Assembly (NCBI GenBank): GCA_964543385.1 | Contig: CAZIYE010000001.1 | Span: 360,001-392,000, forward strand | Reading direction: 5' to 3' | Source: an uncultured Candidatus Saccharibacteria bacterium | Lineage (GTDB): Bacteria; Patescibacteriota; UBA1384; XYA2-FULL-43-10; 1-14-0-10-43-13 | Length of the DNA stretch: 32,000 bases | Made by a program: the position numbers and the translations under genes | In this document: one piece after another, positions 1 to 32,000 of the stretch | How positions within the stretch are numbered: position 1 is the first letter of the stretch | How the letters are laid out: the number at the start of each line of letters is the position of its first letter | The notes under the pieces: generated by a model | Told to the model about the DNA's origin: nothing | Databases searched by the model: none | The model's input: the letters and a program-made list of their open reading frames with translations, nothing else

Positions 1-26
1 TACTCAACCAAAAGCAGATTGAGCTT

Positions 27-1988
27 CTATTTTCGGGAAAAATAATAGCTCAATATATCCTTAGCTATAGGTGTAGCGATGGCAAAGCTTCCGCCGCCAC
101 CATCAACCAAGACTATTACAGCAATCTCTGGATTTTCATAAGGAGCATAGCATTCAAACCATGCATGAGTTTTTTTGTTATTTAAAAACTGCGCTGTACC
201 GGTTTTACCAGCTAGAGTTACCGGTAAATCATTAAGATTATGAGCCGAACCAGACGGTTCTGTAATAGCCATTCTCATCCCCTTTGCAACTATTTCCAGA
301 ATATCCGGTCTAATAAAATTTTCACTCTCTACTCTAGGACCAAATTCCTTGATGACTTTGCCATCAGTCGCAACGATCTTTTTTACTAATTGCGGCTGTA
401 ACAGCTTACCTTTATTTGCTATCGCAGCAGTCACCCTCAACATTTGCAATGGAGTCACTAGAAGGTCACCTTGGCCTATAGAAACATGATAAGTATCACC
501 AATGTACCAAGGCTCTTTCATAACTTTCTTCTTCCAAGGCGGATTGGGCAATAGGCCACTCGATTCTCCTGGTAGATCAATACCAGATGGCTGTCCAAGG
601 CCAAATTTTTGCCAATATTCGTTAATTTTATCAATGCCTATACCTTTGACTCTGTCATAGCCACCGCCAATAGCATAAAAGAAAATATTATTAGATTCTG
701 CAATTGCTCGCGTAACATCAGTTACTCCGTGATCCCTATTGTCAGGAAAGATATAATCGCCAATTCTGATATCCGGCGGAGTGTCAAAAGACGTATTTTT
801 CGTGATTACTCCCTCTTGAAGACCAGCTGATGCAAGAATTATCTTAGAAATTGATCCTGGGGGGTACACGCCTTTAATAGCCCTATTAAACATTGGACGG
901 TTTTTATCTTCAATTAATTTCTTGTAATCATCATTGGAAATTCCGGTGGCAAATAGATTATTATCATAGTCAGGAAATGAGACTAGTGATAAAACTCCAC
1001 CGGTGTTAACGTCCATAACAATTGCCGTACCTCCACTCACCTCTGATCCAATCAAACGTGTAGCATTATCTATCCCTGCTCTGAGTATCTCCCCAACTTT
1101 TTGTTGCAAATCGAAATCAAGATTCAGCACTATATCGTTTCCAGGAACAGGCTCTTTGTTTTCCTCTTTAACTAAAACTTTGACCGTGTTACCCTTCGAG
1201 TCAACCTCTATCTGTTCAACCCCATTTATACCCTTAAGAAACTTCTCATACTCATATTCCAAACCCGTTTTCCCGGTCTTGTCAGAGGGGTAATAGCCTG
1301 GAGTTTTTTTCATATCTTCTTCGGAAACTATCCCCGTATAGCCAAGTATATGAGCAAGACCATTGCCAATCTGGTACTCGCGGATCGGGGTCTTGGCTAC
1401 AAAAATGCCAGGTATACCAGCGATATTCTCCTCTAACAAAAGCGCATCTTCATGAGAAATATTATTTTTGATTTCTACTCTATCGAGAGATAATAAACGA
1501 TTTCTCTGCTCCCCGATTGTACCATTGCCTTGAATTGTTATTCTTAATTCATCAACCGATATCCCAGAAATTTCTGAGACTTTCTTATATACATTTTCTC
1601 TATCATCTCTATTCTTCGGTAAATCTGATGGATAAACAGCTAGCGCAAATGATGGCCTATTCCTTGCCAGCCAATACCCATTTTTATCGCTGATTAGGCC
1701 CCTAGTAGATTCAAGAATCCTCGGCCTTATTCGATTACCCTCCGCAAGAATCTGATTAGCCTCACCTTCGAAAACTTGCAGAACAAATAATTTAAATATT
1801 AATACGCAAAAAATAAAAACTATTAAAACTTTTAAACTAAAATATGAGTGAGATGTAGTCTTGCTCTCAATCTTTCCGATAGGATCTATTGCTGTGTCTC
1901 CATAAGAATAGTTAAGATAGCCTTGCTTTTCAACACGGCGCTTTCGACGGTCTCCGGCCAATTTTGAAAAGTTACCAAAAATATCCAT
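27..1988 (-). CDS. mrdA: penicillin-binding protein 2 (class B PBP, elongasome transpeptidase)
   Basis: 653-aa ORF with an N-terminal TM anchor. Transpeptidase motifs are present: SxxK (GSISK), SxN (ESNN) and KTG (GKTGTA). The start overlaps the mreD stop, directly downstream of mreBCD. Confidence 0.85.
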   Translation of the reverse strand: MDIFGNFSKLAGDRRKRRVEKQGYLNYSYGDTAIDPIGKIESKTTSHSYFSLKVLIVFIFCVLIFKLFVLQVFEGEANQILAEGNRIRPRILESTRGLISDKNGYWLARNRPSFALAVYPSDLPKNRDDRENVYKKVSEISGISVDELRITIQGNGTIGEQRNRLLSLDRVEIKNNISHEDALLLEENIAGIPGIFVAKTPIREYQIGNGLAHILGYTGIVSEEDMKKTPGYYPSDKTGKTGLEYEYEKFLKGINGVEQIEVDSKGNTVKVLVKEENKEPVPGNDIVLNLDFDLQQKVGEILRAGIDNATRLIGSEVSGGTAIVMDVNTGGVLSLVSFPDYDNNLFATGISNDDYKKLIEDKNRPMFNRAIKGVYPPGSISKIILASAGLQEGVITKNTSFDTPPDIRIGDYIFPDNRDHGVTDVTRAIAESNNIFFYAIGGGYDRVKGIGIDKINEYWQKFGLGQPSGIDLPGESSGLLPNPPWKKKVMKEPWYIGDTYHVSIGQGDLLVTPLQMLRVTAAIANKGKLLQPQLVKKIVATDGKVIKEFGPRVESENFIRPDILEIVAKGMRMAITEPSGSAHNLNDLPVTLAGKTGTAQFLNNKKTHAWFECYAPYENPEIAVIVLVDGGGGSFAIATPIAKDILSYYFSRK

Positions 1989-2485
1989 TATATTTTTATT
2001 TCGAAAGATTTAAATCTTTTCCTTATCTTGAGATAAAAGTAATATACGATAACTCCTACCATTGTATTAATAAAAACGAACCATGAAAAAGTTAGAAGTC
2101 CCTCATTATTCCAAGCTTTACTATAAATTAATAATACCCCTTCAAAAATAAAGGTCGCGACCAGAAAGTACAGAGGAGATACAATTAGACTAGGCTCTGG
2201 TAAGTAGTATTTTCTGATGTAGCTAATAGCAGCTGGGATAAGAAAAAAATTAACCATAATTGGAAATAGAGGCAATGAAGAAAAGATGGAGAAGAAAAGA
2301 ACCAAAGAAAGAGAAACGATTATGTAATCCTTTTTTGTTTTATCCACAAGAGTGAATATTATCATAAAAATAAATGACGTCAGTATAGTCGCACCGTAAA
2401 CACCTAAAAAACTAAAAAAAGAAATATCCATGAAGGACAGAACGAAAGATAAAACTATCAAAAATAAATATTTTATATAAATCAT
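1988..2485 (-). CDS. mreD: rod shape-determining protein MreD (polytopic membrane protein)
   Basis: 165-aa very hydrophobic ORF with about 5 TM segments. It has ATGA-type overlaps with mreC upstream and pbp2 downstream. The call rests mainly on synteny. Confidence 0.6.
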   Translation of the reverse strand: MIYIKYLFLIVLSFVLSFMDISFFSFLGVYGATILTSFIFMIIFTLVDKTKKDYIIVSLSLVLFFSIFSSLPLFPIMVNFFLIPAAISYIRKYYLPEPSLIVSPLYFLVATFIFEGVLLIYSKAWNNEGLLTFSWFVFINTMVGVIVYYFYLKIRKRFKSFEIKI

Positions 2486-3267
2486 TTTTTCTCGATAAAC
2501 ACTAATTCCAAGATAGATAAATCTATAATAGGCTCAACCCCAACGCTTTTAAAGATCCCGGAGGAATTTGACTGTATAGCACCAGCTTTACCAATTAAAA
2601 TGCCTGCCTTCATTTTGCCGCCCAACCCAGAAGTGACTATATATTCCCCTACTTTGTAATCAGTATCAGATACTATATTTTCCATAAATAATCCATTTAT
2701 TCCACCTTTCAATATTCCCTTTGCCCGACAGTCCTGGAGAGCAACCTGAATAATTGAATCCTTACTTGTTATCAATACTACTTTCGAATGAGTGTCCGAA
2801 ACCTCTCTTATCTGACCAACTAAAACACCATTGTAAATAACTGCAGCTCCCTCTACTATGTCGTCCGCCTTCCCCTTGTCAACAATAAAATAATCCAGGA
2901 AAGAAGTAGGCTCACGCTCAATAATTTTGGCCGGAATTAAAGTTCCTTTCTCATTCTGATCCATAAAACCTAGCTCTTTCTTCAGGAGACGGTTTTCTAT
3001 CTCTAACTCATTGATCCGACTTTTATCTACCTGAAGACCAATTATTTTGTCGGTAAGGACATTATTTTGATTTTTTAAATCAGATATATGGAATACAAAT
3101 GAGATTTTTCTTCTCAGAGATTTTCCGAGACTGGAAAAGACATCCAGTCCGCCATCGGTCACATCGTAAGCTTCTGATCTAACAGAACTTTTGAATGATG
3201 GAGAAAAGCCGATCATTATTATCAAAGCGGCTATTAGAAAAACAAAAAAGAAAAAGGCTCTTTTCAT
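2482..3267 (-). CDS. mreC: rod shape-determining protein MreC
   Basis: 261 aa with an N-terminal TM, a coiled-coil-like segment (NELEIENRLLKKEL) and a C-terminal beta-rich Gly-rich region (SGLGGKMKAGILIG). It lies 2 nt downstream of mreB. A TGA stop sits inside an ATGA overlap. Confidence 0.8.
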   Translation of the reverse strand: MKRAFFFFVFLIAALIIMIGFSPSFKSSVRSEAYDVTDGGLDVFSSLGKSLRRKISFVFHISDLKNQNNVLTDKIIGLQVDKSRINELEIENRLLKKELGFMDQNEKGTLIPAKIIEREPTSFLDYFIVDKGKADDIVEGAAVIYNGVLVGQIREVSDTHSKVVLITSKDSIIQVALQDCRAKGILKGGINGLFMENIVSDTDYKVGEYIVTSGLGGKMKAGILIGKAGAIQSNSSGIFKSVGVEPIIDLSILELVFIEKK

Positions 3268-3269
3268 GA

Positions 3270-4322
3270 TTATCTCTTAAATTCTTTTGGCAATAACACA
3301 TTTGAAAGTAAATCAAGATCTTCCAATACCATTCCGGCTCCCCTTACAACTGCTGTTAACGGATCATCAGCGATATGCACTTGTGTTTGAGTTTCGATAG
3401 CAATACGACGGTCAAGTCCTCGAAGTAATGCTCCACCACCTGATAAAACTATACCCCTGTCCATAATATCAGCAAGCAATTCTGGCGGAGTCTCTTCCAT
3501 TGTGACCCTTATACTCTCCAAAATCTGATTAAGAGATTTTCTGGTCGCTTCACGAATTTGAGTATCATTGACTATAATTTCCTTTGGCAATCCAGAAACA
3601 AGATCCCTGCCTCTCATGGGGGCTTCGAGTTTCTCTTTCATTTCGATAGCAGACCCTACTTTAATTTTAATCTCCTCTGCTGTTCTTTCACCTAAAAGGA
3701 GGTTGAATTTGTCTCTGGCATATTGGATTATATCTTCATTTAGCTCATCGCCAGCAATGCGTAGCGATCTAGAAGCCACTACTCCCCCAAGAGATATAAC
3801 AGCTACCTCTGTAGTACCACCACCAATATCAACAATCATACTGCCAGAAGCGTCCTGTATGGGCAATCTTGCACCAATTGCCGCGGCAATTGGCTCCTCT
3901 ATCAAAAAAACCTCACGCGCACCGGCATTGATTGCTCCCTCTTCGACAGCTCTTCTCTCTACTTCCGTCACGCTATGCGGAATTCCGATCACTACTCTGG
4001 GCCTAGGAATTAATGTAAATCTTTCTCTATGTATTCTATCAAAGAAATATTTAAGCATCTGTTCAGTAATCTCAAAGTCCGAAATTACACCGTCAACAAG
4101 CGGTCTTACGGCTACTATATGCGCAGGAGTTCTACCTACCATTCTTTTAGCCTCTTCACCAACAGCCAAAATCTCCTTTGTCCGTTTATTTATCGCCACG
4201 ACAGAAGGCTCCTTAATCACAATACCCTGGCCCTTAAGGTATACGAGCGTATTTGCAGTTCCAAGATCGATACCAATATCTTGCGAAAAACGATTTAAAA
4301 TTTTACTGAAAGGATTTATCAC
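3270..4322 (-). CDS. mreB: actin-like rod shape protein MreB
   Basis: 350 aa with actin/Hsp70-fold phosphate and adenosine motifs: IDLGTANT, DIGGGTTEVA, LSGGGALLRGL. Uses a GTG start at 4322. Confidence 0.95.
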   Translation of the reverse strand: MINPFSKILNRFSQDIGIDLGTANTLVYLKGQGIVIKEPSVVAINKRTKEILAVGEEAKRMVGRTPAHIVAVRPLVDGVISDFEITEQMLKYFFDRIHRERFTLIPRPRVVIGIPHSVTEVERRAVEEGAINAGAREVFLIEEPIAAAIGARLPIQDASGSMIVDIGGGTTEVAVISLGGVVASRSLRIAGDELNEDIIQYARDKFNLLLGERTAEEIKIKVGSAIEMKEKLEAPMRGRDLVSGLPKEIIVNDTQIREATRKSLNQILESIRVTMEETPPELLADIMDRGIVLSGGGALLRGLDRRIAIETQTQVHIADDPLTAVVRGAGMVLEDLDLLSNVLLPKEFKR

Positions 4323-4472
4323 AATAAGAGATCCAAATTATATACTAACAAAAAACACCGATATTTTGGAAATGAACTACTGTTAGCTTCATCTCCAAAT
4401 GTTCAGATTCATTTTTAGTCTAATTCAAATAAGCCTTATGGTCAAGCAGAGAACAACACCTCTTTTCAAAAA

Positions 4473-5441
4473 TTACATATAATTGTAGACATTTCTCTGA
4501 TGTTCTGCAGAGTTGACAGCCGGATGAATCTTGCCATCAGTCCCATATAAGAAGAAAAAGTATTCACTAGGAGTTGGTGACAATGTTGCTTTAATACTGG
4601 CAATACCGGGATTGCAGATAGGTCCAATTGGCAAACCCTTCACCTGATAGGTATTATAACCAGAAATTACACTGGTGAATTCTGATGTTTTTGCCGACTT
4701 CCAGAAAGAGTACTCTTTCTGATCATCGACACTAAGCTTGGCAAAATTATTTGTGTCTCGACCATATTCAACAGTTGGATCAGACTGTAATTTCATTCCT
4801 ATTTTGATCCTGTTCTTATATATACCAGCGATTAGGGCGCGGTCGGTATCATTAGCTGCTTCACGCTCAACTATCGAAGCGATGATCAGGTCGTCATCAG
4901 ATAGGTTTAATCCATTGGTACGTTTCGAAAAATCGTCAAACATCATTTTCACGATAGCCGATGCAGTCATCTTTGGTTCGAAATAGTAAGTGTCAGGAAA
5001 AAGCTTACCTTCGTAGGACTTTGCCGCGATTAGAAATTCGTTGTAATCAACAATTTTGTTCGCCTCAAGCTTGGCACCAATCTGTTCAGTCCTCCAGCCC
5101 TCTGGGATAGTAATTTTAACAACCTTAGTATTACCAGAATCGATTATATTGATGATGTCCGACATTGAAGCATTAGCCGGTATTTCATAAAAACCAACTT
5201 TTGTTCTTTTGTTAAATATTTTGATTGCATAGACATAAAGACTCTTATTTTTTATAAGGTTCTTTGTATACAGCAAGCTTGCCAAGTCTTTGCTAGTTTT
5301 GCCCTTTTCAATCTGAATAAGTGTATTTTCCCTAATGTCTCCGTTGGCTTTCGTATATTCTTTTTCAGCAAGAAATAACAATGACGCGATCGCCACAAAG
5401 ACACAGAACAAAACAGCAAATATTATGTAAATTACTTTCAT
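4473..5441 (-). CDS. mltG: endolytic murein transglycosylase MltG (YceG family)
   Basis: 322 aa with an N-terminal TM. YceG signatures are present: ASIVEREA (catalytic Glu region), LQSDPTVEY and GLPIGPICNPG. Confidence 0.85.
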   Translation of the reverse strand: MKVIYIIFAVLFCVFVAIASLLFLAEKEYTKANGDIRENTLIQIEKGKTSKDLASLLYTKNLIKNKSLYVYAIKIFNKRTKVGFYEIPANASMSDIINIIDSGNTKVVKITIPEGWRTEQIGAKLEANKIVDYNEFLIAAKSYEGKLFPDTYYFEPKMTASAIVKMMFDDFSKRTNGLNLSDDDLIIASIVEREAANDTDRALIAGIYKNRIKIGMKLQSDPTVEYGRDTNNFAKLSVDDQKEYSFWKSAKTSEFTSVISGYNTYQVKGLPIGPICNPGIASIKATLSPTPSEYFFFLYGTDGKIHPAVNSAEHQRNVYNYM

Positions 5442-5893
5442 GAACTAATATCCGGTTTTATATATTGATCATTCTTCGAATGTTCAAGAAAACGTTCAAG
5501 GATGATTATTGCTGCCATCTCATCCACTTCGCCACTTTTTCTCTGCACTTTCTTATCATTAGAGATAAATAGGTTCTGTGCCTCTGATGAAGAAAAATTT
5601 TCTTCTTGAAAATAGATTGCTAGACTTGTGCTCCGTGAAAGTTCATCTGCAAATTTTCTGATCCTGCTATCCAATGTCCCGGCTTCTCCCTGAGATCTAG
5701 TTGGCAAACCAATTATTATGCCCGAATAATTTTCCTGTTCAACGATCTTTTTAATCTCTTCTAAAACAAAGGCATCTCCTTTGCTGGCGTCGATAACACC
5801 TAATCCCTTCGGGAAAATAGCACCCGAAGCTAAGCCAACTCTTTTCGTGCCGTAATCTATAGATAGATATTTATTGTATATTTTGTCTTCCAT
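5438..5893 (-). CDS. ruvX: YqgF/RuvX-like putative pre-16S rRNA nuclease / Holliday junction resolvase
   Basis: 151 aa with the N-terminal motif SIDYGTKRVGLA typical of YqgF. There is a 4-nt overlap with the mltG start. Confidence 0.8.
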   Translation of the reverse strand: MEDKIYNKYLSIDYGTKRVGLASGAIFPKGLGVIDASKGDAFVLEEIKKIVEQENYSGIIIGLPTRSQGEAGTLDSRIRKFADELSRSTSLAIYFQEENFSSSEAQNLFISNDKKVQRKSGEVDEMAAIIILERFLEHSKNDQYIKPDISS

Positions 5894-5970
5894 ATATAAC
5901 TATTATATCATTTTGAGGGTCATCAAAAAAGATCATCCTCCCTCTTGTCCTAAGAAATTGATGTTAGACC

Positions 5971-7761
5971 TTATTTATTATAATCAAACTCAACACTTAT
6001 TTTATCCGCAATCATTGGGGTTCTTTGCCAGAAGTTCGGCAAGATATTTATAGAAGAAGAATCTACGCCGTCAACTGAACTTAGATATGATTTGGCTGCT
6101 TTTACATCTTTATTTTTAATATTGCTCTTAACCATATCAACGTCGATCTTCTTGCCAACCTTACCAGTGAAAACAGCCTCTAGCTCCATTTCCCCGTTAT
6201 CGATATTACTTGTCTTAACCTTATAAACGATATTACTCTTTTCAGGATTGATAATCATTTCGTTAACATCTATCTTGCCTTCTATTCCCTTTGTGACTGT
6301 CTTCTTAATATCATCCTCCAGAAAACCCAGAACAAAGAATTTGATTTTCATTTTAAAATCAAAGCTATCTGATTCATCGTCAACCTTTTTAGAAGCATCT
6401 TGCGAAACAGTCTCCGAGCTTATTTGACCTTCTAGAATCTTCAAATTACTTTCTGTAGCCTTGGCGGCTAATTCTTTCTTAGCCAATTCAAGTAGCTCAG
6501 CCTTTATATCAGCTTCCGCTTTTGTTAAGTCTTCCTCTGTTACAATTTTAACTTCTTTGTTAGTGCCACCAGTAAAAGCAGCTTTGCTCTCTGCAAAAAC
6601 CTTAGTACTAACAAAACCTGCAACATCAAACTTTCTGGCTGAAAGATTGAAAGTATCACCAGATTTGTCAGCCACAACCTCAACATCAATAGTGCCAGCA
6701 GTAGTTTTAAGAACTGGAATATTATTTTCTATCGCTGCAGTCGCCTTTGCAACTGGAACTATAACTTCGGCTTGTAAGATAAATTCTTTTGAATCACTAA
6801 CTATTTTAGTGCCTTTTGCTAGTTTGATAGAACTTTGAAAATTATAAAGGTTAGATATCGTGACAGTGCCTTTTGCCTTTTCCCCTACATTTTTTTTACC
6901 AGTAGAAGCAACTGTCTTGGTAGATTCCTTTTCCAAGTCCACAATTTTTCCAGGAGCTGCCAATGTCTCATTGGCAGATTTTATATCCCGGCCTACAAGC
7001 ACACTGACTTTTTCGTCTATGTCTCTGGTCTTTAAAATTACTGTTGCTTTTGCACTAGGCAAGAAATAAACTCCGGAACCGATGATCACTACAAACAAAG
7101 CTGCGACAATTATAGCAAATAAGATTCTCCTCGAACCCTCTGTCTTGATATGTTTCTTCTTTATTATTGGATCCTGGTTATCTTGCTTCATGTAGGCTTT
7201 ATCATTATTTATATATTGATCTTTATCATCATAATTTTCCTCACTGTCTATTTCAACTTGTTGATCAATTTCGTCCTCGTAGTGCTCTATGCTTCTTTTC
7301 TTGAATTGAGGCTCTTCTTCATTATCATCTTCTACAGAATCATCAACATTTGTTTCCTCCACCCCTTCGTCAGAATCAACTTTGGCATTTAGATTAGCCA
7401 GAGAATAACGTTTGTAGGCATTGACCTTCAGGCCCATATCGCTATTAGAATTATCTTGACCTGATTTTAGTTCTTCGGCCACCGGCTTTATATGGGCCTT
7501 CTCTGCTTCAGCAACATTCGAAAAAACACTGATTTTCAATTGATTGGCTAAATTCGCAGTAATTTTATCAGCAGAGACCAATGCTGTCGCTTTGCCATGA
7601 GTCTTAGCACTACGCATAAGCAACTTAAGATTGATGATACTCTGACCGATAGTTCCGCCACGAGGAACAACCAAAATGACAACCTCATTCTGGCTTTTCC
7701 TTATCTTATCAATGACAGAGGTTATTTCCTCATCTGCTTCTAAATATATAATGTCGTTCAT
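5971..7761 (-). CDS. hypothetical bitopic membrane protein (cytoplasmic N-domain, acidic linker, one TM, large extracytoplasmic domain)
   Basis: 596-aa ORF lying 51 nt downstream of the ftsA-like gene. It has a strongly acidic low-complexity stretch (DSDEGVEETNVDDSVEDDNEEE...) and a single TM (ILFAIIVAALFVVIIGSGVYFL). I recognise no family motif. Confidence 0.6.
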   Translation of the reverse strand: MNDIIYLEADEEITSVIDKIRKSQNEVVILVVPRGGTIGQSIINLKLLMRSAKTHGKATALVSADKITANLANQLKISVFSNVAEAEKAHIKPVAEELKSGQDNSNSDMGLKVNAYKRYSLANLNAKVDSDEGVEETNVDDSVEDDNEEEPQFKKRSIEHYEDEIDQQVEIDSEENYDDKDQYINNDKAYMKQDNQDPIIKKKHIKTEGSRRILFAIIVAALFVVIIGSGVYFLPSAKATVILKTRDIDEKVSVLVGRDIKSANETLAAPGKIVDLEKESTKTVASTGKKNVGEKAKGTVTISNLYNFQSSIKLAKGTKIVSDSKEFILQAEVIVPVAKATAAIENNIPVLKTTAGTIDVEVVADKSGDTFNLSARKFDVAGFVSTKVFAESKAAFTGGTNKEVKIVTEEDLTKAEADIKAELLELAKKELAAKATESNLKILEGQISSETVSQDASKKVDDESDSFDFKMKIKFFVLGFLEDDIKKTVTKGIEGKIDVNEMIINPEKSNIVYKVKTSNIDNGEMELEAVFTGKVGKKIDVDMVKSNIKNKDVKAAKSYLSSVDGVDSSSINILPNFWQRTPMIADKISVEFDYNK

Positions 7762-7812
7762 AGTATGGTTATAAAGTGACCAGTTATTTCTTCTATATTC
7801 CCCTATCTACCC

Positions 7813-9063
7813 TTAGCTTCTCAATCCTTCTGTAATTCTTTCAACCAGCCCATCTACCACACCCTCTTCTCCGGCGAGATCAATTGCTAAATTTGCAAGA
7901 GCCATTGGAGTAATATCTTGAGAACCAGTCAACTTGCCCGTCTCGTCCTTTATAGAGATAAGTTGCTTTGGTTTTATAAAGTCAACTTTCGGCTGTTTTG
8001 CAAAAGGCAATCTTTTCACCCAGCTCTTTTTCTCTAAATACTCCTGAATATCTGGCAATAATGAACCGCCCCCACAAAGCAAAATCTTTGATGGCAAAAG
8101 CTCGATATTTGCAAAGTCTTCTAAAGCTAATTCTACACCCGCTAGCCAAACTTCACAATCATTTTCTATTGCTTTCTTTATCTTCGCATATATTTCAGAA
8201 TCAGTCGGTATTTTTCCTGCTGAATAGTCAATCTTCAGTTTCTCTGCCTCTGCAAATGTCTTATCAAAGGCATCAGCAATCGATTTAGTGAAAACACGTC
8301 CGCCGATAGCAAACATCTTAGTGCCCTCGACTCCGCCGCCTCGAACAACAGCAATATCAGTGGTACCTCCACCAATATCAATAAAGATTGAGGAAAATTC
8401 TGCTGAATCCTCAAGCCCGACACACCTAGCCACCGCATACGGTTCAGCGGCGATAGAGAGCAGATCTAGTCCGAGCTCTTCGGCTATCGTCTGTAGGGCA
8501 CCAAGATGAACAATAGGAGCAAAGGCATTGAAAATACCTACCTGGATATCTCTTCCCTGAAAACCAACAGGATTGGTCACCTTGTAGCCATCTATTCGAA
8601 CATCAACAACTGCAGAGTTAACGAGTTTAACATCAAGCTCAGCCTGACCAGTCTCCCAAGCGAGCTCGCTCCGAGTCTTCTCAAATGCCCTGCTTTGGAC
8701 CTGTTCTATAATTTCTCTCAATTCTTTGACTGTAATTTTTTCTTTGGGTTTTTCTCGTGTGTAATGGACTGTTGTAGTGGCTCCCTTTACCAATTCTCCG
8801 GCAATTCCAATAACACATTGCTTTGGCGAAACCTGAGCTACCTCGAAGGCATCTTCAAGCGCCTCATTGCAATTTTTTATGACTCCATAAATGTCGGTAA
8901 CCCTTCCTCCTTGCATATCAGAAAGCTGCTGTTTCTTCTTCGAAGTGCCAACAACGTAAGCTACGTCACTCTCTATACGAAAAATAAGTACTTTGACATA
9001 CTCAGTACCTATATCGAGTGATATAGCATAATTTTTTCTACTTTTCTTCGCAAATAGTCCCAC
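7813..9063 (-). CDS. ftsA: FtsA-like actin-family ATPase (cell division; PilM-like is the alternative)
   Basis: 416 aa with actin-fold motifs SLDIGTEYVKV, DIGGGTTDIAV and LCGGGSLLP. The middle region follows the FtsA pattern (IDGYKVTNPVGFQGRDIQV...AEPYAVA). GTG start at 9063 with a GAGGGG SD 5 nt upstream. Confidence 0.75.
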   Translation of the reverse strand: MGLFAKKSRKNYAISLDIGTEYVKVLIFRIESDVAYVVGTSKKKQQLSDMQGGRVTDIYGVIKNCNEALEDAFEVAQVSPKQCVIGIAGELVKGATTTVHYTREKPKEKITVKELREIIEQVQSRAFEKTRSELAWETGQAELDVKLVNSAVVDVRIDGYKVTNPVGFQGRDIQVGIFNAFAPIVHLGALQTIAEELGLDLLSIAAEPYAVARCVGLEDSAEFSSIFIDIGGGTTDIAVVRGGGVEGTKMFAIGGRVFTKSIADAFDKTFAEAEKLKIDYSAGKIPTDSEIYAKIKKAIENDCEVWLAGVELALEDFANIELLPSKILLCGGGSLLPDIQEYLEKKSWVKRLPFAKQPKVDFIKPKQLISIKDETGKLTGSQDITPMALANLAIDLAGEEGVVDGLVERITEGLRS

Positions 9064-9109
9064 AAAAACCCCTCATTTTAAGGTATAGATATATTATAAC
9101 AAAAATTTC

Positions 9110-9155
9110 GTTAAATAAAACAACTGAGTCGGTCCGCACAATGGCGAACCGACTC
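9110..9155 (-). terminator. intrinsic terminator downstream of the PRTase gene
   Basis: Hairpin GAGTCGGT/ACCGACTC (8 bp) plus an inner CGC/GCG, spanning 9126-9155. On the minus strand it is followed by AGTTGTTTTATTTAAC. Confidence 0.55.
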
Positions 9156-9193
9156 GAGTTTGTCCGTATAGGACTATCACCCCCCTTCGATAT

Positions 9194-9943
9194 TTACGCA
9201 GCGTTCATGGCCGCTTCCAGAATATCCCATTCCAGTTTGGGATGGCGCACAACCTGACCGGCAGCAATCAGCGCTGCGACCGTCGGATCATCCTGATGAT
9301 ATTCTTCTGTCGGCCGGAAAATGTCGCATAGTATGGGAATCGGCGGTTTGCCGGGCCGACAAAATTCGTGTGTTTCCGGCCACGCCCGATCAACAGCGCA
9401 GATCACATATTGGACGATTCCGCCACCCTCTTCGATGAGATCTGCCATCTTACCGGTGCTTTTGCCATTATTGAAAACGTCTTCTCCGATGGCATAGCGT
9501 TTACCGGGGATAATTGGGTGACGACCTGCTTTGAACATCGAGGCTTTACGGGTGCTCTCCGTTTCCAGCGCAGTCACTATTTCATCCGGAAACCCGTATT
9601 CAATCTGGTCGTAGCCACGGTGCCAGCAGATATGCGCGATCGCCTCTGAGAGAGTGAGACCGCCCATTGGTGAACCGTAGATCACCTCAGGAAATCCGTT
9701 CGCGTGCAGCAGGCCGAACATCATCTCGGCAAACTGTACATTATCCGCCGTCCCTTCGACCATAGCGTAATTGTAGTACGCCGCGCCAACCCAGTGATGG
9801 ATTTCATCATATTTGGCCGAATACTGTACCAACGGCCCAACGATTTTACCATCAGGGGTTGACTTCGATTGATAGGACCCGCGGCGTTGCCGCATAAGCA
9901 GCAGCAAGCGATCTTGCTCCTGCTGATTTGGTGAATATAACAC
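9194..9943 (-). CDS. type I phosphoribosyltransferase, PyrE-like but divergent
   Basis: PRPP-binding loop pattern RYAIGEDVFNNGKSTGK and a downstream VICAVDRA. I prefer the GTG start at 9943, which has a perfect AGGAGG SD 7 nt upstream and lies 13 nt after the pyrF stop. The longer track ORF (to 10033) would overlap pyrF. Confidence 0.7.
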   Translation of the reverse strand: MLYSPNQQEQDRLLLLMRQRRGSYQSKSTPDGKIVGPLVQYSAKYDEIHHWVGAAYYNYAMVEGTADNVQFAEMMFGLLHANGFPEVIYGSPMGGLTLSEAIAHICWHRGYDQIEYGFPDEIVTALETESTRKASMFKAGRHPIIPGKRYAIGEDVFNNGKSTGKMADLIEEGGGIVQYVICAVDRAWPETHEFCRPGKPPIPILCDIFRPTEEYHQDDPTVAALIAAGQVVRHPKLEWDILEAAMNAA

Positions 9944-9956
9944 GATATCGCCTCCT

Positions 9957-10784
9957 CTAGGCGGCTTCTCTGGCCGCCAGACCTTCTTCGATCTCACGCA
10001 CAGCGCGCGCCACAACACCAGCGATGTCACCATCGGCCGGCTTGGTCAGCGGACGCCCCATTACCAGGAAGTCGGAGCCATCGGCGATTGCGATTGCAGG
10101 GGTGACGACCTGCTTCTGGTCCTGAACATCTCCATCGGCGAAGCGGATGCCCGGCGTCACGACCAGGAAATCCCGACCGCAAGCGGCCTTGATCGCCTTG
10201 ACATGCTGAGCCGAGGCTACAACACCATCGAGACCCGCTTCCTTAGCGAGAAGCGCAAGCTGTACTACTACATACTGCACGGCTGCTTTCTCGTTTTCGA
10301 AATTGATCCCGTCGGGGCTCTTGTTCATAAGCCCGAGCTGAAAGAGGTTCGCGTAGTCGAGGCTCGTCAACACAGTGACGCCGATGACGAGTGGCCGCAT
10401 TGAGAGGCCAAGCGCCACGGCTTCGGCTTCGGCGGCTTCACGTGCCGCTTTCATCGCCTCAAGCCCGGAAAGACAGTGCATGTTGATCATGTGCACGCCC
10501 AGACGGACAAGAGACTTGACCGCGCCCACCACCGTGTTCGGAATGTCGGAAAGCTTACCGTCAAGGAAGACGGCCCCACCGATCTCGATAATGTGGCGAA
10601 TGACTGAGGAGAACTCGCCGGTCATAATGAGTTCCAGGCCAACCTTAAAGAACTTGACGCCCTTCGCGGCCATCTGGTCCACCATGGCGATTGCCTTTGC
10701 CGGCGAATCGAAGTCCAACGGGATGATGATCATCCCTGCTACGCTTGCGCATAGCTGAAGCAACCATTGACGTGTTGTCTTCAC
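9957..10784 (-). CDS. pyrF: orotidine 5'-phosphate decarboxylase
   Basis: OMPDC signatures are present: IIPLDFD, FFKVGLEL, FLDGKLSDIPNTV (the DxKxxD catalytic motif), VTPGIR and DQKQVVTP...LVMGRPLT. GTG start with a GGAGAAGGAGAAGG SD region. Confidence 0.85.
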   Translation of the reverse strand: MKTTRQWLLQLCASVAGMIIIPLDFDSPAKAIAMVDQMAAKGVKFFKVGLELIMTGEFSSVIRHIIEIGGAVFLDGKLSDIPNTVVGAVKSLVRLGVHMINMHCLSGLEAMKAAREAAEAEAVALGLSMRPLVIGVTVLTSLDYANLFQLGLMNKSPDGINFENEKAAVQYVVVQLALLAKEAGLDGVVASAQHVKAIKAACGRDFLVVTPGIRFADGDVQDQKQVVTPAIAIADGSDFLVMGRPLTKPADGDIAGVVARAVREIEEGLAAREAA

Positions 10785-10881
10785 TTAGATTACCTTCTCC
10801 TTCTCCATATCATTAGATACGGAACACAGCCCCGATCGAGTCGGGGTCAAGTTGTCGTTCGGTTGTTAACCGATATGGTAC

Positions 10882-10917
10882 AAAAAAAGCTCCGCTATCT
10901 TCGAATCATAGCCAAGC
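10882..10917 (-). terminator. terminator-like hairpin plus U7 in the pyrF leader (possible attenuator, or a second cdsA terminator)
   Basis: Minus strand reads GCTTGGCTAT-GATTCGAAG-ATAGCGGAGC followed by TTTTTTT (the A7 at 10882-10888 on the plus strand). Confidence 0.4.
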
Positions 10918-10931
10918 CCTCTTATGGTAGT

Positions 10932-10960
10932 AATATAGAGAAAAACTATATGGAAAGCAA
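10932..10960 (-). promoter_or_regulatory. candidate sigma70-type promoter for pyrF-PRTase
   Basis: Minus strand shows TTGCTT (10960-10955), a 17-nt spacer, then TATATT (10937-10932). Confidence 0.3.
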
Positions 10961-10984
10961 CAAATATGGTCCTATTAATGCGAA

Positions 10985-11008
10985 AGCGGTCCCCATACGG
11001 GGACCGCT
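10985..11008 (-). terminator. hairpin immediately after the cdsA stop
   Basis: Perfect 10-bp stem AGCGGTCCCC / GGGGACCGCT with a 4-nt loop. The weak U tract (TTCGCATT) on the minus strand lowers confidence. Confidence 0.45.
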
Positions 11009-11015
11009 CTGCTAA

Positions 11016-11834
11016 TTAACCGACCAGGCTAAGGATGATATATGCAATTGGCGCTGCATATATCATACTATCGAGCCTGTCGAGTATCCCTCCATGACCG
11101 GGGAGAAGGTCACCGGAATCCTTTTTCTTGAAATTCCTTTTCAAAAAAGATTCAACCAGGTCTCCGACCTGACCGAGGAGTCCGATAACTGGCCCAAGAA
11201 GGACCAGAAACGGGTTATGGAGAGTCATAGCGAATGCAATTGCAAATGCCAGTGCTGCCACAAAGCCAGCAACCGAACCACCGATGGTCTTCCCCGCGCT
11301 GACATCTGGGCAGAGCTTGGCGCTCTTTATCCGGCTACCGATCAGGTAAGCCGTAATGTCTATTGCCCAAATCGTAACCAGGAATACTAACAGTAGCACA
11401 GGCCCCTTGGACAAACTCAATCCCCCGATTTCAACATGTCCTGGAATAGACCTGATAGCGACTAAGAAGCTTGGCAGCACACTGACATAGACCGCAAACC
11501 TGAGAAGGTTCGTAGGTTCTAGGTAGAACTTTCTATCGAGAAGTTCTGATCCTAGAAAAATGACAGTGAACACAGCAAGCATACAGAGTGGCGCAGACCA
11601 CAGACTATCAGCCAAAGCAACAGTGCTTAGCATGAAAGTGGCGACAGCCATGAAAATCCATGGCAACTTTACAATTCCTTTTACTTCCATCAAGTCACAG
11701 TATTCGCTCGCCATGATGGCGATCAAAACAGCAACAATAATGGAGAATAACAGGTCGTTGCAAAAAAAGATGGCAACAACTGCTAGGGGTATCCCAATCA
11801 CAGTTACTACCAATCTTTGCAGGAATTTTTTCAT
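11016..11834 (-). CDS. cdsA: phosphatidate cytidylyltransferase (CDP-diglyceride synthase)
   Basis: Polytopic membrane protein with the CdsA signature SFLKRNFKKKDSGDLLPGHGGILDRLDS. I prefer the ATG at 11834 (MKKFLQRL...) over the GTG at 11870. Confidence 0.85.
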   Translation of the reverse strand: MKKFLQRLVVTVIGIPLAVVAIFFCNDLLFSIIVAVLIAIMASEYCDLMEVKGIVKLPWIFMAVATFMLSTVALADSLWSAPLCMLAVFTVIFLGSELLDRKFYLEPTNLLRFAVYVSVLPSFLVAIRSIPGHVEIGGLSLSKGPVLLLVFLVTIWAIDITAYLIGSRIKSAKLCPDVSAGKTIGGSVAGFVAALAFAIAFAMTLHNPFLVLLGPVIGLLGQVGDLVESFLKRNFKKKDSGDLLPGHGGILDRLDSMIYAAPIAYIILSLVG

Positions 11835-11899
11835 ATCCCTACCCCCGAAACAGCGTGCCACCCTGGTCACGTCTTATGTTTGGTCGTCGTATTTAGCGA

Positions 11900-11949
11900 C
11901 CCATAATAATACAAATAAATGGCACTATTGTCAAGACAATATGCCATTT
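11900..11949 (-). terminator. intrinsic terminator after alaS
   Basis: Hairpin AAATGGCA(c)TATTGT / ACAATATGCCATTT at 11917-11949. On the minus strand it is followed by ATTTGTATTATTATGG. Confidence 0.55.
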
Positions 11950-11976
11950 ATTACAGAACCATCTATAGTTAAAATA

Positions 11977-13740
11977 TTATTTGAGAACAGCCTTTATTCG
12001 TCGAACACCAGAGGAAGAACTCTCTTCTTTTTGTATTTCAAAATGACCTAGCTCTCCAGTACGACTGGCATGAGGCCCACCACAAATTTCCTTTGAAAAT
12101 TCACCAATAGTATATACTTTTACTTTTTCACCATATTTTGAATCAAATACGCCCATCGCTCCCTGCGCTTTAGCCTCGTCCACACTCATTTCTGTCATAT
12201 CGATAGATAAATTTTTCTGGATTTGCTCATTGACCAAATCCTCCACTTGCTTGATCTGTTCAGGAGTCATCTTCTCCGGATGCGAAAAATCAAACCTCAA
12301 TCGATCAGGTGTAATATTAGAACCTTTTTGATAAACATGATCTCCTAAAACTTTTCGAAGTGCTGCGAGCATCAGATGAGCTGCCGTATGGAGTCTCTTC
12401 GTCTCTTCACCAGCATCAGCAAGTCCACCTTTAAACATACCAGAAGAGGCGGTACGAGATTTTTCTTGATGATCCTTATAAAAAATATTGAATTTATCTA
12501 TAGCATCATCAGCCAATAACACTTTCCTGACATTTAATTCTTCAACAGAAATTTCTAATGGGATACCTCTTGATTGATATAGATCAAAAAGTTCATGGCC
12601 GTCTACTTTAACACCATTTTTCTCAAAATGCTTTTGATAAGAGTTGATTTCGATCAGTCCGGCGATAAGAGTTTTTCTGAATTTGTTCTCCTCTTTTTCA
12701 ATTTCAGAAAGAATAGTTTCCTTATTGAAGTTATACACCCCTTCATAAATCTCAAAGACCTTCTCAGCAATTTTGGTTGTGAAATTTTCACTAATTGCAA
12801 GCTGATGGCCTTTAACAATCGCCCGACGAATTAACCTTCTTAAGACATATCCCCTGTCTTTATTAGATGGTACCACTCCATCATTTATCATAAATGTAGC
12901 AGCCTTTAGATGGTCTGCAATAATACGAAAATCTTTCTCATTTTCAGAATATTTTTTGCCAGAAATTTGCTCAATTTCTTTTAAAATTAGTTCAAAAAGG
13001 TCAGTTTCAAAGACATTATCTCGTCCATCAAGGTATGACAATATTCTCTCTAATCCACCACCAAAATCAACATTCTTTTGAGTTAAAAGTTCGAATTTGC
13101 CATCCTCTGCTTTGTTGTACTCCATAAAAACATCGTTGCAAATTTCCACCCAATTTTTGTCTTTTGGATCATATTTTTGAGGTGCTACTCCCCCACCAGT
13201 CCAAACAAACATCTCAGTATCAGGGCCACATGGTCCGGTTACTCCCGCCGGCCCCCACCAGTTATCTTCATAGCCAAGAAAAGCGATTCTTTTCTCCGGG
13301 ATTCCCAAAGCTTTCCAAATGGCAGCAGACTCATTATCTTTTGGGATGCCACTCGATGGATCACCCTCGAAACAGGTAACTGCCAAATTTTTAGGATCAA
13401 TTTTCAATACCTTGGTTAGAAATTCAAATATGTATTCTATAGCGTCTTTTTTGAAGTAATCACCAAGCGACCAATATCCAAGCATCTCAAAGAAGGTGCA
13501 ATGAGTCTTGTCGCCAACTTCATCAATATCGCCGGTCCTGATACATTTCTGAACATTAGTAAGCCTTTTACCGGCAGGGTGCTTTTCACCTATTAAATAT
13601 GGCACCAGTGGGTGCATACCAGCAGTTGTAAATAAGACTGTGGGATCATTTTCTGGCACCAAAGAAGCAGAAGGAAGCACAAAGTGCCCCTTCTCTTTAA
13701 AAAACCCAATAAATTTATTTCTTAACTCTCTTGAATCCAT
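11977..13740 (-). CDS. alaS: alanine--tRNA ligase, short form (catalytic domain, tRNA-recognition domain and a minimal editing core; no C-Ala domain)
   Basis: 587 aa with a class II AlaRS N-terminus (FTTAGMHPLVPY, FFEMLGYWSLGDYFK, WGPAGVTGPCGPDTE). Editing-site motifs HTAAH and CGGPH lie in the last ~135 aa. Confidence 0.9.
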   Translation of the reverse strand: MDSRELRNKFIGFFKEKGHFVLPSASLVPENDPTVLFTTAGMHPLVPYLIGEKHPAGKRLTNVQKCIRTGDIDEVGDKTHCTFFEMLGYWSLGDYFKKDAIEYIFEFLTKVLKIDPKNLAVTCFEGDPSSGIPKDNESAAIWKALGIPEKRIAFLGYEDNWWGPAGVTGPCGPDTEMFVWTGGGVAPQKYDPKDKNWVEICNDVFMEYNKAEDGKFELLTQKNVDFGGGLERILSYLDGRDNVFETDLFELILKEIEQISGKKYSENEKDFRIIADHLKAATFMINDGVVPSNKDRGYVLRRLIRRAIVKGHQLAISENFTTKIAEKVFEIYEGVYNFNKETILSEIEKEENKFRKTLIAGLIEINSYQKHFEKNGVKVDGHELFDLYQSRGIPLEISVEELNVRKVLLADDAIDKFNIFYKDHQEKSRTASSGMFKGGLADAGEETKRLHTAAHLMLAALRKVLGDHVYQKGSNITPDRLRFDFSHPEKMTPEQIKQVEDLVNEQIQKNLSIDMTEMSVDEAKAQGAMGVFDSKYGEKVKVYTIGEFSKEICGGPHASRTGELGHFEIQKEESSSSGVRRIKAVLK

Positions 13741-13767
13741 AACCGTTCTAAAATTAATAAACCATTA

Positions 13768-14433
13768 CTAGAAATTAAACACGTTGCCAAAGATTCTTGA
13801 CCAAACAAAACCTCTGATTTTAGCCTCTTCTTCCTCTGGCGCAGCCTGTTTTAGCTCGACAGCTTCAAAAATACCAAGTTCTCGAGGATACATTGTTCTG
13901 TAAACATTTTGATAATTAATTACTTTCTTCACGTAGTTTACAGTTTCTCCTTTTGAATTACTATTAATAATCTTGTCAAAGATATTCCGTCTAATCCAAC
14001 TATCAGCAGTCCCGGTTCCAGCATTATAGCCTACCAGTGCTTGCTCAACAGAACCATTGTATTTCCTCAAGAGGTCACGCAAATGAGCAGCACCAAATTC
14101 TACTGAAGTTTCTGCATCAAAAATATCATAATTTGGCCATCTGCCAGTCTCCTTTGCCATTGTTGCAGCAGTTCCTGGCATAAATTGCATCAATCCCCTT
14201 GCCCCCATCGGAGAAACAGCTTTGGGGTTGAATCGGCTTTCCTGAAAAATCACTGCCGCTACCAATGCTGGGTCAACATCATATTTGTCAGAATATGTAC
14301 GGATATAATCTTCGTACTTCAAAGGATAAACCTCATCTGCAAACATCTTAGGTAAATAAAAATATAAGGCTAGTGCCCCCAAAACACAAAGAGAAATAGC
14401 CAAATATGCTTTAATTTTCTTCTTTTTCAACAT
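13768..14433 (-). CDS. lytic transglycosylase (SLT domain), membrane anchored
   Basis: 221 aa with an N-terminal TM. SLT motifs are present: FQESRFNP (catalytic Glu), GLMQFMP and AGYNAG. Confidence 0.85.
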   Translation of the reverse strand: MLKKKKIKAYLAISLCVLGALALYFYLPKMFADEVYPLKYEDYIRTYSDKYDVDPALVAAVIFQESRFNPKAVSPMGARGLMQFMPGTAATMAKETGRWPNYDIFDAETSVEFGAAHLRDLLRKYNGSVEQALVGYNAGTGTADSWIRRNIFDKIINSNSKGETVNYVKKVINYQNVYRTMYPRELGIFEAVELKQAAPEEEEAKIRGFVWSRIFGNVFNF

Positions 14434-14504
14434 AGGTATGGCCCTTTTTTATTTGTCTAATAATAACACAGGACAAATGATATGAGAAGTTATCGCCTAG
14501 CGAC

Positions 14505-15410
14505 TTACATCCAGCTTCTCTTTCTAAAATAGAAAAGCATAGTAATACTGATAAAAACAAGGAAACCAAAAATTATTTCGGTTGAGAATCGGCTTTCAGC
14601 AAATGGCAATCCAGAAACATTCATTCCATAGAAACCAGTAATCACTGTCAAAGGAAGCATTATTACCGAAATAATCGTTAGAATCTTCATGACTTCATTC
14701 AAACGTTGAGTTAGGAGAGACTCGTTTGTACGCTGCAACACATCTACAACTTCCTTATTACTGTCTAGAAGTTCCCAAATTCTATCAATCTTATCGGCGA
14801 TATCTTCATAATAAAATTCCAGGTCTTCGGCAATGAATTTTGTCTTAATCGCCTCTAAATCCTCAATAAAATATCGCTGTGGTCGAATAACTCTTCGAAA
14901 ATTGATAATGTCCTGAGCAATAATCGAAAGTTCTTCCAACGTATTCCTGGATTGGTCGACATAAAGTTCATCTTCTACACGATCAAGGTTAAATCCTATT
15001 TTCTCTAGCATTGGAAAACAATAATTAAATGAGGTATTCAATATCTCATAAAGCAAATAGGCCGGTGACGAATATTTTAGTTGACCAGTATTTTTTGAAA
15101 TTTCTGCAAAGTACCTATTAAGTGGTTTAAGATCACCATTGTGGAGAGTAATTACATAGTTCTTACCCAAAAAAACGTTTAGTTCTAGTGCGACAGTCCT
15201 CCTTGAAACCTTCAAATATCGCGGAAGATGGAAAACCATAAAAAGATAACTTTCATAATCATCAATCTTCGGCTGCTGTATACTTAAACGGCAATCTTCG
15301 ATAGCTAAATGGTGAAATTTATATTTTTCTTCCAAAAAATCTAGATCTGTATTGGTAGGATCAACGATATTTATCCAAGAGAAATTTTTGAATTTTACTT
15401 CCTGACGCAT
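14505..15410 (-). CDS. corA: CorA-family Mg2+/Co2+ transporter
   Basis: 301 aa with the YGMNV signature between two C-terminal TM helices. Confidence 0.85.
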   Translation of the reverse strand: MRQEVKFKNFSWINIVDPTNTDLDFLEEKYKFHHLAIEDCRLSIQQPKIDDYESYLFMVFHLPRYLKVSRRTVALELNVFLGKNYVITLHNGDLKPLNRYFAEISKNTGQLKYSSPAYLLYEILNTSFNYCFPMLEKIGFNLDRVEDELYVDQSRNTLEELSIIAQDIINFRRVIRPQRYFIEDLEAIKTKFIAEDLEFYYEDIADKIDRIWELLDSNKEVVDVLQRTNESLLTQRLNEVMKILTIISVIMLPLTVITGFYGMNVSGLPFAESRFSTEIIFGFLVFISITMLFYFRKRSWM

Positions 15411-15557
15411 AATTTCCCTATCTATATTAAATTGTTTACAGCTTCAATGAATATGCCATATAAATCATATAATGACAAACAAATACTGTCAAAGCAAGAG
15501 CCATTTTATGAATTATGGCAAAGAATTAATAGCTTTTTTACCATCAAATAAGCTAGA

Positions 15558-15587
15558 TTTACAAGAGAAATATTATTGGGCTATAAT
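15558..15587 (+). promoter_or_regulatory. candidate promoter of the ABC transporter pair
   Basis: TTTACA (15558-15563), an 18-nt spacer, then TATAAT (15582-15587). An AAGGGAG SD lies at 15609-15615. Confidence 0.45.
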
Positions 15588-15620
15588 ATTGTTTGTTTAA
15601 TAAAAGCTAAGGGAGCAAAT

Positions 15621-16787
15621 ATGGATATATTGAAAAATGTATTTAAGCGAAAAATGCGTGCCTTTTTGACAATTTTCGGTATTGTGATCGGCATCCTGGC
15701 TCTTGTCATGATGGGTTCTATTGCTGAAAAATTAACTCTATTAGTTGATGGTGGGACAAAATATTATTCAGATAAAGTCACTGTTTCGGAAGCCTCAAAC
15801 GCTATAACAGGCTTTGGGACAAACCCTCTGTCTATCGACAAGATCGCTGACCTCGAAAAGGTTGATGGCGTTGCTAGGGCCAGTTCTGGTATAGCCATGA
15901 TGCTCGACGAAGAGATGAGCTCGGTAAATATGGGCGTTCCTCCAAATATTCAAGGCACAGATTTTCGAGACGAAGGCTTTGAGAGTTTTAAGATTTTTTA
16001 CTCATCCGGTAGAGCATTAGCACCCGATGATAACGGTAAAGTTGTTGTCGGCTCTGACCTAGTAAAGAAGTTAAGCGCAAAAGTTGGGAACAAGGTAAAA
16101 ATTCGCGGAAAATATTTTGAGGTCGTAGGAATTATGGAAAAAACCCTGACTGCTCCTGATTCGGCAGTTATGATGACCCTTTTAGACTCGCAAGATCTTT
16201 ATGCAAAAACCCTGCCAGAAGCTATCAGAACACAGGTAGATATAAAAAAACTTGTTACTTCTATAGTCGTATTTCCTAAAAAAGATGTGAACCCTGACGA
16301 ACTTGCTAAAAAAATTAATGCTGAGGTAAAAGGAGTAAAAGCAACCGGGCCAGCAGATTTCCAAAGGGATATCGCCGAGCCGATGAAACCATTCAAGGCA
16401 ATCATCTTTGGTGTTGCATTAATTTCCTTAATTGTTGGCGGACTCTCAATTATCAACACTATGACTATGTCTGTGTCTGAAAGAACTCGAGAAGTGGGAA
16501 TCCGCAAAGCTATAGGTGCATCAGAAGGAAGCATCATCAAACAATTCCTCCTAGAGTCAGCATTTATTGGTTTTCTTGGAGGCATTATTGGCTTAGGATT
16601 AGGATATCTTCTGACTATTTTATTGAACAAAGCAGGTGCTGACAATAACATGGCCATATTTCTGCTTACACCAAGACTAGCTATCGGATCGATTTCCTTT
16701 TCTCTATTCTTGGGGATTTTTTCAGGTATTTATCCAGCATGGTATGCTTCTAGACTAGATCCGATTAAGGCATTAAGATACGAGTAG
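15621..16787 (+). CDS. ABC transporter permease, FtsX/MacB type
   Basis: N-terminal TM, a large extracytoplasmic domain and a C-terminal FtsX-like 3-TM bundle. I prefer the ATG at 15621, which has the SD, over the track start at 15576. Confidence 0.8.
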   Translation: MDILKNVFKRKMRAFLTIFGIVIGILALVMMGSIAEKLTLLVDGGTKYYSDKVTVSEASNAITGFGTNPLSIDKIADLEKVDGVARASSGIAMMLDEEMSSVNMGVPPNIQGTDFRDEGFESFKIFYSSGRALAPDDNGKVVVGSDLVKKLSAKVGNKVKIRGKYFEVVGIMEKTLTAPDSAVMMTLLDSQDLYAKTLPEAIRTQVDIKKLVTSIVVFPKKDVNPDELAKKINAEVKGVKATGPADFQRDIAEPMKPFKAIIFGVALISLIVGGLSIINTMTMSVSERTREVGIRKAIGASEGSIIKQFLLESAFIGFLGGIIGLGLGYLLTILLNKAGADNNMAIFLLTPRLAIGSISFSLFLGIFSGIYPAWYASRLDPIKALRYE

Positions 16788-16797
16788 AGGAATAACA

Positions 16798-17463
16798 ATG
16801 ATAAAAGTAAAAAATATTTCAAAAAGATACCAACTCGGCAAAGATAATTTTGTCGACGCATTACGAGGTGCTTCACTCGAAATTAGTGAAGGGGAAATGG
16901 TTGCAATAATGGGCCCTTCCGGCTCAGGTAAGTCGACGATGATGCATCTCATCGGCTGTCTAGACCATCCAACCAGTGGAGAATTATACTTAAATGACAA
17001 AAGATTAGATAACCTCAATAGACATGAGCTCACAAAGGTTAGAAGCCAGGAAATAGGTTTCATCTTCCAGGGATTTAATTTAATTCCAACACTTACAGCT
17101 CTTGAAAATGTTTCTCTTGCAGCTGAGTATGCTGGAAACACCAAAGCTAAGGCCATTTCTCTAGCCGAAGAAGCGTTAGACAAGGTTGGTTTGAAGAATA
17201 GAGCAAAACATCTACCGAGTGAATTATCAGGTGGACAGCAACAAAGAGTTGCCATCGCTAGAGCCTTGGTCAACAAACCAAAAGTGATACTTGGAGACGA
17301 ACCAACTGGTGATTTAGATACCGCCAGCTCTGAAGAAATTATAAATATGATGAGAAAAGTAAATAAAGAGACTAAAACAACTTTTATTTTGGTCACACAC
17401 AATCCCGATGTTGCAAAATTTTGTGATCGCACAGTCAATATGAAAGATGGTAAAATAGTTTAG
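16798..17463 (+). CDS. ABC transporter ATP-binding protein (MacB/LolD-like)
   Basis: Walker A GPSGSGKST, signature LSGGQQQRVAIARAL, Walker B ILGDEPTGDLD and an H-loop VTHN. Confidence 0.92.
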   Translation: MIKVKNISKRYQLGKDNFVDALRGASLEISEGEMVAIMGPSGSGKSTMMHLIGCLDHPTSGELYLNDKRLDNLNRHELTKVRSQEIGFIFQGFNLIPTLTALENVSLAAEYAGNTKAKAISLAEEALDKVGLKNRAKHLPSELSGGQQQRVAIARALVNKPKVILGDEPTGDLDTASSEEIINMMRKVNKETKTTFILVTHNPDVAKFCDRTVNMKDGKIV

Positions 17464-17509
17464 TTTACAAAAAATATATAGAACTGATACTAGAAGACGC
17501 ACGCATATA

Positions 17510-17539
17510 TTGTACATATGGGTATAAAAATGTTATAAA
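17510..17539 (+). promoter_or_regulatory. candidate promoter (extended -10) for the small zinc-ribbon gene
   Basis: TTGTAC (17510-17515), then TGtTATAAA (17531-17539). A GAGGAG SD at 17556-17561 lies 7 nt before the ATG. Confidence 0.35.
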
Positions 17540-17568
17540 AAAGCAACTGCCCCAAGAGGAGATTAATC

Positions 17569-17871
17569 ATGAACAGATTGGCCAGATTCTTTTTCCGCCT
17601 GTTCGTTCCGGAAAGCAAAGCTTTCAAGAGCTTTCTACAAACAGTGTCAAACCGTCGATGCCGTCGAGAGATGGCAAAACGCTATCGTCCCAAGCCAGTC
17701 ACACCTGGAATTATTACCATCATCAGGGAGTCATGGCACCTTATGCTAGGGGCAAGTGATTGCCCCAAATGTGAAGGCGTTATGATCCCTCAAATCTTCT
17801 TTTCCAGCCCTGAAGACACGACGGGCACAAAAGGAGGTGAGGTATGCTCCAGATGTCAGCTAAAGCGCTGA
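17569..17871 (+). CDS. hypothetical small basic protein with a CxxC-x24-CxxC zinc-ribbon
   Basis: 100-aa ORF and the only long ORF in this interval. It has a strong SD, an Arg/Lys-rich N-terminus, and the motifs CPKC...CSRC. Composition is about 55% G+C (33/60 at 17641-17700) against AT-rich flanks. Confidence 0.5.
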   Translation: MNRLARFFFRLFVPESKAFKSFLQTVSNRRCRREMAKRYRPKPVTPGIITIIRESWHLMLGASDCPKCEGVMIPQIFFSSPEDTTGTKGGEVCSRCQLKR

Positions 17872-17957
17872 TGACGGCAGTAATGGCAAGTTCCGGTAGT
17901 GTATGTTGTTTCGACAATGTGCGCTACCACCCATTCACTTTTAAACATATACAAAAT

Positions 17958-17985
17958 AAAAAAGCTCCATTTCTGGAGCTTTTTT
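17958..17985. terminator. bidirectional intrinsic terminator (zinc-ribbon gene / RRM gene)
   Basis: AAAAAA-GCTCCA-tttc-TGGAGC-TTTTTT, lying between convergent genes. Confidence 0.7.
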
Positions 17986-18004
17986 ATTTATCAGTGCAGA
18001 ATAA

Positions 18005-18340
18005 TTATCTGTTGAAAGATCGTCCGCCACCAAAACCGCCATTACCACCGCCACGGTTGAAACCGTCACGTTTTTCTTGTGGTCTAGCAAGGTTGACGAA
18101 GATTTGTCTGCCTTCGATTTCTTTACCGTTCATCTCTTTGATAGCAATCTCTGCCATCTCATCAGTTTCAAGGGTAACGAATCCAAAGCCTTTTGATCTA
18201 CCATCATTGAATTTATCAGTGATGACTTTTGCTTCGACAACTACAACGCCTTCAATTTCGCTGAACATGCTAAGAAGCATTTCATCATCGACTTTGTAAG
18301 CTAAGTTGCTAACAAAAAGTTTGTTTTTTTCGTTTTGCAT
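18005..18340 (-). CDS. RRM-type RNA-binding protein with a Gly-rich tail
   Basis: 111 aa with RNP-2 LFVSNL, RNP-1 KGFGFVTL and a C-terminal GGGNGGFGGGRSF. Confidence 0.9.
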   Translation of the reverse strand: MQNEKNKLFVSNLAYKVDDEMLLSMFSEIEGVVVVEAKVITDKFNDGRSKGFGFVTLETDEMAEIAIKEMNGKEIEGRQIFVNLARPQEKRDGFNRGGGNGGFGGGRSFNR

Positions 18341-18448
18341 TTTGTCCTTTTGGGATCTATTTAAAAATCGACCTTTTAGTTTTTCCCCGGCCGATTCATT
18401 TAGTACATGATACTTAAATTCAGTTGGCGAGTAATTTAACTTGGGTTA

Positions 18449-18477
18449 ACAATACCATATTGAATAACATAAGTCAA
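18449..18477 (-). promoter_or_regulatory. candidate promoter of the RRM gene (about 105-nt 5' UTR)
   Basis: Minus strand shows TTGACT (18477-18472), a 17-nt spacer, then TATTGT (18454-18449). Confidence 0.4.
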
Positions 18478-18640
18478 TGTCAAAGCAAGAAACTACTGTT
18501 TAAAATAAATATTTACCGCAAGATCTGCTGGCTACAATTACTCTAGACCTATCTATCTGACATATTTAAGAGTAACGTTGATAATTGGGCACAAATTCTA
18601 GTCTAGTAATAGCCCCTCTAACCGAAAGCAGAACCTTAAA

Positions 18641-19837
18641 ATGAATATATTATTTATTTCCCCTAGTTCTCCGCGAGAAAGCATTGGCGGAGTTGAGCGA
18701 TATATCAATAATCTAATTGATTATTGCAAAAACCAACCAGAAATTAATACCAACATTCTCCTGCCGACATATGGTAAAGAATATGTTGAGGGAGATAATA
18801 ATGTCACTCTGTACTTTAATAATGATATTGCACTCGCCCCTAACATATCATCAGTGGAGGTTTCTGGTAAAGCTCGCTCTTTTGCAAATGCCGTTGAGAA
18901 GATCATCTTAGATAAGAAAGTTGATATTATTTGCGCTGAGAATTTCCAAATCGGTCTTTCGCCAGCGTATAGCATCTTGCTCAATATGATCTCCGAGATT
19001 CATAAGATACCTTTAGTTCTAAGGCTTCACTCCTTTGCAACCACCGATTTACAAAGAGAGCTTATCAACCAATTAATGTGGCAAAGGATTAGTTGTGTCA
19101 GCATCAGCGTTGCCGGAGACTGTTTTACTAAAGGTGCCGATATTCATACCCTCTCCACCGAATATCTTGGCGTGAACACAAAAGATTTTAATGACAAAAA
19201 ACAAGTCAGGAAAATTAAGGATGAATTATCGCTAAATAACAAAAACAAGATTATATTAACAGCATGCCGAATTATTGATGAAAAAAATAATATACTGGCA
19301 GAAAAAGGAGTCATAAATCTTATTGAATCATTTTCAAAGATTTTACCTCGATATCCCGATCTCAAATTGTTAATTGCCGTTGGTAAACCACCCGAAAGCC
19401 TGAAGAATGAATTCAACGTTGCTCTAGAAATGTTAGCGGGGTATATACAGATTCACAACGTATCAGAGCAAACCATCATTAAAATATTCAGTTTAGAAGA
19501 AATGCCCGATGTTTACCGCGGCTCAGATATATTTGTCTTGGCATCAGAAAACGAGACTTTCGGCCAAGTTTTTATAGAATCTATGGCGTGCGGCCTACCT
19601 GTCATCGGCACAAAAGTCGGTGGAATTCCAGAGATTATAAGCGATTCCTATAATGGTTATTTGGTTCCACCAGGAGATGCTAGCATATTGGCACAGAAGA
19701 TAGAAGCAATGCTCAATAATCACTCAATAAGAGAAAGCTTTATAAAAGCTGGCAAGAAAACTATCCAAGAAAAATTTACCCTCGAAAAACAGTTTGGGAG
19801 TTTTATAGAAATGCTAAAGGGAATGATTCAAAAATAG
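18641..19837 (+). CDS. glycosyltransferase family 4 (GT-B fold)
   Basis: 398 aa with the C-terminal GT4 motif ENETFGQVFIESMACGLPVIGTKVGGIPEII...GYLV. Confidence 0.85.
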   Translation: MNILFISPSSPRESIGGVERYINNLIDYCKNQPEINTNILLPTYGKEYVEGDNNVTLYFNNDIALAPNISSVEVSGKARSFANAVEKIILDKKVDIICAENFQIGLSPAYSILLNMISEIHKIPLVLRLHSFATTDLQRELINQLMWQRISCVSISVAGDCFTKGADIHTLSTEYLGVNTKDFNDKKQVRKIKDELSLNNKNKIILTACRIIDEKNNILAEKGVINLIESFSKILPRYPDLKLLIAVGKPPESLKNEFNVALEMLAGYIQIHNVSEQTIIKIFSLEEMPDVYRGSDIFVLASENETFGQVFIESMACGLPVIGTKVGGIPEIISDSYNGYLVPPGDASILAQKIEAMLNNHSIRESFIKAGKKTIQEKFTLEKQFGSFIEMLKGMIQK

Positions 19838-19863
19838 TTAACAGAAAATTGTACTATATACAT

Positions 19864-19895
19864 AAAAAAAGATCGATAATAATCGATCTTTTTTT
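19864..19895. terminator. bidirectional intrinsic terminator
   Basis: A7-GATCGAT-aata-ATCGATC-T7. Confidence 0.7.
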
Positions 19896-19896
19896 A

Positions 19897-19982
19897 TGGT
19901 ACCCGAGGCCGGACTCGAACCGGCACGCTGTTTAGAGCAAAGGATTTTAAGTCCTTCGTGTCTACCATTCCACCACTCGGGC
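19897..19982 (-). tRNA. tRNA-Leu (anticodon UAA), CCA encoded
   Basis: Manual cloverleaf fold: acceptor GCCCGAG/CTCGGGT, anticodon loop CTTAAAA, long variable arm, T-loop GGTTCGAGTCC, 3' ACCA. Confidence 0.9.
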
Positions 19983-19989
19983 ATATCAG

Positions 19990-20949
19990 TTACACAACTC
20001 GCCAACCGTTTCCATCAATCTCTAGCTTCCCTTCGATTGTAAAGCCAGAGGCTTTTTTATGACCACCACCACCTAGCAATTTTGCTAATTGAGCAAGATC
20101 AATATTATCACAATCAGTGCGTAAACTGCCTTTGATTTTAGCATCTTTGGTCTCATAAAGCAACAAAGCGGCCTTCGATTCTGGTGCAGAGTTTAGAAGG
20201 TTTACAAGCCCAGATACGTCATCATCGTTAGCACCACAATCCTGTAAATCACTTTGGGTAACTACTGAAATTGATATACCTAAATCCTTGTTTAATATCA
20301 TCCTATTTAAAGCAATCCCCCAAAGTTTAAAAACGGAAACAGGTTTATGGATAGAGATATTTTCCGAAATTTTTTGTAGTTTGGCTCCTCTTTTGAGTAA
20401 GTCAGCCGCAATACCTAAGACAGTTTCCGTTGTATTTGAATGACGAAAACCACCAGTATCGTAAAAAATCCCTGTCAAAAGAGCCGTGGCCGCTGATGGA
20501 GTAATCTCGTGGTTTAGGCCAACTAGAATATTGTAGATTAACTCTGATGTGGAAGAGACATCCTCATTGGAATAATTTACATCTGCGATCTTCCAAAGAT
20601 CATTTTTGGGATGATGGTCGATATTTATTACCGGGACGCCATTTCCCATAGCTAATGTTATCTCCTCGACAAAACCTGTCCTTCGGAAATCACCATTGTC
20701 CAGGAGAATAATCGCCTCAAATTCTTTTCGAGGAAAAGTATTTTCTATAAGAAGAGAATCGTTTAAATAATGTAGAATCGCTGGGGCTGCATCCCTGCAG
20801 ACGAGATGAACATCCTTCTTTTTCGTCTTTAGTACCTCAGCAAGACTAAGCATAGAACCGATAGCATCGCCGTCTGGCTCAATATGGCAAACCAAAAGAA
20901 AGCTTGCTTTGTCCTCCAACAGTTTCTTTAGTTTATTGAAAGAGCCCAT
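19990..20949 (-). CDS. nrnA: DHH/DHHA1 phosphoesterase (NrnA-like nanoRNase / pAp phosphatase)
   Basis: 319 aa with motifs HIEPDGDAIGS, NIDHHP and a DHHA1 GGGGH. Confidence 0.8.
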   Translation of the reverse strand: MGSFNKLKKLLEDKASFLLVCHIEPDGDAIGSMLSLAEVLKTKKKDVHLVCRDAAPAILHYLNDSLLIENTFPRKEFEAIILLDNGDFRRTGFVEEITLAMGNGVPVINIDHHPKNDLWKIADVNYSNEDVSSTSELIYNILVGLNHEITPSAATALLTGIFYDTGGFRHSNTTETVLGIAADLLKRGAKLQKISENISIHKPVSVFKLWGIALNRMILNKDLGISISVVTQSDLQDCGANDDDVSGLVNLLNSAPESKAALLLYETKDAKIKGSLRTDCDNIDLAQLAKLLGGGGHKKASGFTIEGKLEIDGNGWRVV

Positions 20950-21010
20950 TTAAGAAAATCCCGGGTTTAGAAGATGAAAAAACCGAATAATTATATGTCT
21001 TTTCTGGTCA

Positions 21011-21499
21011 CTATTGGTTTTTCAGAATGATGATCTGTCTTTCTTCTTCTGGTAGATCTGATTTCCTAATCTTTAAAATATCAATCTCATTATCTGTTAT
21101 TCCCTCGCTCTTCTTAAACTCAGCGATATCACTATAAAGCATCGGGATAACGACTCGAGGATCTATTTTTGAAACCAATTTTAGAGCTACCTTCAAGTCG
21201 ATAGTGTCCATTTCTCCAAGTGGAAGAAATAGAATATCAACATCCCCTATCTGTTTGATTTCTTCTTCTGAAAGTTCATGTTTAATGTGACCAAGATGAC
21301 ACAAATTCACCTCCTCAACTCTAGCCACATAGATGGTATTATCTTGATCAGCAATACCGTTTAAGATAACACCACCCTTCTCATATTCTCCAGGTCCTGG
21401 AAAAGTGAAATTATTTATGGTGACTTTATCAGCCAATATGACATCGAGATCTTTTGATTTTATCTCAAAATAATCTTTGCCCTTATATTTGATCTGCAT
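21011..21499 (-). CDS. MBL-fold (UPF0173/YtkL-like) protein with degenerate metal site
   Basis: The C-terminal half matches the family pattern (DILFLPLG...D...A..L....PRVVIPMLY), but no HxHxDH motif is present. I prefer the ATG at 21499, which has a GGAGG SD 5 nt upstream. Confidence 0.55.
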   Translation of the reverse strand: MQIKYKGKDYFEIKSKDLDVILADKVTINNFTFPGPGEYEKGGVILNGIADQDNTIYVARVEEVNLCHLGHIKHELSEEEIKQIGDVDILFLPLGEMDTIDLKVALKLVSKIDPRVVIPMLYSDIAEFKKSEGITDNEIDILKIRKSDLPEEERQIIILKNQ

Positions 21500-21585
21500 A
21501 TTTCCTCCGCACAATTTAATTTCTTTAGCCAGCTTGTTTTGCCCTGTACGCCCTTAGTTCAATGGAACAAAACAATATAGAATAA

Positions 21586-22851
21586 TTATTCTGTGATCTC
21601 TTCAACCTTTTTTGTCTTTTTGACTTTTTTTCCGTCTAGGCTCGCCTTAGCCGAGACTGACGGTTTCTCTACGGCAATTGCTTCGGTTTTCTCTTCAACA
21701 ACTTCAGCCTCTTCTTTTGCTTTTGTCTTGGTCTTTTCAGTTTTTCCATCAACTTTCATCGATAGACCAAGTCTATGATTTTCAGCCTCTATAGAAATAA
21801 TTTGGAATTTATATTTCTTTCCGAGTTCAACAATTTGTCCTGGATCAACGATTCTGTCTGAGGACAATTCTGAGATATGGACCAAGCCATCGATATCCTC
21901 ATCTAGGGATACAAAGGCGCCAAATGGTGTAATCTTAGTTACTTCACCTTCGACAACATCGCTAACTTTGTATTTAGAAGCTGCCTTGACCCAAGGATCT
22001 GGTAAAAGTCTTTTTACTGAAAGCGAAACACGACCATCATCAACTGAAATTATCATTGTTTCGACTTCATCACCAACTTTGAAAAGCTTGTGTAGATCAT
22101 TTACTCTTGTCCATGAAATCTCAGAAATATGTGCTAAAGCTTCAATTTCTGGATCGATTGAGACAAATAGACCAAAATCTACTATGCCGGTAATCTTACC
22201 TTTGACCCTGTCGCCAACTTTGAATTTATCAATCTTTGTCTTGACTTCCTGAGCCTTAACAGCTTTTTCAGAGAAGATGAGTTTGTTAGTATCTTTTTCA
22301 CAATTTATAACTTTTACTGCAATTTCCTGACCAATAAATCTTCGTAATCTGTTTAAAATTTCATCTTTATCACCGCCAGAAACACGTGGATAGTGAGCTG
22401 GAGCTAACTGCGAAACAGGCAAGAATCCGAGGATTCCTCCGACATCAGCAATCAAGCCGCCCTTATTTGCATCAGTAACTTTGATAGAAACAGGTTCGCC
22501 AGTTTTATAACCATTCTCCATTTCAAGCCAGAATTTTTCTCTGTCAGCACGTTTCATCGAGAGAACGACGTTACCGTCCTCGTCCTCCATAGCAACGACT
22601 GTTGCCATGATTTGGTCACCCTTCTTTAAGCCAGTTTTCGAAGTAATTTCTTTTTCTGGAATAAAACCAAGGGACTGTCCGGCTACATCAACCCAGATTC
22701 TGTTACCACTGACGGCTAGAATTGTTGCGTCAATCATTTCTCCTTCAGCAAAAGGCAACAGTCTATCACCTAATTCATCAATAAGCTGCTCCATGGATTC
22801 TGCTGCTGGGGCATTTTTCTTTTCTTCTACAATCTCTTTCTCTTCTGTCAT
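21586..22851 (-). CDS. rpsA: 30S ribosomal protein S1 (four S1 domains, Lys/Glu-rich C-terminal tail)
   Basis: 421 aa with repeated S1/OB motifs (G.V..I...GaFV.l....GlvHiSEls). The tail is KTEKTKTKAKEEAEVVEEK. Confidence 0.9.
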   Translation of the reverse strand: MTEEKEIVEEKKNAPAAESMEQLIDELGDRLLPFAEGEMIDATILAVSGNRIWVDVAGQSLGFIPEKEITSKTGLKKGDQIMATVVAMEDEDGNVVLSMKRADREKFWLEMENGYKTGEPVSIKVTDANKGGLIADVGGILGFLPVSQLAPAHYPRVSGGDKDEILNRLRRFIGQEIAVKVINCEKDTNKLIFSEKAVKAQEVKTKIDKFKVGDRVKGKITGIVDFGLFVSIDPEIEALAHISEISWTRVNDLHKLFKVGDEVETMIISVDDGRVSLSVKRLLPDPWVKAASKYKVSDVVEGEVTKITPFGAFVSLDEDIDGLVHISELSSDRIVDPGQIVELGKKYKFQIISIEAENHRLGLSMKVDGKTEKTKTKAKEEAEVVEEKTEAIAVEKPSVSAKASLDGKKVKKTKKVEEITE

Positions 22852-22871
22852 TTTACATTTTCCTTTCTAAT

Positions 22872-22968
22872 CCTCTGATCTCGTCTGAGATAGAGGGGGG
22901 TCATCCAGTTCTGCTGGATGTTTACCCTGTGAAATGTCGCCAATCGCCTTGGCCAATATTTCACAGGG
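22872..22968 (-). promoter_or_regulatory. three-hairpin structured leader upstream of rpsA
   Basis: Hairpins lie at 22925-22968 (CCCTGTGAAAT/ATTTCACAGGG with an inner GCCAA/TTGGC), at 22902-22920 (CATCCAG/CTGGATG) and at 22872-22896 (CCTCT-ATCTC/GAGAT-AGAGG). Confidence 0.4.
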
Positions 22969-22992
22969 CGAACTATTGTTAATTAATAAATA

Positions 22993-23400
22993 TTATCTTT
23001 TCTTTTTTGCCTTTGATTTCGGTAAATATTTGTCAAATCTCGAGTTAGTCTCTTGCTCCTTCTGATAAACCGGTAAAAGCCTTGTTGTATTCATTGCAAG
23101 TGTAATAAGCCATGCAATAAATGTTGTTATAACCAAAATCAGAAAAAATCTTGATGCAAGCCATGGCAATTGTTCATATCTTGCCCCCAGATGCACCATT
23201 CCCAGAAACCCAGTTAATATAGAAGGCGTTATGTACCCCTTCCATATCTTTACATGATCTTTTCTGATGAATATCCAAAGTGTGATTCCTATCAAAATAA
23301 GCAAACAAAAGGAAATCATCAGAGGAATATAAAAATCAGATTGAACCGGTGGTACGGAGCTGAAGATAAATTCTTTTGTTAAAAACTGTGTTGTGTTCAT
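22993..23400 (-). CDS. hypothetical polytopic membrane protein with a basic tail
   Basis: 135-aa ORF with 3-4 hydrophobic segments and a C-terminal KSKAKKKR. No motif recognised. Confidence 0.5.
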   Translation of the reverse strand: MNTTQFLTKEFIFSSVPPVQSDFYIPLMISFCLLILIGITLWIFIRKDHVKIWKGYITPSILTGFLGMVHLGARYEQLPWLASRFFLILVITTFIAWLITLAMNTTRLLPVYQKEQETNSRFDKYLPKSKAKKKR

Positions 23401-23413
23401 AATTTACTTTCTT

Positions 23414-23500
23414 TGGTGGGCAGAACAGGACTTGAACCTGCACGGGATTGCTCCCACTACCACCTCAAGGTAGCGTGTATACCAATTTCACCACCTGCCC
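23414..23500 (-). tRNA. tRNA-Leu (anticodon GAG), CCA encoded
   Basis: Acceptor GGGCAGG/TCTGCCC, anticodon stem-loop CTACC-TTGAGGT-GGTAG, long variable arm, T-loop GGTTCAAGTCC. Confidence 0.88.
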
Positions 23501-23508
23501 CTATTTTA

Positions 23509-23585
23509 TGGTGCGCGCTGAGGGACTTGAACCCCCGACATCCTCGGTGTAAACGAGGCGCTCTAGCCAACTGAGCTAAGCGCGC
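23509..23585 (-). tRNA. tRNA-Val (anticodon UAC), CCA encoded
   Basis: GCGCGCTTAGCTCAGTTGG... with anticodon loop TTTACAC and T-loop GGTTCAAGTCC. Confidence 0.9.
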
Positions 23586-23669
23586 ATGATACAAAAAAAC
23601 GGGCACCAACCCGAATAATACTCTTTAACAATATTCAAGATGGTTTAATAATTTAAGTAACTAATACAG

Positions 23670-23698
23670 ACTATAACAAATATCTCTCAAAATGTCAA
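23670..23698 (-). promoter_or_regulatory. near-consensus sigma70 promoter for tRNA-Val/tRNA-Leu(GAG)
   Basis: Minus strand shows TTGACA (23698-23693), a 17-nt spacer, then TATAGT (23675-23670). Confidence 0.55.
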
Positions 23699-23711
23699 AA
23701 CAGAAAAACGT

Positions 23712-23796
23712 TGGTGCCGAAGGCGGGATTTGAACCCGCAATCCGTGAGGAACACGGTTCTGAACCGTGCGCGTATGCCAATTCCGCCACTCCGGC
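23712..23796 (-). tRNA. tRNA-Leu (anticodon CAG), CCA encoded
   Basis: Acceptor GCCGGAG/CTTCGGC, anticodon stem-loop CACGG-TTCAGAA-CCGTG, long variable arm, T-loop GGTTCAAATCC. Confidence 0.88.
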
Positions 23797-23824
23797 ATTT
23801 TCCGATTCCCTTCCCCTTTTCACT

Positions 23825-25336
23825 TTATCTTTTTACCCTTTTTTCCTTTATATACCATTTCGAGATATTGTCATACCTGGAATAAGGTTGTGCACCTAAA
23901 ACAGTGCCAATGCCTTTGATATTATCCTTGGCCCCAAAATTATAACTTATTGGGTCATAAAGTTGTATCAAATATTCTTTAGTAACCAGATCAAAGAATT
24001 CATCATATTTTTTATTCCTAGCCGCAACATCAGTTACCATTCTTGCATCCTCTAATAGAATATCAGAATTCTTATCAGACCAGCCTGCAAAGTTTTGGTC
24101 ATTTAGCTGACTAGAATGCCAAAAAGGATACGGATCACGATCATAAGCGAAATCAAATCCATAGAGCAGTAAATCATAGTTCTTGGCTGCTAAAATATCC
24201 TGAAGCTTAACAGCACTGAAATAGAAAACTTCTAGTTGAATATTTTGGCTCACAAAATTTTTCTTTATTTCCTCTGCTTTATCGCGCTGAAGCGGAGAGT
24301 CAAGAGTTGTGAGACCAATACTGATGGCTGTATCAAATTTTTGACCTTCAAGTATTTTCTGGCGTACAGCTTTATCTTTTAATTTATCGCTTCTTGAATT
24401 AAAAATTAAACCCAACCTACGCGACGATCTAAAATCATATTTATTTCCGATTGATGATGCCTCCCCGAAAAGACCATCTATCTTGTCATCATCTGTGAAG
24501 GCATTTTCAGCATTGCCCCTTTGGGGATAAATCTTTATACGTAAATCTTCGATAAATACCTTGCTACCAAAATAATTATTGTTGCGTTTCAATCTTATTT
24601 CTGTAATCTTGTCAGCTTTCTTCAATACTTTAACGAATTCAAAAGCCCCTGAACCAACTGGCTTTCTGGAAAAATCACTGCTCGATACAGCAGCTGGGAG
24701 TATGCCAAAGTTACAGTTATATATAAATGGTCCGTAAGCACTCGGTAACTCCATTAGAATAGTATACTGATCTATCACGCTGATCTGAGTATCCACCCAT
24801 CTTTTATTCAATGGACTTTTCAATTCTGAGGCCTTAATAGAATCGATAGTATAAGCAACATCTTGAGCAGTGAATTGTAAATCATTAACAAATTTTACAT
24901 CCTGCCTTAGATAAAAAGTATATTTTTTACCATCAGGAGAAATCTCATATCTTTCGGCAAGTTCCGGCATGATATTGCCATCAGCAGATATTCGTATAAG
25001 ACTAGAAAACATTAGGCTAGAAAGACTTTTCTCAGCATCAGTTTGAGCCAATATCGGATTTAAATATTTTATTTCTCCCAATACTGCCTCAGTGTACTGC
25101 CCCCCAACCGCTGGCTCTATGACAGTCCAACCTAAATACGATCTGTAAAACTTGAACCCCAAGAGGGATATAGAAACAAAAAGGAGCGTAAACATTAAAT
25201 ATCGCTCCTTTTTTGCCATCAAACCATAGCTCGTACTAATATTTTTCAATATACTGAATAAAAGTGAAAAAGGTTTCTTTAGAAACCCAAAAAAATTACT
25301 ATCCCTCCAAGAGGAAATTTTAAATTTATACTTCAT
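23825..25336 (-). CDS. ABC-type solute-binding protein, family 5 (peptide/nickel type), membrane anchored
   Basis: 503 aa with the family-5 pattern (VGSGAFEFV...LKRNNNYFG). There is an N-terminal hydrophobic anchor. The alternative start at MAKKERYL would remove a 40-aa extension. No cognate permease or ATPase is adjacent. Confidence 0.7.
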   Translation of the reverse strand: MKYKFKISSWRDSNFFGFLKKPFSLLFSILKNISTSYGLMAKKERYLMFTLLFVSISLLGFKFYRSYLGWTVIEPAVGGQYTEAVLGEIKYLNPILAQTDAEKSLSSLMFSSLIRISADGNIMPELAERYEISPDGKKYTFYLRQDVKFVNDLQFTAQDVAYTIDSIKASELKSPLNKRWVDTQISVIDQYTILMELPSAYGPFIYNCNFGILPAAVSSSDFSRKPVGSGAFEFVKVLKKADKITEIRLKRNNNYFGSKVFIEDLRIKIYPQRGNAENAFTDDDKIDGLFGEASSIGNKYDFRSSRRLGLIFNSRSDKLKDKAVRQKILEGQKFDTAISIGLTTLDSPLQRDKAEEIKKNFVSQNIQLEVFYFSAVKLQDILAAKNYDLLLYGFDFAYDRDPYPFWHSSQLNDQNFAGWSDKNSDILLEDARMVTDVAARNKKYDEFFDLVTKEYLIQLYDPISYNFGAKDNIKGIGTVLGAQPYSRYDNISKWYIKEKRVKR

Positions 25337-25339
25337 AAT

Positions 25340-25558
25340 TTAAGCAAAGAATACAGAGAAGAGGGCAATGGTACAGAACAAAACAGCAACTACTATAGTA
25401 GCGTAAAATAAGAACTTTTCGACCCCGCGACGTGAACGGTAGACATTTCCCTCTCCTCCAAAAGCCATACCTAAACCCGAACCGCGTTGTTGCAGCAATA
25501 CTAAAACGATTAGCAATACTGCAAAAATAATTTGTAAAATTTTAAATGTGTCAATCAT
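25340..25558 (-). CDS. secG: preprotein translocase subunit SecG
   Basis: 72 aa from the ATG at 25558 (MIDTFKILQIIF...LLQQRGSGLGMAFGG). The longer track ORF (to 25726) runs through tRNA-Gly, so I shortened it. Confidence 0.8.
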   Translation of the reverse strand: MIDTFKILQIIFAVLLIVLVLLQQRGSGLGMAFGGEGNVYRSRRGVEKFLFYATIVVAVLFCTIALFSVFFA

Positions 25559-25565
25559 AATTTTT

Positions 25566-25640
25566 TGGAGCGGGTAACGGGAGTCGAACCCGTATTTCGT
25601 CCTTGGCAAGGACGCATAATAGCCGCTATACGATACCCGC
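25566..25640 (-). tRNA. tRNA-Gly (anticodon GCC), CCA encoded
   Basis: Acceptor GCGGGTA/TACCCGC, anticodon loop TTGCCAA, T-loop GGTTCGACTCC. Confidence 0.9.
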
Positions 25641-25731
25641 AAATATTTAACTTTACAATGACCAATTCTAAAACAATTTCTCAAGAAATTCAATCCTTGA
25701 AGAAAAATGAACCTAACAATAACCAATTTCT

Positions 25732-25805
25732 TGGAGGCCTGGTCGGGAATCGGACCCGACTACGCGGTTTTGCAGACCGCTGCCTAACCTCTCGGCCACC
25801 AGGCC
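25732..25805 (-). tRNA. tRNA-Cys (anticodon GCA), CCA encoded
   Basis: Acceptor GGCCTGG/CCAGGCC, anticodon loop CTGCAAA, T-arm TCGGG-TCCGATT-CCCGA. Confidence 0.88.
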
Positions 25806-25886
25806 AAAAACTTCAAGCTTCGTTTAAGTTCAAGGCAAACCTTTAATAGAAATGGCCTGCCATGAATCCAGCTTCGCTGTGGTTCA

Positions 25887-25961
<75 letters not shown>

Positions 25962-25995
25962 GTAAACACAACATATTTAATATAAAACTTCAAAT

Positions 25996-26024
25996 ATAGT
26001 AGCATAGATTCACTATCCAGTAAA
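25996..26024 (-). promoter_or_regulatory. candidate promoter for the tRNA-Phe/Cys/Gly-secG transcription unit
   Basis: Minus strand shows TTTACT (26024-26019), a 17-nt spacer, then TACTAT (26001-25996), about 28 nt upstream of the tRNA-Phe 5' end. Confidence 0.35.
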
Positions 26025-26098
26025 GACTGTTACGAATAGCATTGCGAAATTACTAATAATAAAGTAATTTATAAATTACTAAGAGAATAAGGAGATTT

Positions 26099-26431
26099 AT
26101 GTCGAAGAAAAAGAACAAAAAGTTTAAGAAATCATCTACAGCCAGTCAGCCAAGCATATCGATGCCAAGAGAAAGCACTCCCGAAAAACAACCTTCCACT
26201 TTGCAAGCGCATACCCAGATCTCCAATACTACCCTAAAAAACAATGATCCTTATGCAATTAGCATATTAAATGAGAAATATTTGCACGTCCGCAAAGATG
26301 TTAATAAACTTCTGATTGTTCTATTGATATTGGCTATCGTTCTGATGGGAATCTACTTTATTGGTTTAAAAACAAATATTCTCACAGTTGTTGGTGATTG
26401 GCTCTACAAGATCGGCAACTTCGCAATCTAG
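26099..26431 (+). CDS. hypothetical tail-anchored membrane protein with a Lys-rich N-terminus
   Basis: 110-aa ORF with an AAGGAG SD at 26089-26094. It starts MSKKKNKKFKK, has a Ser/Thr/Pro/Gln-rich linker and one C-terminal TM. Confidence 0.55.
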   Translation: MSKKKNKKFKKSSTASQPSISMPRESTPEKQPSTLQAHTQISNTTLKNNDPYAISILNEKYLHVRKDVNKLLIVLLILAIVLMGIYFIGLKTNILTVVGDWLYKIGNFAI

Positions 26432-26437
26432 ACCCTA

Positions 26438-27976
26438 TTAATAAGTTTTTTCCTTTGGCCTATATTGCAATGCCTCTGCAATATGGCTAGTTTTAATCGT
26501 ATCCGCACCCTCTAGGTCAGCTATAGTTCGAGCTAATTTTAACAGCCTGTGATAAACTCTGGCCGATAATTTCATCGATTCAACTGCTTGAGCGATTAAT
26601 TTTTTAGCATCTTCCTCGAGTCGACAAAATCCTTTTATTTCCTTTGAGCTCATCTCTGAATTTGATTTCATTTTAAGACAGCTGAATCTAGCAATCTGTC
26701 TTTTTCTAGCTTCTTCGACTCTTGCTTTTACTTTGTCCGATTCCTCAGCAAAACAATCCTCCGACAGCTTCTCATATTTAACTCTAGGAACTTCAATATG
26801 AATATCTATTCTGTCTAGTATGGGCCCTGATATTTTTTTCTGATAACGGATAATTTGAGTGGGCGTGCAAATACACCGTTTTTCTGGATCGGACATATAG
26901 CCACAGGGACAAGGATTCTGAGCAGCTACCAAAAGAAACTCAGCTGGAAAAGTAACACTGCCGGTCGCCCTAGATACCGTGACAATACCATCTTCCAAAG
27001 GCTGGCGAAGTGCTTCCAGAACATCCCTTTGAAACTCCGGAAATTCATCTAGAAACAGTATACCTCGATGGGAGAGTGATATCTCGCCAGGCCTAGGCCA
27101 AGACCCTCCTCCTACTATTGCAACACTCGAAGTTGTATGATGCGGAGAACGAAAAGGTCTGACCAGCGACGGCGCTTTACCGCGATTTAAAAGGCCAGCA
27201 ACCGAGTATATCTTCATAACATCAAGAATTTCTTCTTCATCCATTGATGGTAAAATTGAAGGCATACTTCTAGCCAGGAGAGTCTTGCCCGACCCTGGGG
27301 GACCTGAAAGCAGAATATTGTGACCTCCAGCTGCCGCAATTTCTAACGCTCTTTTTGCCTGTTCTTGTCCGGCGATATATTTAAAATCAAATTCGCTGTT
27401 TCTCCCCCCTTGCACTTTCCCCTCTCTACTTTCTGCCTTATAAGCCATAATAATCTCTTCGCCCCTCAAATGCCTAACCAACTGTTTAAGGGATTTAACT
27501 GGTATTATCTCTATCCCTCTTACCAGCGCCGCCTCAGCTACATTCACTTCAGGCAAGAAAATACGTTTTAGACCCTTTTCGGCTGCAAACATCGCTACCG
27601 GCAACACCCCATTTACGTGACGAAGCTTTCCATCTAGAGAAAGTTCCCCCAAAAATACTGATTCTTTATACTCGGTGATCATTTCTATCTGTTCATCTGC
27701 CAATAAAATTCCTACTGCCATCGGCAAATCAAATGAAGGTCCCTCTTTTTTGACATCAGCTGGGGCCAAATTTATAGTCAGACGATGTTGAGGAAAAAAT
27801 ATCCCCGAATTCTTAATAGCAGCTCTGGTTCTCTCCTTGCTTTCATCAATTGATTTATCGGGCAATCCGACTATGGTAAAAGATGGCAACCCTGCCCCTA
27901 TATCTACTTCTACCTCAACCAAATAAGAGTCCAGCCCCACAGTGGCAGCACTAAAAATTTTGGCGATTTTGTCCAA
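26438..27976 (-). CDS. yifB: YifB/ComM family Mg-chelatase-like AAA+ ATPase
   Basis: 512 aa with a Lon-like N-domain, Walker A GPPGSGKT, Walker B ILFLDEF, a Cys cluster (CPCGY...CIC) and a C-terminal helical domain. Confidence 0.88.
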   Translation of the reverse strand: MDKIAKIFSAATVGLDSYLVEVEVDIGAGLPSFTIVGLPDKSIDESKERTRAAIKNSGIFFPQHRLTINLAPADVKKEGPSFDLPMAVGILLADEQIEMITEYKESVFLGELSLDGKLRHVNGVLPVAMFAAEKGLKRIFLPEVNVAEAALVRGIEIIPVKSLKQLVRHLRGEEIIMAYKAESREGKVQGGRNSEFDFKYIAGQEQAKRALEIAAAGGHNILLSGPPGSGKTLLARSMPSILPSMDEEEILDVMKIYSVAGLLNRGKAPSLVRPFRSPHHTTSSVAIVGGGSWPRPGEISLSHRGILFLDEFPEFQRDVLEALRQPLEDGIVTVSRATGSVTFPAEFLLVAAQNPCPCGYMSDPEKRCICTPTQIIRYQKKISGPILDRIDIHIEVPRVKYEKLSEDCFAEESDKVKARVEEARKRQIARFSCLKMKSNSEMSSKEIKGFCRLEEDAKKLIAQAVESMKLSARVYHRLLKLARTIADLEGADTIKTSHIAEALQYRPKEKTY

Positions 27977-27994
27977 GAAACCCCCTCCGCTTAT

Positions 27995-28399
27995 TTAGAC
28001 TTCTTTTATCCTATCCCAATCGGCATAGAACTTTTTGATCTCCAGATCAGGAAAATGATTCTCAACTATCTTTGCTGCCTGAATCAATTTATCAATATGA
28101 AATTCTTTCTCATCGTTATTGTGAAATCGCTCACTACCACCATAAGCACCACAATCAACATGGTCGATAAGCCACACTTCTTTGATTCCATGAAGCCTGA
28201 CCGAAGTTTCGACTACCTTGAAAAATGAATCCCGATCCTCCTCATTGGCGAGAATCGCTTTGCTTGATCCTACACCAGTTCTAAAATCGAATACTCCACC
28301 GGTTTGCCTAGTCAACCAGTCAACTGTTTTTTTGATAAATCTACCATCAATACACGCACAGGCCAGGACATCCCACTTCTCGATTCTTTGTATATGCAT
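27995..28399 (-). CDS. minimal beta-carbonic-anhydrase-like protein
   Basis: 134 aa with beta-CA zinc-site motifs CxDxR (CIDGR) and HxxC (HVDCG), at spacing and in a context (GGVFDFRTGVG) similar to beta-CAs. It is shorter than typical enzymes. Confidence 0.45.
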   Translation of the reverse strand: MHIQRIEKWDVLACACIDGRFIKKTVDWLTRQTGGVFDFRTGVGSSKAILANEEDRDSFFKVVETSVRLHGIKEVWLIDHVDCGAYGGSERFHNNDEKEFHIDKLIQAAKIVENHFPDLEIKKFYADWDRIKEV

Positions 28400-28414
28400 A
28401 GTTTTTTAGAATAA

Positions 28415-28430
28415 ATTATCAATTGATAAT
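28415..28430. promoter_or_regulatory. perfect 16-bp palindrome upstream of the CA-like gene (candidate operator)
   Basis: ATTATCAATTGATAAT lies 16 nt upstream of the ATG at 28399. Confidence 0.3.
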
Positions 28431-28502
28431 AATTCTACCACAAAGCCCATTTTGTTCAACAATAATATAGACTAAGCCAACATTTTTAGTAAACCAGAAA
28501 AA

Positions 28503-29009
28503 TTAATATTTGATTAGATTTCTCTGGTTTCCTGCCGAACACATCCTGTGTCGGCCGGAGATTTTCCCCAGACTCGTTGTCCGAAAGTCTGGTTTGGTTT
28601 TCTTGTCCATTGTCGTCGGATAGACCGTATATATCCAATAATAGGTTTTTCCGACTTTTCGAATTTCACTACCAGTAACTCGGCAGGCATTCGCTCCCCA
28701 GTAGTCGACAAGGAGTTGCGAATACTCCACGATCAACTGAGCTTGAGTATGATCATCGTTATCAGGGATAAGGACATCCGCTCCATACTGGAGAGCGATA
28801 ATCTTAGCCTTAGGCAAACGAATGATGCCACCGGCCAAGCGACTGACCGCCTCCTCACGAGACATAACTGCCAGGCTGACCTGACGGTCTGCTTTCTTGT
28901 GGAGGGAAACACGATGCCAGATAAACAAGCTGGCAAGCAATGTGAACCACACAAGACAGAGGATGAGAGACCATTTGAAACTCAATTTCACGGTGAGTAC
29001 CCCTTTCAA
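28503..29009 (-). CDS. hypothetical N-terminally membrane-anchored protein (GC-rich orphan)
   Basis: 168-aa ORF with a TTG start (GTG alternative 6 codons in) and a GAGGA SD. One TM (WSLILCLVWFTLLASLFIW). Composition is about 57% G+C (34/60 at 28801-28860). No motif recognised. Confidence 0.45.
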   Translation of the reverse strand: MKGVLTVKLSFKWSLILCLVWFTLLASLFIWHRVSLHKKADRQVSLAVMSREEAVSRLAGGIIRLPKAKIIALQYGADVLIPDNDDHTQAQLIVEYSQLLVDYWGANACRVTGSEIRKVGKTYYWIYTVYPTTMDKKTKPDFRTTSLGKISGRHRMCSAGNQRNLIKY

Positions 29010-29100
29010 AGTGCATTCCTCGGAGGAACGTTATTGTTTTTTACCAGAAAAATGACTGATTTTCAATCAGATCAACACAAAGTAAGACAAAAATAGAAAT

Positions 29101-29129
29101 TTGAAATTAAACAAAATATTATTTATAAT
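29101..29129 (+). promoter_or_regulatory. near-consensus sigma70 promoter driving the RNA candidate
   Basis: TTGAAA (29101-29106), a 17-nt spacer, then TATAAT (29124-29129). Confidence 0.5.
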
Positions 29130-29134
29130 CTTTA

Positions 29135-29289
29135 GCAAGCTGAGCAGTCCGCCAATAAACCATGACTAGAAAAGCACTCCTATATCTTGCGAAAGCAAGT
29201 GCGGACTGAGGTTCATTTAAATGTGGTTTTTAAGCCGATGCTTGCGTACCGTGCGGTATCCTCTTCTGGATTGCCGCACCGTTTTTGTT
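29135..29289 (+). ncRNA. candidate structured small RNA or cis-regulatory leader, unclassified
   Basis: The region is bounded by the promoter above and an intrinsic terminator. It contains P1 GCAAGC (29135-40)/GCTTGC (29240-45), P2 CAGTCCGC (29145-52)/GCGGACTG (29201-08) and a GNRA hairpin CTTGC-GAAA-GCAAG (29186-99). No long ORF is present. Confidence 0.4.
29251..29289 (+). terminator. intrinsic terminator
   Basis: GTGCGG..ATCC-tcttct-GGAT..CCGCAC stem (6+4 bp) followed by CGTTTTTGTT. Confidence 0.65.
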
Positions 29290-29352
29290 ATATGGCAAAA
29301 ATGTGAATCCGCTATTACCATATTTATATTTTACCGTCAATGATATATATAC

Positions 29353-29382
29353 TTGACGCTCCAATTTGTGTAATGTTAATTT
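29353..29382 (+). promoter_or_regulatory. candidate atp operon promoter (extended -10)
   Basis: TTGACG (29353-58), then TGtTAATTT (29374-82), about 30 nt upstream of the atpZ ATG. Confidence 0.35.
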
Positions 29383-29414
29383 ATTGTCAAGGTAATAAAG
29401 CCCTACTTATTTTT

Positions 29415-29645
29415 ATGAAAAAAACCTTACTCTTTTCCTTTTCGCTGATTGGTCAGATCGGCTTCTCAGTAGCAATCCCCTTACTAGTATTGGGACTTTT
29501 GGGTCGCTATCTGGATAAGATAGCTAGCACATCTCCCTATCTCTTTCTGCTAGGGCTAGCCTTGGCTACTGTATTTATTTATTTTTATTTAAGACAGCTA
29601 GTCAAAAAATCGATAAAAGAGTTCGATAAATTAAACAAAGAGTAG
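29415..29645 (+). CDS. atpZ: AtpZ/AtpI-like small membrane protein of the F-ATPase operon
   Basis: 76 aa from the ATG at 29415 with two TM helices and the pattern GFSVAIPLLVLGLLGRYLDK...SPYLFLLGLALA. It immediately precedes atpB. Confidence 0.65.
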   Translation: MKKTLLFSFSLIGQIGFSVAIPLLVLGLLGRYLDKIASTSPYLFLLGLALATVFIYFYLRQLVKKSIKEFDKLNKE

Positions 29646-30398
29646 ATGGAAATTTCCCTTGCCGCAGAAAAAATAGCTCACATAGGAGAAATGCCAATCA
29701 CCAATTCAATGGTGACTAGTTGGATTGGCTCAATTATTTTAATTGTTTTCGCGCTCGTAGCTACCAGAAAGATGAAAATGGTTCCAACTGGTGTACAAAA
29801 TGTTTTCGAGTTTGCTATTGAATCACTCTACAATATGGCAAACAGCGTTATCGATAATGAAAAAGCCACCAGAAAATACTTTCCCCTGGTAGCAACAATA
29901 TTTCTTTTTATCATTTGTAATAATTGGCTTGGCCTGCTTCCTGGCGTCGGCACTATAGGAATACATGAAGTGATACATGGCAAAGAAGTCCTAGTGCCGC
30001 TTTTCCGCTCAGGCAACGCTGATCTAAATATGACGCTGGCTTTGGCTATCATTACCGTACTGGCTATTCAAATTTTCGGCATTGCAGCTATTGGTGTATT
30101 CAAATACGGCAAAAAATTCATTAATTTCTCAAATCCAATTAACTTTGTTGTCGGTATTCTAGAATTAATTGGTGAAGTTTCTAGAATTATCTCTTTCTCC
30201 TTTCGTCTTTTCGGCAACGTATTCGCTGGTGAGGTTTTATTAACTGTTATCGCATTCATCGTACCTTTTATTGCCCCACTACCTTTTTACGGCCTAGAGA
30301 TTTTTGTCGGCTTCATCCAGGCTCTTGTTTTCACAATGCTTACTTTAGTATTCATCAAATCAGCTATTACTGATCATGAAGCAGAACATGCACATTAG
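29646..30398 (+). CDS. atpB: F0F1 ATP synthase subunit a
   Basis: 250-aa polytopic protein with the conserved Arg region SFSFRLFGNVFAGEVLL. Confidence 0.92.
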   Translation: MEISLAAEKIAHIGEMPITNSMVTSWIGSIILIVFALVATRKMKMVPTGVQNVFEFAIESLYNMANSVIDNEKATRKYFPLVATIFLFIICNNWLGLLPGVGTIGIHEVIHGKEVLVPLFRSGNADLNMTLALAIITVLAIQIFGIAAIGVFKYGKKFINFSNPINFVVGILELIGEVSRIISFSFRLFGNVFAGEVLLTVIAFIVPFIAPLPFYGLEIFVGFIQALVFTMLTLVFIKSAITDHEAEHAH

Positions 30399-30413
30399 AA
30401 ATTAATAATATAA

Positions 30414-30664
<251 letters not shown>

Positions 30665-30665
<1 letters not shown>

Positions 30666-30731
30666 TAGAACGTAGATTGGTAGAATGTAGACTGGTTTTA
30701 GCCTTTCTACCTTCTACTTTCCACTTTCTAC
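30665..30731 (+). promoter_or_regulatory. long imperfect intercistronic stem-loop between atpE and atpF
   Basis: The 5' arm carries GTAGA x4 and the 3' arm carries TCTAC/CTAC x3. I paired about 23 of 30 positions by hand, with loop TTTTAG. It ends 3 nt before the AAGGAG SD of atpF. Confidence 0.5.
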
Positions 30732-30745
30732 ATTAAGGAGAAACA

Positions 30746-31228
30746 ATGGAATCACTTGGAATAGATTTAAAACTTTTAATCGCACAGGCTATAAACTTTA
30801 TTATCGTCATGCTTTTACTTTGGAAATTTGCTTACACACCTATTCTAAAAATGTTAAATGATCGCAAAGACAAGATTGCCAAAGGATTGGATGATGCTTC
30901 TGCCGCAGCTAAGAGTCTTCAGAAGGCAAAAGGCGAAAGTGATAAGATCCAAGAGAAAGCTTTCTCTGATGCAAATGAAATAATAAAAAACGCCAAAGAG
31001 GCAGCAAATGCCGAGGCCCTGCTTATATTGGACAAAGCGAATAGCCAGGCAGATAGAATTATAAAATCAGCAAAAGAAGAAGCTTCTTCACTGAAAGACA
31101 AGACAATGGCTAGCGCCAAGAAGGAAATTTCCGACGTTGTTATCATGGCTTTAGACAAAATTGTAAATGATGAATTAACAAAAGAGCAAAAGGTAAAATT
31201 AACCAGCAAAGCAATTGCCGAATTATAA
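30746..31228 (+). CDS. atpF: F0F1 ATP synthase subunit b
   Basis: 160 aa with an N-terminal TM (LIAQAINFIIVMLLLWKF) followed by a long charged helix. Confidence 0.88.
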   Translation: MESLGIDLKLLIAQAINFIIVMLLLWKFAYTPILKMLNDRKDKIAKGLDDASAAAKSLQKAKGESDKIQEKAFSDANEIIKNAKEAANAEALLILDKANSQADRIIKSAKEEASSLKDKTMASAKKEISDVVIMALDKIVNDELTKEQKVKLTSKAIAEL

Positions 31229-31281
31229 TGATCATTAATTGTTTATTTGTATATTAGTCTAATTAGTAATCTGTTATTCCC

Positions 31282-31677
31282 ATGAAGATAAAGCCTCAAC
31301 AATATGCTCAAATGCTCATTGAGAGCGTCACTGAAAAGTCCGATCTAAAAAAGATTGCTGCTTCCCTGTGGCATTCCCTCCAGAAAAACAAGCAATACCG
31401 AGACCTACCAAAAATATTGGAGTTAATCGATGAGGAATTCGCTAAGAAAAATAAGCTTACTCTAGCAAAAGTTTATTCTGAGGATAGATTGAGTGAAACC
31501 GAAATCGAAAATATCCGAAAAAAACTAGAGTTAGAAAATTCCAATATTCAATATTCAATATTCAATATTCAAAAAAAGAATCTGGTTGGCGGGATCACAG
31601 TCAAAATTGAAGATAAAATCATAGACTTGAGTGTTACAGATAGAATTAACAAATTAAAACAACAATTGAACAACTAA
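31282..31677 (+). CDS. atpH: F0F1 ATP synthase subunit delta (OSCP), short form
   Basis: 131 aa. The C-terminal pattern LVGGITVKIEDKIIDLSVTDRINKLKQQL is typical of delta. Its operon position lies between b and alpha. Confidence 0.8.
   Translation: MKIKPQQYAQMLIESVTEKSDLKKIAASLWHSLQKNKQYRDLPKILELIDEEFAKKNKLTLAKVYSEDRLSETEIENIRKKLELENSNIQYSIFNIQKKNLVGGITVKIEDKIIDLSVTDRINKLKQQLNN
31543..31570 (+). repeat. perfect 7-nt tandem repeat (AATATTC x4) inside atpH
   Basis: Read directly from the sequence. It encodes NIQYSIFNIQ. Confidence 0.95.
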
Positions 31678-31695
31678 TAATATCTTTGGAATAAC

Positions 31696-32000
31696 ATGAG
31701 TACAAACATCATCGAGGAATTGAAAAAAGAAATTTTGGATTTTGATGCCAAAGCGAAAAGTGATACTTTTGGGGAAATAGCCGAGATTGGCGACGGTATT
31801 GCTAAAATTTATGGACTCAAGGAGGCAAAATCAGGAGAACTTCTCAATATCGAAACAAAAGATGGCATAGTCACCGCTATGGCCTTGAATCTTGAGGAAG
31901 CATCTATCGGTGCTATCGTCTTGGGTAATTATAAAAATATAATGGCCGGAGACAAAGTAAAGTGCACAGGTGAAATTGCTAAAGTTGATGTTTCAGAGGA
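31696..32000 (+). CDS. atpA: F0F1 ATP synthase subunit alpha (5' partial, continues beyond the window)
   Basis: ATG at 31696. The translation MSTNIIEELKKEI...GEIAEIGDGIAKIYGL...MALNLEE matches the alpha N-terminal beta-barrel. Confidence 0.85.
   Translation, partial: MSTNIIEELKKEILDFDAKAKSDTFGEIAEIGDGIAKIYGLKEAKSGELLNIETKDGIVTAMALNLEEASIGAIVLGNYKNIMAGDKVKCTGEIAKVDVSE

Follow-up and report, generated by a model that had tools for sequence, protein, structure and literature searches.

In capsule and O-antigen switching, variable loci are replaced by homologous recombination in the conserved flanking genes. CPR bacteria (Patescibacteria) are believed to rely on hosts for their nucleotides and lipids. 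Partial pyrimidine pathways occur in host-dependent bacteria such as Chlamydia, where pyrE is found without pyrF (PMC3091639). In Patescibacteria genes have been gained by exchange, including genes of nucleotide metabolism, competence and pili are reported to be common and competence has been proposed as the route (PMC12455944). The sections of that article used here make no mention of pyrF or orotate genes, of a fixed slot between alaS and ftsA or of ORF-precise replacement.

The locus described here lies between alaS and ftsA in a 32-kb stretch of DNA, called the window, and contains cdsA, pyrF and a phosphoribosyltransferase (PRTase) gene, PRT249 (Table 1). It resembles capsule and O-antigen loci in its conserved flanks, which in all relatives enclose highly diverged or non-homologous gene sets at one site, in gene trees that conflict with the flanks, in the lack of an integrase and an att site, and in its atypical composition. 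Unlike those loci it is tiny (1-3 genes) and codes for nucleotide and lipid precursor enzymes, not surface structures. Furthermore, the replacement seems to have gone ORF by ORF with the spacers retained, by a putative mechanism, and the exchanging lineages are deeply diverged (AlaS about 50-57% identical). With the Chlamydia-type partial pathways it shares a reduced genome with terminal pyrimidine steps whose presence varies among relatives (here judged from the 32 kb inspected), whereas both terminal steps are found here and appear to be laterally exchanged. We consider it likely that the GC-rich genes are lateral replacements of genes resident in this slot, in at least two blocks, probably via recombination anchored in the flanks.

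Table 1. Genes and sequence elements of the alaS-ftsA locus, with positions in the window.
Feature	Position	Strand	Remarks
ftsA	7813..9063	-	Native right-hand flank; Pfam FtsA and TIGR01174; GC3 0.35
ftsA upstream spacer	9064-9193		Terminator and ftsA promoter-like TGTTATAAT
Intrinsic-terminator-like hairpin	9126..9155	-	Downstream of the PRTase stop, ends the pyrF-PRTase unit; native conserved spacer
PRT249, OPRTase-like type I phosphoribosyltransferase	9194..9943	-	249 aa; GTG start; AGGAGG 7 nt upstream
pyrF (orotidine-5'-phosphate decarboxylase)	9957..10784	-	275 aa; GTG start; highest G+C of the genes
Native 5' leader of pyrF	10785..10935	-	Hairpin + U7 at 10883-10923, two more hairpins, Shine-Dalgarno GGAGAAGGAGAAGG
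Putative pyrF promoter, TTGCTT-17 nt-TATATT	10932..10960	-	Read from the sequence; -35 below scan threshold
cdsA terminator hairpin AGCGGTCCCCGTATGGGGACCGCT	10985..11008	-	Read from the sequence
cdsA (phosphatidate cytidylyltransferase family)	11016..11834	-	272 aa; separately replaced block (putative)
cdsA promoter-like site, TTGACA-17-TATTAT	11906..11934	-	11/12 consensus matches; overlaps alaS terminator
alaS terminator hairpin	11917..11949	-	Downstream of the alaS stop; near-perfect palindrome with one central mismatch; native spacer
alaS (short 587-aa form)	11977..13740	-	Native left-hand flank; NF002436 765 bits; GC3 0.31

The G+C content is 52% across window positions 9194-11834 and 38% in the remainder of the window, and the sliding G+C rises from ~0.38 to 0.47-0.60 over roughly 9000 to 11750. 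The PRTase-like gene, pyrF and cdsA, all on the minus strand, have GC3 values of 0.564, 0.688 and 0.498, compared with 0.337 +/- 0.023 (range 0.295-0.387) in the 25 native genes used as reference (z = 9.8, 15.2 and 7.0, respectively). Their fit to native codon usage is poor (z = -5.2, -8.4 and -6.2 in the same order) and the tetranucleotide distance of the patch reaches z values of up to 17. The GC-rich and compositionally foreign patch of the original prediction was borne out. Four of its five hand counts of G+C were exact and that of 11221-11280 was one off (30/60, not 31/60), and the strong Shine-Dalgarno sequences of the PRTase gene and pyrF as well as the hairpins on both sides were confirmed in the sequence. 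The deviation is limited to the ORFs of the patch. The three intergenic spacers have a native-like G+C of 0.38, 0.44 and 0.39, so the composition changes at the ORF ends, with an additional dip between cdsA and pyrF. The patch had been suspected to be a mosaic, and indeed cdsA and pyrF-PRTase appear as two separately replaced blocks with a native spacer between them.

The alaS-gap-ftsA synteny is found in ~60 related Patescibacteria loci, with gaps of 76 nt to 3.2 kb. The gap holds cdsA only (L008), cdsA and a PRTase gene (L005), pyrF and a PRT249-family gene (L012, L019 and L094), pyrF and a pyrE-like gene (L004) or a PRTase gene only (L018), and with 76-118 nt it is effectively empty in L014, L027 and L030. 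This clade has a variable slot between alaS and ftsA, often occupied by cdsA, pyrF and a phosphoribosyltransferase gene. In most lineages the gap genes are GC3-richer than their own flanks, and the closest homologues of CdsA, PyrF and the PRTase all occupy the same slot in relatives of the clade. In L094, the closest relative with DNA, this site is already occupied by cdsA, pyrF and the PRTase gene, ordered as in the window, so resident genes appear to have been replaced by divergent versions. Of the acquired cassette in a core locus that had been proposed, the lateral acquisition holds, while an insertion into an invariant locus does not, because the gap varies and L094 has all three genes.

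Native proteins of the window are similar to those of L094 (FtsA 97%, Hyp596 76%, RuvX 70%, YceG 75% and the C-terminal end of AlaS 89-91%), whereas the patch proteins have amino acid identities of only 42% (CdsA), 47% (PyrF) and 51% (PRTase). Blockwise nucleotide identity is 0.66-0.93 in the spacers and 0.31-0.62 in the three ORFs, and it shifts within ~30 nt of the ORF ends, inside spacers conserved with this sister lineage; ftsA is 77-96% identical at the nucleotide level. L094 is not very close, with 4-fold sites of the flanks largely saturated too (0.24-0.56), so the sister contrast rests on amino acid and blockwise nucleotide identity. Among the conserved elements, the architecture of the spacer upstream of ftsA is common to L094, L004, L005 and L008. 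Its hairpin (a 12-bp stem including 8 GC pairs, then a T-rich tail) lies in a region 0.92 identical to L094 and has homologues in L004 and L005. The spacer with the alaS terminator is 0.76-0.82 identical to L094, the cdsA terminator hairpin is conserved in L094 with changes in both stem arms in the alignment, and GTTGCTTT of the putative pyrF promoter is kept in the window, L094 and L004.

The opposite picture is seen with L004, a distant relative (FtsA 78%, AlaS about 50-57%). Its pyrF is 94% identical to that of the window in amino acids and 88-89% in nucleotides, and the 4-fold-site identity is 104/149 = 0.70, compared with 0.14-0.42 in nine core genes. The similar tract covers positions 9941-10797 of the window, that is pyrF only. 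Judged by these identities, pyrF was recently transferred. All pyrF outside this tight 'type A' group are <=50% identical and the donor is unsampled, so we infer the direction and source of the transfer. cdsA is 52-53% identical to L005 and L008 and <=37% to all others besides L094 (42%). A second case in the slot is provided by L005 and L008 themselves, with a 4-fold-site identity of 0.54 in cdsA and 0.29-0.39 in the flanks. The gene trees are strongly discordant with alaS and ftsA; the NJ tree does not resolve the branching and carries no support values. A foreign lineage had been predicted and, as far as the discordant histories are concerned, this agrees with the trees; the nearest relatives are not in a remote phylum but within the same CPR clade. 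As all three proteins have their nearest relatives in this slot of other clade members, the proximate donor was probably a GC-richer relative and not a remote phylum.

The patch is a real part of a tiny, AT-rich Berkelbacteria-like genome (Patescibacteria/CPR; ~671 kb) and no assembly chimera. The alaS-cdsA-pyrF-PRT-ftsA junctions recur in three separate Logan assemblies (SRR12261224, SRR12261225 and SRR12261226), which span both junctions at which a chimera had been considered. The junctions of these per-run assemblies, which include 5.3-kb contigs spanning alaS into ftsA, are identical, and proteins identical to those of the window are found on an NCBI contig of 671,273 bp. GC-rich DNA of another organism, joined between alaS and ftsA by an assembly or binning artefact, might show the abrupt composition switches near hairpins that are seen here, and in L007, a related species, a contig of the GTDB representative MAG ends 70 nt upstream of ftsA. 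An artefact is nevertheless extremely improbable given the three assemblies, the same architecture with diverged sequence from independent studies (L094, L004, ERZ1426827 and JGI 3300059473) and the native spacers between the GC-rich ORFs, which are conserved with the sister lineage. Somewhat less improbable, but still quite unlikely, is a classical genomic island, in which a mobile element from a remote GC-rich phylum, be it an integrative element, a phage or a transposon, put an orotate-salvage cassette into an empty core locus. The strong compositional deviation, the sporadic distribution and the accessory metabolic content are as in integrase-mediated islands, the best named pyrF matches outside the clade are in GC-rich Armatimonadota (~48-50% identity), and in L092 a 49%-related pyrF lies in a GC-rich 3-kb island beside a tyrosine recombinase. 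Against this, and as the original prediction had already stated, the mobile-element signature is absent. We found no att-like direct repeats at the patch borders, no tRNA adjoining the patch (the nearest is at 19897), no integrase, recombinase, transposase or other mobility gene among the window ORFs scanned with Pfam, including all that adjoin the patch, or in the L003 gene table, and no phage, plasmid or IMG/VR match. Moreover, the site was pre-occupied by homologues (the sister lineage has this gene trio, ordered alike), the patch is interspersed with native spacers and all three proteins have their nearest homologues in this slot of clade relatives.

It is also conceivable that the genes were inherited vertically and that fast evolution and GC enrichment specific to this locus, for example by GC-biased gene conversion at a recombination hotspot, gave them their appearance with no foreign origin. 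Several lineages have the three genes at the slot, mostly with a higher GC3 in gap genes than in the flanks, which is the pattern expected of such a bias. We regard this as very unlikely, because a pyrF that is 94% identical in amino acids and 88% in nucleotides, with unsaturated synonymous sites, between hosts with saturated core genes, and at the same time has just 47% identity to that of the sister lineage, is a combination impossible under vertical descent. In addition, the GC1 of 0.67 and the Ala-rich protein composition point to long residence in a GC-rich genome. The shift of GC3 from 0.34 to 0.69 argues against GC-biased gene conversion, whose reported effects are, to our knowledge, far smaller. 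The gene discordance thus refutes vertical descent as the sole explanation.

Lateral replacement of resident slot genes probably proceeded as follows. Slot genes, which often would each have their own promoter and terminator, would be overwritten in their coding sequences by divergent GC-richer versions, cdsA as block 1 and pyrF with the PRTase gene as block 2. The native spacers would be kept, namely the alaS terminator with the cdsA promoter, the cdsA terminator with the pyrF leader and the operon terminator with the ftsA promoter. The likeliest course is that DNA of GC-richer bacteria in the same broad clade was taken up and underwent homologous or homology-facilitated recombination, with the conserved flanks and spacers as anchors; apparently no recombinase-based mobile element was involved. 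Transformation is a candidate route, suggested by the lack of any other vector, by a single ComM-like gene, located at 26438-27976 of the window, and by published work. Breakpoints as precise as the ORFs are unusual for simple homologous recombination and may be due to selection on survivors or to an unrecognised mechanism. A bolder reading, which we regard as doubtful, is that Berkelbacteria-like CPR bacteria have, between alaS and ftsA, a dedicated recombinase-free exchange slot, where single ORFs are swapped and the conserved spacers serve as recombination adapters. If so, cdsA, pyrF and several non-orthologous PRTase genes, all for nucleotide or lipid precursor enzymes, would be swapped between deeply diverged lineages, with promoter, leader and terminator adapters, and the ORF-precise boundaries would be accounted for, as would the recurrent GC-richness of the slot contents. 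Lateral replacement itself would mean an active trade in cdsA and in genes for the terminal steps of UMP synthesis between lineages with synonymously saturated core genes. It would take place at a single fixed site of the chromosome with no recognisable mobile element, a concrete and testable example of minimal genomes tuning their metabolic dependence.

Judged by its sequence, pyrF is a bona fide OMP decarboxylase gene. It passes the NF001273 equivalog cut-off (210.7 vs 193 bits), scores 156.5 vs 92.3 bits with TIGR01740 and 146 vs 27 bits with PF00215, and its translation carries the D-x-K-x-x-D motif FLDGKLSDIPNT, which we take to be the catalytic motif of OMP decarboxylase. The domain of CdsA (Pfam: PF01148, CTP_transf_1) spans the whole protein (162.6 bits, residues 18-282), the score with the E. 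coli-type equivalog NF008635 is below the cut-off (92.7 vs 385 bits), and the product would use CTP to form CDP-diacylglycerol.

PRT249 has no Pfam match and differs from the curated orotate PRTases (OPRTases) in belonging to a small uncurated family and in its low scores, with 26 bits vs a cut-off of 150 for TIGR01367 and 17.8 vs 106.8 for TIGR00336. Only 3 close homologues were found among 5.8 billion clusters, and the family numbers 323 representatives out of 1.84 billion. Of 111 family members, 110 have sub-threshold TIGR01367 matches (E <= 0.001), more than with any other NCBIfam model, and none was shown to reach a curated PyrE cut-off. The AF2 model (pLDDT 96.6) was compared using Foldseek, and OPRTases make up the nine best matches and the majority of the top 20, with 2ps1 at 9e-11 and 4paw at a TM of 0.57/0.71; the top matches are OPRTases with orotate and PRPP bound. 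The family profile also matches OPRTases of the PDB best (4paw at 1.8e-14). Like the PyrE/PyrF systems (TIGR01367 Thermus/Helicobacter-type OPRTase, PDB 4paw), PRT249 has the type I PRTase fold and an acidic PRPP motif, in its case GEDVFNNGKST; it is ~50 aa longer at each end than 4paw-type enzymes. The family adjoins OMPdecase genes in four syntenic relatives (the window, L012, L019 and L094) and on two metagenome contigs (L090 and L091). OMPdecase-PRT fusions of ~500 aa, including P0277, P0283, P0295, P0321 and P0364, are also found, comparable to the bifunctional OMPdecase-OPRTase (NF004034; PDB 3qw4).

On the model and profile matches, PRT249 is a divergent OPRTase-like enzyme with orotate as its candidate substrate. 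As far as sequences tell, its family, currently annotated as 'hypothetical', is an uncurated OPRTase-like subfamily tied to pyrF by adjacency and fusion proteins. Alternatively, the protein could be a PRTase for another base or a PyrR-like RNA-binding regulator acting on the pyrF leader. All curated PyrE cut-offs are missed, the operon is preceded by a conserved leader with a terminator-like hairpin and U7, and PyrR and PurR are among the fold matches as well. We consider this alternative unlikely, as OPRTases are the top fold and profile matches, the family is repeatedly beside or fused with OMP decarboxylase domains, and in L004 a more canonical pyrE-like gene occupies exactly the position of PRT249 after the same pyrF. 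Furthermore, an Rfam covariance-model search of 9000-12100 (E <= 10) gave no relevant match, neither to the PyrR-binding attenuator RF00515 nor to another known riboswitch. The pairing of pyrF and the PRTase as the steps from orotate to OMP to UMP, put forward earlier, is reasonable with an equivalog PyrF and an OPRTase-like PRTase. Together they would plausibly turn orotate and PRPP into UMP, and no other pyr gene lies within the 32 kb, as had been noted.

The leader of pyrF folds with an MFE of -48.9 kcal/mol (z = -3.8). It is 66-81% identical to that of L094, although the ORFs on either side are near random, and it is conserved in part in L004. The conserved leader may be a regulatory RNA.

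The whole-window G+C content is 39.5%, and a 500-nt profile climbs to 0.47-0.60 at approximately 9000-11750. This is where cdsA, pyrF and the gene for PRT249, a 249-aa OPRTase-like phosphoribosyltransferase, lie between alaS and ftsA, with every gene of the region on the minus strand. GC3 of the three patch genes was compared with that of 25 native genes (0.337 +/- 0.023), and the tetranucleotide distance reaches its maximum in the patch (z = 17). The spacers are native-like in G+C, so the GC-rich DNA consists of the ORFs, in two blocks. Composition thus bears out the deviant patch of the original prediction, whose hand counts of G+C were correct to within one base. The hairpins it placed at both borders are present and are terminator-like, each following a stop codon, and we likewise found no other pyr gene in the 32-kb window. 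A second, small GC-elevated stretch holds an ORF of 168 aa with an apparent N-terminal hydrophobic segment. Neither Pfam nor Rfam gave a match for it, a search of 28.5-29.1 kb for RNase P motifs was negative, and the ORF may be another acquired gene.

Features of the patch region and of the remaining window, with composition (z against 25 native genes) and identity to the sister lineage L094
Feature	Position	Strand	G+C or GC3	Native codon usage fit (z)	Nucleotide identity to L094
ftsA	7813-9063	minus
Spacer	9064-9193		G+C 0.38
Spacer and ftsA, aligned block	9168 downward				0.77-0.96
Terminator-like hairpin	3' of PRT249 stop
PRT249 gene (PRTase-like, 249 aa)	9194-9943	minus	GC3 0.564 (z = 9.8)	-5.2
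pyrF and PRTase ORFs, aligned block	~10838-9199				0.31-0.62
Tract similar to L004	9941-10797
pyrF	9957-10784	minus	GC3 0.688 (z = 15.2)	-8.4
Spacer	10785-11015		G+C 0.44
pyrF leader and promoter spacer	10785-10960	minus			66-81%
Leader hairpin followed by U7	10883-10923
cdsA-pyrF spacer, aligned block	11017-10810				0.66-0.81
cdsA terminator hairpin	10985-11008
cdsA	11016-11834	minus	GC3 0.498 (z = 7.0)	-6.2
cdsA ORF, aligned block	~11842-11045				0.41-0.60
Spacer	11835-11976		G+C 0.39
alaS end and spacer, aligned block	12141-11873				0.70-0.82
Terminator-like hairpin	3' of alaS stop
alaS	11977-13740	minus
ComM/YifB-like gene	26438-27976
168-aa ORF stretch	28503-29096	minus	G+C 0.47; GC3 0.53 (z = 8)

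The patch is not an artefact of chimeric assembly, since its junctions recur in three separate per-run assemblies (SRR12261224, SRR12261225 and SRR12261226), two of which have them on contigs of 5.3 kb that start in alaS and finish in ftsA. A 671,273-bp NCBI contig also encodes proteins identical to the patch products, and independent studies recovered the same gene architecture with diverged sequences. In the GTDB representative MAG of a closely related species (L007, FtsA 96%) the contig ends 70 nt upstream of ftsA (1-70), exactly on the cassette border, a position compatible with difficulties of assembly or with differences between strains at the alaS-ftsA slot.

Comparison with two relatives shows how the patch differs from its flanks. 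L094 is the nearest relative among those compared at the DNA level. Its flanking proteins are close to those of the window (FtsA 97%, Hyp596 76%, RuvX 70%, YceG 75% and the C-terminal end of AlaS 89-91% amino acid identity); its patch proteins are only 42% (CdsA), 47% (PyrF) and 51% (PRTase) identical, and in a global alignment the identity changes in blocks. L004 is a far more distant relative with a G+C content of 48%, and its core proteins share ~50-57% (AlaS), 78% (FtsA), ~50-54% (YceG) and 46% (RuvX) amino acid identity with the window, MreB being 88% identical (72% in nucleotides). PyrF of L004 is 94% identical to that of the window (88-89% in nucleotides), and four-fold degenerate sites agree at 104 of 149 positions in pyrF (0.70) versus 0.14-0.42 in nine core genes. 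The similar tract begins ~13 nt before the pyrF start codon and stops ~16 nt past its stop, at a common AGGAGG-N7-GTG of the next gene, which is PRT249 in the window versus an unrelated pyrE-like gene in L004. Such divergence from L094 together with such similarity to L004 is impossible under vertical descent; the patch ORFs were exchanged after the lineages split. The same slot offers a second case: cdsA of L005 and L008 is 83% identical in amino acids with a four-fold site identity of 0.54 versus 0.29-0.39 in the flanks, and YceG, RuvX and Hyp of these two loci are 45-55% identical. GC3 of pyrF is 0.69 against 0.34 for the host in the window, and 0.52 against about 0.40 in L094. This much larger distance from host composition suggests that the window pyrF is the more recent arrival. 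A neighbour-joining tree of pyrF did not resolve the ultimate donor.

A scan of GTDB species representatives with FtsA gave 80 related loci, whose labels are Berkelbacteria, CPR2 or Patescibacteria and, in TPA assemblies, 'Saccharibacteria'. FtsA identity and synteny place many TPA MAGs titled 'uncultured Candidatus Saccharibacteria' with Berkelbacteria/CPR2, and such titles look unreliable. The order alaS-[gap]-ftsA-hyp-ruvX-yceG-mreBCD is kept in approximately 60 of the 80 loci. The gap is 76-118 nt long in L027, L014 and L030 and up to 3.2 kb elsewhere. It holds cdsA alone in L008, a PRTase alone in L018, an unknown ORF with cdsA and a 235-aa PRTase in L005, pyrF with two unknowns in L009, an unknown with pyrF and a PRT249-family gene in L012, a divergent OMPdecase with a PRT249-family gene in L019, and a PaaX-like gene with pyrF and a more canonical pyrE-like 206-aa gene in L004. 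L094 has the same set as the window: cdsA, pyrF and a PRT249-family gene. Across the loci compared (L004, L008, L010, L012, L019, L026 and L094), gap genes exceed both alaS and ftsA in GC3 in most lineages, for example 0.79-0.82 versus 0.48-0.53 in L012, which could reflect successive acquisitions from GC-rich sources or a GC bias that accompanies recombination. The original prediction stands in its observation and in part of its interpretation; insertion into a naive core locus is not borne out, because slot contents vary clade-wide and L094 has the same genes. The patch is a set of genes replaced laterally at a slot that varies across the clade. Horizontal transfer into CPR genomes is already known and the novelty is modest; what is new is the fixed alaS-ftsA slot with gene-by-gene replacement and retained spacers, the exchange across very deeply diverged lineages and an uncurated OPRTase-like subfamily, PRT249.

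Regarding the route of exchange, an integrase-type island would be expected to carry a mobile-element signature at its borders and was rejected for want of one. As originally predicted, the patch borders have neither repeats nor an adjacent tRNA, and there is no integrase or transposase among the window ORFs scanned. The patch has no nucleotide match in phage and plasmid collections, and no relative of pyrF or the PRT family was found in IMG/VR. Integron-like attC cassettes were also rejected: the hairpins lie 3' of stop codons and are followed by T-rich tails, on which grounds we read them as terminators, and there is no integron integrase. Conservation around the slot is highest in its flanks, alaS and ftsA. 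The spacer upstream of ftsA, consisting of a terminator hairpin, a TGTATAAT-like promoter and a Shine-Dalgarno sequence, is recognisably homologous in the window, L094, L004, L005 and L008, regardless of the preceding gene. Given these conserved anchors and the missing mobile-element signature, we favour a route in which DNA would be taken up from related lineages and recombine through the flanks and spacers; flank-anchored replacement loci are the closest in kind. Flank-anchored recombination does not fully explain the ORF-precise boundaries.

As context for uptake, the window encodes a ComM/YifB-like Mg-chelatase-family AAA+ protein, and ComM is tied to recombination in natural transformation of other bacteria. 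Competence has been inferred for Patescibacteria in a published study (PMC12455944). In L092 (395-4301), from another genome, a pyrF 49% identical to that of the window lies in a GC-rich island of ~3 kb (0.58-0.62), bounded on one side by a MacB-like gene (0.39) and on the other by a gene for a tyrosine recombinase (0.46), which scores 166 bits against PF00589, so pyrF modules related to that of the window may also travel with recombinases elsewhere.

The pyrF leader is conserved between the window and L094, with the ORFs on either side near random identity. Its fold (MFE z = -3.8) comprises three hairpins: one is trailed by U7, and one of the other two pairs with the Shine-Dalgarno sequence. 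The short blocks GAGGGCTTGG and GGGCTGTGTTCC are common to the window and L004. The leader has no Rfam family match, and a permissive Rfam scan of 9000-12100 gave chance microRNA, snoRNA and Na+ matches only; at the gathering threshold Rfam gave seven tRNAs and nothing more. The leader may be a UTP- or UMP-responsive attenuator, a reading drawn from three lineages with weak covariation. Upstream of pyrF in L004 (5830-6030), a perfect palindrome of 38 nt precedes a run of TCGAATTGAA-like tandem repeats, and neither occurs in the window.

PyrF scores above the NCBIfam equivalog cut-off and has the D-x-K-x-x-D motif. PRT249 had no match in a Pfam search and only three close homologues in 5.8 billion clusters; searching all 1.84 billion representatives with HMMER extended the family to 323 members. 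The AF2 model reached pLDDT 33 with a 3-sequence alignment and 96.6 with 111 sequences. The top nine and most of the best Foldseek matches of the PRT249 model are OPRTases, including the yeast (2ps1, with orotate and PRPP), H. pylori (4paw), Francisella and Salmonella enzymes. With the family profile, 4paw scores 1.8e-14 across the PRTase core, acidic PRPP motif included, and TIGR01367 (Thermus-type PyrE) gives sub-threshold matches (E <= 0.001) in 110 of 111 members, more than any other NCBIfam model. PRT249-family genes adjoin OMPdecase genes in the window, L012, L019 and L094 (syntenic) and on the metagenome contigs L090 and L091. The two domains are also fused in proteins of ~480-570 aa (P0277, P0283, P0293, P0295, P0321 and P0364), OMPdecase N-terminal and PRT249 C-terminal, the reverse of the domain order in animal UMP synthase. 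The curated bifunctional model misses most of these fusions. In L004 the position of PRT249 is taken by the pyrE-like gene, which is more canonical and scores 86 bits against NF010382. From the OPRTase-like fold and profile and from the adjacency and fusion with OMPdecase, pyrF and PRT249 are best read as a predicted orotate to OMP to UMP pair. Chlamydia already provides an example of a terminal pyrimidine pathway that is partial (PMC3091639); our literature search turned up no work that treats pyrF or OPRTase in Berkelbacteria or Patescibacteria, nor any on the SRA runs. In L091 (7125-11774) a PRT249-family gene lies beside pyrF, with two more OMPdecase-family paralogues within 3 kb, and three OMPdecase-family genes in a single neighbourhood are unusual.

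Follow-up and report, generated by a model that had tools for sequence, protein, structure and literature searches.

The stretch of DNA analysed here (32,000 nt; hereafter the window, to which coordinates refer unless a contig is named, features being on the + strand unless noted) contains, just upstream of the atp operon, a short region that starts with a promoter-like sequence, ends with a terminator-like hairpin, and can be folded in more than one way in between. The locus raises the question of whether this region is the leader of the operon that follows it or a gene for an RNA in its own right. The first-pass annotation of the window had seen in it the logic of a riboswitch or attenuator, because several of its segments could pair in mutually exclusive ways, and had named a standalone sRNA as another option. 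All the features which that annotation listed are present where it placed them. The genome under study (G000), that of an uncultured, ultrasmall bacterium of the CPR, is 0.9 Mb in size, in 4 contigs, with 38% G+C and a completeness of 98.7%.

Promoter, terminator and homologues

The promoter spans 29101-29129 and consists of a -35 hexamer TTGAAA (29101-06), a 17-bp spacer and a -10 hexamer TATAAT (29124-29). It had been called near-consensus, rightly so: it scores 11/12 and is the top-scoring site within 28400-30000. Matches of at least 11/12 are not rare: the 0.9-Mb genome has 95, against a chance expectation that we roughly put at about 50. The genes for RNase P RNA (G000:C2:94699-95025, - strand) and tmRNA (C2:32381-32768, - strand) each lie immediately 3' of a sigma-70-type promoter matching at 12/12 or 11/12, so that RNA genes of G000 are marked by canonical promoters.

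Three homologues of the element were found, one in the genome G008 and two on the metagenome contigs L126 and L138. All are single-copy and lie just upstream of the atp promoter in the same orientation. The G008 homologue came to light by reading upstream of atpB in 24 relatives; it shares AAGTGCGGAC...GTTC...AATGTGG with G000. The other two were found through a search of a large protein collection with AtpB, which yielded about 30 proteins at least 78% identical, and inspection of the encoding contigs (14 sites among the metagenome contig loci). The AtpB of L126 is 94% identical to that of G000 and the AtpB of L138 83-84%; related AtpB proteins carry the label Candidatus Berkelbacteria or Patescibacteria. 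The loci are contained in the Logan runs SRR12261227 (G000), SRR32414321 (L126) and SRR30681629 (L138).

In the homologues, it is the hexamers and the position of the promoter that are kept. In L126, both hexamers are identical to those of G000, and the spacer has diverged. The promoter reads TTGAAT-17-TAGTTT in G008 and TTGCAA-17-TACTGT in L138, at the same distance from the first helix of the RNA (P1, below) as in G000. All four members thus have a -35 of the form TTGnAn, a 17-bp spacer, a -10 of the form TAnnnT and a fixed distance to P1. Transcription would start near 29134-29137, a few bases before the first helix.

At the other end, the first-pass annotation had placed an intrinsic terminator at 29251-29279 with a U5 tract. 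The terminator is indeed there (29248-29289): a hairpin at 29248-29282 is followed by the U-rich tail UUUUUGUU (29282-89), in which the T5 run occupies 29282-86, and is worth about -20 kcal/mol. That of L126 is almost the same; in both, it is strong (about -20 kcal/mol) and has a canonical tract of U5-U7. In G008 and L138 the GC hairpin is long, but the tail is only AUUU in G008, and the U run of L138 lies 5 nt past the stem. Because their U tracts are weak or displaced, read-through into atp is plausible in those two.

What lies between promoter and terminator is non-coding. No ORF is common to the four members on either strand. The 15-codon sORF at 29162-29209, for which the first-pass annotation had seen no SD, is not real: it is not conserved among the members, and L126 has no ATG at the position of its start (29162). 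The frame that opens at 29221, where AUG-UGG is conserved, reads on through the terminator, and a 1-nt indel puts it out of register between G000 and L126. It is accordingly very improbable that the transcript is the mRNA of a tiny protein or a type I toxin, using either the sORF or the frame at 29221, even though its 5' and 3' ends pair as they do in hok-type toxin mRNAs and a GAGG stands 9 nt before the AUG at 29221. By eye, several other motifs were considered and rejected, namely, a leader peptide at the AUG-UGG, CsrA-type GGA decoys, a T-loop and a guanidine-III-like motif; they were unconserved, lay outside loops or had no match to a covariance model (CM).

The view that the region, from promoter to terminator, is one separate unit encoding a structured RNA holds up. 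Promoter and 3' hairpin are both kept in the homologues. A positionally conserved promoter of its own, an intrinsic terminator at the 3' end and a non-coding body are what is expected of a standalone small-RNA gene.

The fold of the core

When folded alone, each of the four cores (116-118 nt) takes, as its own minimum free energy (MFE) structure, the same rod architecture, P1-B-M-P2-P3. P1, which closes the rod, is formed by 29140-29149 (CUGAGCAGUC) and 29237-29244 (GAUGCUUG). It has 10 pairs, of which 5 show changes on both sides among the members, and 91.7% of its cells in the structural alignment are paired. Next comes helix B, in which 29157-29164 (AAACCAUG) pairs with 29222-29229 (UGUGGUUU); all of its 8 pairs are formed throughout (100%), and both sides have changed in 4 of them (AAA/UUU vs UGG/CCA, and A-U to C-G in L126). 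The internal loop after helix B is A/U-rich and 7x7 nt in the type 1 members and 3-5x7 in the type 2 members. Beyond the loop are helix M (helix 3; 29172-29176 with 29210-29214), which is 90% paired, has changes on both sides in 4/5 pairs and is weakest in G000 (3/5 pairs), and P2 (helix 4), where UCC (29178-29180) pairs with GGA (29203-29205) in all members (100%). The rod ends in the apical hairpin P3, CUUGC-GAAA-GCAAG (29186-29199; strands 29186-90 and 29195-99). Here a G-C pair has become A-U by a double change in L126, and the strands of the type 2 members are CCGGC/GCCGG and CCGA/UCGG. This hairpin had been described earlier as a GNRA hairpin: the stem stands, with 95% of its cells paired, but the loop sequence does not, being GAAA, GAAA, UCAC and UGAAU across the four members.

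Conservation of sequence is highest in the 3' half (29197-29229; AAGUGCGGAC ... GUUC ... AAUGUGG), where the columns UG-CGG-C and AUGUG are invariant. Most of the conserved letters are within or beside helices, such as CACA/UGUG in B, UCC/GGA in P2, and GUGC; loops and junctions are variable. Besides the promoter hexamers, the homologues keep the stem that closes the ends and the hairpins at the apex and at the 3' end.

In the structural alignment of the four members, the rod comprises 31 pairs; 114 of the 120 cells (95%) hold standard pairs and 17/31 pairs show changes on both sides, but these counts are inflated toward the rod, since the alignment was hand-fitted to the structure. The sequences are nearly colinear and were anchored on the conserved 3' strand; the hand alignment was run through MAFFT with N for gaps, and all 136 columns were kept. 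RNAalifold on this hand-made alignment gives identical helices. Plain MAFFT alignments were off the structural register, and RNAalifold failed on those. In control runs, none of 500 shuffles reached any of five measures, and sliding the 3' partners by 1-3 columns left 31-40% of the cells paired and 1-5 compensatory pairs. The unbiased support for the rod comes from the independent single-sequence folds. Among these, that of G008 is very well defined (z = -6.2, the centroid being the same as the MFE structure). In G000 the folding energy is modestly below that of shuffles (z = -2.5 on the + strand, -2.9 on the - strand). An earlier model, which took P1 to be compensatory throughout between G000 and G008, P2 to be the orthologous helix and B to be pseudoknotted, was dropped, as L126 and L138 show the nested rod to be conserved. 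Taken together, these comparisons make it highly probable that an RNA gene exists at this locus and that its product has the rod fold.

How, then, do the pairings proposed from the one sequence compare with this fold? They were a closing stem P1, an 8-bp helix P2, the apical hairpin and a set of swaps among them. In P1 as then drawn, GCAAGC (29135-29140) pairs with GCTTGC (29240-45), that is, with the same 3' strand as in the conserved fold. A closing stem is real, but this register is an alternative one, with 68% of cells paired among the four members. The P2 of that model joins 29145-29152 (CAGTCCGC, CAGUCCGC) to 29201-08 (GCGGACTG) and is a pairing specific to G000. Only its core of 3-4 bp, UCC/GGA, pairs in the homologues (72% paired overall); in L126 it amounts to GUCC/GGAC plus a wobble, and the 5' strand, 29145-52, belongs to P1 in the conserved fold. 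A check by covariation gives a divided answer, the changes on both sides supporting the helices of the rod (17/31 pairs in the hand alignment) and not the 8-bp P2. In G000 the two folds are nearly equal in energy. The MFE structure is the nested rod at -28.4 kcal/mol, against -27.6 kcal/mol for the best fold with the 8-bp P2 enforced, and the ensemble centroid is the earlier combination of P1, P2 and hairpin, not the MFE rod.

The swaps fare no better than the long P2. The exchange of partners among the four related segments (1:2 plus 3:4 in place of 1:4 plus 2:3) is weakened in L126 by the same change that preserves P3; in G008 and L138, where P1 and P3 have unrelated sequences, no such exchange can take place. 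The repeat GTGCGG does occur twice, at 29199 and 29251, but the anti-terminator that it was proposed to form with CCGCAC is absent in G008 and L138: the pairing reaches 6 bp in G000 and L126 and at most 4 bp in G008 and L138, and a local terminator of about 12 bp competes with it. The call of a riboswitch is thus to be corrected: the neat 8-bp helix and the swaps of a single sequence are not conserved.

Relation to the atp operon

The atp operon has a promoter of its own, as the first-pass annotation had noted. Terminator and atpZ are separated by this promoter and a palindrome (29335-29382 in all); the promoter is complete, and the operon keeps it in relatives that lack the RNA. The palindrome, CGTCAA-N12-TTGACG (29335-29358), is outside the RNA and overlaps the -35 of the atp promoter, which its right half constitutes. 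In the form (C/G)GTCAA-N12-TTGAC(G/A), at fixed spacing, it recurs at 28 of the 35 loci upstream of atp in the order, the majority of which have no RNA gene. A dimeric regulator might use it as an operator; alternatively, it may consist of two -35 boxes placed back to back.

The core is also independent of the terminator. When the 3' arm of the terminator is removed, the fold of the core is unchanged and the 5' arm of the terminator stays free, in G000 and in G008. Since the core folds identically without that arm, core and terminator are separate modules. This independence, along with the atp operon having its own promoter in relatives without the RNA, leaves the riboswitch logic unsupported.

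These results bear most directly on the reading of the region as a cis-acting leader, riboswitch or attenuator, in which the upstream promoter feeds atp and the structured RNA sets the level of terminator read-through. Some observations fit it. The element is directly upstream of, and co-oriented with, atpZ-atpB in 4/4 members despite differing left neighbors, its layout (promoter, P1-closed domain, terminator, operon) is that of terminating riboswitches and attenuators, the U tracts are weaker in G008 and L138, and G000 has the alternative 8-bp pairing near-equal in energy. However, unlike in riboswitches, domain and terminator neither overlap nor compete, a full promoter intervenes before the operon, and the alternative pairings are unconserved. 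No conserved anti-terminator exists, the core being independent of the 5' arm of the terminator, and the GTGCGG/CCGCAC pairing falls from 6 bp in G000 to at most 4 bp in G008 and L138; neither the long P2 nor the swap pairings are kept. The promoter between terminator and atpZ is found order-wide and serves relatives devoid of the RNA, and in close relatives the element has been deleted with the atp leader unchanged. No riboswitch model of Rfam matches at E <= 10. We consider a cis leader unlikely. Pairing of the RNA with the operon's own leader does not stand out either: with RNAduplex, each RNA paired with its own atp leader no better than shuffles did.

Other features of the operon deserve mention in their own right. 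At about 29395-29414, in the 5' UTR of the atpZ-like gene and about 10-15 nt before its ATG, there is a hairpin AAGGC-loop-GCCUU, which occurs at the same position in L126-L137. It is present in many relatives, is weaker in G000 and may hide the only SD-like bases. The spacers of the atp operon behave as variable slots (G000:C1 ~394170-394470; L149 4890-5188; L150-L152). The atpG-atpD spacer holds homologous antisense Cys-rich mini-ORFs in G000 and G008 (MADCGRDDDLCPCSCMDTADCP... vs MAECGRPDDQCPCSLMDTADCP...), a sense ORF of 126-128 aa in G017 and G021, and nothing in G019.

Distribution, known RNA classes and probable role

The element is narrowly and patchily distributed. A CM built from the four sequences (R2) found, among 97 atp-containing loci, only the four members; of the genomes searched, 44 for the order and 151 for the class, only G000 and G008 gave a match. 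There was always one copy. A CM built from G008 alone (R1) had missed G000, also when run without filters. When the element was searched for by BLAST in 41 relatives and in G000, nothing but the element itself was returned, and short words revealed no paralogue and no long antisense target. An exact scan for the motif found G000 and G008 only within the order and, in all GTDB contigs, two chance matches in unrelated phyla. A metagenome scan with AtpB recovered mostly the same genomes, and an exact look-up of AtpE led back to the same organism (0 differences). Nothing occupies the site in L127-L130, L132-L137, G017 and other GTDB relatives.

In a tree of AtpB the carriers are scattered: G000 and L126 branch basally in the clade, G008 and L138 are found among non-carriers, and at least 3 changes are needed. 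One such change can be seen directly. The AtpB of L132 is 96% identical to that of G008 and the flanks are near-identical, but L132 is without about 158 nt, corresponding to core and terminator. Part of the promoter spacer is retained (L132 1200-1265 vs L013 950-1150), marking a recent deletion. One origin at the locus followed by repeated loss would be the simplest history, and repeated loss in turn implies that the RNA is dispensable. The RNA would date back at least to the ancestor of a small Berkelbacteria-like clade and have kept its place immediately upstream of the atp promoter. The left neighbors differ: L126 and L138 have a Pro_CA_2 gene there, and so does G000, with an orphan gene for 168 aa inserted in addition, whereas G008 has a PurM-like gene. 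The orphan of G000 (28503-29009, - strand) is a GC-rich, membrane-anchored ORF of 168 aa and constitutes an insertion, Pro_CA_2 being directly left of the RNA gene in L126.

Such a distribution might suggest a decaying or selfish cassette without present function, one among the promoter-RNA-terminator inserts around CPR atp operons. Patchiness and repeated loss are what such a cassette would show, and the adjacent GC-rich orphan gene is itself an insertion relative to L126. However, the 17 compensatory pairs, and the hexamers kept while the promoter spacer diverges, point to both the RNA and its expression being under purifying selection, so that a functionless cassette is improbable. The element is also single-copy, and no terminal repeats, target duplications or copies elsewhere were seen.

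The RNA matches no Rfam family, and the first-pass annotation had likewise recognized no known one in it. The Rfam 15 cmscan of the window at gathering score returned only tRNAs. At E <= 10 nothing meaningful overlapped the element, and the same was true of the three homologous loci at E <= 5 (4227 Rfam models). A literature search brought up nothing on CPR small RNAs or SRP loss. By these comparisons, it is a new, narrowly distributed family of non-coding RNAs of about 150 nt.

6S RNA (RF00013) is a rod of about 180 nt with a large central bubble that binds the sigma-70 holoenzyme and templates pRNA. Like 6S RNA, the element is an independent gene, with paired 5' and 3' ends and a rod comprising an internal loop and an apical stem. 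Unlike 6S RNA, its core is only about 116 nt, its internal loop is small (no more than 7x7), it has no CM match, and it occurs in 2/151 genomes of the class. The resemblance invites the idea that the RNA is directed at RNA polymerase, as a mini 6S-like decoy or as a put/EAR-like antitermination element that aids the polymerase through a cassette-interrupted atp operon. It would then be a dedicated regulator of ATP synthase expression acting on RNA polymerase. Such a role would explain why the atp promoter is the sole conserved neighbor and why G000 and G008 share the antisense mini-gene between atpG and atpD, which G017, G021 and G019 lack. The rod with its closing stem, internal bubble and apical stem, a genome without a 6S match and the cassettes in the atp spacers are all in keeping with it. 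On the other side, neither RF00013 nor any other family matches, and the core, at about 116 nt and with a loop of 7x7 (type 1) or 3-5x7 (type 2), is far smaller than 6S RNA. Presence in 2/151 class genomes, with loss in near-identical relatives, is unlike a housekeeping RNA. The hairpin of the antisense cassette has no U tract on the atp strand, and the co-occurrence with the mini-gene amounts to 2 vs 3 genomes and is confounded by ancestry. We regard an action on RNA polymerase, of either kind, as a long shot.

The small SRP RNA (4.5S RNA; RF00169) is likewise a single rod-like hairpin of about 115 nt, and RF00169 and RF01854 are both unmatched in this genome, as is RF00169 in 41 relatives, which would suit a divergent SRP RNA. 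However, the domain IV motifs (the GNAR loop and the symmetric loop) are absent; the apical loop is unconserved, there is no AGCA-type symmetric loop, no CM matches, and just 2/44 genomes of the order carry the element. Neither Ffh nor FtsY was found in G000. Besides the SRP RNA models, PF02978 and PF00448 were without a match in this genome, TIGR00959 gave only an 18.5-bit P-loop match, and its six frames contained neither DTAGR nor the GKTT and TKxDG motifs together; SecY was found at 333 bits. RF00169 had matches in 0/41 genomes of the order. PF00448 gave P-loop-level matches only, in the 41 genomes of the order and in 61 across the phylum (G000 and 60 others), in a search whose controls were positive in 14/14 known genomes. 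Since the genome has no detectable Ffh or FtsY and the apical loop is unconserved, an SRP RNA identity is excluded for practical purposes and is the least credible of the alternatives. In the genomes searched no SRP pathway was found; its absence throughout the phylum, if these profile searches are a guide, would be surprising.

A further likeness is to stand-alone bacterial small RNA genes with an intrinsic terminator, a generic class to which orphan Rfam 'Gene; sRNA' families belong and with which the element shares a sigma-70-type promoter, a length of 100-200 nt, a structured body, a terminator, a narrow range and dispensability. It differs from generic sRNAs in having no conserved single-stranded seed, in having its conserved letters in helices, in having no known Hfq/ProQ-type context and in matching no Rfam family. 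We favor the reading, also among the options of the first-pass annotation, of a dispensable stand-alone small RNA that probably acts in trans on a protein partner, and put its probability at roughly 0.6. It builds on the promoter, fold and terminator that the homologues each have of their own. Association with the atp operon, the only conserved neighbor in 4/4 members, is a caveat, as it would be seen with a cis-acting element too.

According to this stand-alone reading, the sigma-70-type promoter would start transcription just ahead of P1, and synthesis of the non-coding RNA of about 150 nt would stop, in G000, at the strong intrinsic terminator. The 116-nt core folds into one irregular rod, with P1 joining the 5' end to the segment that immediately precedes the terminator and, above it, helix B, the 7x7-nt A/U-rich internal loop, helices M and P2 and the apical P3. 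Because the conserved letters are in B, P2 and the adjacent GUGC while the loops vary, we infer that the function resides in the folded rod. The rod would be recognized in trans by a protein or other partner, rather than exposing a single-stranded seed or serving as a ligand-sensing leader.

Taken alone, this is an orphan small RNA, and its importance is thus moderate. To our knowledge, almost no regulatory RNAs have been described in CPR/Patescibacteria. The element adds to them an RNA family with covariation support (from four sequences in a hand alignment), a defined fold and a fixed genomic address. Its presence or absence between near-identical relatives is a polymorphism that would serve as a natural experiment once transcriptomes or cultures exist.
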